Assembly: GCA_002269645.1 (NCBI GenBank)
Contig: NIVC01001598.1
Span: 1-64,000 of the forward strand
Direction: 5' to 3'
DNA from: Macrostomum lignano
Lineage: Eukaryota
DNA length: 64,000 nt
Part shown: positions 1 to 64,000 of the stretch, in pieces
Numbering within the stretch: the stretch's first letter is position 1
Layout: every line of letters begins with the position of its first letter
Made by a program: the position numbers and the translations under genes
Notes under the pieces: generated by a model
The model's input: only the letters and a program-made list of their open reading frames with translations
Database searches by the model: none
Told to the model about the DNA's origin: nothing

Positions 1-290
1 GAAATTTGGATGTTTTGGTGTTATGTACATAATTATTATTTGCCTGCTTGCTTTTGATTGCTTCGCATATATTTTTGCAAAGAATCATTGAGTAGTCCTT
101 GAGGACTGCATGTAGATTCTTTTCGAATTTTTTTCGTTTCGTGTTTTTGCTCATCTAACATGGGTGCGCCAGCCCAGGGCGCCATCATATGGAGGCTGCA
201 GCAATAATAGTGGCCGCCAGCATCAAGAGGGCGCAAGCAACGGTGCATGGCGCCAATCTATAGCTGTTGAAGAACGACTAAAAATAAGAA

Positions 291-414
291 CAGGGGCGCA
301 AATCTTTTAAGAGGGGGGGGTTGCCACAACTACTCTGATAGGGCGCCATAATTTTTGCCTGTTTATTACTCGTAATTGGGGCTGTGGCCCACTGCCCCCC
401 TGACCACGCTCCTG
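291..414. mobile_element. Possible short non-autonomous DNA transposon (MITE) with CAGGGGCG-type ends
   Basis: Starts CAGGGGCGC and ends ...CTGCCCCCCTGACCACGCTCCTG (reverse complement CAGGAGCGTGGTCAGGGGGGCAG). Ends resemble the element at 17882. No TSD seen. Confidence 0.25.
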
Positions 415-2614
415 GGCAAAGGGCGCTCAAGGTATTCGGCGAGGTCGCCTCGTTGGCGCCCCTCCCCCCCCCCCAGCCGGAGTCTGTGGCTGTTGCAGTC
501 GCCATGACAGCGTCAGATGAAGAGCAGAGAATGCATTGCGCCGTGAGACAGCAGTTATTTGAAATTCCGCAGTTTTGCTCCGTGTGTTGGCATCCCGGGA
601 CGCCGCGCTTTTGATGACTTGAGTTTAGAGGCGGGGTGACTGAGCGCGCTCTGAATTTCAAGATGAACATTGATAATTACATGATAATTACATGTAGCTC
701 CAAAATAAAAGTTGAAAAAAAGTGTGTTCTCAAACATGCTGAGCATCTCTGGCCTTGCAGAAAAAGACAGGGAATGGCGCAATCCTCTCTTGAGTTTGGA
801 TTTTTAAACGAAAAAATAGCCAGCGGAAAACTAGCTGTACCCGTTGGAAACAGTTCTAGCGGCCCTTGGGACAATTTTATCCGCCAGTGGACAATTTTGT
901 CCAGTCGTTGACTCCAGCGGACTTGATCCACACTCCTTTAGTCCCATCCAGTAGTTGAGACTCTCGCCCTGACTGAATCCGGTCACGCACTCCGCCCAGC
1001 TCAGCACTTCAGTTCAGCTCATCGGAAACTGGCGATGCAATGCTGCACGCATATTAATTAATGCGGTGCTGGCATTTTGTTTACATGTTTCCAATGGCAA
1101 GGCATTTGTGCATTCCGTATTGTTTTGAAATTGAAATTCATGAAATTGAGATGCTGCTACAAGAGAAGCCGGTGTTGTCGCCACAAGGATCGGAGTCGCA
1201 GTAGAGGCTTCAGTAGGACTCTAACATGCTGTCAGTCTTGAAGTTAGAACAGCGCGGAGCACAAGTGAAACTGGGACCAAAAACTACTTAAGTATGGTGA
1301 AAAATAATACGTTTCTTAGATGCTTAATGTTTTATAGCCTTTCCTTTAGAAAATTAGGATTCTGTTAATCTCATATTCTACGTACATGTCCTTGACGGCC
1401 TTGACAGGAGCCTGAGGCATTCCGAGAGAAAAATCCCCAGTTTAAACAGTCGAGTTCCAAAATCGGTCACGTGATGCTCTCTGAAGTGAGCTGGCTGACG
1501 CGGTGTCTCGGACTCGATCGAGCAGCCCTTGAGAGCCTCAGCGTTGTACAGCAGTGCGGCGTCACAATCTGGAAAAGCTGCGACCTGGCACCGTCCGTTT
1601 CAAGGCCTCGGAGCACCGTGTCCGATCATTTCTGAGACTAATGATGAGTACACCGCTCGTAATAATCTCTAGATATTGAAGACAGAAAAAGTGACTACAT
1701 GCACACACAGTCTAGGAAGATACTTGCTTGCGCACCTGCAAATTTGATGAATCCCTCCGGTCCTCAACCCAAACAGCCGACTATGGACGCAAGCGTCTGT
1801 CATAAATTCCGAGAAGCAGACTTGCTCGGGGCCTACCGCATTGATCGTGCAATTCGAGAGTGAAGGCGAGCAATCTCGTATTTAACAAAGTTGAAATGCG
1901 ACTTTTCCTAGTTTTGAAAACTTTTTCCTCTGCCCCCTTTTCAAAAGCAGCTGTCGATCCGTAAGAACGCAGGAATCGTGAGGATAATAAAAAATCTCTC
2001 CCCAATACCCTTACCTGCCACCGGGGAGAGACCAGGATGCCGGACTCCCGACACTTAATTCCCACCCGTGGCAGTGTGGCGGCACCCTCGCCCATAAACT
2101 GAGGCAGTCCCGCTAGAGGCAGCAACAGAGGGGTGAGAGACACTTAACTGTGCACCTCACGTGCAGTTATTTTCGCAGCTAGCTGGACCCTTGGCTATAG
2201 ACGCATAACCGTCGGGTGACTGAATCAGCAGCCACTTTGCGCGCAGAATGTCGCAGGTCGAAGAAGTCCAGCGGGGGGGGGATCCGTGTTCCAATTTCCC
2301 AGCAATTTCACATTTTTCTGAAAATGAGCCACCATATTTTTTAAATTAATTAATAACTCTGACAGACTCTGAACCTGTATCGTTCTGAATACTTTAAAGC
2401 AGGAACCTGGGAATTTTACCATGCAGTTTTTAGCCCTAACTTGGGAATTTCTCTCTCTCTCTCTCTATCTCTCACTCTCACTCCGATATGTGGTCCAGCC
2501 GTCATGCATTTTATTGGAGGTTGAGCAATTACATGTACAAGTTTGTCAGCTTTGATTTTGAGCAATTCTGCTGGATACTGGCAAGGGAGTATATGTCTAT
2601 CCATGAGGCTATAG

Positions 2615-2985
2615 TACATGTAAACTCGGTTTAGGTACATGTAAACTGGTTTAGGTACATTTAAACTGGTTTAAGTACATGTAAACTGGTCTAGGTACAT
2701 GTAAACTCGGTTTAGGTACATGTAAACTGGTTTAGGTACATTTAAACTGGTTTAGGTACATGTAAACTGGTTTAGCTACATGTAAACTTGGTTTAGGTAC
2801 ATGTAAACTTGGTTTAGGTCCATGTAAACTTGGTTTAGGTACATGTAAACTTGGTTTAGGTACATGTAAATAAACTGGTTTAGGTACATTTAAACTGGTT
2901 TAAGTACATGTAAACTGGTTTAGGTACATGTAAACTTGGTTTAGGTACATGTAAACTGGTTTAGGTACATGTAAACTGGTTTAGG
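2615..2985. repeat. Tandem repeat, ~20-bp unit TACATGTAAACTGGTTTAGG, ~18 copies
   Basis: Visible periodicity with minor indels. Confidence 0.95.
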
Positions 2986-4046
2986 TGCTTGTAAAGTGGT
3001 GAAACCAACTCAGGCTAAGCAGCAAAAAATGATATTAGGAAGAGCGGAAGTGCAATTAAAGAAATTAACATGGTGATACCAAAAATGTGGCAAAGTTGGA
3101 TGTTTAATTTATTTTCATACTCTTCTCAGACACAGTTACGACTTGCCATTGCCCTTATACTCATCAAAATACATATCTCGCTCACATTTCAATGGCAAAT
3201 TTTTAAGAGAAGTCTTATTAGGAATGCCTATGCGGGGCGTGACTCAGAAAGAGGTGTAAAATTCTCCGTAGGAAACTAATTTGACTTTATTGTCGGCTAT
3301 AACCAAAAACCGGCTTGTTATGCCAGCCGGAAAGACTACAGTTATCTCCGCCTCGCTGATAAAACCTCGAATTTTCTCCAAAGCTGATTCTATACAGATC
3401 TATGTCTGGCTGGCATATGCAGGCATACTTCTTCAAATATTCCTTCAGTTTTGATGGGGCGGCGAATTAACAACTTTTCTGGCCGTGCGATGCGGGAGGC
3501 AGTAAAAACCTTTCCTCCTCTGCATTCTGTTCTGATCTGAACAAGGAGTCCTCGAGTTTTAGCTGTATTTCGTAAAATGTAGTTTAGAGTAGGTATCATT
3601 TTATAAGACAGAGTTTTCTATCTACTGAAGGTTCAATTGAGAAGCATTTTTAACTATGAACGGTGGCTTTAAAAAAGTGTCTTCACACTTTTCTATGTTG
3701 CAAGTTTCTGCATAAACTCTCTGTTTTTGTCGATGTGTATGTAGTTCATTCAGCTATAAAATCAGTGCTTATTTGCAAAAAATGGAAGCGCGATTTTCTT
3801 CCCATCTTTGTCCTCGGTCGGGTCCTTTGAAACTTCACTTGCAGCAAAACGGCCCAACCAGAACTTAGTTGCCTGTCCAGCATTTTAACTTAAGATGTCC
3901 CTGGCCGAGACCCGGTGCTTCCCCGCCATTGGCTGGTCCCAACACCTGAGAGTTTTGTCTCCATCATTAAAAACCAGAAAAATTCGGGAGGAGATCAAGC
4001 AAGAACTATGATTCTTTTGGAAACCAAAAAGAAACGGTCAGTCCAA

Positions 4047-7000
4047 ATGAACCGATCAAACCTTCAAATGCTGCTGCTCGTCCTTCTGTTGGTTCGCTTC
4101 GCAGCTGATGCCTCCCACCCCTCCGCTGCACAGTCAGCAGCGCTGATCGGTGGCGGCAGTCTGCATCCGACATCAGTCGATGTGCACCTGAAAGGCACTC
4201 GATGGTGGTGAGTTGCTTTTAAAAAGGCCCGATCACATCGACATCAAATGAAGCTTGTACATTAGTGGTGTGGTTTGATGGCTCTTGATGACGTTATGAA
4301 TGAGCCTTGGCCATCTGAGCAGTTCCCTTGAGTACTTAGTCATCTGAGCAGTTCCCTTGAGTACTTAGTCATCCGAACAGTTCCTTTGAGGCCTTGACGA
4401 TCTGAGTAATTCACTCTTGAGGCCTTGGTCCTATGAGTAATTCACTCTTGAGGCCTTGGTCCTATGAGTAATTCACTCTTGAGGCCTTGGTCCTATGAGT
4501 AATTCACTCTTGAAGCCTGACCTCCATAACTGCTTGCTAATCTGTCCATTCCCAAATTAACCTTGCCTTTAAAGCGACATATTAAGAATCAAACCTGTCC
4601 AGGTTCAGTTTTAACTTGCAATTCTGTCGCGATGCCTTTTCTCAGCGCTAGAACTCATCGCTACATGCGAAAGCAAATTTGGTCAAAGTTTGTGCACAAA
4701 TTTGAGGGCTCATTAAATTTCGAAATAAATAGTGCCTTTGCCGCAAGCTGTAGCTCTAAGCCTCGAGGTCAATTATAGCGCTCAGTAATGATCTCAATCT
4801 GCTTCATGCCGAGCCTCGGAAAGATTCAGTTCTGTCGCAGTTGAGTTGCCCGATCTCTGCTTTAATTTCTGCTTCGCCTTGATTGGCAAACTTTGAAATT
4901 TGCATTTAAAGTGAATCCTGCTCAGTTGTAGCTCGCGCCTGACTGCATAGTCTCCAATTTGATTGCTGCATTATAGTTAATTTTCAACATCCAATACACT
5001 AAAAATGGTTTGTCGGTAGGTATCTAGGTATCTATGTATCGGTTTGGGACTCATCGGTTTGGGACTCATCGGTTTGGGACTCATCGGTTTGGGACTCATC
5101 GGTTTGGGACTCATCGGTTTGGGACTCATCGGTTTGGGACTCATCGGTTTGGGACTCATCGGTTTGGGACTCATCGGTTTGGGACTCATCGGTTTGGGAC
5201 TCATCGGTTTGGGACTCATCGGTTTGGGACTCATCGGTTTGGGACTCATCGGTTTGGGACTCATCGGTTTGGGACTCATCGGTTTGGGACTCATCGGTTT
5301 GGGACTCATCGGTTTGGGACTCATCGGTTTGGGACTCATCGGTTTGGGACTCATCGGTTTGGGACTCATCGGTTTGGGACTCATCGGTTTGGGACTCATC
5401 GGTTTGGGACTCATCGGTTTGGGACTCATCGGTTTGGGACTCATCGGTTTGGGACTCATCGGTTTGGGACTCATCGGTTTGGGACTCATCGGTTTGGGAC
5501 TCATCGGTTTGGGACTCATCGGTTTGGGACTCATCGGTTTGGGACTCATCGGTTTGGGACTCATCGGTTTGGGACTCATCGGTTTGGGACTCATCGGTTT
5601 GGGACTCATCGGTTTGGGACTCATCGGTTTGGGACTCATCGGTTTGGGACTCATCGGTTTGGGACTCATCGGTTTGGGACTCATCGGTTTGGGACTCATC
5701 GGTTTGGGACTCATCGGTTTGGGACTCATCGGTTTGGGACTCATCATGATTCAATGCTTCGCAAAGTACTAGTACTCCTATTGGTATTAAAAAGTAACCG
5801 CAAAGACAAAAATTCCAGCCTCAACTGAAACACGCAGGTCGCTGCACGAGGCTTATCTTAGGCCTGACTTCGACCTGTTCAAGGCTAGGAGCCACTTCAC
5901 CCGGCAGCAGTGGGCGACCTTCTCCGCCAGGCGCTGCGGCTTCGATCCGGCCGCGATCCGAGCGGCGCTGCAGGGCGTCAACTTGGCGTTGCACGAGTGC
6001 GAGCGACAGATGAGCACGGAGCGGTGGAACTGCTCCCGGCTACCCCAGAACTACAGGGCAGAGGCGGGAAACATCTTCGGCCAGCTTTTGAAAAAGGGTT
6101 GGTGTTCTGGAACCATTCTGGAACCATTCTGGAACCATTCTGGAACCATTCTGGAACCATTCTGGAACCATTCTGGAACCATTCTGGAACCATTCTGGAA
6201 CCATTCTGGAACCATTCTGGAACCATTCTGGAACCATTCTGGAACCATTCTGGAACCATTCTGGAACCATTCTGGAACCATTCTGGAACCATTCTGGAAC
6301 CATTCTGGAACCATTCTGGAACCATTCTGGAACCATTCTGGAACCATTCTGGAACCATTCTGGAACCATTCTGGAACCATTCTGGAACCATTCTGGAACC
6401 ATTCTGGAACCATTCTGGAACCATTCTGGAACCATTCTGGAACCATTCTGGAACCATTCTGGAACCATTCTGGAACCATTCTGGAACCATTCTGGAACCA
6501 TTCTGGAACCATTCTGGAACCATTCTGGAACCATTCTGGAACCATTCTGGAACCATTCTGGAACCATTCTGGAACCATTCTGGAACCATTCTGGAACCAT
6601 TCTGGAACCATTCTGGAACCATTCTGGAACCATTCTGGAACCATTCTGGAACCATTCTGGAACCATTCTGGAACCATTCTGGAACCATTCTGGAACCATT
6701 CTGGAACCATTCTGGAACCATTCTGGAACCATTCTGGAACCATTCTGGAACCATTCTGGAACCATTCTGGAACCATTCTGGAACCATTCTGGAACCATTC
6801 TGGAACCATTCTGGAACCATTCTGGAACCATTCTGGAACCATTCTGGAACCATTCTGGAACCATTCTGGAACCATTCTGGAACCATTCTGGAACCATTCT
6901 GGAACCATTCTGGAACCATTCTGGAAACTAAATGATTTCCCTCGCCGAAACTGCCACAGGCATCCCGGAGACCGCCTTCGCCCTGGCCATAGTGTCGGCA

Positions 7001-8788
7001 GGTGTCACCGCGTCCATCGCCTCAGAGTGTCGCCGGTCGCTGCGCTGCTGCCCCTGTCGGGTGACTCAAGACGACCCGGAACGCGGCCTGTCGCCGCTAC
7101 GATCGGCTGCTTCCCCGGCCGCGGCCAGATACGCCGGCTGCGACCACAACGTGCGCTTCGCCGGTGCGATAAGCCGCAAACTGCTGGACCGGCCAGAGAG
7201 CGGCCGCGATGTGCGCCACCTGGCCATGCTGCACAACTTCAACGCTGGACGGAGGGTAAAGCCTGGGTGACTTTTTATTGGCTTAAGTAGGGAGATCCGA
7301 AACATCTGAGGGTTGAGGTTACGGTGCTTGTGCAGTGCTGACATTGTGGGGGTCGCAACTCTGACGCTGTAATTCCTATCGCAGCGCGGTGGTTGTTCCA
7401 GGGATTTATGTCTGTACTAACCATAGCCAACTCTGCTTAACTTGCAGCACAGGTGGCTATTGATTTACAGACACAGCACCACAGAATTCCAGCTGGAAGG
7501 CCACATTTGTTCAAAAAGATTTCACACGCAGCAGCTGCAGGTTCGCGCGAAAAATAATCGTCTTTCGTTGGCATCCAAGTCTCTTGAAGAGATCCACAAA
7601 TTCAGCGTCTTGGTTGATTTTGTTGTCTTGCTTGCTAATGTTTTTTCCTTCGATGGGTCAACGATACCAGTTGCTATAGGTATAACTAAATCGTTAGTGG
7701 CATTGAGGGAAGGTTCAAGAGGTGCCTTGAAATTATTCATCATCATATGTTTTTCTAAATGCCACTTTATTCGGGAGTTTTCTTAAATAAACTGCTCTAA
7801 TCGTGGCGATGTTTAGCGTTGCTATGTTGACGCTAAACAGCCTATCGGGCTTCGTGGGCTTAAGCCAACCCGAGAGGCGGCTTGAGTGCTTGGCTGCGCT
7901 GACGACCTCGCGTCGCTGTCTCGGCCATCGAGGAGCTCGTCAACAGCTGGACAAGTTCGCGCCAAAGTCTTGAGGCGTTCTCTGTGACGTCGTCTTCTTT
8001 AACCAACTAGCCATAGCATATTTTGTTGGTGTGTTGCTTCAGGCCCACTTCGTAGTGCGCAAACAAATTTGATCGCCAACTTAAAATTGCAGGCGGTGGT
8101 TCGCACGATGGGAGTAAAATGCGTCTGTCACGGCACCAGCGGCAGCTGCACGCATAACATCTGCTGGCGCGAGGTGGCCAGCTTTCAAAAAATCGGCGAA
8201 TTTTTGAAGTATCAGTACAAAGAAGCTGTCAAGGTGGAGCAAGGTGAGGGACTAACGAGCGTATAATTGAATAAAGTTCACTTTTAAGGTCTCATAAAAC
8301 GAACCAGAAACTGAAAATTGTTTTGTAACAAAACAGCCAGTCCGGTGAAGATCTACCTGGACCAGGATCTGCAGTCTCGCAAGTCTCGTCGAGGAGGCCG
8401 ATCATCTCAGCAGCTTCGTCAGCAACGTCACAAGCGTCGCCGAGGCCAGCGACAGCGAAGACGCCGACGTCGCCGGCTGAACCTGGTGAAAGCTGGCCGC
8501 TCGCCGCAGCAGCCCGGCAGCCTTCCGCGTCGGCGGGACCTGGTCTACTACGAATCTGTGAGCGAGGATTTCTTCTGCGAGCCCAACCAAGTCTGGAGCC
8601 TGCCGGGCGTGCACCAGCGGGTGTGCAGCATTAACAATGGCAGCTGCAGCAGTATCTGCTGCTCGGGCACCTACAGGATCGAGCACTACAAACACGTGGA
8701 CAACAAGTGCAACTGTCGATTCGTGTGGTGCTGCGACGTCAAGTGCGAGACTTGCATCACCGATAAGCAGAGGAAAATCTGCGATTGA
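4047..8788 (+). CDS. Wnt: Wnt-family secreted ligand, divergent, closest by eye to Wnt1/Wnt10; exons 4047-4207, 5838-6097, 6960-7255, 8093-8243, 8337-8788 (439 aa)
   Basis: Signal peptide ending in RWW; motifs ECERQMSTERWNCS, PETAF, AGC..., LHNFNAGR, CVCHGTSGSC (lipidated Ser present), DLVYYE, CNCRFVWCCDVKCETC. All four introns are GT-AG with matching phases (2,1,0,1); exons total 1320 nt. Confidence 0.93.
4310..4515. repeat. Short degenerate tandem repeats (29-bp, then 31-bp units) in Wnt intron 1
   Basis: CATCTGAGCAGTTCCCTTGAGTACTTAGT x2-3, then GAGTAATTCACTCTTGAGGCCTTGGTCCTAT x3-4. Confidence 0.8.
5038..5745. repeat. Perfect 15-bp minisatellite ATCGGTTTGGGACTC, ~47 copies, Wnt intron 1
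   Basis: Invariant unit; accounts for the MSPKP, GTHRF and GLIGL ORFs. Confidence 0.98.
6105..6926. repeat. Perfect 11-bp minisatellite TTCTGGAACCA, ~75 copies, filling almost all of Wnt intron 2
   Basis: Invariant unit between donor 6098 and acceptor 6959. Confidence 0.98.
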
Positions 8789-9273
8789 CCGTCACTGATC
8801 GGTGTGCGGATTCGAGTCAAATTTTGAGTAAAAATGAACACAGCAAAAAATTAATGAATCAGCAAAAATTTAGACAGTCACTGCGGTGCATGACTGTATA
8901 ACCTGAGATTTTCGGTGGATATACAAATTGTAAAAACATAAACTTTATGGGCTCAAACCAGCCGAAAAGACCGGTCAAATGCACCCCCGCCTTCCGTAGG
9001 CAGAACGGTCCAAATTTTTAGAAATTAATGCTTTTTGCTTTCGTAAACTTTTACAATTCATTTTTTGTTCGCAAGCTTCTTTTAGCGTCGTAAAAATATA
9101 GGATATTCGCATTGAATTCACCTCCCACTTTGTGCGCCTGCTAATTTATCAAACCTGTACATGAATACCGCTAAGAGCTCTTTATCGGCTTGTTTTTAAT
9201 TTTATTTATAAAAAATCTTTAGAATATTCTTTAGAAAACATTTAGTGTCAACACTGGTTTAGGCAACCAAAAA

Positions 9274-9438
9274 CACTCTACAGACTCCACTCTACAGACT
9301 CCACTCTACAGACTCCACTCTACAGACTCCACTCTACAGACTCCACTCTACAGACTCCACTCTACAGACTCCACTACAGACTCCACTCTACAGACTCCAC
9401 TGTCCAGACTCCACTCTACAGACTCCACTCTACAGACT
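9274..9438. repeat. 14-bp tandem repeat ACTCTACAGACTCC, ~11 copies
   Basis: Visible periodicity. Confidence 0.95.
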
Positions 9439-9616
9439 TCGCTCTACCTAGCCTTGAGAGCAGTGACCTCCTTTGTAGGGTAGTGTCGTCGAACGTGTCA
9501 GTCGCAGTACATATGAGAGCGCACTGTAGGAGCGATATGCTCTGCTGCTTGAGCAGGCCCAGCTCAATCATATAGACCCCGAATCGTGGAAGACCGGAGT
9601 TGGTGTGGATGTCGGG

Positions 9617-9965
9617 GGAGCATGTTGGTGGAGCATGTCGGTGGAGCATGTCGGTGGAGCATGTCGGTGGAGCATGTTGGTGGAGCATGTCGGTGGAGCA
9701 TGTCGGTGGAGCATGTCGGTGGAGCATGTCGGTGGAGCATGTTAATGGAGCATGTCGGTGGAGCATGTCGGTGGAGCATGTCGGTGGAGCATGTCGGTGG
9801 AGCATGTCGGTGGAGCATGTCGGTGGAGCATGTTGGTGGAGCATGTCGGTGGAGCATGTCGGTGGAGCATGTCGGGGAGCATGTGGGTGGAGCATGTCGG
9901 TGGAGCATATCGGTGGAGCATGTCGGTGGAGCATGTCGGTGGAGCATGTCGAGGGAGCATGTTGG
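9617..9965. repeat. 13-bp tandem repeat GGAGCATGTCGGT, ~26 copies
   Basis: Visible periodicity. Confidence 0.95.
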
Positions 9966-10818
9966 AGCCAGAATGGCCAAGCAAACAAAACAAGCAAAAA
10001 AGAGGAAAGGGGAAGTACGAGTAAATCCTTTCTAAGCTGGGCTGGGACAGTATTGATCTTTGCACATCCACTCGTGGGGAGAGTCAGACTAAGAGTGAGA
10101 GAGACAGTGGTCGCTTTCACAAGACCGAAATTTCACATGGTAGAAAACTTAATACACATGTAACAAGGACCATGCAGAACTTTCGGCGTTGTGAAATTCT
10201 ATGAAGTTCCCTATGAAGCCCCCCCCTAGAGGGAGGGTTAGAATTGTCAGATGGCCCACAGCCGCAGGGCCCTTGTGCCCTTGTCAATGCGATACTGTAA
10301 CGCTATCTGACTTAGTCAAAAGTTCAAAATCTAACTTGTTCAGCAAATGGCACCAGAAACCATAAACCTTGCAGTCAAATACTTTGAATTATTAGCAACT
10401 GAATTTAAACTTTGAATCAATTTGTTCGATTTTAAGGCCACGAGTCACGATTTTTATAAGAACTCAAGTATTCGGAATTCCATGGGTATTACTCCTCCGA
10501 AATGGGGTACTACTCAGAGGCTTGATACCCCAACTCGGGTACCGATCAACAGTGAAAAAACACTGGTCTGACTGCATTTATTGTGGCGAAGTCACAGTAA
10601 AACTAGAGAATTTCACGATGCTTACAGAAAGATAGATACTTTAAACCAACTTGAGTTTTTTGCTTCCTGTCTTTAAAAGGCCCAGAGTTTAGGTAGTAAG
10701 AACGGCAGAAATCGATAACTTGGTTCTGCAGTCAAAGAAAAACAGATCTCATTCAACTACGGGAACATGCTTGCTTGAGTTGAGTTTGCTTGAAATTTTC
10801 GGTGGAAGTTCAGCGGAT

Positions 10819-12303
10819 TCACACTTGCACCATCAGCTGGATGCTTTTCAGAGCGGCATAGGTGCCACCAGTGGCGTATTTCCACATCATCTTCTTGAGC
10901 GAATCAGCGATGGCGGAGGTCTCGTAGACGCCGCTCGGGTTGCAGTAGGCGCAGCTCGAGTACCACCAGCCGCCGTTACCGCAGTGAGCCACGGAGCAGC
11001 TGGAGCCGGACCTGCCATCGTTGTCCCGGTCCATAGTGGAGAACTGGCTGCCTTTGTGGTAGGCCAGAGCGTCTCCCGTCATGTTGGAGCTGGCGGTCAG
11101 GTACGAGGTGTAAGTCATGGTGTAGTTGGTGCTGGCATCGCCTACGGTGAAGCCGGAGTACTCGGCGATGAAGAGTTCGTCAGCCCAGGTGACGGCCTCC
11201 ACCCGCAGCACTCTCGGCGTGCTGCCCGTCAGCTCGTTGATGGTGCGAAGGCCTGAAATTATGATCCACGTGGTTGCACACTGGTTTCTTCTACCGATGC
11301 CACCATGGCACTGTCTGAGCTGACTCACCGATCCAAAAGTCGACGTCATCCCCGAACCCGTGCTCGTAGTTAGTCCAGTTCTGAGCAAAGCTAAGCGCTC
11401 CCTTCGATCGGTGCTGGATGATGCGAAACGTACGGTCAGCGATGGTCACGTAGCCTGAAATTGTTACGCATGAACGGGCATATGAGGTCAGCAGTTCTAA
11501 AAAATCGAAATATTTGATCGCACTTCAATCGTTTCAATAACTTACTTGCATTGCGAGACCAACTACTACCAGCACTGCCGCTACTACTGGCAGTAGTTAG
11601 CCTGCGAAGCACGGAGCTTTGCGAAGCTTTTTCGGAAAAGTCGGCGCCTTTCTCGGCGGACATCAGACAGAGCTCCGACTGCGGCAGAAAGGCGGACGCT
11701 GAGCAGGCGGCGGGCCCGGCGGCCGAGCACTTGACTGCGCACTCGATGTCGCTGCGAGCCCATGAGGACACTGCAGCGGCCGGAACAGACGGGGCCACCG
11801 ACTCGGTGGAAAACTCTGAGTAGATTTTGCAGGGCGAGTCGATTTTGTAGTACGAGTATTATGAGTAATGCGACGTCACCATTGAGAACAATAAGTGATT
11901 GCCATCGATTGTCATACTGGCAACCCCCCCCCCCCCTAGCCTGGAGGCGCATCATGTGACGCTGCTCAGGATCCTGTTTTATATGACCTATAAACTGTTG
12001 TTTGCTGCTGTTGTGTGTTTCGTCGGTAGCGCTCCGCTCAGGCGATCCACTGCGGGTGAGCCGCCCTGAGGAAGCTTATCACCATCGCCTTGTTTCCCAG
12101 ATCCGCCACTGATTTCATCCCAAGACGCTTCGGAGGCCGTCAAAGCGCGAACAATTCCCCCAGTGTGTGCTGATGTGTCTTCTAAAGCCTCTGATAACTC
12201 TCGGGGCTCATTTATTCTTATATCGCTACTACCAATTCTTACCTGTCGCAGTCGCAGCTGCTGTTGCATAGAAGCAGAGAGAAATTATTATCTTAATTAA
12301 CAT
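10819..12303 (-). CDS. Secreted PAN/apple + fibrinogen C-terminal (FReD) protein; exons 12303-12243, 11815-11546, 11454-11329, 11252-10819 (296 aa)
   Basis: Exon 1 is the signal peptide MLIKIIISLCFYATAAATAT. Exon 2 has ECAVKC..C.A..F....C (PAN-like). Exons 3-4 give IIQHRSKGALSFAQNWTNYEHGFGDDVDFWIG, FSTMDRDND, GGWWYSSC..CNPSG (FReD). All introns GT-AG, phase 1; total 891 nt. Confidence 0.88.
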
Positions 12304-13204
12304 GCTTTTTTGACTTGAACAATGACTACTGTCTGATCGGCACTGGTTTGAAGTAAGATTATTTCTGTTGATTATTGTTCTTTCCTGCTTTGCACTTTGC
12401 AGAATTGTTGCAGAATTATGGAAGGTTGCAGAATTTAAATAGGTTGCCACGGGCTACAGTGAAGCGGAAAGGAATTTTGAGGAGCAAATTTGCATTGGAC
12501 CAACCAGCGGGAGGCATCGGTAAGGCTCTTTTCTGGAAGGGAGGGGGCGAGAAGAAGCGAGCGATGTGGGAGAGAGGATATGCTGTGTGGTCACTGAAGG
12601 ATTCTGTAGAGCAGACGCTGAATGAGAAGAGGTACTTTGCGGGCCTGCTATAAGAGGTTAGTGGTAGGTTTTTTTTGCGGAAATTTTTCTTCGGAAGTCT
12701 TTAAATAATTGATGCAGTCATGCGGCCTTTGTTTGAATGGCAAGAGACTGGAGCTTTCGCCTGGGCCAGTTGGTCCTTCTCGGCACCCATTCTTTACTGA
12801 AGCTGTCACTTTACAATCACGCAAGCCAAGCCTGACATTGATTTGTACAAGGCTTTCAGCTTGCGCAGAATTAAATTCCAAACATTTAGTAAATCCTTTT
12901 GTCAAATCTAAGCACAAAAATTCTTACAATTGCTGAGAAAGTTGCAGAATCTTACTAAAGGAAAGGATATTTGTTTTTTGGGTTTTCTGCCAGTCAAGTC
13001 AACTCGACAAATTTTCAGGACGTTCTACAGGTGCTCCGAAGCTACCTGTAAGAAGATTTGAACTAAGCACGGGCAAAAAGTGGGTCTACGTTGTTGGCTG
13101 CCGAGACTAACCCAAACCTTTATAACCTTATCTCTAACCTTAACTTTAACCCTAATTCTACAGCAAGATTTGAAGCAGAAAAACATTTGCCAATCATCGA
13201 GGCT

Positions 13205-15620
13205 GGCATGAATTTTTCAAAAACAATAATCTTCACAATTATGGATCTTCACAAGCATGAATATTCACAAGCATGAATCTTCACAAGCGTGAATCTTCAC
13301 ATCATGTATCTTCACAAGCGTGAATCTTCACATCATGTATCTTCACAATCATGAATCTTCTAAAGCATGATCGTAATCTTCATATCATGAATCTTCACAG
13401 GCATAAATCTTCACAATCATGAATCTTCACAAGCACGAATCTTCACAAGCATGAATCTTCACAATCATGAATATTCTCAAGCATGAATCTTCACAAGCAT
13501 GAATCTTCACAATCATTAATCTTTTCGAACATGAATCTTCACAAGCATTATTCTTCACAATCATGAATCTTCACAATCATGAATATTCTCAAGCATGAAT
13601 CTTCACAAGCATGAATCTTCACAATCATGAATATTCTCAAGCATGAATCTTCACAAGCATGAATCTTCACAATCATGAATATTCTCAAGCATGAATCTTC
13701 ACAAGCATGAATCTTCACAATCATGATTCTTCACAAGCATGAATCTTCACAATCATTAATCTTTTCGAACATGAATCTTCACAAGCATTATTCTTCACAA
13801 TCATGAATCTTCACAATCATGAATATTCTCAAGCATGAATCTTCACAAGCATGAATCTTCACAATCATGAATATTCTAAAGCATGAATATTCTCAAGCAT
13901 GAATCTTCACAAGCATGAATCTTCACATCATGTATCTTCACAATATTGATTCTTCACATCATGTATCTTCACAATCATGAATGTTCTCAAGCATGAATCT
14001 TCACATCATGAATGTTCATAAGCATGAATCTTCACATCATGAATGTTCTCAAGCACGAATCTTCACATCATGAATGTTCTCAAGCATGAATCTTCACATC
14101 ATGAATGTTCTCAAGCATGAATCTTCACATCATGAATGTTCATAAGCACGAATCTTCACATCATGAATGTTCTCAAGCATGAATCTTCACATCATGAATG
14201 TTCTCAAGCATGAATCTTCACATCATGAATGTTCATAAGCATGAATCTTCACATCATGAATGTTCTCAAGCACGAATCTTCACATCATGAATGTTCTCAA
14301 GCATGAATCTTCACATCATGAATGTTCTCAAGCATGAATCTTCACATCATGAATGTTCTCAAGCACGAATCTTCACATCATGAATGTTCTCAAGCACGAA
14401 TCTTCACATCATGAATGTTCTCAAGCATGAATCTTCACATCATGAATGTTCTCAAGCATGAATCTTCACATCATGAATGTTCTCAAGCACGAATCTTCAC
14501 ATCATGAATGTTCTCAAGCATGAATCTTCACATCATGAATGTTCTCAAGCATGAATCTTCACATCATGAATGTTCTCAAGCATGAATCTTCACATCATGA
14601 ATGTTCTCAAGCATGAATCTTCACATCATGAATGTTCTCAAGCATGAATCTTCACATCATGAATGTTCTCAAGCATGAATCTTCACATCATGAATGTTCT
14701 CAAGCATGAATCTTCACATCATGAATGTTCTCAAGCATGAATCTTCACATCATGAATGTTCTCAAGCATGAATCTTCACATCATGAATGTTCTCAAGCAT
14801 GAATCTTCACATCATGAATGTTCTCAAGCATGAATCTTCACATCATGAATGTTCTCAAGCATGAATCTTCACATCATGAATGTTCTCAAGCATGAATCTT
14901 CACATCATGAATGTTCTCAAGCATGAATCTTCACATCATGAATGTTCTCAAGCATGAATCTTCACATCATGAATGTTCTCAAGCATGAATCTTCACATCA
15001 TGAATGTTCTCAAGCATGAATCTTCACATCATGAATGTTCTCAAGCATGAATCTTCACATCATGAATGTTCTCAAGCATGAATCTTCACATCATGAATGT
15101 TCTCAAGCATGAATCTTCACATCATGAATCTTCACATCATAAATGTTCTCAAGCATGAATCTTCACATCATGAATGTTCTCAAGCATGAATCTTCACATC
15201 ATGAATCTTCACATCATAAATGTTCTCAAGCATGAATCTTCACATCATGAATGTTCTCAAGCATGAATCTTCACATCATGAATGTTCTCAAGCATGAATC
15301 TTCACATCATGAATGTTCTCAAGCATGAATCTTCACATCATGAATGTTCTCAAGCATGAATCTTCACATCATGAATGTTCTCAAGCATGAATCTTCACAT
15401 CATGAATGTTCTCAAGCATGAATCTTCACATCATGAATGTTCTCAAGCATGAATCTTCACATCATGAATGTTCTCAAGCATGAATCTTCACATCATGAAT
15501 GTTCTCAAGCATGAATCTTCACATCATGAATGTTCTCAAGCATGAATCTTCACATCATGAATGTTCTCAAGCATGAATCTTCACATCATGAATCTTCACA
15601 TCATGAATGTTCATAAGCAA
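13205..15620. repeat. 2.4-kb satellite: degenerate 15-16-bp monomer CATGAATCTTCACA(A)G grading into a homogeneous 31-bp dimer
   Basis: Dimer CATGAATGTTCTCAAG-CATGAATCTTCACAT is nearly invariant from ~14030 to 15600. Confidence 0.97.
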
Positions 15621-17881
15621 GGATTTGTGACGGCAAGACTAAAAGCATTTGACTATTAGTAATATAGTATAAGCCATTACAATGCACGTGGCTAACCAAT
15701 ACGAAGCTATCCAGAAATGCAAATAAAGCAACACAATGCAAAGCATAATTCTCACAGTCGGCATACATGCATTTTACATGTGACTTGTTCTAGTAATTAT
15801 ATGATACACTTTGACAGGCAGTCACACATTGCAGACTACTAAAGTTTCTGCAAATATTTATTTTCAGAACCGAGCCAGCTAGGCAGGAAGTTTCACGTTT
15901 AGCGACAGCGCACAAAGTCAGTTTTTTATTTTTTAACATGCAGACAGCACCAGGAAATGGAAATGCAGACGCTATGCAAAAAGCCCATTAAATTTATTTA
16001 CGAGTGCGACGTGTCAAGGACGTATAAAGTAGAACTAGAGATCTCCAGTGAAAATATCATAGATAGGAAGCTTTCAGTCAAGTACTACTAAGAGTAGGAG
16101 GATCATTAGGCAAATAAAATTCATAGAAATTTATTTAAATGCCTAATTTCGTTTCATACAATAAATATTGATGTAGGCACGTCCTTGGCCCCCATTAATT
16201 TTTGCGCACCCTCCCTTTCTTCCCTGTGATTCTTGCGCCTCCCCGTGATGACTCATTGGGATGAGTAATCACGTTTACTCATGCTTATCGACCACTCCAC
16301 TCCCCCCGCGCAACATGTCAAAATTAAACCCACCTTGTTTCTTTTTTTAGAAATCATTCATGCGTGTGACAGTTTTATGACCCCCTATCCCCCCAAGCTT
16401 TTCCTGTCTGTGACGTACTCTCCCATCATAAATCATTTTTCTCCGCTGCGCCCCATCCCAATTTCTCGTCATATCACAGCGCGGCTGGCGGGTGACGTCA
16501 TCAGGGTTGCTTGGTAACGGAGGTCAAGGAGAAGTCATGGCCTTTTTTATGTAATAATCACGCATCACGCTCAAGTGATCGCGTGACGCGTGATCTAAAG
16601 GCTATAAATAAGAGCCCGTTTTGAGCCCTGAGCGGCAAACTCTCTCCCACTCTCGTTTTACCACCCGCTCCCCCCACCTTACACTTTTTAAGCGTTCGTT
16701 GCTCTTCCTCTCTCAACTCTAGAGGCGACCACACGACTTGATTTTAACCTCCCGGACTGATCGTCCGTGACTTCAGCCTCTGGACAGCCTCTACATAGCC
16801 TCTATCGTCAGCCCGGTCTCCCCCATTGCTCACCATCTCCTAATCCTTCAATCTTAACCTTAGGGTAAAGTTTAGGGCCAGTAATTCGGGGCATAAGATA
16901 TATTCAACTCGTTTGCTTCTGTCTGTTTACTTATTTACATGTACATGTACCATGAGCGTGGTATGAAATGTGTGTAAGATGAGTGCGCCTGTCGCAGGGC
17001 ATGGAATAGAGACTGAGGATCAGAGTGGAAGACCACCAAGTATGAGCCGGATTCAACCAAATAATTATAGCCGTAACTACGAGTATACTTCTAAATAATT
17101 ACACTTTTGTATGCCTCGCTTAAATTCCCTTAACCAGCCATTTCTAGCTACATGTAGTACAGTTAGTTGAATTGGGGTCCAAGAACGTTCGTCTGCTAAA
17201 GACCGGGAGTCCTGTCTCGCTGGTGGGAGTTTCAACTGGATGTACTCCTGCACACAGGTGACTGGTTGGAAGCCGCGCCTCTGGCGTGTACCTACAAACA
17301 ACCCCGCGGGCCCGCAGTCTACTAGATAATGGGATCTTGACCGCAACGTCAGCTACCGCATCATCCAGAGGCGGACAAAGTCTATGGGACGAGGCCTGGT
17401 GGCTGTACCATTCAGCGCCGGAACCCAGGGGTTGCACAGGCGTTTTTCCTGCAGCCGGGGGTTGCGTGAATAATACATTAAAACGAGGTGGGAATTTTCC
17501 TGCTTTTCAGCATTTTTAAAATCTTTTCTCTTAAACTTTCCGAAGATAATCTGAAGCTCTACAGGTAAGTTTGATCCAAATGTGCAGATTATCTCAAATT
17601 TATCGAATTTGCAGGAATATATGCATGTACAAAAATTATTGGAAATACTTTTAGAAGCGAAAAATCAAAGAAGTAAAAACCAAAGGCAAAGAATATGCAG
17701 AATTTTTTTCTATCTTGATAAAATAGGAAGATGCGAGTATTAGGAAGAAATTTCTAAGGTGATTTTTTCATATAACTTTGGCCAATCGGCTTTTACCGAC
17801 GTTAAAACCCGACATTAAAATGTACGTAGCTAAATGTACATGTGCACAAGACTAAGCAAATGGCATGATTCTGCATACACT

Positions 17882-18262
17882 CAGGGGCGTCGCCATGGAT
17901 TTTATATGGTGGGGGACTAAAGCCGAGAATTCTACATGCACATGACTAAATTCCTACATTAACATATTTCCGAATCAGTGTTGTCATCGATCATTTTGAC
18001 GCCGCAGCAGGCACTCATTTTAGCGCCACAGGCACTCATTTAAGCGCCTCAGGTGCTCGTTTTAGCGCCGCAGGCACTCACTTTGGTGCTGCGCACAAGC
18101 GCTTTGTTTTGTCGCCCTGAAGCAAAATTATTGATTTCCATAACGGCCGTGTGCAGGGGACAAAGCATTGACAGTCCCCCTGGCCCCCATAGCTTTTACT
18201 GGGGGGGGGGGGGATGGGACATGTCCCCCCCCCCTGTCTTGTCCCCCGGTGGCGACGCCCTG
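17882..18262. mobile_element. MITE-like non-autonomous DNA transposon
   Basis: Ends CAGGGGCGTCGCCA ... TGGCGACGCCCTG (13-14-bp inverted repeat), G/C-run subterminal hairpin, internal ~21-bp GCGCC..CAGGCACTCATTTTA repeats. No clear TSD. Confidence 0.5.
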
Positions 18263-18967
18263 GACTCACTCAACCCTCCACCCCTTTTTGGTCAGCCACC
18301 CCATTTCGCTGTCATCCAGTGCAGCCACACCCCGGCCCACTCCCCACCATGAACATTGTGTAAACGTCGGTAAGGATGAGAAGCGTAATGTCCCTCTTTC
18401 TCTATACGGAGAACAATGCTTATAAAAATGACACTTGACAACGAAAGCGGGTACGTACGTTCGGATCCTTTAATTTTGTGCCTGTACATGTACATATGCG
18501 TGCAGTAATGGCAACGCAGTTTGAACAAACAAGAAATAATGTTTTAATTAGTGACCAGTCAAAAATGACCGGCCAAAGCCATTGTTAAAAAGCTTATAGT
18601 GCCTGAAGTTTAGTGCCTGTTTCCAAAAATGTGATGACACGTACAATTCAAATTCAAAGTTAATTAGGCGAGGCCTCCCACTTCTCTCCACCGCGTGCAA
18701 GACTTTTCCCCACCGAGTGTTTGTTTTCTCCTGCGGTGAATTCTGCGTCACTCTGACGTCATTTTGTTTCCCAGGCGATGTAACTCCCTTCCCACTCCCC
18801 GTAATTTTGTTTTGCTACGTTGTTTTGCGTTAGGGTCCACCCGGTGTTAATCATCACCACCCGGTGTATCCTCCCCTGTTCCACCCGGTGCTCCTCCTGT
18901 CCCACCCGGGGTAACCCTTTTCTCCCGGTGGTTCATGAGAGCCCATTTAAGAGTCTGCGCCCGTCTT

Positions 18968-19203
18968 TCCCAACCAGACTCTCGTGGGTTTGCCAGCCAG
19001 ACTCTCGTGGGTTTGCCAGCCAGACTCTCGTGGTTTTGCCCGCTCTCGTGGTTTTGCCCGCTCTCGTGGTTTTGCCCGCTCTCGTGGTTTTGCCCGCTCT
19101 CGTGGTTTTGCCCGCTCTCGTGGTTTTGCCCGCTCTCGTGGTTTTGCCCGCTCTCGTGGTTTTGCCCGCTCTCGTGGTTTTACCCGCTCTCGTGGTATTG
19201 CCC
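18968..19203. repeat. Compound tandem repeat: 23-bp unit x3 switching to 18-bp GTGGTTTTGCCCGCTCTC x~10
   Basis: Visible periodicity; shared CTCTCGTGG core. Confidence 0.93.
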
Positions 19204-20449
19204 ATCTTCTATAACTCTAATACAGCCCATTACGAGAGGCCCCTACGTGTAAGCCCAGCATCCCGACCCGACCATGCAACGATCCTCGCCCATCGAGTTA
19301 ACGGTTAATAACTGATTTTAGTAACTTTAATTGCAGTGTGTAACCTATTTCGTTTCAATAATAACAATTTCATCCAGTTCAATTGGCCACTAATTATTCC
19401 GGCCCAGTTTAATGGTGTGTGTGAAACGGTGTCAACTATAGCCTTCGTGACCTCGGAAGCTTCATTTGACCCTTATTAGAGGTCTACCGAGAAGCGCTAG
19501 AGCGAACTCAAGCTATAGTTTCAAGCTTTAGAGCTTTTCCCGCGTACAATCGCGGTGGTGGCAGCGTCCTACTACTATTTAGAAAGACTCTCGACAAATT
19601 TAGCTTATTTTGAAGTTCACTTTTCGGCTACAAATCTCTGCATTCGGCATTCTGAACGTCGGCAAAAACTAGACCGCTCAGCCGCGACCACAGCTACCCT
19701 CCCCCTGAGCCTGAGGAACTCAGCAGCGGAGCTCCCCGTCATCTGCAAGCCGAGATCTTCGTTTCAGTTTGTTTGAAACGCGCAACCGCACCGATTCGAA
19801 CGGCTGGAACGAACAGATTAAACCCGGCGACCAACCCACGCTGTTCTTTTTTCAACCCCCCCCCCCCCCCCCGACCTCAATATCAAGTTCTGCAGTTATT
19901 TTGGGGTAGATAGTGTTAGTGTAGCGAAGTTGGATTTCACGTCCACGACACCCGGCAAGTCAGCAAGTCAAGTCATCACCGTACGGTGTACGCGCGCGGT
20001 ATTTGGTTCATTGTTACTGAATTTCATACCGATGAGGAACGGATATTAACAAAAAGTATTTTTTTATATAAGTGTTCTTTAAATTTTATATTAATTTTTG
20101 TTGTCAGATATTTTAACCCAAAAGCTCTAATATTACACAAGGTAAGGAAACTAGTATTTTTCAAACAGGTTGTCTGAGCCACTATTATTACTACTACTAC
20201 TACTTCTACTCTACTACTACTACTACTAAAATAAGCGAGCTACTTTGATTTCCATGAACGAAATTGTTCCATGAAGTCCAGAAGTTTAACTAAGTTCTGA
20301 TTACATCCGATAGGACATGCTACTGGATGATGGGCTGCTGGGCATGTGCAGCATAGTTTTGGCAGCCTTATCTTATTCTTATCAGGTAGGCCTACCTTGA
20401 CGGCTTGACCATCGCATGTGACATACGATACTTGTTTGGCCCTCTAATA

Positions 20450-22686
20450 CACCATTTTACCCTCGCTTTTGAACAAACTCCGTTTCACTTTAGACAGTCG
20501 GAACTTCAGTTTAGACACTTTTAGACTAGAGCCCCGAATCTACATTCACTATCGACAAACTCCGTTTCAGTATCGACAGCTAAGCTTTGTGGTGCTACAC
20601 TTCTATCTATTTACATAGGCAAGTACGGAAACGCACATCCAGATCTAGGCGAAACTCCCTTTCACTTTCGACAAACGCCACTTCTCCTTAAACAGTCTAT
20701 GGTCTAAGCTGCTGAAACTCCGTTTCACTTTAGTCAACCAACATTCAAGATAGACAAGATACATTCACTTTAGACAGATTCTTAGATGCGTCATTTGTTT
20801 ACGCCTAGTGTTGGCTGAAAGAGGGGTTTTGACCATAGATACCTTTTAAGACACCCTTTTCGCCCCTTTGAACAGTGTGGGGTGGCAGGGTCGCCGGCCA
20901 GACCTTCCGAACTTCCGAACCAAAGTCTCAGCCTACTCTCCCTTCGCTCCAAACACTGAAGCCTATTTGCTAAAGATATTCGCTAAAGCAAGCCCTGAAA
21001 AAGATGGAGTACAGTGAAGATTCGTACCTAGAAGAGGAGCCTGGTTACGAAGACGAAAGTGAAAGCGACTTTGAAGAGGAGGCTCCAGCGCAACAGCGAC
21101 AGCCAGTGAGCAACCATGACAGGCAGCGACTTCTCTCCGCTTACCAGAAGGGCGAAGATTTTATCCTACTGGCCTCTCAACTTGGCATCAAGAGAACGAC
21201 CGCATATTCCATTGTGAGGAATGGATGAGTAGAGAAGCTTTCGTGCGGCGGAGCCAAGAACGTGAAGTGGGATGGTGAGATGCAAGAATATTTGTGCGCA
21301 ATCGTGGAGCAGAATCCATTGCTGACTCTGAAAGTGATGAACACCATGCTCAGACAAGCTTTTCCTGAGAAGCAGCATGTCTCAGAAAAGACACTGAGCA
21401 TAAAACTCGACGGTGCACTGTTCACAACGAAGCTGGCACGAGATCTTCCAGCTGAGCGCAACTCGCCAAGGGTTGTAGCCGCTCGTGAGCAATTTGCTCA
21501 GTGGATGTGCTCGCCCGAAGCATCTGACACAGAGAAGATCTTTATTGACGAGTTTGGCTTCAACACATGGATGCGGCGATCCTATGGACGATCTCTTCGT
21601 GGACAGCACGTGTACCGACAGGTTTCTGGACAGAAGGGACAGCGCATCACCGTCTGCCTGGCAGTAAGCCCGGCTGCTGGAATCGTGCACTTCCAGTCAT
21701 ACGACAGCGGCATGACAAAGGAGAGATTCGGCGAGTTTCTCACAATCACAATCGCCGACTCCCACAGCGTGTTTCCAGACAGCAGCATCAGTGTTGTCAT
21801 AGACAACGTCAGCAGCCACAATGACGCCGAAATCTACGAGGTCGAAGACGCTGTAAAAGTGAGATGACTGCCACCCTACAGTCCATTTCTCACCCCAGTT
21901 GACAACGCGATATCATGCTGGAAGGCGGCTCTGAAGCGTCGACTGTCGGCGATCCAAGATTCCTTCATCAGGCCGACCGAGCAGCAGCTCGTGAGGTGGA
22001 CGGCACCGCCGACTGCATCACTCCAGAGAAGGTGGCACGGTGGCTCAGCCATTGCTTCAGGTATCTGCCACGGTGCTTGGCGTCTCAGCCAATTGATGGC
22101 TAATGGAAATTAGAACCCATCGATGAACTATCGCTTCGCTTCTGCTGGCTTTGCCGTTTTAATCACGACGCTGTTAAACAAACATTTTTCGGAACAGTCC
22201 TGCATTCTCAAATTCCTTTTAAATTAGGCCGCCAAACTAACTTTTTATTGATAAAAAATCCTCTTTGCACGCCATCTTCCGTTACAATGAAAGTTTTTAT
22301 CCTTGGAAATTTCCATGAACATGCTTAATAAACCTTTGCACACCTCCCGTGTGAGTTCATGTCTAAAGTGAATGTATCTTGTCTATCTTGAATGTTGGTT
22401 GACTAAAGTGAAACGGAGTTTCAGCAGCTTAGACCATAGACTGTTTAAGGAGAAGTGGCGTTTGTCGAAAGTGAAAGGGAGTTTCGCCTAGATCTGGATG
22501 TGCGTTTCCGTACTTGCCTATGTAAATAGATAGAAGTGTAGCACCACAAAGCTTAGCTGTCGATACTGAAACGGAGTTTGTCGATAGTGAATGTAGATTC
22601 GGGGCTCCAGTCTAAAAGTGTCTAAACTGAAGTTCCGACTGTCTAAAGTGAAACGGAGTTTGTTCAAAAGCGAGGGTAAAATGGTG
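20450..22686 (+). mobile_element. IS630-Tc1-mariner superfamily DNA transposon, 2237 bp, 327-bp TIRs, TA target-site duplication
   Basis: TA|CACCATTTTACCC...GGGTAAAATGGTG|TA. TIRs 20450-20776 and 22360-22686 differ at one base by eye. Internal transposase. Confidence 0.95.
21004..22103 (+). pseudogene. Disrupted DD(E/D) transposase of the Tc1/IS630-like element
   Basis: HTH-like N-terminus, IFIDEFGFN, VIDN, LPPYSPFLTPVD, C-terminal ITPEKVARWLSHCFRYLPRCL. In-frame TGA at 21226 and 21865; frameshift near 21990. Confidence 0.92.
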
Positions 22687-23299
22687 TAATAATCTAAAGG
22701 CCCAATAAATCACTGACAAGGGTCCTCCCTCCTCACAAATACTTGGTACAGTTGAGTTGAGACACTTGAGTATTCAGCCTATTTTTTTTCTATAATTAAA
22801 AATCAAGAAAATTCTGTCAAATAGGGCCTAAGCCCTAGTTGAGTTGAGTCAAATAGGCGATAGGCCTAGCGCCTAGTTAATGAGAAGATGAGTTATGTAG
22901 CTAATTTGATTATTGATGATAACTTAGGCCTAATATTAATCAGTGTAGGCCTAACTATCAGTATCTACTAATATATATTATTTTGCATTTGCACAAAAGG
23001 CACTGATATAAATTTATAAAGTATCCTAGCCCTAATATTACATAAAAGTAATAAATAAACAGATAGTATTTTAACTATCAATTTTAAATAAAAATTTATT
23101 TTGCAAAGAAGACTACACTAGTACTAAATTGGCATATATGATATAAATGTATAGTAATAGGCCTAATACTAAAATCTAACCTATGGCTATAAATGTTATA
23201 TATAAAATAAAAGGGCATAGTTCTAGGCCTAATTTACTTCGTTATATTACTTCATAATTCTACTTTACTTTGTTATATTATTTTAATGTATTTTTGAGT

Positions 23300-23395
23300 G
23301 ACGCGCTTTTTGAGGAGTACATCTGGCGCCGCATGTACCCTAACAACCCCTTCGGTGCCGTGCTATACTGGGCCTCTGTTTATTATCCTGCTTAG
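23300..23395 (+). pseudogene. C-terminal relic of a Merlin/IS1595-like transposase
   Basis: Translates DALFEEYIWRRMYPNNPFGAVLYWASVYYPA*, which matches from memory the EF.WR....D.F..+L..I...YP terminus of Merlin transposases. GC-rich island in AT-rich DNA. Confidence 0.45.
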
Positions 23396-25661
23396 GACTT
23401 GACTTGACCTTGAACCTGAAATTGATAGAAAGATGGGATAAAATAGGCCTAATTTAATAAAAGGCAGAATAATATAACAAAGTAAACTAAAAATTAAAAT
23501 TATGCCAATAAAAGATTATAATATAAAGACAAGTAATTTTATTTAGTATAATAATAATGGAAATGCTAAATATAATATAAATGGCAATGAGATTTTAAGA
23601 TTTTAAATTAAGATAGAAGTTGAAATTAGCAAGACTAAGACAAGACCCTATTGGAATAAGTTTTCAGACACTGTGGACAGTGCATCTAGTGCGCCATGGC
23701 AATCATAAAGTGGCCTGGACGGTGCGTCATGACAATCTTCAAATCCTAAGGTGGTATGGACGATGTGTCATTCAAATCTTCAAATCCTAGGGTGCCATAG
23801 CACTCTAGGTTTAGGTGATATTGTGCATGACTCCAGTCTCTATCATGTTCATTCTGATGATGCATCACTCGTTTTTGAGAGATTTAAAGAGATTGAGAGA
23901 AAGTTGTGTGTTTTACCGCACTTGTGTTTTACTGCACTCTGTTCTGTACTGTACTTCTGCCCCCTTCTGTTGTAGTTGTATCTATTTCTTAATTCTTAGT
24001 CTACTCGTCTTTTGACTTACAAAGTTACATTGTTGGTCTATTCAAAGAAAAATAAATAATGTAAATAGTGTGGCAATTGCATCAGTGAGTACTTAAAATA
24101 ATTACGAACACTGAAACCCTTTACTTCAATTTGGCTAATCGGTTAATACAAAATGAAGAAACTCCGTGATGAACAACACAGAGTTCACGAACAAACAAAA
24201 TTGTCTTTGCCTTATCCACACACTTTTTCAGTAGTAGTTGTAGCACTTTGGCTCGGGTCGGGTTATCAAATCTGATAACTATTTAGCATGGTGTTTCGAA
24301 GAATATTTTCACATTTAAATGTCAGCATAAATAAATGTACGCGCAACCAATCAAAAAGATAATTAAACAAAGCAGAAAATTTGTTGAGACTTTTAATAGA
24401 ATTTAGTTTACTATTTTATTTCTTGCAACTGCGTTATAAGAGAACATTAAGAGCAATTAGCATTTGGCACTATGTTATAATGTTTATGAGGCAATAAAGA
24501 ACATTTCTGCTGCGATCTTTCAACTACAATTTCCAATTTTACGATTAACTTGCATGCATATTCTAGATGACACAGCAATCAATACATATGATAGGAGATA
24601 TGCTATACTATAGCCCATAGCAATATTATCAAAGTTATAGAAATTAGAAAAACAAGTTTTACTTACAGTTTGCTGAATTTCCACCGTGCTGCTGACTTTC
24701 TCCTGTGCATGCTTCTCATCCTTGTTCAGCAGCGCTGTATGTAGCGCGTGATGTCCTCCTTGCATCTTACCTGTGAGCTGCTGTGCGTCTCACTTATAGT
24801 CAGACGCACAGCAGACTCATTATTTCCTCATTAGACTATGAGGAAAAAGAAAAAGTGCGCCGGACGCCGTCCGCGAAAATACCACTTATTCCAATAGGGA
24901 GACAAGAGCTACTTAGATTGTACTAGGCCTTTAATAACTAATGCTTATAACTCAATTCAATTACTATTAGGCTTAAGCCTAGTATATTTTGTTTTTTGCC
25001 TAGGCCTATTAAGAGTTTATTAAGGCTTGTTTAAATCTAAATTTGTTATAGTTAAGCCCTAGCTTATGCCTCATTGGTTATCATACAACCTTGGTCTTAC
25101 TTAGGTTTAGCTAGGGCCTAGATATATTATATTTAAATATTTTAATGTTGCATTAAAATACTATAGGCCTATCTAATATGGTATCTTTAATAAAAAAAAT
25201 TATATTAATGAATAATTATATAATTATAAGTTTTTATAGAATGTAATGGTCATTTCTTTTGTATATTTTGCTATACTGATATTAGAGAATATTAGCATAA
25301 CTAATGCTATAATTAACTTTAAATGCTACACTGTCTTATTAGCCAATGTCTTGTTAGCTAATAGAAAAGTTGATATTAGTAGATTTAGAATAATGTATCT
25401 GGTATTTTTATATACATAAAATCATAAAAATATTAATGGATACTCTGGTACAGCATTCACAATAATTCTAATATAATAGTACAATATTCTGTTATCTAGA
25501 GTTACACTGCCTATGCAATTTAGTTTAGACTGAAAAATGACTGATTTTGCTACTTACCCAAAAGTAAAAAGTTGTGCATGTATAGTCAGCCAATTTACCA
25601 TACCTATATTGATGTCAGAACAGCAATGAGACAATAAAATTTGCTATCCAAGCATTTCACA

Positions 25662-28600
25662 ATGTCACTAATTGATGAAGCTGTGCCTACGGTTGATGAG
25701 GCTCCATCAGCAGCAGTCCTGCAGCAGCAGCTGGACAGGCAGGAGGCTGAGTTCAGTGAGCAGCGCGCAACAATGAAGGAGCTCTACTTGCAGAAGGAGG
25801 CGAAAATCCGTCAGCTGGAGGATGAGCTCGCCGATCTGAAAACTGCCGCCAAGCTCAAGGAGGAGGAGCTGGACTTTGTGCAGCAGAATTATAAGTGAGA
25901 GTCACCAGCTGATGTTAGAGTTAGAGCTGATGTTTGAGCTGATGGTAGAGTCCCTTCATCACCCATTGCAGGCAGGAGGTAGAGTCCCTTCATCACCCAT
26001 TGCAGGCAAGAGGTAGAGTCCCTTCATCCCTTCATCACCCATTGCAGGCAGGAGGTAAAGTCCCTTCATCACCCATTGCAGACAGGAGGTACCGGTAGAG
26101 TCCCTTCATCACCCATTGCAGACAGCAGGTAGAGTCCCTTCATCACCCATTGCAAGCAAGAGGTAGAGTCACTTCATCACCCATTGCAGACAGCAGGTAG
26201 AGTCCCTTCATCACCCATTGCAGACAGGAGGTACCGGTAGAGTCCCTTCATCACCCATTGCAGACAGGAGGTACCGGTAGAGTCACTTCATCACCCATTG
26301 CAAGCAAGAGGTAGAGTCCCTTCATCACCCATTGCAAGCAAGAGTTAGAGTCACTTCATCACCCATTGCAGACAGCAGGTAGAGTCCCTTCATCACCCAT
26401 TGCAGGCAAGAGGTAGAGTCCCTTCATCCCCCATTGCAAGCAAGAGGTAGAGTCCCTTCATCACCCATTGCAGACAGGAGGTAGAGTCCCTTCATCCCCC
26501 ATTGCAAGCAAGAGGTAGAGTCCCTTCATCACCCATTGCAGGCAGGAGGTAGAGTCCCTTCATCACCCATTGCAGACAGGAGGTAGAGTCCCTTCATCAC
26601 CCATTGCAAGCAAGAGGTAGAGTCCCTTCATCACCCATTGCAAGCAAGAGGTAGAGTCACTTCATCACCCATTGCAGACAGCAGGTAGAGTCCCTTCATC
26701 ACCCATTGCAGGCAAGAGGTAGAGTCCCTTCATCACCCATTGCAAGCAAGAGGTAGAGTCCCTTCATCACCCATTGCAAGCAAGAGGTAGAGTCCCTTCA
26801 TCACCCATTGCAGACAGGAGGTAGAGTCCCTTCATCACCCATTGCAAGCAAGAGGTAGAGTCCCTTCATCACCCATTGCAGACAGGAGGTAGAGTCCCTT
26901 CATCACCCATTGCAAGCAAGAGGTAGAGTCCCTTCATCACCCATTGCAGACAGGAGGTAGAGTCCCTTCATCACCCATTGCAGACAGGAGGTAGAGTCCC
27001 TTCATCACCCATTGCAGACAGGAGGTAGAGTCCCTTCATCCCTTCATCACCCATTGCAAGCAAGAGGTAGAGTCCCTTCATCACCCATTGCAAGCAAGAG
27101 GTAGAGTCCCTTCATCACCCATTGCAGGCAGGAGGTAGAGTCCCTTCATCACCCATTGCAGTCAGGAGGTAGAGTCCCTTCATCACCCATTGCAGACAGG
27201 AGGTAGAGTCCCTTCATCACCCATTGCAGGCAGGAGGTAGAGTCCCTGCACCACATCATTCGCGAGTCGGTTCGCGAGGCGGTAAGCGACGCCCAGGCCA
27301 AATTGGCGCACGAGTCGCAACTGTGGCAGCAGGAGAGGCTGGAAATGAGGCGTCAGATTGACGAGCTGCAGGCGGCCGCCGCAGCGGCCAGTTCGTCTTT
27401 CGCATCGGCCGCTGCTAGCACAGAGGAAGATGACAGCTTTCTGCACTCTATATCCAAGTCTTTGTCCAAGTCTGTGTCCAACAATAGCAAAGCGGCTGGA
27501 CATAAAGGCGGGCCGACCGCGGCACACGACGAGGTCGAGGCCAGCAATGAGGATTTGGAGGAGGCCATGGTCAGGGCGAAGCGGGACGTTGAAGTGCTCA
27601 AGTCCATTGTGGCTCCCTACCAGGTTTGGCAAATGCTTTTGCTTGCTGTACTTGTTTGTGGGGCAGAATAGCAATCATTGTTTATCAATTGTCTAATAGG
27701 CAGGACTAGCAATCCATCAATCTCATGAGCTAGACTAGCAATCCATCAATTCTCATGGGCTAGACTAGCAATCCATCAATTCTGATGAGCTAGACTAGCA
27801 ATCCATCAATTCTCATGAGCTAGACTAGCAATCCATCAATCTCATGAGCTATACTAGCAATCCATCAATTCTCATGAGCTAGACTAGCAATCCATCAATT
27901 CTCATGAGCTAGACTAGCAATCCATCAATTCTGATGAACTAGACTAGCAATCCATCAATTCTGATGAACTAGACTAGCAATCCATCAATTCTCATGAGCT
28001 TATTGAGCTAGACTAGCAATCCATCAATTCTCATGGGCTAGACTAGCAATCCATCAAATCTCATGAGCTAGATTAGCAATCCATCAATTCTGATGAGCTA
28101 GATTAGCAATCCATGAATTCTCATGGGCTAGACTAGCAATCCATCAATTCTCATGAGCTAGACTAGCAATCCATCAATCTCATGAGCTAGACTAGCAATC
28201 CATCAATTCTGATGAGCTAGATTAGCAATCCATGAATTCTCATGGGCTAGACTAGCAATCCATCAATTCTCATGAGCTAGACTAGCAATCCATCAATCTC
28301 ATGAGCTAGACTAGCAATCCATCAATTCTCATGAGCTAGACTAGCAATCCATCAATCTCATGAGCTAGACTAGCAATCCATTAATCTCATGAGCTAGACT
28401 AGCAATCCATCAATTCTCATGGGCTAGACTAGCAATCCACCAATTCTCATGAGCTAGACTTGCAATCCATCAATTCTGATGAGCTAGACTAGCAATCCAT
28501 CAATTCTCATGAGCTTATTGAGCTAGACTAGCAATCCATCAATTCTGATGAACTAGACTAGCAATCCATCAATTCTCATGAGCTTATTGAGCTAGACTAG

Positions 28601-31600
28601 CAATCCATCAATTCTCATGGGCTAGACTAGCAATCCATCAAATCTCATGAGCTAGATTAGCAATCCATCAATTCTGATGAGCTAGATTAGCAATCCATGA
28701 ATTCTCATGGGCTAGACTAGCAATCCATCAATTCTCATGAGCTAGACTAGCAATCCATCAATCTCATGAGCTAGACTAGCAATCCATCAATTCTCATGAG
28801 CTAGACTAGCAATCCATCAATCTCATGAGCTAGACTAGCAATCCATTAATCTCATGAGCTAGACTAGCAATCCATCAATTCTCATGGGCTAGACTAGCAA
28901 TCCACCAATTCTCATGAGCTAGACTTGCAATCCATCAATTCTCATGAGCTAGACTAGCAATCTATCAATTCTCATCAGCTAGACTAGCAATCCATCAATT
29001 CTCATGAGCTAGACTAGCAATCCATCAATCTCATGAGCTAGACTAGCAATCCATCAATTCTCATGAGCTAGACTAGCAATCCATCAATTCTCATGGGCTA
29101 GACTAGCAATCCACCAATTCTCATGAGCTAGACTAGCAATCCATCAATTCTGATGAGCTAGACTAGCAATCCATCAATTCTCATGAGCTAGACTAGCAAT
29201 CTATCAATTCTCATCAGCTAGACTAGCAATCCATCAATTCTCATGAGCTAGACTAGCAATCCATCAATTAGTACTCACAATCCGCAATCCCCAGGAGGAG
29301 GTCGCCTCGTTGAAGTCGCGCCTCCGCGAGGCCGAGGAGCGCCGGGACCGGGACGCGGCGGCTTGGGAGCAGCGCAGGCTGGTGCAGCAGCAGCAGCTCG
29401 AGCTGGAGCGGCGAAACACGGAAGCATTGAAGCTGTCGCTCAATCGGCTCAACGAACAGTACCTCGGGCAGCAGAGGCGGCTGTCTAGCGAGAATAGGCA
29501 CCTGGTTGGCCTCCTGGACGATGACCAGAAGCAGGTGCGCTAAGCTTCAAAATCCTTGATCCCTACAAGCCAAATCCCCAAAGATCCCAGATCCCCATAC
29601 GACAAATCCCCCCAAATCCCAGATCCCTAGAAGCCAAATCTCCCAAAATCCCAGATCCCTAGAAGCCAAATCTCCCAAAATCCCAGATCCCGACAAGTCA
29701 AATCCCCAAAAACCCCAGATCCCTGTAAGCCAAATGCCAAAAATCTCAAATCCCTATTGCCAAATCCCCAAAAATCCCAGATCCCAGATTCCCCCAAAAC
29801 CCCAGATCCATACAAGTCAAATGCCAAAAATCTCAAATCCCTACTACCAAATCCCCAAAAATCTCAAATCCCTACTGCCAAATCCCCAAAAATCCCAGAT
29901 CCCTACAAGCCGGTCTCCAATTCCCAAATTCCGCTTGACTTGAGCCCGCTTACCACTGCAGGCCCTCGCCGACTTCCGCACGCGCAAGAGCGGCGGCTCT
30001 GCCGGCGCTGAAAATTCTCACGCGGATTCTGACGGTGCCGCCGCCTCCGCGACGACGACTTCCGAGCACCAATCGACGCAATCTTCGTCACACGCTGTGG
30101 AGGACGGCGCTTTGGCGGCCTCCTCGCCGTTGCGAGACGCCCCGCCGGCCGACTCCAAGTCCGCCGTCCTTCGCCGGTCAGTCTCCGGTGGCCAGCTGTG
30201 CGAAGCGTCGGGTGCAGCAGCGGCTGCGGCACCTTCGACTGGCCTGGCGGAGACCGGGACAGCCTCGGCCGATACGCGGTCGCTTGCCAACTTGAGCATC
30301 TGCAGCGAAAGCGTCTCGGGGGCTGGTCGGATTGTTTCGGAACAGGTAGGGACTTGCTTGTCTCTGGAGTCGTCTGGACAGGGTTAGATGGATTGCTAGT
30401 CTGTGCTGTGGGATTTGAATGGGATTGCTATTCTGTGCTGTGGGATTTGAATGGGATTGCTAGTCTGTGCTGTGGGATTTGAATGGGATTGCTAGTCTGT
30501 GCTGTGTGGGATTTGAATGGGATTGCTAGTCTGTGCTGTGGGATTTGAATGGGATTGCTAGTCTGTTCCGTGGGATTTGAATGGGATTGCTAGTCTGTGC
30601 CGTGGGATTTGAATGGGATTGCTAGTCTGTGCTGTGTGGGATTTGAATGGGATTGCTAGTCTGTTCCGTGGGATTTGAATGGGATTGCTAGTCTGTGCTG
30701 TAGGATTTGAATGGGATTGCTAGTCTGTGCTGTGTGATTTGAATGGGATTGCTAGTCTGTGCCTTGGGATTTGAATGGGATTACTAGTCTATGCTGTGGG
30801 GATTTGAGTGGATTAAAATTTATTCAAGATAAACGCACATGCTTTATCCAGAGCAAAGATAAAGCTGCTAAGGTTAAGAAAGCGGCCCAGCTATCTAATA
30901 GCAGCGTTGCTAAGGTAATTAATTGCTCAGTAGGTAATATTTCAACGTAAAATATTTCAGGTTTGTATGCCTTTGAGTAGATTTTTATTCTGTATGATAT
31001 TTGCAAAGCCGTAGAGATGACTTTGATTTTACTTTATTTTTAATTTACTGATTTTCGATATACATAGTTGAATCTGAAGCCAAGTCTAAGATTGAAGACA
31101 CTAATTTGTAAAAAATTGTTTTTTAATTTCTTCATTTTTGACTTGTATCTTGATTGAATTTCTGATCCAGGACACAGTCCCAGCAATGACCCCAACCACA
31201 GTCCCAGCAATGACCCAAACCACAGTCCCAGCAATGACCCCAACTACAGTCTCAGCAATGACCCAAACCGCAGTCCCAGCAATGACCCCAACTACAGTCT
31301 CAGCAATGACCCAAACCGCAGTCCCAGCAATGACCCAAACTGCAGTCCCAGCAATGACCCCAACTACAGTCTCAGCAATGACCCAAACTGCAGTCCCAGC
31401 AATGACCTCAACTACAGTCTCAGCAATGACCCAAACCGCAGTCCAAAGAATGACCCAAACTGCAGTCCCAGCAATGATCCAAACCACAGTCCTAAAAAAG
31501 ACCCAAACCGCAGTCCCAGCAACGACCTAAACCACAGTCCCAGCAATGACCCAAACCACAGTCCCAGCAATGACCCCAACCGCAGTCCCAGCAATGACCC

Positions 31601-32795
31601 AAACCACAGTCCCAGCAATGACCCAAACCACAGTCCCAGCAATGACCCCGACCGCAGTCCCAGCAAAGCTGATCTGAAGCCCCAAAGCAGTGGCAGCTCC
31701 CCGTCCCGGTCCCGCAGGAGTGGTCCAACCTGCAGCTGGAGATCGACAAGGCCCGCCGCAAGGCCAGCGCCGGCTGCGAGCTCTGCCGCAACTACGAGGC
31801 GCAGCTGCAAACAGCGCAGGCCGCCCAGCGCGAGCGCGCCGAGGAAGCCACAAGATTGTCGACGGCGCTGCGCGCCGAAACCGCGCGCGCAGCCGAGCTC
31901 AGCGCCGGACTGGCCGACGCAGAGGCTCGAGCCGGCGAGGCCGCCGAGCGCTGGCGTGAGCAGGCCGACGAGTTCGCGCGCCAAACGGACGAGCTGCGCG
32001 CCTGTCTGGACCAGCTGGAGTCCCAGCGACTGTCCGAGTTTAGGGCCGAGGTTCGAGCCGAATTGGCGCGCCTGTTGGAGGACCGGACGGCGCTGCAATC
32101 GGAGCTGCAGCAGCTGGAGCGCTGGTGAGCTCAGGCCGGCTGCAGCTACATGCGTTAGTCAGCTGTGCTCAACCATTGCAGCTACATGCATTAGTCAGCT
32201 GTGCTCAACCATTGCAGCTACATGCATTAGTCAGCTGTGCTCAACCATTGCAGCTACATGCATTAGTCAGCTGTGCTCAACCATTGCAGCTACATGCATT
32301 AGTCAGCTGTGCTCAACCATTGCAGCTAAATGCATTAGTCAGCTGTGCTCAACCATTGCAGCTAAATGCATTAGTCAGCTGTGCTCAACCATTGCAGCTA
32401 AATGCATTAGTCAGCTGTGCTCAACCATTGCAGCTACATGCGTTAGTCAGCTGTGCTCAACCATTGCAGCTACATGCGTTAGTCAGCTGTGCTCAACCAT
32501 ACTGCTCTTAATGAACCACCCCAGGTACAATCACCTGCTGGAGTCTCGCGACGGTCGCACCGCCCAGCAGATGCGGGACGAGCTCATCGACCTGCCTGAC
32601 AATCTGGACGACGCCCAGGTGCTGGCGCTGCAGCTGCGCGAGGACCTCATCACGGCCAGGGCCAACCTTGAGCACGTCAGGCAGCGCGGCCGCGACCAGC
32701 TGGCCTTCGCCAAGCAGCAGCTGGAGGAGGAGGTCGCGATGAGGCGCCAGCTGCAGGTGTGAAGCTTTACGTGTCTGTCTGTCTGTCTGTCTGCC

Positions 32796-32848
<53 letters not shown>

Positions 32849-32882
32849 TGTCTGTCTGACTGTCTGTCTGTCTGTGTCTGAC

Positions 32883-32917
<35 letters not shown>

Positions 32918-32950
32918 GTGTCTGACTGTCTGTCTGTCTGTGTGTCTGAC

Positions 32951-32995
<45 letters not shown>

Positions 32996-33014
32996 TTCTG
33001 TCTGTCTGTCTGCC

Positions 33015-33098
<84 letters not shown>

Positions 33099-33690
33099 AC
33101 CGCAGCGGTGCCGCCCGCAGGCGCAGCTGCAGTCGGAGTCAGACCGGCTGAAGTCAGTCCAGTCGGAGTTGCAGGCAGCCGCGGCCAGCCGTCACAAGCT
33201 CGAAGACCGGCTGCAGCGCCAGCGGGAGGAGGCCGCCGAGGCGGAGGCGGCTCTGCGCTCAGCAGAGGCGGAGCTGAAGGCCCGCCTTGGCCGAAGCGAG
33301 TGCGAAGCGGCGGAGCTGAAGAACCGGGCGGCCTTCCTGCAGGTGGAGCTGCAGAACGCCATGAGCGTGCAGAAGGACTTTGTCGAGCTGTCGCAGTCTC
33401 TGCAGGTTCAGCTGGAGGGTCTCCGCCAGCAGGACACGGCCGAGGTCCGCTGGCAGTTCCCCGAGGACGCCGCCGCCTGCCACTCGTGCCAGCGGAAGTT
33501 CGCCGCCTCAGCCAAGCCGCGCCGCTGCCTGCACTGCGTGCGGCTCTTCTGCCAGGCCTGCACCGACAAGACCGTGCCCGCTGGGCCCTGCCGGCGGCCC
33601 GCCAACGTCTGCAGCGTCTGCCACACCATGCTAGTGAAGGACGCGGCGCCTTACTTCAGCGACAAGGCGCCTTCGCTGACTCAGCAATGA
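25662..33690 (+). CDS. RABEP1: Rabaptin-5 (Rab GTPase-binding effector 1) homologue with C-terminal FYVE-like zinc finger; exons 25662-25894, 27230-27623, 29295-29534, 29962-30345, 31718-32124, 32525-32756, 33121-33690 (819 aa)
   Basis: Rabaptin signatures EFSEQRATMKELYLQKE, VLKSIVAPYQEEVASLKSRLREAE, IVSEQEWSNLQ, CELCRNYEAQLQ, SVQKDFVELSQSLQVQLE, followed by an 8-Cys FYVE-type finger. GT-AG introns with phases 2,0,0,0,2,0; total 2460 nt. Confidence 0.92.
25943..27247. repeat. 34-bp minisatellite GGTAGAGTCCCTTCATCACCCATTGCAG(A/G)CAGGA, ~38 copies; the last copy spans the intron1/exon2 junction
   Basis: Visible periodicity; the final copy reads cag|G CAG GAG GTA GAG TCC CTG (K-QEVESL). Confidence 0.97.
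27703..29268. repeat. 30-bp minisatellite CTAGACTAGCAATCCATCAATTCTCATGAG, ~52 copies, rabaptin intron 2
   Basis: Visible periodicity; variant blocks recur. Confidence 0.97.
29545..29930. repeat. Degenerate AAATCCC/GATCCC low-complexity repeat, rabaptin intron 3
   Basis: Recurrent AAATCCCAGATCCC motifs. Confidence 0.85.
30385..30812. repeat. 32-bp minisatellite GGGATTTGAATGGGATTGCTAGTCTGTGCTGT, ~13 copies, rabaptin intron 4
   Basis: Visible periodicity. Confidence 0.95.
31171..31665. repeat. 24-bp minisatellite CACAGTCCCAGCAATGACCCAAAC, ~20 copies, rabaptin intron 4
   Basis: Visible periodicity. Confidence 0.95.
32140..32500. repeat. 36-bp minisatellite CATTGCAGCTACATGCATTAGTCAGCTGTGCTCAAC, ~10 copies, rabaptin intron 5
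   Basis: Visible periodicity. Confidence 0.96.
32771..33095. repeat. (GTCT)n microsatellite filling rabaptin intron 6
   Basis: Direct observation. Confidence 0.98.
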
Positions 33691-33714
33691 ACAGCTGGAC
33701 AGGAGAGCGGAGCG

Positions 33715-33985
33715 GATCGGGGATTTGGGATCTATGAACTTGGGAATTTAAGATTTGGGATCTGCGATTGGGGATCTCAGATTTGGGATCTGTGATTGGG
33801 GATCTCAGATTTGGGATCTGTGATTGGAGAACTCAGATTTGGGATCTGTGATTGGGGATCTCAGATTTGGGATCTGTGCTTGGAGAACTCAGATTTGGGA
33901 TCTGTGATTGGAGAACTCAGATTTGGGATCTGTAATTGGAGAACTCAGATTTGGGATCTGTGATTAAGGTCTCAGATTTGGGGTG
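33715..33985. repeat. 28-bp tandem repeat CTCAGATTTGGGATCTGTGATTGGGGAT just 3' of the rabaptin stop
   Basis: About 9 copies. Confidence 0.93.
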
Positions 33986-34369
33986 CACGGTAGAGATTCG
34001 CGATGAGGACCTAAGATTTGAGTGTACTGGTTGAGGATCTTGTCGAATTTGGGATCAGAAACGGATCCTAAGGGATTTTAAGTTGTACGCTCGTACGTGC
34101 AGATCTCTCGATCGTCCCTTGCTCCCTGAGTTCATAATGCGAAACCTCCGCCTCGTTCTCCAAAGACACCCGTCTTTTGGCCTTGTCGCATTTGCCGATG
34201 AAAGAGCCCGTAATTTGACCGTGCCAGTTTCCTGATCTTGCGTATTCTTACCTTATATTAGCATGCTTCATGAGAAATATTAACCATTTTTATTCCACTA
34301 AGGTGCGCTGCTGCCTGCTGAGCCTGCTCCCTATTCTTTCTCCTGGGCTTGGGGTTCGATTCACATGAC

Positions 34370-34562
34370 ATGCATTAGTTATGTATACATTATGTATGCA
34401 TGACATATGTATTAGTATGTATACATTATGTATACTTGACATATGTATTAGTATAATACATTATGCAAACATGATATGTATCAGTATGTATACATTATGC
34501 ATACATCACATACATGTATGTATTAGTATACATACATTATGTATACTTGACATATGTATTAG
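34370..34562. repeat. Degenerate ~36-bp ATGTATACATTATG...CATATGTATTAGT repeat
   Basis: About 5 imperfect copies. Confidence 0.8.
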
Positions 34563-36188
34563 TCGCTTGATTACCACGGTTTCATTACATGATTCACCCT
34601 ATCGGATGCCGGCTTTCCTACATGTGCTGAATGCGTTGTTAATGTAGTCGGATTTATTGCTGTGATTAGCCAAAATCAGTTTATTGATGAATATTCCTCC
34701 TGTCTGTATGTTTAGTCTGATGGTTCCTTAATGCATTGTTTTTTATTCATAAGTGGCTCTGCTGTAAGCCGTAACGCTTTGGTGAGACGAATAAATGTAA
34801 TATTTTTGCCATTCATAAATATTCTTGAACTATTCACTTATTGCTAAACTAAAACAGATTGATGCTGAAGTCTTGGATTGGTTATTTTTGGCCCATCAAT
34901 TATGGGATTATTGAGAGCAGTTGGTGCAGTAGCTGAATAGCACTTAAAATGGATACTTTCAAAACCAGTCACCAGACTTATTTGTCCTCAAAAATAAAAA
35001 ATTCACAAAACTTGTGAGCTTAGGAAACCAGTTTTACAATATCGGGCTCCAGAAAATTAATAATGAGTTCATGTATATTATTCACAGAGTCAAAGATAAA
35101 GATAGGAGAGCCAATGTTAGACTAAGGATTTTGATTGATAATGAAGAAAACAGCATTTTCAACAACATATATAATTATGCACAGCATGAAGCAAATTGAA
35201 TAATGAAAACTTACAACTTAAACAAGAGAAATGAATCTAATGAGCACTATTTAAAGTATTAAAATCGTCATTCAATTTAATAAGCAATTATGGCAAAATT
35301 ATAAGATGACTCATTTTATACAATAAGATTTAGGAATTTTTTTGCTGTTAGACTACACAATCACACATAATACTAAAATGCATACTAAGAAACCAGATTA
35401 TATAGATTAAACAAAAGATTTTTGAGGCACCAGGCACAAACATACTTATTTAACAGCAAAAAATGAAAATTATATTTCATTTATTAAATACCATTTATAC
35501 TGGTAGAAACACTTAAATAAATCAAGGCAGAAAATGAAGAAATGTAAAAATGTACTTAAATTTCTAGTTTTTTTTATAAGCAGATTTTATTGTTAAGAAT
35601 TACAGTTCTAAAAATTGGCAAAGTTGGAGACAAAATTTAACATAAATTGTATTTAAACAGAGAAAACGGTATTATTGTTAATTAATTTAAATTATTCTTA
35701 ATATTTTCTTGATGTGAAAACTCTGAAGGCTCCAATTGAGTAGTATCAAAAATTATAATTAAATAACAAAGATGATGAATTAGATTATTTTTAATGGCTT
35801 TAGTGATCTCAAGCTGCCTATCTGGGCAATTAAATTGTAGCCCAGAAATATACATTAATTAAAAATACAAAAGTCCATTTATATTCACTTGTATTTGACT
35901 ATATATTTATAGAGCAATGTTATTACAAAACTTAGATACTAGATATGATATATTTCATGCTTAGCTATTTAATCACAATGTAAAACCAATACTGCAATAG
36001 TGTAAAACTGTATATCAGTACTATAAATCAAGTAGGCCTATTAACTATATAAAATATAGAAGTATTCTATGATACTTAAAGTTAAAAATCAAGTGTCAAT
36101 TTTATAGGCCTAATTGAACTAGCTATTGAGACTAAGTTTATTTAGGACTGGATACTGAGTGAATCAACTTGGACTAACTTAAAGAAAG

Positions 36189-37103
36189 CTAAAAAGAAGG
36201 CTTATTGGATCCTGCTGGCACTGCTGCTGCTTCTGGTGCTGGTGCTGCTGGAATAGGCAGCTTATTGAGTCTGCAATAGGCTTCAATTGTATACTCGATG
36301 ATCTTCTCAATAAACTCCAATTGACCAGTCTCTTTGAACCGCTTCAAAAACTGTGGATCAAACTGCAGCAACATTGCTTTGTTGTCCGGCTCCTGGCCTT
36401 TGAACTTTTTCTCCAATTCCATGGCTGCCATGTCATACAGAGCCTCCACAATAAAGCGCCAATACATTGGCTTGTTACCCCAGTGCTCTGGGTGGTGTTC
36501 GTTGTGGCAATAGTGATGGTGCAGGCCAGTCTCCCAGGCGTCATCGTCACACTTGCTCCCATCGAAGCAGGGATACCATTTCATGGCGTAGGTGACAGTC
36601 TCTACAAAGCTGTACTTGCTGTCATCATGCACATCGATCTGCTCCTCAGTGGCATCTTGCTCTGGGCGGTACTCGGAGAGTAGGCGGCCTTCTTGGTGTA
36701 GTCTGGGCTTTACTGCAGAGATGACTAATTCATTAAAGACTACGAAGCCCCTTTTAACGTAGCTTTTGTGCCGATTGACGTACGAATAGTAAGTCTCCAC
36801 GTTCAGGTTCTTCCAAATCAGCTTTGTAGGCGGACTTTCAGTTAGAAGCGCTGATCGCTGTTCATCACTTCTCAGCTGCCTTAATTCACTCAGCCGTGCA
36901 GTCACATCTTGTTTCAACTTACAAGGCCAGACGAACAACAAGATACGCATTATCGTATGGTAGGGCTTGTGCTTGGACTTAATCTTCAGAATATCCAGTA
37001 ATTCTACATCTGTCTGGTCAACAGTGGCAATAAACGGCTCCGCAAAGATCTCGCTTTGTTTGGAGTAGCCTGCTATAATCAGACCTTCAGTCTGTTTAGA
37101 CAT
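36189..37103 (-). CDS. Intronless HD-like metal-dependent hydrolase, DUF5662-type (304 aa)
   Basis: Uninterrupted 915-nt ORF with YVNRHKSYV, HDDSKYSFVE, AWETGLHHHYCHNEHHPEHW, VEALYDMAA: the H...HD.SK...HH..N.HH.E.W...E...D pattern recalled for DUF5662 (not searched). GC-richer than its AT-rich flanks. Confidence 0.78.
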   Translation of the reverse strand: MSKQTEGLIIAGYSKQSEIFAEPFIATVDQTDVELLDILKIKSKHKPYHTIMRILLFVWPCKLKQDVTARLSELRQLRSDEQRSALLTESPPTKLIWKNLNVETYYSYVNRHKSYVKRGFVVFNELVISAVKPRLHQEGRLLSEYRPEQDATEEQIDVHDDSKYSFVETVTYAMKWYPCFDGSKCDDDAWETGLHHHYCHNEHHPEHWGNKPMYWRFIVEALYDMAAMELEKKFKGQEPDNKAMLLQFDPQFLKRFKETGQLEFIEKIIEYTIEAYCRLNKLPIPAAPAPEAAAVPAGSNKPSF

Positions 37104-38557
37104 GGATAACAATTAATACTCAACACTCCAAATAACACTTAGTAATTGTATATTCGTAATTAAAAGATACAAGCTCCATTTCCTAAGACCTTAGTAGCCA
37201 AGGCAACAAACAACTGCTATCGATTAAGCCAGTCAAGCTGCTGGCCATACCGAGAAAACTCCATGGGAATTCCGTGGGCAATCCAAATAGCTATAGCGGG
37301 CTGTGCGTACACTTGCCACTATGTACGTTTAACCCCCAAACCATTCTGTTTTTCAAGTTTCCAATAGTATAGCAGCCCTATCCCACCTCACAACCCCAGC
37401 CAAAGTCAAAGAGCAGCATTACATAGCATTAACGCTCAAGTGTACACAAGGAATGGAAAGTAGCTTGTTTCTCTTGCCTTCTGTTCTCAGTAGTTTTTTA
37501 TGGTCACAGATAAGGGGAAGGCAGAGCTTGCTGCCTCTGTCTTTTTATTCAGACATTTTAGAGGTAGCTCTGGCTTGACGCTTTAACCGTTTGTATTGTG
37601 CATATGCTCTATACATCAACTTGGAAATAAGCAATTTAGTATGCTTCTGCTTCCACAAGTCACATTAAAACACTAGCCATCAAAGGCAGCGCGAGCTGCA
37701 GAATTCCAGGCGAAGACAGACTGAAATGCAACACAATAGCGTATATGCAATTGTAAATTCAAACTGTGAATTTATAATTTCTATTGTGTAGCTTGTAGTT
37801 GTAGATGCATTTTTTCTGCTACTAAATGCACATCATATATTGCATTGCTGCTAACTTCATGTATGCGCACTGACAAAAGCAGCTTCTTAGTCGAGCATCT
37901 ACATGTATACATGTACGGTCCTCCTTGCCCTGGCCGGCAATTCCAGGGAAAGCTCACTTGAGGCGGGGTTTAAACTAGCAATGTACACGTTCAGACGTGC
38001 ACTCTTGTACTTCGGCCTTTCTCTCTCTACATGTACGCATGGGCAACTGCGACCCTGAAAATTGGTGCGAAATTTGTTTAATTAGCGTGTAATAATCTGT
38101 CTGCAACAAAGTCACTGCTGTATTAAATTATATGAAAGCGGAGATTTAATAATAAGGCAAGTCAGTTACAATCCAGTTGGATTAAATCAGTTCGTAACGA
38201 AGCCATGCACAATGCCAGGTGTGGCAGTTGCTTGTTTGGCAGCTTTTGAAAGCCTTTTCAATATTCTTGCACGGAAGAATTACTATAGTGTAGTATAGAG
38301 CACAATTATAAATAATATTCGAAACTTGTGTACAAAATAAGTGGATATAAATCGATAGCAAGTTAAATATACACAAATACTAAATCGAAGTCTACCGCGA
38401 GACTGTTTAATTTGAGTCAAAGCATAATTTATAAATAAGCAATTCCATGCAATGTCAGTTAGTATGCGTTAGCAATAGCATTGCTATATACTGCATCTCA
38501 TTAGCCTAAGCTGATACATAATACCGAAATTAGGGTCGAATTTAAGAAACGGTCTAA

Positions 38558-39524
38558 GGGTGATTCTCACACCATAGGGGCGATTCTCACAGATGGCATA
38601 GGGGCGATTCTCACACATGGCATAGGGGCGATTCTCACAGATGGCATAGGGGCGATTCTCACACATGGCATAGGGGCGATTCTCAGATGGCATAGGGGCG
38701 ATTCTCACAGATGGCATAGGGGCGATTCTCACACATGGCATAGGGGCGATTCTCACAGATGGCATAGGGGCGATTCTCACACATGGCATAGGGGCGATTC
38801 TCACAGATGGCATAGGGGCGATTCTCACACATGGCATAGGGGCGATTCTCACAGATGGCATAGAGGCGATTCTCACAGATGGCATAGGGGCGATTCTAAC
38901 AGATGGCATAGGGGCGATTCTCACAGATGGCATAGGGGCGATTCTCACAGATGGCATAGGGGCGACTCACAGATGGCATAGGGGCGACTCACAGATGGCA
39001 TAGGGGCGATTCTCACAGATGGCATAGGGGCGATTCTCACAGATGGCATAGGGGCGATTCTCACAGATGGCATAGTGGCGATTCTCACAGATGGCATAGG
39101 GGCGATTCTCACAGATGGCATAGGGGCGATTCTCACACATGGCATAGGGGCGATTCTCACAGATGGCATAGGGGCGATTCTCACAGATGGCATAGGGGCG
39201 ATTCTCACAGATGGCATAGGGGCGACTCACAGATGGCATAGGGGCGACTCACAGATGGCATAGGGGCGATTCTCACAGATGGCATAGGGGCGATTCTCAC
39301 AGATGGCATAGGGGCGATTCTCACAGATGGCATAGTGGCGATTCTCACAGATGGCATAGGGGCGATTCTCACACATGGCATAGGGGCGATTCTCACACAT
39401 GGCATAGGGGCGATTCTCACAGATGGCATAGGGGCGATTCTCACAGATGGCATAGGGGCGATTCTCACAGATGGCATAGGGGCGATTCTCACAGATGGTA
39501 TAGGGGCGTCTGTGAGAATGACCC
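38558..39524. repeat. 24-bp satellite GGCATAGGGGCGATTCTCACAGAT (~39 copies) bounded by 14-bp inverted termini (MITE-like)
   Basis: Left GGGTGATTCTCACA (38558-38571), right TGTGAGAATGACCC (39511-39524), one mismatch. Confidence 0.9.
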
Positions 39525-39697
39525 GAGGGGAAAGGGCGATTCTCAGGAATGACCCGAGGGGCAAGGGCGATTCTCAGGAATGACCCGAGGGGCAAGGGCG
39601 ATTCTCAGGAATGACCCGAGGGGCAAGGGCGATTCTCAGGAATGACCCGAGGGGCAAGGGCGATTCTCAGGAATGACCCGAGGGGCAAGGGCGACTC
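39515..39697. repeat. 31-bp tandem repeat GAATGACCCGAGGGGCAAGGGCGATTCTCAG, ~6 copies
   Basis: Abuts the 24-bp array and shares the GGGCGATTCTCA core. Confidence 0.93.
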
Positions 39698-40149
39698 AGC
39701 TACAGGCCAAGTGAACTGCATCCAAGCAGATTGAACAAACGACAATTCAGTTAAGGAGACTCAAAGCTGATGAATGAAAATTGGCAAAATGTGGTAAGAA
39801 AACTCAGCAGCAGGTTGAACAAAACTGACCCAACTTGAGAAAAATTTTGCTTTTGCAAAGAGGAAGACGGGACGCAAGCAGAGCAGAATGCAACTGGGAT
39901 TTTGAAAATAGAAGCGCTTTTAAAAGCTGGACAACAGCAAAGAATGAGCCAGATGGTGAACAGTGATGGTGAATACAGTGTGAAGTACACTACGATTGCC
40001 TGGAGCGGGCTAATAAAACTAATTACGAGAAGGCCAAACAGATGGTTAAGACGCAAGCTTTATGGACAAATTTCACATGTGGGACTGAAATTACTGCTTG
40101 ATAATTTTGAAAAACGAACCAGTGTGAATTTTAAGCTGAATATAAAGTG

Positions 40150-41207
40150 CATGATCTGGGTTCATGACTTGAGATCTAGACTTCATGATCTGGAATCTAG
40201 ACTTCATGATCTGGAATCTAGACTTCATGATCTGGAATCTAGACTTCATGATCTGGAATCTAGACTTCATGATCTGGAATCTAGAGTTCAGGATCTTGGA
40301 TTTAGAGTTCAGGATCTGGGATTCAAAGGGTTCAGGATCTGGGACTCAAAGGGTTCAGGATCTGGGATTCAAAGGGTTCAGGATCTGGAACTCAAAGGGT
40401 TCAGGATCTGGGACTCAAAGGGTTCAGGATCTGGGATTCAAAGGGTTCAGGATCTGGGACTCAAAGGGTTCAGGATCTGGAACTCAAAGGGTTCAGGATC
40501 TGGGACTCAAAGGGTTCAGGATCTGGGACTCAAAGGGTTTAGGATCTGGGACTCAAAGGGTTCAGGATCTGGGACTCAAAGGGTTCAGGATCTGGGACTC
40601 AAAGGGTTCAGGATCTGGGACTCAAAGGGTTCAGGATCTGGGACTCAAAGGGTTCAGGATCTGGGACTCAAAGGGTTCAGGATCTGGGACTCAAAGGGTT
40701 CAGGATCTGGGACTCAAAGGGTTCAGGATCAGGGATTTTAGGGGTTCAAGGTTCAACATTCTAGCACATCTGGGACTCAAAGGGTTCAGGATCTGGGACT
40801 CAAAGGGTTCAGGATCTGGGACTCAAAGGGTTCAGGATCTGGGACTCAAAGGGTTCAGGATCTGGGACTCAAAGGGTTCAGGATCTGGGACTCAAAGGGT
40901 TCAGGATCTGGGACTCAAAGGGTTCAGGATCTGGGACTCAAAGGGTTCAGGATCTGGGACTCAAAGGGTTCAGGATCTGGGACTCAAAGGGTTCAGGATC
41001 AGGGATTTTAGGGGTTCAAGGTTCAACATTCTAGCACATCTGGGACTCAAAGGGTTCAGGATCTGGGACTCAAAGGGTTCAGGATCTGGGACTCAAAGGG
41101 TTCAGGATCTGGGACTCAAAGGGTTCAGGATCTGGGACTCAAAGGGTTCAGGATCAGGGATTTTAGGGGTTCAAGGTTCAACATTCTAGCACATCTGGGA
41201 CTCAAAG
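40150..41207. repeat. Compound satellite: 21-bp CTTCATGATCTGGAATCTAGA, then 23-bp GGATCTGGGACTCAAAGGGTTCA with three recurrent ~48-bp interruptions
   Basis: Interruption GGATCAGGGATTTTAGGGGTTCAAGGTTCAACATTCTAGCACATCT at ~40726, ~40996, ~41152. Confidence 0.95.
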
Positions 41208-41848
41208 TCCGAGTATTGAGATCTAATAAGGATAGGATTTGAGTGAATTTTCGAAATCAGAAAAAATTTAACAGTTATATAAATAAAACTAGCAAAAACA
41301 TTAGCTTACTGTGTCACCGAAATATTCATTACACACGGGGTCTGAGCAGCGCTGGACACACAAGCTACAATATATAATACAGCGAGGCGTGTCTACAGAA
41401 AACAAAATAAAGCATTTTAGCCGTACATCCTCAAGAGTCTACGTTTAAAAACAATTGCAAGATAAAAAATTATATTTAGAAAAACAGATTGTATTCTGTT
41501 ATAAATTCTGCATACTTTCTGCTACTACAAGTAGTATACCCAAAGCGGCAAGTGAACACAGTAGGCAGTTTTTAGCACCCTCAGCTTTAATCAGGAAGCG
41601 AAGCGGCGAGAGTTGGGAAAGACGGGGGGCAGAGGCGGCAAACAGAGGGAGGCACCGGCCCCGGGTCCTCAGTCCGATGCTGGCAGATTCTCCAGCGAAT
41701 CGGATGGACCACAATAAATCAAAGAGGGCAAAACAATCAAAATACTGAACTAGCGTGAGATTCGCGACACTAAGCATCACTCAGGTAGGCCACTGAGCAG
41801 CTGCCAGCTTCCTTCATCAGGTGCTCGAACACTCCCACGAGATCCTCA

Positions 41849-42569
41849 GATTATTGGGAGATTCTTCACCAATGGTATTATCAGGCTATTGGGAGATTAT
41901 TCCTTAGTGGGATTATCTGGCTATTGAGAGATCATTCCCAAATGGGAATATCAGGCTATTGGGAGATTATTCCCTACTGGGATTAGCAGGCTATTGGGAG
42001 ATTCTTCCCAAATAGGATTATCTGGCTATTAAGAGAGTCTTCCCCAGTGGGATTATCGCGCTATTGGGAGATTCTTCCCAAATGGGATTATCAGGCTATT
42101 AAGATTCTTCCCAAATGGGATTATCAGGCTATTAGATTCTTCCCAAATGGGATTATTAGGCTATTGGGAGATTATTCCGAATGGGATTAACAGGTATTAT
42201 GATTCTTCCCAAATGGGATTATCAGGCTATTAGGATTCTTCCCAAATGGGATTACCAGGCTATTGGGAGATTATTCCCAAATGGGATTATCAAGATATTG
42301 GGGGATTTTTCCCCAGTGGGATTATCAGATTATTAAGATACAAAATCACGGGGAAGAATCTCCCAATAGCCTGATAGTCCAATCAGGGAAGAATCTCCCA
42401 ATAGCCTGATAATCCAACCAGGGAAGAATCTCCCAATAGCCTGATAGTCCAATCAGGGAAGAATCTCCCAATAGCCTGATAGTCCAATCAGGGAAGAATC
42501 TCCCAATAGCCTGATAGTCCAATCAGGGAAGAATCTCCCAATAGCCTGATAATCCAATTAGGGAAGAAT
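41849..42569. repeat. Fold-back structure: degenerate GGGATTATCAGGCTATTGGGAGATTCTTCCC array followed by its reverse complement (35-bp units)
   Basis: 41849-~42335 forward units; ~42350-42569 GGGAAGAATCTCCCAATAGCCTGATA(G/A)TCC inverted units. Confidence 0.9.
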
Positions 42570-42588
42570 GGATCCCGAGCACCGATCA

Positions 42589-51640
<9,052 letters not shown>

Positions 51641-54310
51641 TGCTGCAGAACTCCGCCTGGAGCAGCTATAAATGGGTTAAGAAGCCATAATTAAGATGCA
51701 GGAGTATTAATTTAATATTCCATAGTTTATTATGGCTACAGCTACAATACAGCTTTGTTACCCATGACAAAATGGGCACCCTATAGTAGTAAATTTTACA
51801 GTTTACATTTAAATTTTAACACTTTGCTTTGTGCTTCCAAAAATACTTTATTTGTGTTAAACAGTTTTTTATCTTCAAATTTCAAAACTGCACTTATCTG
51901 CTAGATTTACAGTCAGTCAATATGTATTGTGGAAGTAGGCCAACTAATAAATATACAAAATTGCAAAAAACCTAAAAAATGCATACCAAGTAAATATTCT
52001 AAACAAATAAGTGATTGATGTGTTAATCATTTAAGCCTATTAAGAAAATAAATGGCTAAACTTTCAGTCTATTTGATAAACAGACTGAATTTCACTATGA
52101 CACAAGTTTTATATATGAGTAGAATTTCCTGTGCCTAGGCTAATATCAAAATATTTATGACAAGACCACAAAAGGACTAAAATGACAAATTAGCACTTTA
52201 AATTGCAAAAATTACATAAGTTAAATCATATATAAACAGCCAAAGGTATAGGCCTAGCCCTATTTATACAAATGATCTAAAAATAGCTTATAGACTATAG
52301 ATTTATTTAGAATGAATCTTTGTTTCTTTTACAATAGAAACAGTTTATTAGAATTTACTTTGACATAATTACTTACAAAATCAATCCTAAATTAGGCCTA
52401 TCCTAACCATTTTTAAAAGCAGGAAGATAGGAAAAGGCCCCTAGGAAAAGGCTATAGCTGATCTAATGAACTTTAATACTCATTTTATATAAGTGTTCCT
52501 GCCATCCCTCAGGCCTTATTATGCTAATAAACCCACAATGCATTTGAATAGTCAAGGTGACATTGACATAAGACTAGTCCTATATACTTAAAACATTTTT
52601 GAGACCAATCTAAAAATAAGAACTATTTATTAAGTCCAAAGAGTAGGGGGTCACCACATATTCTATACTCCAGATCATGTTAGCTACATGCCAGAATGTA
52701 TACCAGAGTTTTTTGTTTATATACCTACTACACACCATGCTTATTGGCTACATGCCATGCACACCATTGACAATAATTAACAATAGGCCTATAAACAAAA
52801 ACAGAAAAATATATTCAAACATTGTTTCAAAAAATGCACAAGAAAAAACAAAGCTTAAAAAATTTGTAACCATAGGCATAAGCATTAAGATCATCATAGG
52901 CCCTACCATATTCTATGCCATCAAGCTAAGGGCCTAGCCTATTCCACAGCATAGTATCCACACTCAGGAAAGTATAAATTATGGCAGAAAATTCCGGTGC
53001 ACATCAACAAAAAATGTGCGCAAAGTGGCGCATACAGTGCACAACAAAGGCTTAGCAGAAGTTTTTAGCATACAGTGGCAAACCTGATCAGAAAAATTTA
53101 GCTCACAATGAGTTATCTAAATGTATAATCTGTATATGCAATGTGTAAAATATGCTTTAAGATTACATTTTTTAAGCATATCAATAAAAAATTGTTTCTT
53201 GGTAAGTGAAACAAATAATAAAACTCAAAATAGGATTTTACCGTAAAGTTAAAGCTATTTCTTTTGATAATTTTCTACATGAGCTAAAATAAAGCAAAAG
53301 TTTTGAGTTGAAAAAAAGCCTACATAAGGTACAAAAATTTTTTCCATTTTTTAGTTTTGTTTTAATTGGACTTATACCAAGTTTTTAGTGCTATAGCATA
53401 TTAGTACTCTAGCTATGTATTTGTCAATAAATGAATGTAGACCTTGGCACACAAATTCATATTTTAGCTTTGCACACAGTGCACACTCCAAAAATACACT
53501 GAAATATATTCCTGCGCACATATGACACCTTCCTGAGTATGGCATAGTATGCCACTAGGCCATATACCCAAATGCACACCAAGTTACCAATACATGCCAA
53601 ATTTTTTTGGCCAAACCAAAATGCATGCGAGAAATTTCTGGCATGATGTATACCTTCCAAACTATAGCATATACCCTCAATTATCCCAGCTAATACTAGG
53701 CCTAATACCTATTTTACAACTAGCTAGATGAACTGAAATAATGCAAAGTTAAGCATTTTGCTCAAGGATAGGCCTACAAAGTAAAATTGTTCCAAGTAGA
53801 TTAAGAGTCAATCATCTAACTCTCAAGTTGTGAGTCCAATGCTCTAAGGTTATTGGTCAGATTGGTTCCAACTGAAGTCATCATATTCAAGATCGTGACA
53901 TCGTCATCTGTGGCTTACAAGAAAAACAACCAAAATTATCTAAATTGTCATCTTATTTCAGTATTAGACAATGCTGCATTCACTAAATTGTCATATTGTG
54001 TTGCATTGGCTATGCAAGGATCTTAGCTCATGGCAGCAATTGCGTGTTCTTGTTTGCCAACAAATTAAAATGATTTATAGTGTATAACTAGCAATCTACG
54101 CCCCCCGTTGGGGAGCCAAAGAAATGCAATACACGTTTTTTTAATAAGCTACATGTATCCTTGAAATCTTAAACAAATCTCCTGTCAAACCTTGTAAGCC
54201 TTGACATGTCAGTAATTCCCCCCCACAAGCTTTAACTTATCAACTTCCCCCCTTGACATCACAGCAATGCCCCCAATAAGCCTTGAAGTCTAAAAAAATC
54301 TGTCAACCTT

Positions 54311-54367
54311 CTAACCCTAACCCTAGCCTAACCCTAACCCTAGCCCTAACCCTAACCCTAACCTAAC
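54311..54367. repeat. Interstitial telomere-like (CCCTAA)n tract
   Basis: About 9 CCCTAA/CCCTAG units. Confidence 0.9.
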
Positions 54368-55164
54368 ATTGAAATTTCAGTAATTCTCTCTAAGAGTCAT
54401 TATAGCACTACTACAGCATTATAGCGATTCCCTGCAAGCCTCGACATCGTAGGGATTTCCAAATGAATCTCTTAACTTTGACATGAAGCTTCTTTTATTT
54501 TTACATTACGCTTTTTCTATCAGCGAGCCCTGAGGAGTCGACAAATAATGGAATAAAAAGTTTTCAATGAACTACATGTAGCTTCTGACTTAAGCCTTGA
54601 AATCTTATTTATACCCCCGTGAGCCTTGACATCTCAGCTATTCCCCCCGTAAGCCTTGACATGTCAGCGATGCCCCCCATAAATCTTGAAATCTAAAAAA
54701 TCCCTTGTTAACCTTTAAACCCGATAAAATATAACCCTCAACCCACACTTGACCTAAACCTAACTTTAACCCAACCTAAAGCCTTGAAATCTCAGCAATT
54801 CTTCTCCCCTAAGCCTTGGAATTTTAGTGATTCCTTCTTTAAGAATCACAGCACTATAACGATTTCCACCAAGCTTTGACATCGTAGCAATTCCCAAATG
54901 AATCTTTTAACTTCGACACGACTTTTCTTTTATGTATACATAGTGCTACTTTTATTTTTTACATGACTCTTCTTCTATCAGCGCCCCCCCGTGGCAAGCC
55001 AACAAAGAATGTAATAAAAAATTGAGTAAAGTACATGAACTTTGAAGTAGCTTCTGACTTTTGCTTTGACATCTCAGAACCCCCCCCCCCGTAATCTCAG
55101 TTATTCTCTGAGAGCCTTGACATCTCAGTTTTTCTCCCCAGCATAGCATTTTAGCTGCATTTAA

Positions 55165-56582
55165 TTTTTCCATGACACCTTTCATGTCTGACATGACACT
55201 TCTTTTATTCTACCATGATGCTTCTTAATTTTTTAAATGACACTTTCATTAGTTTTTAAATGAGGCTTCTATGATTTTTTCTTGACGCTTCTATGATTGT
55301 TTACATGACACTTCTATGATTGTTTACATAACGCTTCTATGATTGTTACATGACGCTTCTATGATTGTTTACATGACGCTTTTATGATTGTTTACATGAC
55401 GCTTCTATGATATTTTACATGACGCTTCTACGATTTTTTACATGACGCTTCTATGATTTTTTACATGACGCTTCTATGATTGTTTACATGACGCTTCTAT
55501 GATTTTTTACATGACGCTTCTATGATTGTTTACATGACGCTTCTATGATTTTTAAATGACGCTTCTACGATTTTTACATGACGCTTCTACGATTTTTACA
55601 TGACGCTTCTATGACTTTTTTAAATGACGCTTCTATGATTTTTATATGACGCTTCTACGATTTTTTACATGACGCTTCTATGATTGTTTACATGACACTT
55701 CTATGATTGTTTACATGACGCTTCTATGATTGTTATATGACGCTTCTATGATTGTTTACATGCATGACGCTTCTCTGATTTTTTACATGACGCTTCTATG
55801 ATTGTTTACATGACGCTTCTATGATTGTTTACATGATGCTTCTATGATTGTTTACATGACGCTTCTATGATTTTTTACATGACGCTTCTATGATTTTTTG
55901 CATGACGCTTCTACGATTTTTACATGACGCTTCTATGACTTTTTTAAATGACGCTTCTATGATATTTATATGACGCTTCTACGATTTTTATATGACGCTT
56001 CCCGTCGCTTCTATGATATTTATATGACGCTTCTATGATTTTTTTTATGACGCTTCTATGATTTTTTAAATGACGCTTTTGTGATTGTTTACATGACGCT
56101 TCTCTGATTTTTTAAATGACGCTTCTATGATTGTTTACATGGTGCTTCTATGATTGTTAACATGACGCTTCTATTATTTTTTAAATGATGCTTCTATGAT
56201 TTTTTCATGACGCTGCTACGATTTTTTACATGACGCTTCTATGATTGTTTACATGACGCTTCTATGATTGTTTACATGACGCTTCTATGATTGTTTACAT
56301 GACGCTTCTATGATTTTTTACATGACGCTTCTATGATTGTTTACATGACGCTTCTATGATTGTTTACATGACGCTACTATGATTTTTTACATGGCGCTTC
56401 TATGATTTTTACATGACGCTTCTATGATTGTTTACATGACGCTTCTATGATTTTTTAAATGACGCTTCTATGATTTTTATATGACGCTTCTATGATTTTT
56501 TACATGACACTTCTATGATTGTTTACATGACGCTTCTATGATTTTTTACATGACGCTTCTACGATTTTTACATGACGCTTCT
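55165..56582. repeat. ~24-bp satellite CATGACGCTTCTATGATT(G/T)TTTA, ~58 copies
   Basis: Visible periodicity; length variation in the T-run. Confidence 0.96.
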
Positions 56583-57158
56583 TTTTAAAAAGTCTTTTAG
56601 TTTTCCTGACGTTGAAAAGATTTAATTAAAAAATTATACTCTATGAAAATTCAAACCATCGTCGCTGCATTTAGCAGTTTAGTTTGTTCACCTCTAGGCT
56701 AGCTCTCATCGTTTTGATAACATCAACTTTTGCACTTATATAATTCAACACTTTAAAATCCAAGCATAGAGTAAATCACACGAAGCAGTTATGACATAAT
56801 CAGTTTTTCAGTCAGTCGGTATCAGTTATCAATATGGTTACACAATTTAAATCAAGTCTGGTGCTACGCTTTCACACTGCATTTCCAATTCAAGTCGGAG
56901 TTACAATTCAGTTATGATGCAATCTATTTCAGAATCAGAATTCAACCAGTCAGTTTTTTCTCTAGCATTCTTACAATGCATTTCAAGTCGAAAAGTTTGC
57001 TTGACCTTTGCAAAAAAAGCATGTTTTTCGAATATTTAATGCCTTTAGCATCGAGCAATTTCTTAGCCACGATGCATGTACCGTCACGGGAAAATTTCTG
57101 ATCAAACAGTGCAAGTTCGAACAAAATCGGTCCAGCCATTTTTTCTCTAATCGATCAC

Positions 57159-57190
57159 ATAGATAGATAGATAGATAGACACAGACAGAC
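57159..57190. repeat. (ATAG)n(ACAG)n microsatellite
   Basis: Direct observation. Confidence 0.85.
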
Positions 57191-59047
57191 CATTTTTAGT
57201 ATATAGGACTTAAGACTTATTTAAACTACTATCAAATGAGCCATCAAAATCATATAGTCAAATACAAGGAATCAAATTAAATGAGTCTTTATAGGCTAGG
57301 GAAATATTCTTGATCACGCATGTACATTATGTACTGTGTACAATGTAACAGTGTACATTTAGTTCTATGATCAGTGATCTCATGTACATTTGTCATTATG
57401 TATATGTGTGTATACTGCATGAATGAAAGTAGAGATATATATATACATACATGTGCTTACACTGAAAATTGAGAACTCCTGCAATGCTTTTACTGCAGCT
57501 TAACTTTATAAACAGGGGCAAACTCTACTAGAGAGTTGATGAATGGTGAACTAATAAATAAACACTTACATTTGTAACATTTTTATCTATTGAAGTTGTC
57601 ATATTTAAATGTTTAAGTCTTCCAGATCTGTTTAAGTCGTCATTATCATATGACGATTTCAGCTGCACCTGTCAGATTGGTGACAAGACATTTTAGTGAA
57701 AAACATTTCAATGACAAGTTTAAATACTTTAGTGACAAGTTCAGATGCTTTGGTGTCAATTTTTGTTTAGGCCTAGTTAGTTATAGCCTCAGTTGAATCA
57801 GTGATATCACTGTTTATATATTCAATTGTGTATAAAAAAATTATAGTTTTATAGTTTAATTTTTAGGTTGGCCTTTTGAATTTCTCCTTAAAAGCAACAT
57901 GGTCATGATTCAAATTCATTCAATTGAATAGGCCTACAACAATTGTACTAGATTATAATCATCATAATGGAACCGTCCATACATGCACATGTAGTAAAAA
58001 ATAAAAACCTCCTATGTCTTATATATGACTAACTAAATAGGCCTCGGCCTGGTAATTACTATAGCAGCAGGCAGTAGCCTAGCTGCTAGTCCTAGAATGG
58101 CGTATTTAAAAAAAAACTTCCTCCTAAATTTACCAAAAACAAGGCTTCCCGCTCTTCTCTTTGAGTAGTACTTGGTTGACACTATTTTAAACCATCTGCA
58201 CCCAAGAACCAAAAGATTTATGTATGGGAATTGAAAATTATTAGAAATTATAGACTTCCAAGACTGGTTTGGATTTTGCAAAATTACGGCAAACTATTCC
58301 TAGAAACAACCAAACTTGGAGTATAGAAAAAAAAACTTCAAAAACCTTTATCTCTGTTATTTAGGCCCTCGCTGTTCTTTAGGCCGAGTTAATAATATTT
58401 GACCCTTTTTTGCTTTTAACATTTTAAAGATGTAAAAGCGTTGCAAGTTTGTTATAATGGCTTAATAAAGTAAAACAAAAGCTTGCGTTTTTTACATTTA
58501 TTGTCATAGCACATGCAATAAATTACTTCTGCTGTTCTTCAAAGTTTTTTAATCGCTTTAATTCTTAAACAATTTACAAAAAGATTATTCATTGAGTGCG
58601 TTACAGCAAAATTATGATGTACTTTTATGCTTTAAATGGAAAGATTAAAAGCATGCAGCTTGCGCGTGACAACGGTAGCCTAAGGGCACTGACGGAATGC
58701 CTAACATTTCCATTTTTCCACAGATCCACGGTTCGATCGTCCACAGTTATTTAAACATGGCCTATATAAGCTAACTGTTAGGGAATTTTTTTGCAGAATA
58801 TTTTCACTTCTGAGTGATACTAGCCACTAGGCCTATGATACTGATCTAGCTAGTCTCTATAGAAAACATTGGGACCTAATAAATATTTTTGCATTAATTC
58901 TCATGACTCCTGTCACCAGCTAGTCTCACCATGCATAAGGCTTGTGTATTTTTTTATTTTGTAGTTTTGCCCTATTTTTTACTTTTACTTAGGCCCTTAG
59001 CCGTTAGGGACATTAGGGTCTATGAGTTATGACATCAGTAGGCCCTA

Positions 59048-59273
59048 CCTGTATAACTTTCGCCGACACATTTTCAGACAGATCTTCTGACACTTTTACG
59101 ACACCTAAAATGTCAGAAAGTGTCGGAAAAATTGTTGTAACAGTTAACTTTCACCAACACATTTTCAGACAGATCTTCCAACATTTTTATGACACTTTTT
59201 CTGACATTTTAGGTGTCGTAAAAAAGTGTCAGAAGATCTGTCTGAAAATGTGTTGGGGAAAGTTATACAGGTG
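59048..59273. mobile_element. MITE with ~80-bp TIRs and TA flanks (Tc1/mariner-like)
   Basis: TA-CCTGTATAACTTTCGCCGACACATTTTCAGACAGATCTTCTGACAC... mirrored by ...GTGTCAGAAGATCTGTCTGAAAATGTGTTGGGGAAAGTTATACAGGTG-TA. Confidence 0.8.
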
Positions 59274-59986
59274 TAGGCCCTAGGCTAGACAGGCTAGGCT
59301 AGGGCCTAATCTGTTCTATTTTATACTGTTTTAGTCATAGACATAGGCCTCCCATACTCATAATTAGCCATTTCTAGCTGTAGGCTATTATAGGCCTAGT
59401 GGTCTAGCCTAGACCCTAGATTAGAGGCCCACAAATCAGCTTTTAGGTTTCATTAAATGTTTAGATAATTCAGAATTTTTTTAGAATTTAGGGCTGCTAT
59501 ACTTTAGCAATTTATCTATAGGGCATACTCTAGATCTAGATCATGTTAAGTCATTGAGTTTCATTAGGCCTAGGCCCTAACTATTCTCTATATTAGATAT
59601 AGCCTACTATAATGATACTAGATATATAATATAGTATATATTATATTAGATTCTCTATGGCTATGCATACAATGGCCTACAAGAATAAAATGATTAATCA
59701 AAAAGTAGACCTATACAAACTATTCTGGCAAAAGTTACTTTGCCAAAAACTTTTTGCCAAAAGCCTATTCAAGGCTTTTTATGAAAATTGGTTCTAGAAC
59801 CAGAATTGGTAGCAGTGGTATTAGCCTGGCATGAATTTGCGCCAAGCGCGAATTTTGTGTTCAATGGTGCGAATGTGCAATTTTCAAGGTATGGCATGAA
59901 TTTCATTTAAGCTTATAGTGCAAAAAATTAGACATTGATTCTGCTAGGGCTAGGCGAGCAAGCCCTACACTAGCCTAGAGAAGTCA

Positions 59987-60250
59987 ATGATGACCACTAA
60001 AGAGCTAATCAGGCAGAAGCAAATAGAGAAGGAAAATGCCAAACAACTTCTGTTGGAAATGACTAGGTCAAAAGAAGACCAAGACAGAGAATTGGCAAAA
60101 TTGCAGTAGTAGCAGGAAAAGCTTCACAAAAAGAAGATGAAGGAAGCCAAGAAGATTGCCAAGAACATTCTAAAGCAAAAGGCTATTGAAAAAGGGCTTT
60201 CAAAACCTCTGCCAAAAACTATTACTGACAAAAGGTTCTATCAAAATTGA
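59987..60250 (+). pseudogene. Decayed Lys/Glu-rich coiled-coil coding fragment of unknown origin
   Basis: MMTTKELIRQKQIEKENAKQLLLEM...LQ**QEKLHKKKMKEAKK...; two adjacent TAGs within a run of CAG codons. Confidence 0.3.
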
Positions 60251-63200
60251 CCATTTAAAGCTTCCTAGCTCCTGCTTAGTGTTTCCTAGCTTGCTCCTGT
60301 TGAATTATACCAGTTTCTCATACATTTTTTTCTAAGTTAGTGTTTCCAAGATCTTAAATCATGTTGTTTGCTACTGGAACTTTTATTTATTTTTCTAGCC
60401 ACTTCTCATAACTCATGTGCCAGTTAGACTATCAATGTAGTTTATATATTCCTATGCAGTTCAATTGTCAAAATCAAACATATTTTTACTATTGCCATTA
60501 ACATTGAGCACTATACATTTTCAAATTTGCTTAATTGAACATCTCTGGAAAATATTTCTAAGAACTTGTTTTGCCTAATGATTTTTTTATGCTAGGCCCT
60601 ATACTAACTGCAAGCGCAAAAAAGTATGCAAGCACGAAAAAAAATTTAAGGTGCGAAAAAATGGGCACCCCCGCTAACACCACTGATTGGTAGGCCTAGG
60701 CCTAGAAAAATGAAAAGTTTCAAACCCATTTTAGGTTTGTTTGTCATTATAATTTAATTTTGTCTTTCCTTGACTTTGTTTTGTCTTGGATATAACAAAA
60801 AACATTATTGATATATCAATAGTAAAAAATTGACAATTTCAAATATATTTTATTGTTAAAGTATAAACATGACAATGGATTAAAAAAATTCTCAAACCAA
60901 ATTCCAGATTTAGATCATGGTTCTAGAACCAATTCTGAAAACAAAACAGATAATATGAAAAGCTTCAAACTAATTTTGGTTCTGGAATCAGTAATATGAA
61001 AAGCCCAGGCCTAATTGATATCTGATGTCATAGTGTTAGATCTAAGCAATATATAGGCCTAGTTGACTGCCATAGTTTGGATTGTATATCATTAGTGTAC
61101 CTAGGTGTTAGAACTATGTTGGTTCTAATGGAAGAGAAAGTACAAAACCTTGCTTGTATACTGGGACTAAAAAATGTCATTGATACAATGTTTCCACTGT
61201 GTTATATACCCCAAGAAATATACTAATATACATTGAAAAAAGGCAAGTACCTTTGTTGTATACTAGGAAATCCCAGTATACATTTTGCCTTCCAAACTAT
61301 AAGTTCACTATTGAAGGTCCTGTCCTGAGCTTAATTTTTTCAATTGGCATTTTTGATAATTTTTATTGCAATATGCCTATATACTAATTGCAGAATATTT
61401 ATTTCTTATATAGCTGATTTTCTGCATGCAATAGAACAATTTTTATTTTTATTTGATATTTTAACATTTCAATATTTCAACCTTCAATGCATTTTAGCCC
61501 CATTTATTAACTTTCTTTTATTTGTTCATTAGATTTCATAAATTGCTTTATTTTTTAACCATTAATTAATGTTTATGTATATAAAACTTTGGCAAAACAA
61601 CCTGCTTTTGACAAATTGACTTTTGGCAAATCAACTTTCAGCAAATTGACTTGCTAACTGCATGCTTAGAATGCTTACCAAATCAAATTTATGCCAGAAA
61701 CTAGTAACGTCTAGCCTAAATGATATCTTCCAAAGTATGGCAAGTCATAAATAAATATATATTAATTAAAAAGGGGCTTTAACAAAATTTTGAAAGCTAT
61801 ATTATTAATAGTAGCTAGTTTGCCTATTAGCCTACTATTAGTATTAAGTATTCAATTTCATAAGTCTTAGTTGCATAAATAAGAAGCTGCATACATAAGA
61901 CATACATAAGATACATACATGCGCAACCCCCCTGATTTACACTGGCCATGCGACTTACTTTTTGACCAAAAATGCGACTTACCTGTGAAAGAAACCCTAG
62001 AGCAACATTAATGCAATTTTGGGTAAACGGCAGGAGTAGCATGTCTTAAAAGGGCTAAATGCCTCGTCATCTAATTAGTACTACGTCCGTATTCTTTGGG
62101 TGGGCATTTTTGCGACTTACCCCTGGTCCACCACAATTTACGGTGGCCAGATCGGCCAGCAGTTGCGCATGTATGCATAAGATATGTAATATATAATTTA
62201 TGAACTTTTTAGGTTATGTTGTTATTGCTATAATAGAAAGGTATGCAATAGAAAGTTAGCATAAATATTCACCAATTTTTTGTCTGCATTGCTCCATTCC
62301 AGTGCAGCAAAATTGCTGGTGGGGGGTTTCCATATCATAACAAGCATAGGTTTTAAGAAATAATTAGCATAAAAATTCAGCTGCCTTCATAGTTAGAAAA
62401 AATCTCAGTTATTTTTATTTATTTTTTTGTTTATTCAAATTATAAATTAAATATTTTCACTACTTTCTACTCATGTTAGTAGGTTATGCTGTAATGCAAT
62501 CTATTTTTGCTGAATTATCCATTACAAACCAACTTGAATACATTGCATGTGGAGGCCACACCTAAGATTTTAATTAAAGATTTGAATTAGATTTTGCTAA
62601 CTGGCTAATTGGTTGTCACAATGTCTGTCCTGCGGAGATCCTACTCAAGCATTAATCTGTACCGGCTCAACTCTGCCACCAATGTGAGTGTTTAGTAAAC
62701 CTGGTCTTTTATGTGTAAGCCATTTTTTCAAGTGAATGACATGGCATGTTTGCTCCTACGTGTATTTGCTAACTATAATAACTGGATTGGCTTTTAGTTT
62801 AGCAGAAAGCTTCATAAAAAGCATTTTAAAAATATGTTTAAAGACAAGACAACACAAGGTACTCCAGTCTAATGGCTTTTAGAATTATGCTCATATTGAT
62901 GCTAACCAAATTGATGCCTGTTGGACCAAATTACTTTAGCAAGCAAATATCGGATTCAATGCTTGTAGGCCCAAATGGGCTGCAAAAAGCCGTTGTATCT
63001 GAGATAGAGCCTAAATACTGTTGTCATGGCGACCGTGACTGCTAGCTGATACTTGGAGCTTTTGAGTCGTGCTGTGAATAATTGCATCGAATTCAGAAGC
63101 ACTCACAACACTGTTAATTAAATTGAGCGAAAATAGCAAATTCTAAATTTCTAATCATTTTCTAAAAGCGAAAGCACTATTTGCGAATTGCCTGTTTCAC

Positions 63201-63924
63201 TTGCCATTTTCCTGCTTGTTCTGCTTGGCTGCCAAACATATTTGGATAATTGGAATTTCTGTCTGGCTCCCCGAATTCAAATCTGCACCTATTTAGACAT
63301 TCTGCGAGGCAGCTGGACCGGCTCTGTTTGCTTGAACTTTTATTATAGTCAGAGCCGACTCAAGTCCATTCAGAGAATTCCGCTTCTATAAGCTGGGACC
63401 GAGCCGAATCTAAGATGGAAAAGATCGCGAATTAGGGGAAGGGTGGTGGGGCAGAGTTGCGGTTGCCTGCTGCTGATAAATCAAACTCGCCCAGCCTCCT
63501 TCCTCCATCTGTAGAGCGGAACCTCATTTGAATTTGAAAAAAAATAGGGCTTAAGAAATTGAGCCGCGGGTTTTTGGAGTAGCACAGCTCGGGATTTAGT
63601 TGCTGTCGGTTGCGTTGCAGTTGGCAAATTGGCCGCGAATTACTGGAATTGGCTCTGTAGCTCAGCGAATTGACGTGTCCAGGGGGCCTTGGTTCGATTC
63701 TCAGTCTGAAGTAAATTAGGCCTGGGAATTTGTGCAAGTCTCGCCCATGAGGGCCGACCCGCGCAAGGCGATGGTACGGCGGTACCTCCAGTGTCAGCGT
63801 GTGCCTTGCTGGCTGCGGGTCGGCTGTCACCTTTGATTTGCGGCAGAGCCCAGAGCCCCCCTCCCACTGCTACAAAATAACAATAACCGTACTAGTAACT
63901 GGCATGGCGGATCGTCTCTTTCTA

Positions 63925-64000
63925 AGAATCAAATGTGTCATAATGGCATCTTCTCATTTCTAGAAATAAAATGTGTCATAATAACGTATTCTCATTTCTA
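63925..64000. repeat. Start of a ~39-bp tandem repeat truncated by the window end
   Basis: AAATGTGTCATAAT...TTCTCATTTCTA seen twice. Confidence 0.6.

Follow-up and report, generated by a model that had tools for sequence, protein, structure and literature searches.

A single-exon long-form DUF5662 gene, possibly gained horizontally, in the flatworm Macrostomum lignano

HD domains carry an HDxGK signature, and the ligands of their di-metal sites follow the order H ... HD ... D. The HD phosphohydrolases, including YfbR, Dgt/SAMHD1 and HD-GYP proteins, combine the ligand order H...HD(xxK)...H...HH...D with an all-alpha architecture, and both characteristics recur in the flatworm protein of the DUF5662 family (PF18907) that we describe here. 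Viruses carry accessory hydrolases of their own, such as the HAM1/ITPase of ipomoviruses, the 2H phosphoesterases ns2 and VP3, and the poxins. Like these, DUF5662 is a small, non-replicative, enzyme-like domain found in a polyprotein or a large DNA virus and has host homologues, a likeness of context only; no sequence or fold relationship to the HAM1/ITPase, 2H or poxin proteins was found. DUF5662 itself is a catalogued family, called uncharacterised in a preliminary description of this locus, in agreement with our literature search, which found no paper mentioning DUF5662, PF18907 or Mlig027342. The gene described here shows that eukaryotes and viruses have a long form of the family that is distinct from the rest.

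The short (core) form of DUF5662 occurs in bacteria, archaea and phages, including large phages. It has in common with the flatworm protein the core and its H, HDxSK, HHYxxNxHHPE and ExxxD motifs, but it lacks three features of the latter: a helical N-terminal subdomain of ~80 residues, a helical C-terminal extension of ~40 and the insertion that spans residues 138-152. The long forms of bivalves, crayfish and a majanivirus agree with the flatworm protein in both extensions and in the invariant residues, although identity to the scallop protein is only ~24-33%. The flatworm protein has a single domain, against two in tandem in the scallop, crayfish and nimavirus proteins. The scallop gene, of at least 4 coding exons, is interrupted by introns, unlike the intronless flatworm gene. 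A TIR-STING gene adjoins the scallop DUF5662 homologue.

We analysed a window of 64,000 nucleotides, the forward-strand positions 1 to 64,000 of M. lignano contig NIVC01001598.1, within which the DUF5662 gene is present as a single copy. From the ORF list and the sequence, it is a complete single-exon ORF of 304 codons plus stop at 36189..37103 on the minus strand; its ATG starts at 37103, its stop codon occupies 36189-36191, and an in-frame stop lies 4 codons 5′ of the ATG. Gene calls on the 179,691-bp contig include an identical 304-aa protein, and the exact protein has no match in the indexed SRA-run (Logan) assemblies. A canonical AATAAA hexamer, located by sequence scan at 36137..36142 on the minus strand, 49 nt past the stop, would provide a polyadenylation signal. 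The coding sequence has a GC content of 47%, compared with 58-64% in the adjoining host exon ORFs, and with 24.8% and 41.7% in the 1-kb flanks downstream and upstream of the ORF. Pfam finds DUF5662 as the sole domain, matching residues 103-243 (E = 3.8e-18, 66 bits, cutoff 27). The ORF is a real, intact nuclear gene of Macrostomum lignano. The main features of the preliminary description have been recovered, namely an intact single-exon ORF between two multi-exon genes, AT-rich flanks, membership of DUF5662 and the motifs RH, HDDSK, HHHYCHNEHHPEHW and E..YD.

The flatworm protein is a long-form DUF5662 protein, in which conserved N- and C-terminal helical extensions surround the core. We define the long form as the subfamily with an N-terminal helical extension containing a Trp and a C-terminal extension containing FLxR[FY]; in the flatworm protein W59, L253 and R255 are conserved, and pLDDT exceeds 86 over residues 21-285. 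Its match spans positions 3-250 of the long-form profile, a range covered also by the matches of the bivalve, crayfish and nimavirus proteins; those of prokaryotic and phage proteins run only from ~60-110 to ~175-200. All of the following segments lie on the minus strand. Residues 1-20 (37044..37103; pLDDT 47-63) are little conserved, predicted to be disordered and without a counterpart in relatives. They are followed by the long-form-specific N-terminal extension at residues 21-100 (36804..37043; pLDDT 86-98, helices at 33-99), which can be aligned to the long forms of bivalves and of environmental sequences and includes W59, invariant in the ten closest long-form sequences. The ~100-aa N-terminal region, previously reported as unrecognised, is largely a helical subdomain that the long forms conserve and that is predicted with high confidence to be folded.

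The DUF5662 core comprises residues 103-243 (36375..36797), delimited by the Pfam match and by invariant alignment columns. In a 50-sequence long-form alignment, H112, H159, D160, K163, H197, H203, H204, P205 and D224 are invariant; in a wider set of 123 sequences, and in the short forms, conservation at these positions stays at or above 90%. Among the 50 long forms S162, Y172, W190, M213, E220 and M225 come close to invariance. Sequence and conservation together mark an HDxSK signature, HDDSK, at residues 159-163 (36615..36629) and a His-rich motif, HHHYCHNEHHPEHW, at residues 195-208 (36480..36521), the latter holding the conserved H197, Y198, N201 and H203-H204-P205. Further motifs are R111-H112 and EALYD at 220-224. 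The C-terminal helical extension at residues 244-285 (36249..36374; pLDDT 93-98) is absent from short forms and contains the FLxRF/Y motif, with L253 and R255 nearly invariant. A Pro/Ala-rich, low-complexity tail at residues 286-304 (36192..36248; pLDDT 42-49) is lineage-specific, without a counterpart in relatives. The predicted full-length model has a pLDDT of 88.9 and a core-only AlphaFold model a pLDDT of 96.7 with a pTM of 0.92; the long-form fold is accordingly predicted, with very high confidence, to be all-alpha, and by Foldseek the model has no relative among solved structures.

We now turn to the distribution of the long form. Among 1.84 billion representative proteins, searched exhaustively, homologues reach E = 1e-55 and 159 representative clusters match; a word-indexed search started from 24 aligned sequences yielded only 5 proteins and no further information. 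Named long forms are those of the bivalves Mizuhopecten yessoensis (XP_021358625), Ylistrum balloti and Mytilus coruscus, of the crayfish Cherax quadricarinatus, and of the endogenous shrimp nimavirus Metapenaeus joyneri majanivirus (BDT62754.1). Unnamed long forms include a picorna-like RNA-virus polyprotein with the order RNA helicase, 3C protease, DUF5662, RdRp and capsid, and virus-like Tara Oceans elements carrying an rve and chromo integrase. The closest relatives of the flatworm protein (37-49% identity) lie on eukaryote-like environmental contigs. Among the matches with retrieved names, vertebrates, insects, nematodes and other flatworms are all missing. The patchy eukaryotic occurrence given in the preliminary description is supported. 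The long form is found in hosts and in unrelated viruses of aquatic organisms, a pattern characteristic of genes exchanged in conflicts between hosts and viruses.

In a neighbour-joining tree, M. lignano and five environmental sequences form a clade with 100% bootstrap, and the long and short forms separate with 79%. The M. lignano clade falls outside the bivalves, as the sister group of the remaining long forms, those of viruses among them. The crayfish and nimavirus proteins group at 100% support, and because of this grouping the crayfish gene may itself be endogenous viral DNA. Most tips lack taxon labels and the deep nodes are weak (42-57%), so that the tree does not show whether transfer went from virus to host or from host to virus. 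The best reading of these relationships is an exchange among aquatic eukaryotes and their viruses. The long-form lineage would owe its scattered distribution to horizontal exchange among aquatic hosts and their viruses, and Macrostomum would have gained its gene from a virus or from another eukaryote, rather than directly from a bacterium or phage. Taken as a whole, we lean towards the explanation that the gene belongs to a patchy eukaryote/virus long-form lineage, was gained horizontally and encodes a putative metal-dependent, nucleotide-type phosphoester hydrolase. Of the sources proposed in the preliminary description (bacteria, phage or virus), the virus has gained support, and bacteria and phages, in which only the core form is found, have lost it.

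The same distribution can be explained by vertical descent, in which an old protostome (or older) gene was lost in most animals and kept in Macrostomum and in some bivalves and crustaceans, while viruses captured host copies. The presence of the gene in two spiralian phyla and a crustacean, the spliceosomal introns of the scallop gene, and the position of the M. lignano gene between host genes in all three of its copies agree with this history. Capture of host genes would also fit the majaniviruses, which are endogenous nimaviruses that carry multiple eukaryotic-like genes (PMC10871703). However, descent from a common animal ancestor does not lead one to expect an M. lignano clade that is sister to all other long forms, viral ones among them, instead of joining the bivalves; nor does it sit well with only 159 clusters in so large a protein collection, with the animal groups missing from the named matches, with a crayfish gene that may be viral DNA, or with the lack of introns in M. 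lignano. We therefore regard vertical descent as unlikely, though deserving of serious consideration.

The surroundings of the gene bear on whether it arrived as part of a larger element. Downstream and convergent with the ORF is a multi-exon Rab5-bind (Rabaptin-like)/FYVE gene at 26189..33690 on the plus strand, identified as a called gene and by Pfam (the Rab5-bind match lies in the ORF at 31956-32762); the part shown ends ~2.5 kb from the DUF5662 stop. Upstream, on the minus strand, a called multi-exon PH-BTK-SH3-SH2-kinase (Tec/BTK-type) gene with kinase and BTK-motif Pfam matches occupies 42586..47103 and runs on past 47103, its 3′ end being ~5.5 kb from the DUF5662 ATG. Tandem Repeats Finder and a repeat search show that satellite arrays outside the gene fill most of the upstream intergenic space (38573..42569), with units of 24 and 31 nt (38573-39694), 21 and 23 nt (40161-41160) and 35 nt (41852-42569), and the ORFs in the flanks of the DUF5662 gene are translations of these satellites. 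Over 33700-42600 the repeat search found the ORF to be bracketed by neither direct (LTR) nor inverted (TIR) repeats, in line with the absence of transposon ends stated in the preliminary description. The nearest element is Ty3/gypsy-like and lies ~10 kb off, on the opposite strand, inside the span of the neighbouring kinase gene. No viral neighbour genes or element ends were found at the locus, and with neither bracketing repeats nor adjacent hallmark genes we reject transposon or endogenous-virus cargo as an explanation of the locus.

The ORF is the third M. lignano copy, besides Mlig027342g1 and g3, so that a copy-number check, which had been suggested beforehand, gives three collinear copies in the species. 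The three copies share the order BTK-DUF5662-Rabaptin with collinear flanks of 94-96% identity; the Rabaptin/FYVE gene adjoins both of the other copies, and the Tec/BTK-type gene is also seen beside a second one. Since three collinear copies lie between host genes, with the same host synteny on three long contigs, contamination and misassembly are rejected. The gain would predate the ~3-5% divergence of the three copies. Macrostomum offers a clean example of a single-exon gene, probably acquired horizontally, that is fixed between conserved host genes.

The gene could instead be a decaying or non-functional relic, left unexpressed after a past insertion and still open only because the set of duplicates is young. 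Consistent with decay, dN/dS among the three copies is 0.78-1.18, the C-terminal tail varies between them and is different in one, the exact protein is missing from the indexed SRA-run assemblies, and the gene sits amid satellite arrays. Yet the dN/dS values have almost no power, because there are only 4-9 synonymous differences, and for the same reason they are not distinguishable from those of neutral drift. The remaining comparisons count against decay: the full-length frame is open in 3/3 copies, with gap positions of 1-7 per ~915 nt compared with 12-60 per 1,400 nt of flank; identity among the coding sequences (97.1-97.6%) is above that of the flanks; the invariant family residues are intact in every copy; and the polyadenylation hexamer is correctly placed. 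A decaying relic is, on this evidence, distinctly improbable.

We next consider the biochemical identity of the protein. The preliminary description had proposed a complete HD-type di-metal site; the motif pattern is present, and the homology and fold tests for a link to HD proteins are all negative. The H ... HD ... D order and the all-alpha prediction are both seen in the flatworm protein, and its HDxSK appears to resemble the HDxGK of HD domains, a resemblance at the level of pattern only. A scan of 102 family members (50 long-form and 52 short-form) found no HD family at E ≤ 10. Searches of PDB sequences with the query and with the long-form and short-form profiles gave no HD match, returning only His-tag artefacts or nothing. 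The hhalign probability is 0.2% for E. coli YfbR and 1.5% for Dgt, a weak test, since the templates are single sequences. The suggested Foldseek check of a predicted structure, carried out against 350,542 PDB chains, returned no match at E ≤ 0.001 and no HD protein (best E-values of 2.0 at full length and 3.3 for the core; top TM-score 0.27). This null result lowers the HD claim without eliminating it, because all-alpha folds are detected less sensitively.

The core carries potential metal ligands, the candidates being H112, H159-D160, H197, H203-H204, D224 and the near-invariant E220. In addition, DUF5662 is fused with DHH and DHHA1 domains in one protein, a phosphoesterase context. On the basis of the residue pattern and this domain fusion, the protein is probably a metal-dependent hydrolase of a phosphorylated nucleotide. 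In this scheme the conserved His, Asp and Glu residues would hold a mono- or di-metal centre, and the protein would hydrolyse a phosphoester in a nucleotide, a short oligonucleotide or a nucleotide second messenger. In viruses such an activity could control nucleotide pools or remove host immune signals, and in animals it could serve a corresponding housekeeping or regulatory function. The mechanism rests on a residue pattern and one fusion because no test links DUF5662 to a characterised enzyme. The case at present is a useful annotation and a modestly interesting lead. If the long form is a true nucleotide-directed hydrolase, it would represent a new enzyme class for invertebrate antiviral or viral counter-defence biology.

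A more specific version of this proposal, which we consider a long shot, is that the long form is a new class of metal-dependent phosphodiesterase, common to aquatic invertebrates and the RNA and DNA viruses that infect them, that removes nucleotide immune messengers (cyclic dinucleotides, STING), that its fold has no solved relative, and that the flatworm gene is a domesticated viral copy. Pointers in this direction are the domains in the picorna-like polyprotein and the nimavirus, the DHH/DHHA1 fusion and the TIR-STING neighbour of the scallop gene.

The last explanation to be weighed is a recent bacterial or phage transfer straight into Macrostomum of an HD-type phosphohydrolase that acts like SAMHD1. 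In its favour, DUF5662 is frequently encoded by bacteria, archaea and large phages, the flatworm gene is intronless with a GC content below that of the neighbouring host exons, and the top named close match carries the label of a Kangiellaceae MAG, the sole 'bacterial' label among the close matches. However, that contig is 1,160 bp long and contains (TA)n and (GA)n microsatellites, and its bacterial label is therefore probably a binning error. At every one of the ~118 prokaryotic genome loci, bacterial or archaeal, and in the phage matches, the encoded protein is the core form only, and the extensions are common to the bivalve, crayfish and viral forms. Bacterial, phage and metagenomic matches reach just ~23-47% identity over core segments, and the metagenome collection gave distant core matches only. 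Patterns taken from the flatworm protein picked out no close relative in 185,579 GTDB species genomes, and tblastn of the flatworm protein against 50,697 phage records found no match. A recent bacterial or phage transfer is thus not supported, because the long form is common to eukaryotes and viruses and the closest relatives are eukaryote-like.

As to the SAMHD1-like depletion of dNTPs that had been put forward for the flatworm protein, nothing was found in its support: the protein has neither a SAM domain nor the allosteric region of the dNTPase type, there is no similarity to Dgt or SAMHD1, the hhalign value for Dgt is low, and the PDB gave no match by sequence or fold. The combined account, of a recent prokaryotic or phage origin and SAMHD1-like action, is very improbable.

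Several smaller comparisons complete the description of the family. No Pfam family recurs beside the ~118 prokaryotic loci: the most frequent occurs at most 3 times among the 98 immediate neighbours upstream or the 103 downstream, and these ~200 neighbours therefore give no functional clue from gene context. The flatworm protein has no match in NCBIfam or PHROGs; short forms match phrog_20637, annotated as 'unknown function', which neither the flatworm protein nor the tested scallop protein does. It likewise has no match among the PADLOC defence models, and a scan of nine other DUF5662 proteins gave only weak PADLOC matches, outside the DUF5662 region (DrmC, E = 0.0025, in one protein; PDC-S09 in another, the fusion protein). 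A Foldseek search of BFVD returned one unnamed viral protein (probability 1.0, TM 0.48), which is probably a member of the DUF5662 family, and more weakly a protein of Hubei lepidoptera virus 4.

The single-exon reading frame is real: it encodes 304 aa on the minus strand (36189-37103), with its ATG at 37103, its stop codon at 36189-36191, an in-frame stop four codons 5′ of the ATG and an AATAAA hexamer 49 nt 3′ of the stop. All motifs named in the preliminary description are present in its product, namely R111-H112, HDDSK (159-163), HHHYCHNEHHPEHW (195-208) and EALYD (220-224), and its assignment to DUF5662 held up, with Pfam PF18907 as the sole match (E = 3.8e-18, 66 bits versus a cutoff of 27, residues 103-243). 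Searches of NCBIfam, PHROGs and PADLOC with the flatworm protein gave zero matches. The window contains one copy of the gene.

To describe the family, we searched 1.84 billion representative proteins exhaustively with HMMER (E ≤ 1e-3) and found 159 homologues, only four of which, the query among them, fall below 1e-30. Alignment and domain mapping distinguish two architectures: a short form of ~150-200 aa that consists of the core alone, and a long form of ~220-300 aa per domain that adds an N-terminal helical extension, whose W59 does not vary in the ten closest long-form sequences, and a C-terminal extension with an FLxRF/Y motif (L253, R255). The flatworm protein is a long form; therefore its N-terminal extension, previously called unrecognized, is a conserved part of the long-form subfamily. 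Across a 50-sequence long-form alignment, H112, H159, D160, K163, H197, H203, H204, P205 and D224 are invariant and S162, Y172, W190, M213, E220 and M225 nearly so; the same columns are conserved in 123 mixed sequences and among short forms. The flatworm gene is a long-form variant of a catalogued but uncharacterized family.

The identical protein has been called on M. lignano contig NIVC01001598.1 (assembly GCA_002269645.1, 179,691 bp), whose coordinates are those of the window, and its 90% identity cluster adds two further M. lignano proteins, PAA69304.1 (Mlig027342g1) and PAA87112.1 (Mlig027342g3). Called genes and Pfam place a Rabaptin-like (Rab5-bind/FYVE) gene on the plus strand, ending near 33690, ~2.5 kb from the stop codon, and a Tec/BTK-type kinase gene on the minus strand, ending near 42586, ~5.5 kb upstream of the ATG. 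The Rab5-bind/FYVE gene lies downstream of the DUF5662 gene at all three M. lignano loci, and the PH-BTK-SH3-SH2-kinase gene upstream at two of the three (within the fetched span). The three loci are collinear over the gene and its non-coding flanks, with identities of 94-96% in the flanks and 97.1-97.6% in the coding sequence; consequently, the gene already sat at this site when the copies, either homeologues or haplotypes, began to diverge. Contamination is excluded by this collinearity and by the common host neighbors.

The intergenic space around the gene is AT-rich, as first described, and much of it is satellite DNA, in arrays of 28-nt units (33722-33982), 24/31-nt units (38573-39694), 21/23-nt units (40161-41160) and 35-nt units (41852-42569, in two blocks of inverted orientation). 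The arrays are mutually unrelated, and their translations account for most long ORFs listed in the intergenic space. The ORF has no flanking pair of repeats, direct or inverted, in agreement with the reported absence of transposon ends. The span of the kinase gene holds, on the opposite strand, a Ty3/gypsy-type LTR-retrotransposon coding region (46983-50167, plus strand) with zinc-knuckle gag, aspartyl protease, reverse transcriptase, RNase H and integrase zinc-binding domains; one frame change breaks its gag-pol frame into two ORFs, and the rve integrase catalytic core was not detected in either of these when scanned.

The three copies all retain an intact frame and every invariant family residue. 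Their dN/dS of 0.78-1.18 derives from only 4-9 synonymous differences and is compatible with neutral drift. Gap positions are rarer in the coding sequence (1-7 per ~915 nt) than in the flanks (12-60 per 1,400 nt), a contrast that speaks for selective maintenance of the reading frame. The exact flatworm protein was found in none of the indexed SRA-run assemblies.

We now turn to the gene's relatives. The M. lignano copies, all three, and five environmental sequences (P0002, P0010, P0011, P0003 and P0004; 37-49% identity) form one clade with 100% support in a neighbor-joining tree (99 domains, 197 columns, 100 bootstraps), and this clade splits off beside all remaining long forms. Long and short forms separate with 79% support, and the deep nodes are weak (42-57%). 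Each of the five environmental relatives lies on a ~1-kb contig that holds one ORF between AT-rich flanks; an AATAAA hexamer is present on one contig, and two of the five were supplied by an ENA assembly and by a Tara Oceans run. The closest homologue (49% identity; L234, JAZBNS010001755.1) was deposited in a Kangiellaceae MAG (GCA_036350755.1), the only ‘bacterial’ label among the five. Because this contig is just 1,160 bp long and has (TA)n and (GA)n microsatellites immediately upstream of the ORF, it is probably misbinned eukaryotic DNA. No closer relative came up when prokaryotic genomes, IMG/VR and metagenomes were scanned with patterns.

Beyond this clade, long forms come from named animals and one named virus, and from unnamed sources whose proteins are long-form or long-form-like. 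Among bivalves, the named sources are Mizuhopecten yessoensis (two genes) and Ylistrum balloti, both scallops, and the mussel Mytilus coruscus; a crayfish, Cherax quadricarinatus, and a virus, Metapenaeus joyneri majanivirus, complete the named set. Majaniviruses, nimaviruses endogenous in penaeid shrimps, have been described as bearing multiple eukaryotic-like genes (PMC10871703). Both domains of the two-domain crayfish protein (P0178) cluster with the majanivirus protein (P0062) at 100% bootstrap, and because of this grouping the crayfish ‘host’ gene may itself lie inside endogenous nimaviral DNA. An environmental Picornavirales-type polyprotein of 2,741 aa (P0055, on L014, IMGVR_UViG_3300021967_000253, 8,487 nt) carries the domain in the order RNA helicase, 3C protease, DUF5662, RdRp, capsid, and three shorter IMG/VR contigs (L012, L013, L019) each have one long ORF running through them that includes it. 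Two Tara Oceans scaffolds (L230, 15,487 bp; L232, 16,879 bp) carry a long-form gene among dense, mostly unannotatable ORFs; the element, nearly identical in the two samples, encodes an rve plus chromo integrase and a ~1,380-aa ORF, and resembles a marine eukaryote's mobile element, either virus-like or Polinton-like.

In its affinities the flatworm gene belongs with aquatic animal hosts and their viruses, not with bacteria. The reading that fits best is a long-form lineage shared by eukaryotes and their viruses and patchily spread among aquatic hosts and viruses, with transfer either from virus to host or the reverse, from whose traffic Macrostomum would have acquired its gene. The lower GC content of the coding sequence, 47% versus 58-64% in ORF stretches covering the neighbors' exons, hints, if weakly, at a foreign origin. 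Descent by the vertical route, followed by many losses, is a less likely alternative. In its favor are the presence of the gene in two spiralian phyla and one crustacean and the introns of the scallop gene (5.1 kb, at least four coding exons); against it, the flatworm clade is not joined to the bivalves, family members are rare and the crayfish protein may be nimaviral. A recent bacterial or phage donor is not supported: none of the ~118 proteins encoded at the listed prokaryotic loci has the N- or C-terminal extensions, a tblastn search of 50,697 phage records with the flatworm protein returned nothing, and the sole bacterial label is suspect. The preliminary description is confirmed in its observation, an intronless DUF5662 gene, and partly supported in its interpretation, horizontal transfer from bacteria, phage or virus.

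Short forms are widespread. When one genome for each prokaryotic species was scanned for the motif, at least 120 loci emerged, spread over many phyla of bacteria and archaea, with ~118 of the 120 listed encoding the DUF5662 core; no family recurs among ~200 immediate neighbors of the listed loci. Large phages and phage-like contigs carry short forms too, among them Bacillus phages SP-15 and Eldridge and one Moorella phage, where the protein is always annotated as hypothetical; the short forms match phrog_20637 (‘unknown function’). On three metagenomic contigs (L008-L010) the gene has a jumbo-phage-like setting, adjoining a topoisomerase IV/gyrase A-like gene, a HAD_SAK_2 gene and a LysM protein; the same protein is found on contigs up to ~248 kb.

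The gene had been read as encoding an HD-type di-metal site. The residue order agrees: the series H ... HDxSK ... H ... HHPE ... E/D is like that of di-metal HD sites, and HDxSK resembles HDxGK, the signature of HD domains. For two other defining features, a sequence or profile relationship and a shared fold, the results were negative. No HD family in Pfam matched 102 family members at E ≤ 10, long- and short-form profiles had zero matches among PDB sequences, and hhalign against two single E. coli sequences, YfbR and Dgt, gave probabilities of 0.2% and 1.5%. AlphaFold2 models built with family alignments are confident and all-alpha, both at full length (pLDDT 88.9, pTM 0.85; only residues 1-20 and the Pro/Ala tail poorly predicted) and for the core plus C-terminal extension (pLDDT 96.7, pTM 0.92). 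Using Foldseek, neither model found a relative among 350,542 PDB chains (best E 2.0 and 3.3, top TM-score 0.27, no HD protein); among predicted viral structures, an unnamed protein, probably a family member, matched best (probability 1.0, TM 0.48). The protein encoded by the flatworm gene may represent either a strongly diverged HD domain or a fold of its own. Nothing favors the suggested SAMHD1-like dNTPase role, given the Dgt comparison and a PDB fold search that returned no HD protein.

An invariant His/Asp/Glu cluster within a compact, predicted helical domain, repeated capture by unrelated viruses and a phosphoesterase fusion bear on function. The fusion (P0049, 824 aa, on a 23-kb Logan contig) joins DUF5662 to DHH and DHHA1 phosphoesterase domains; a second (P0141, 655 aa) joins it to a region with weak nucleotidyltransferase and PADLOC PDC-S09 matches. 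The flatworm protein is quite likely a metalloenzyme of some kind. As a metal-dependent hydrolase, it would cleave a phosphoester of a nucleotide-type substrate, a tentative assignment that we rate slightly below an even chance, and a new class of nucleotide-messenger phosphodiesterase common to invertebrates and their viruses is improbable. At one scallop locus (L011, M. yessoensis NEDP02003755.1, 1-294 and 10001-15126), a gene with TIR and STING ligand-binding domains lies upstream of a two-domain DUF5662 gene; this adjacency may be chance, since such genes are numerous in bivalves, or it may be a functional hint.
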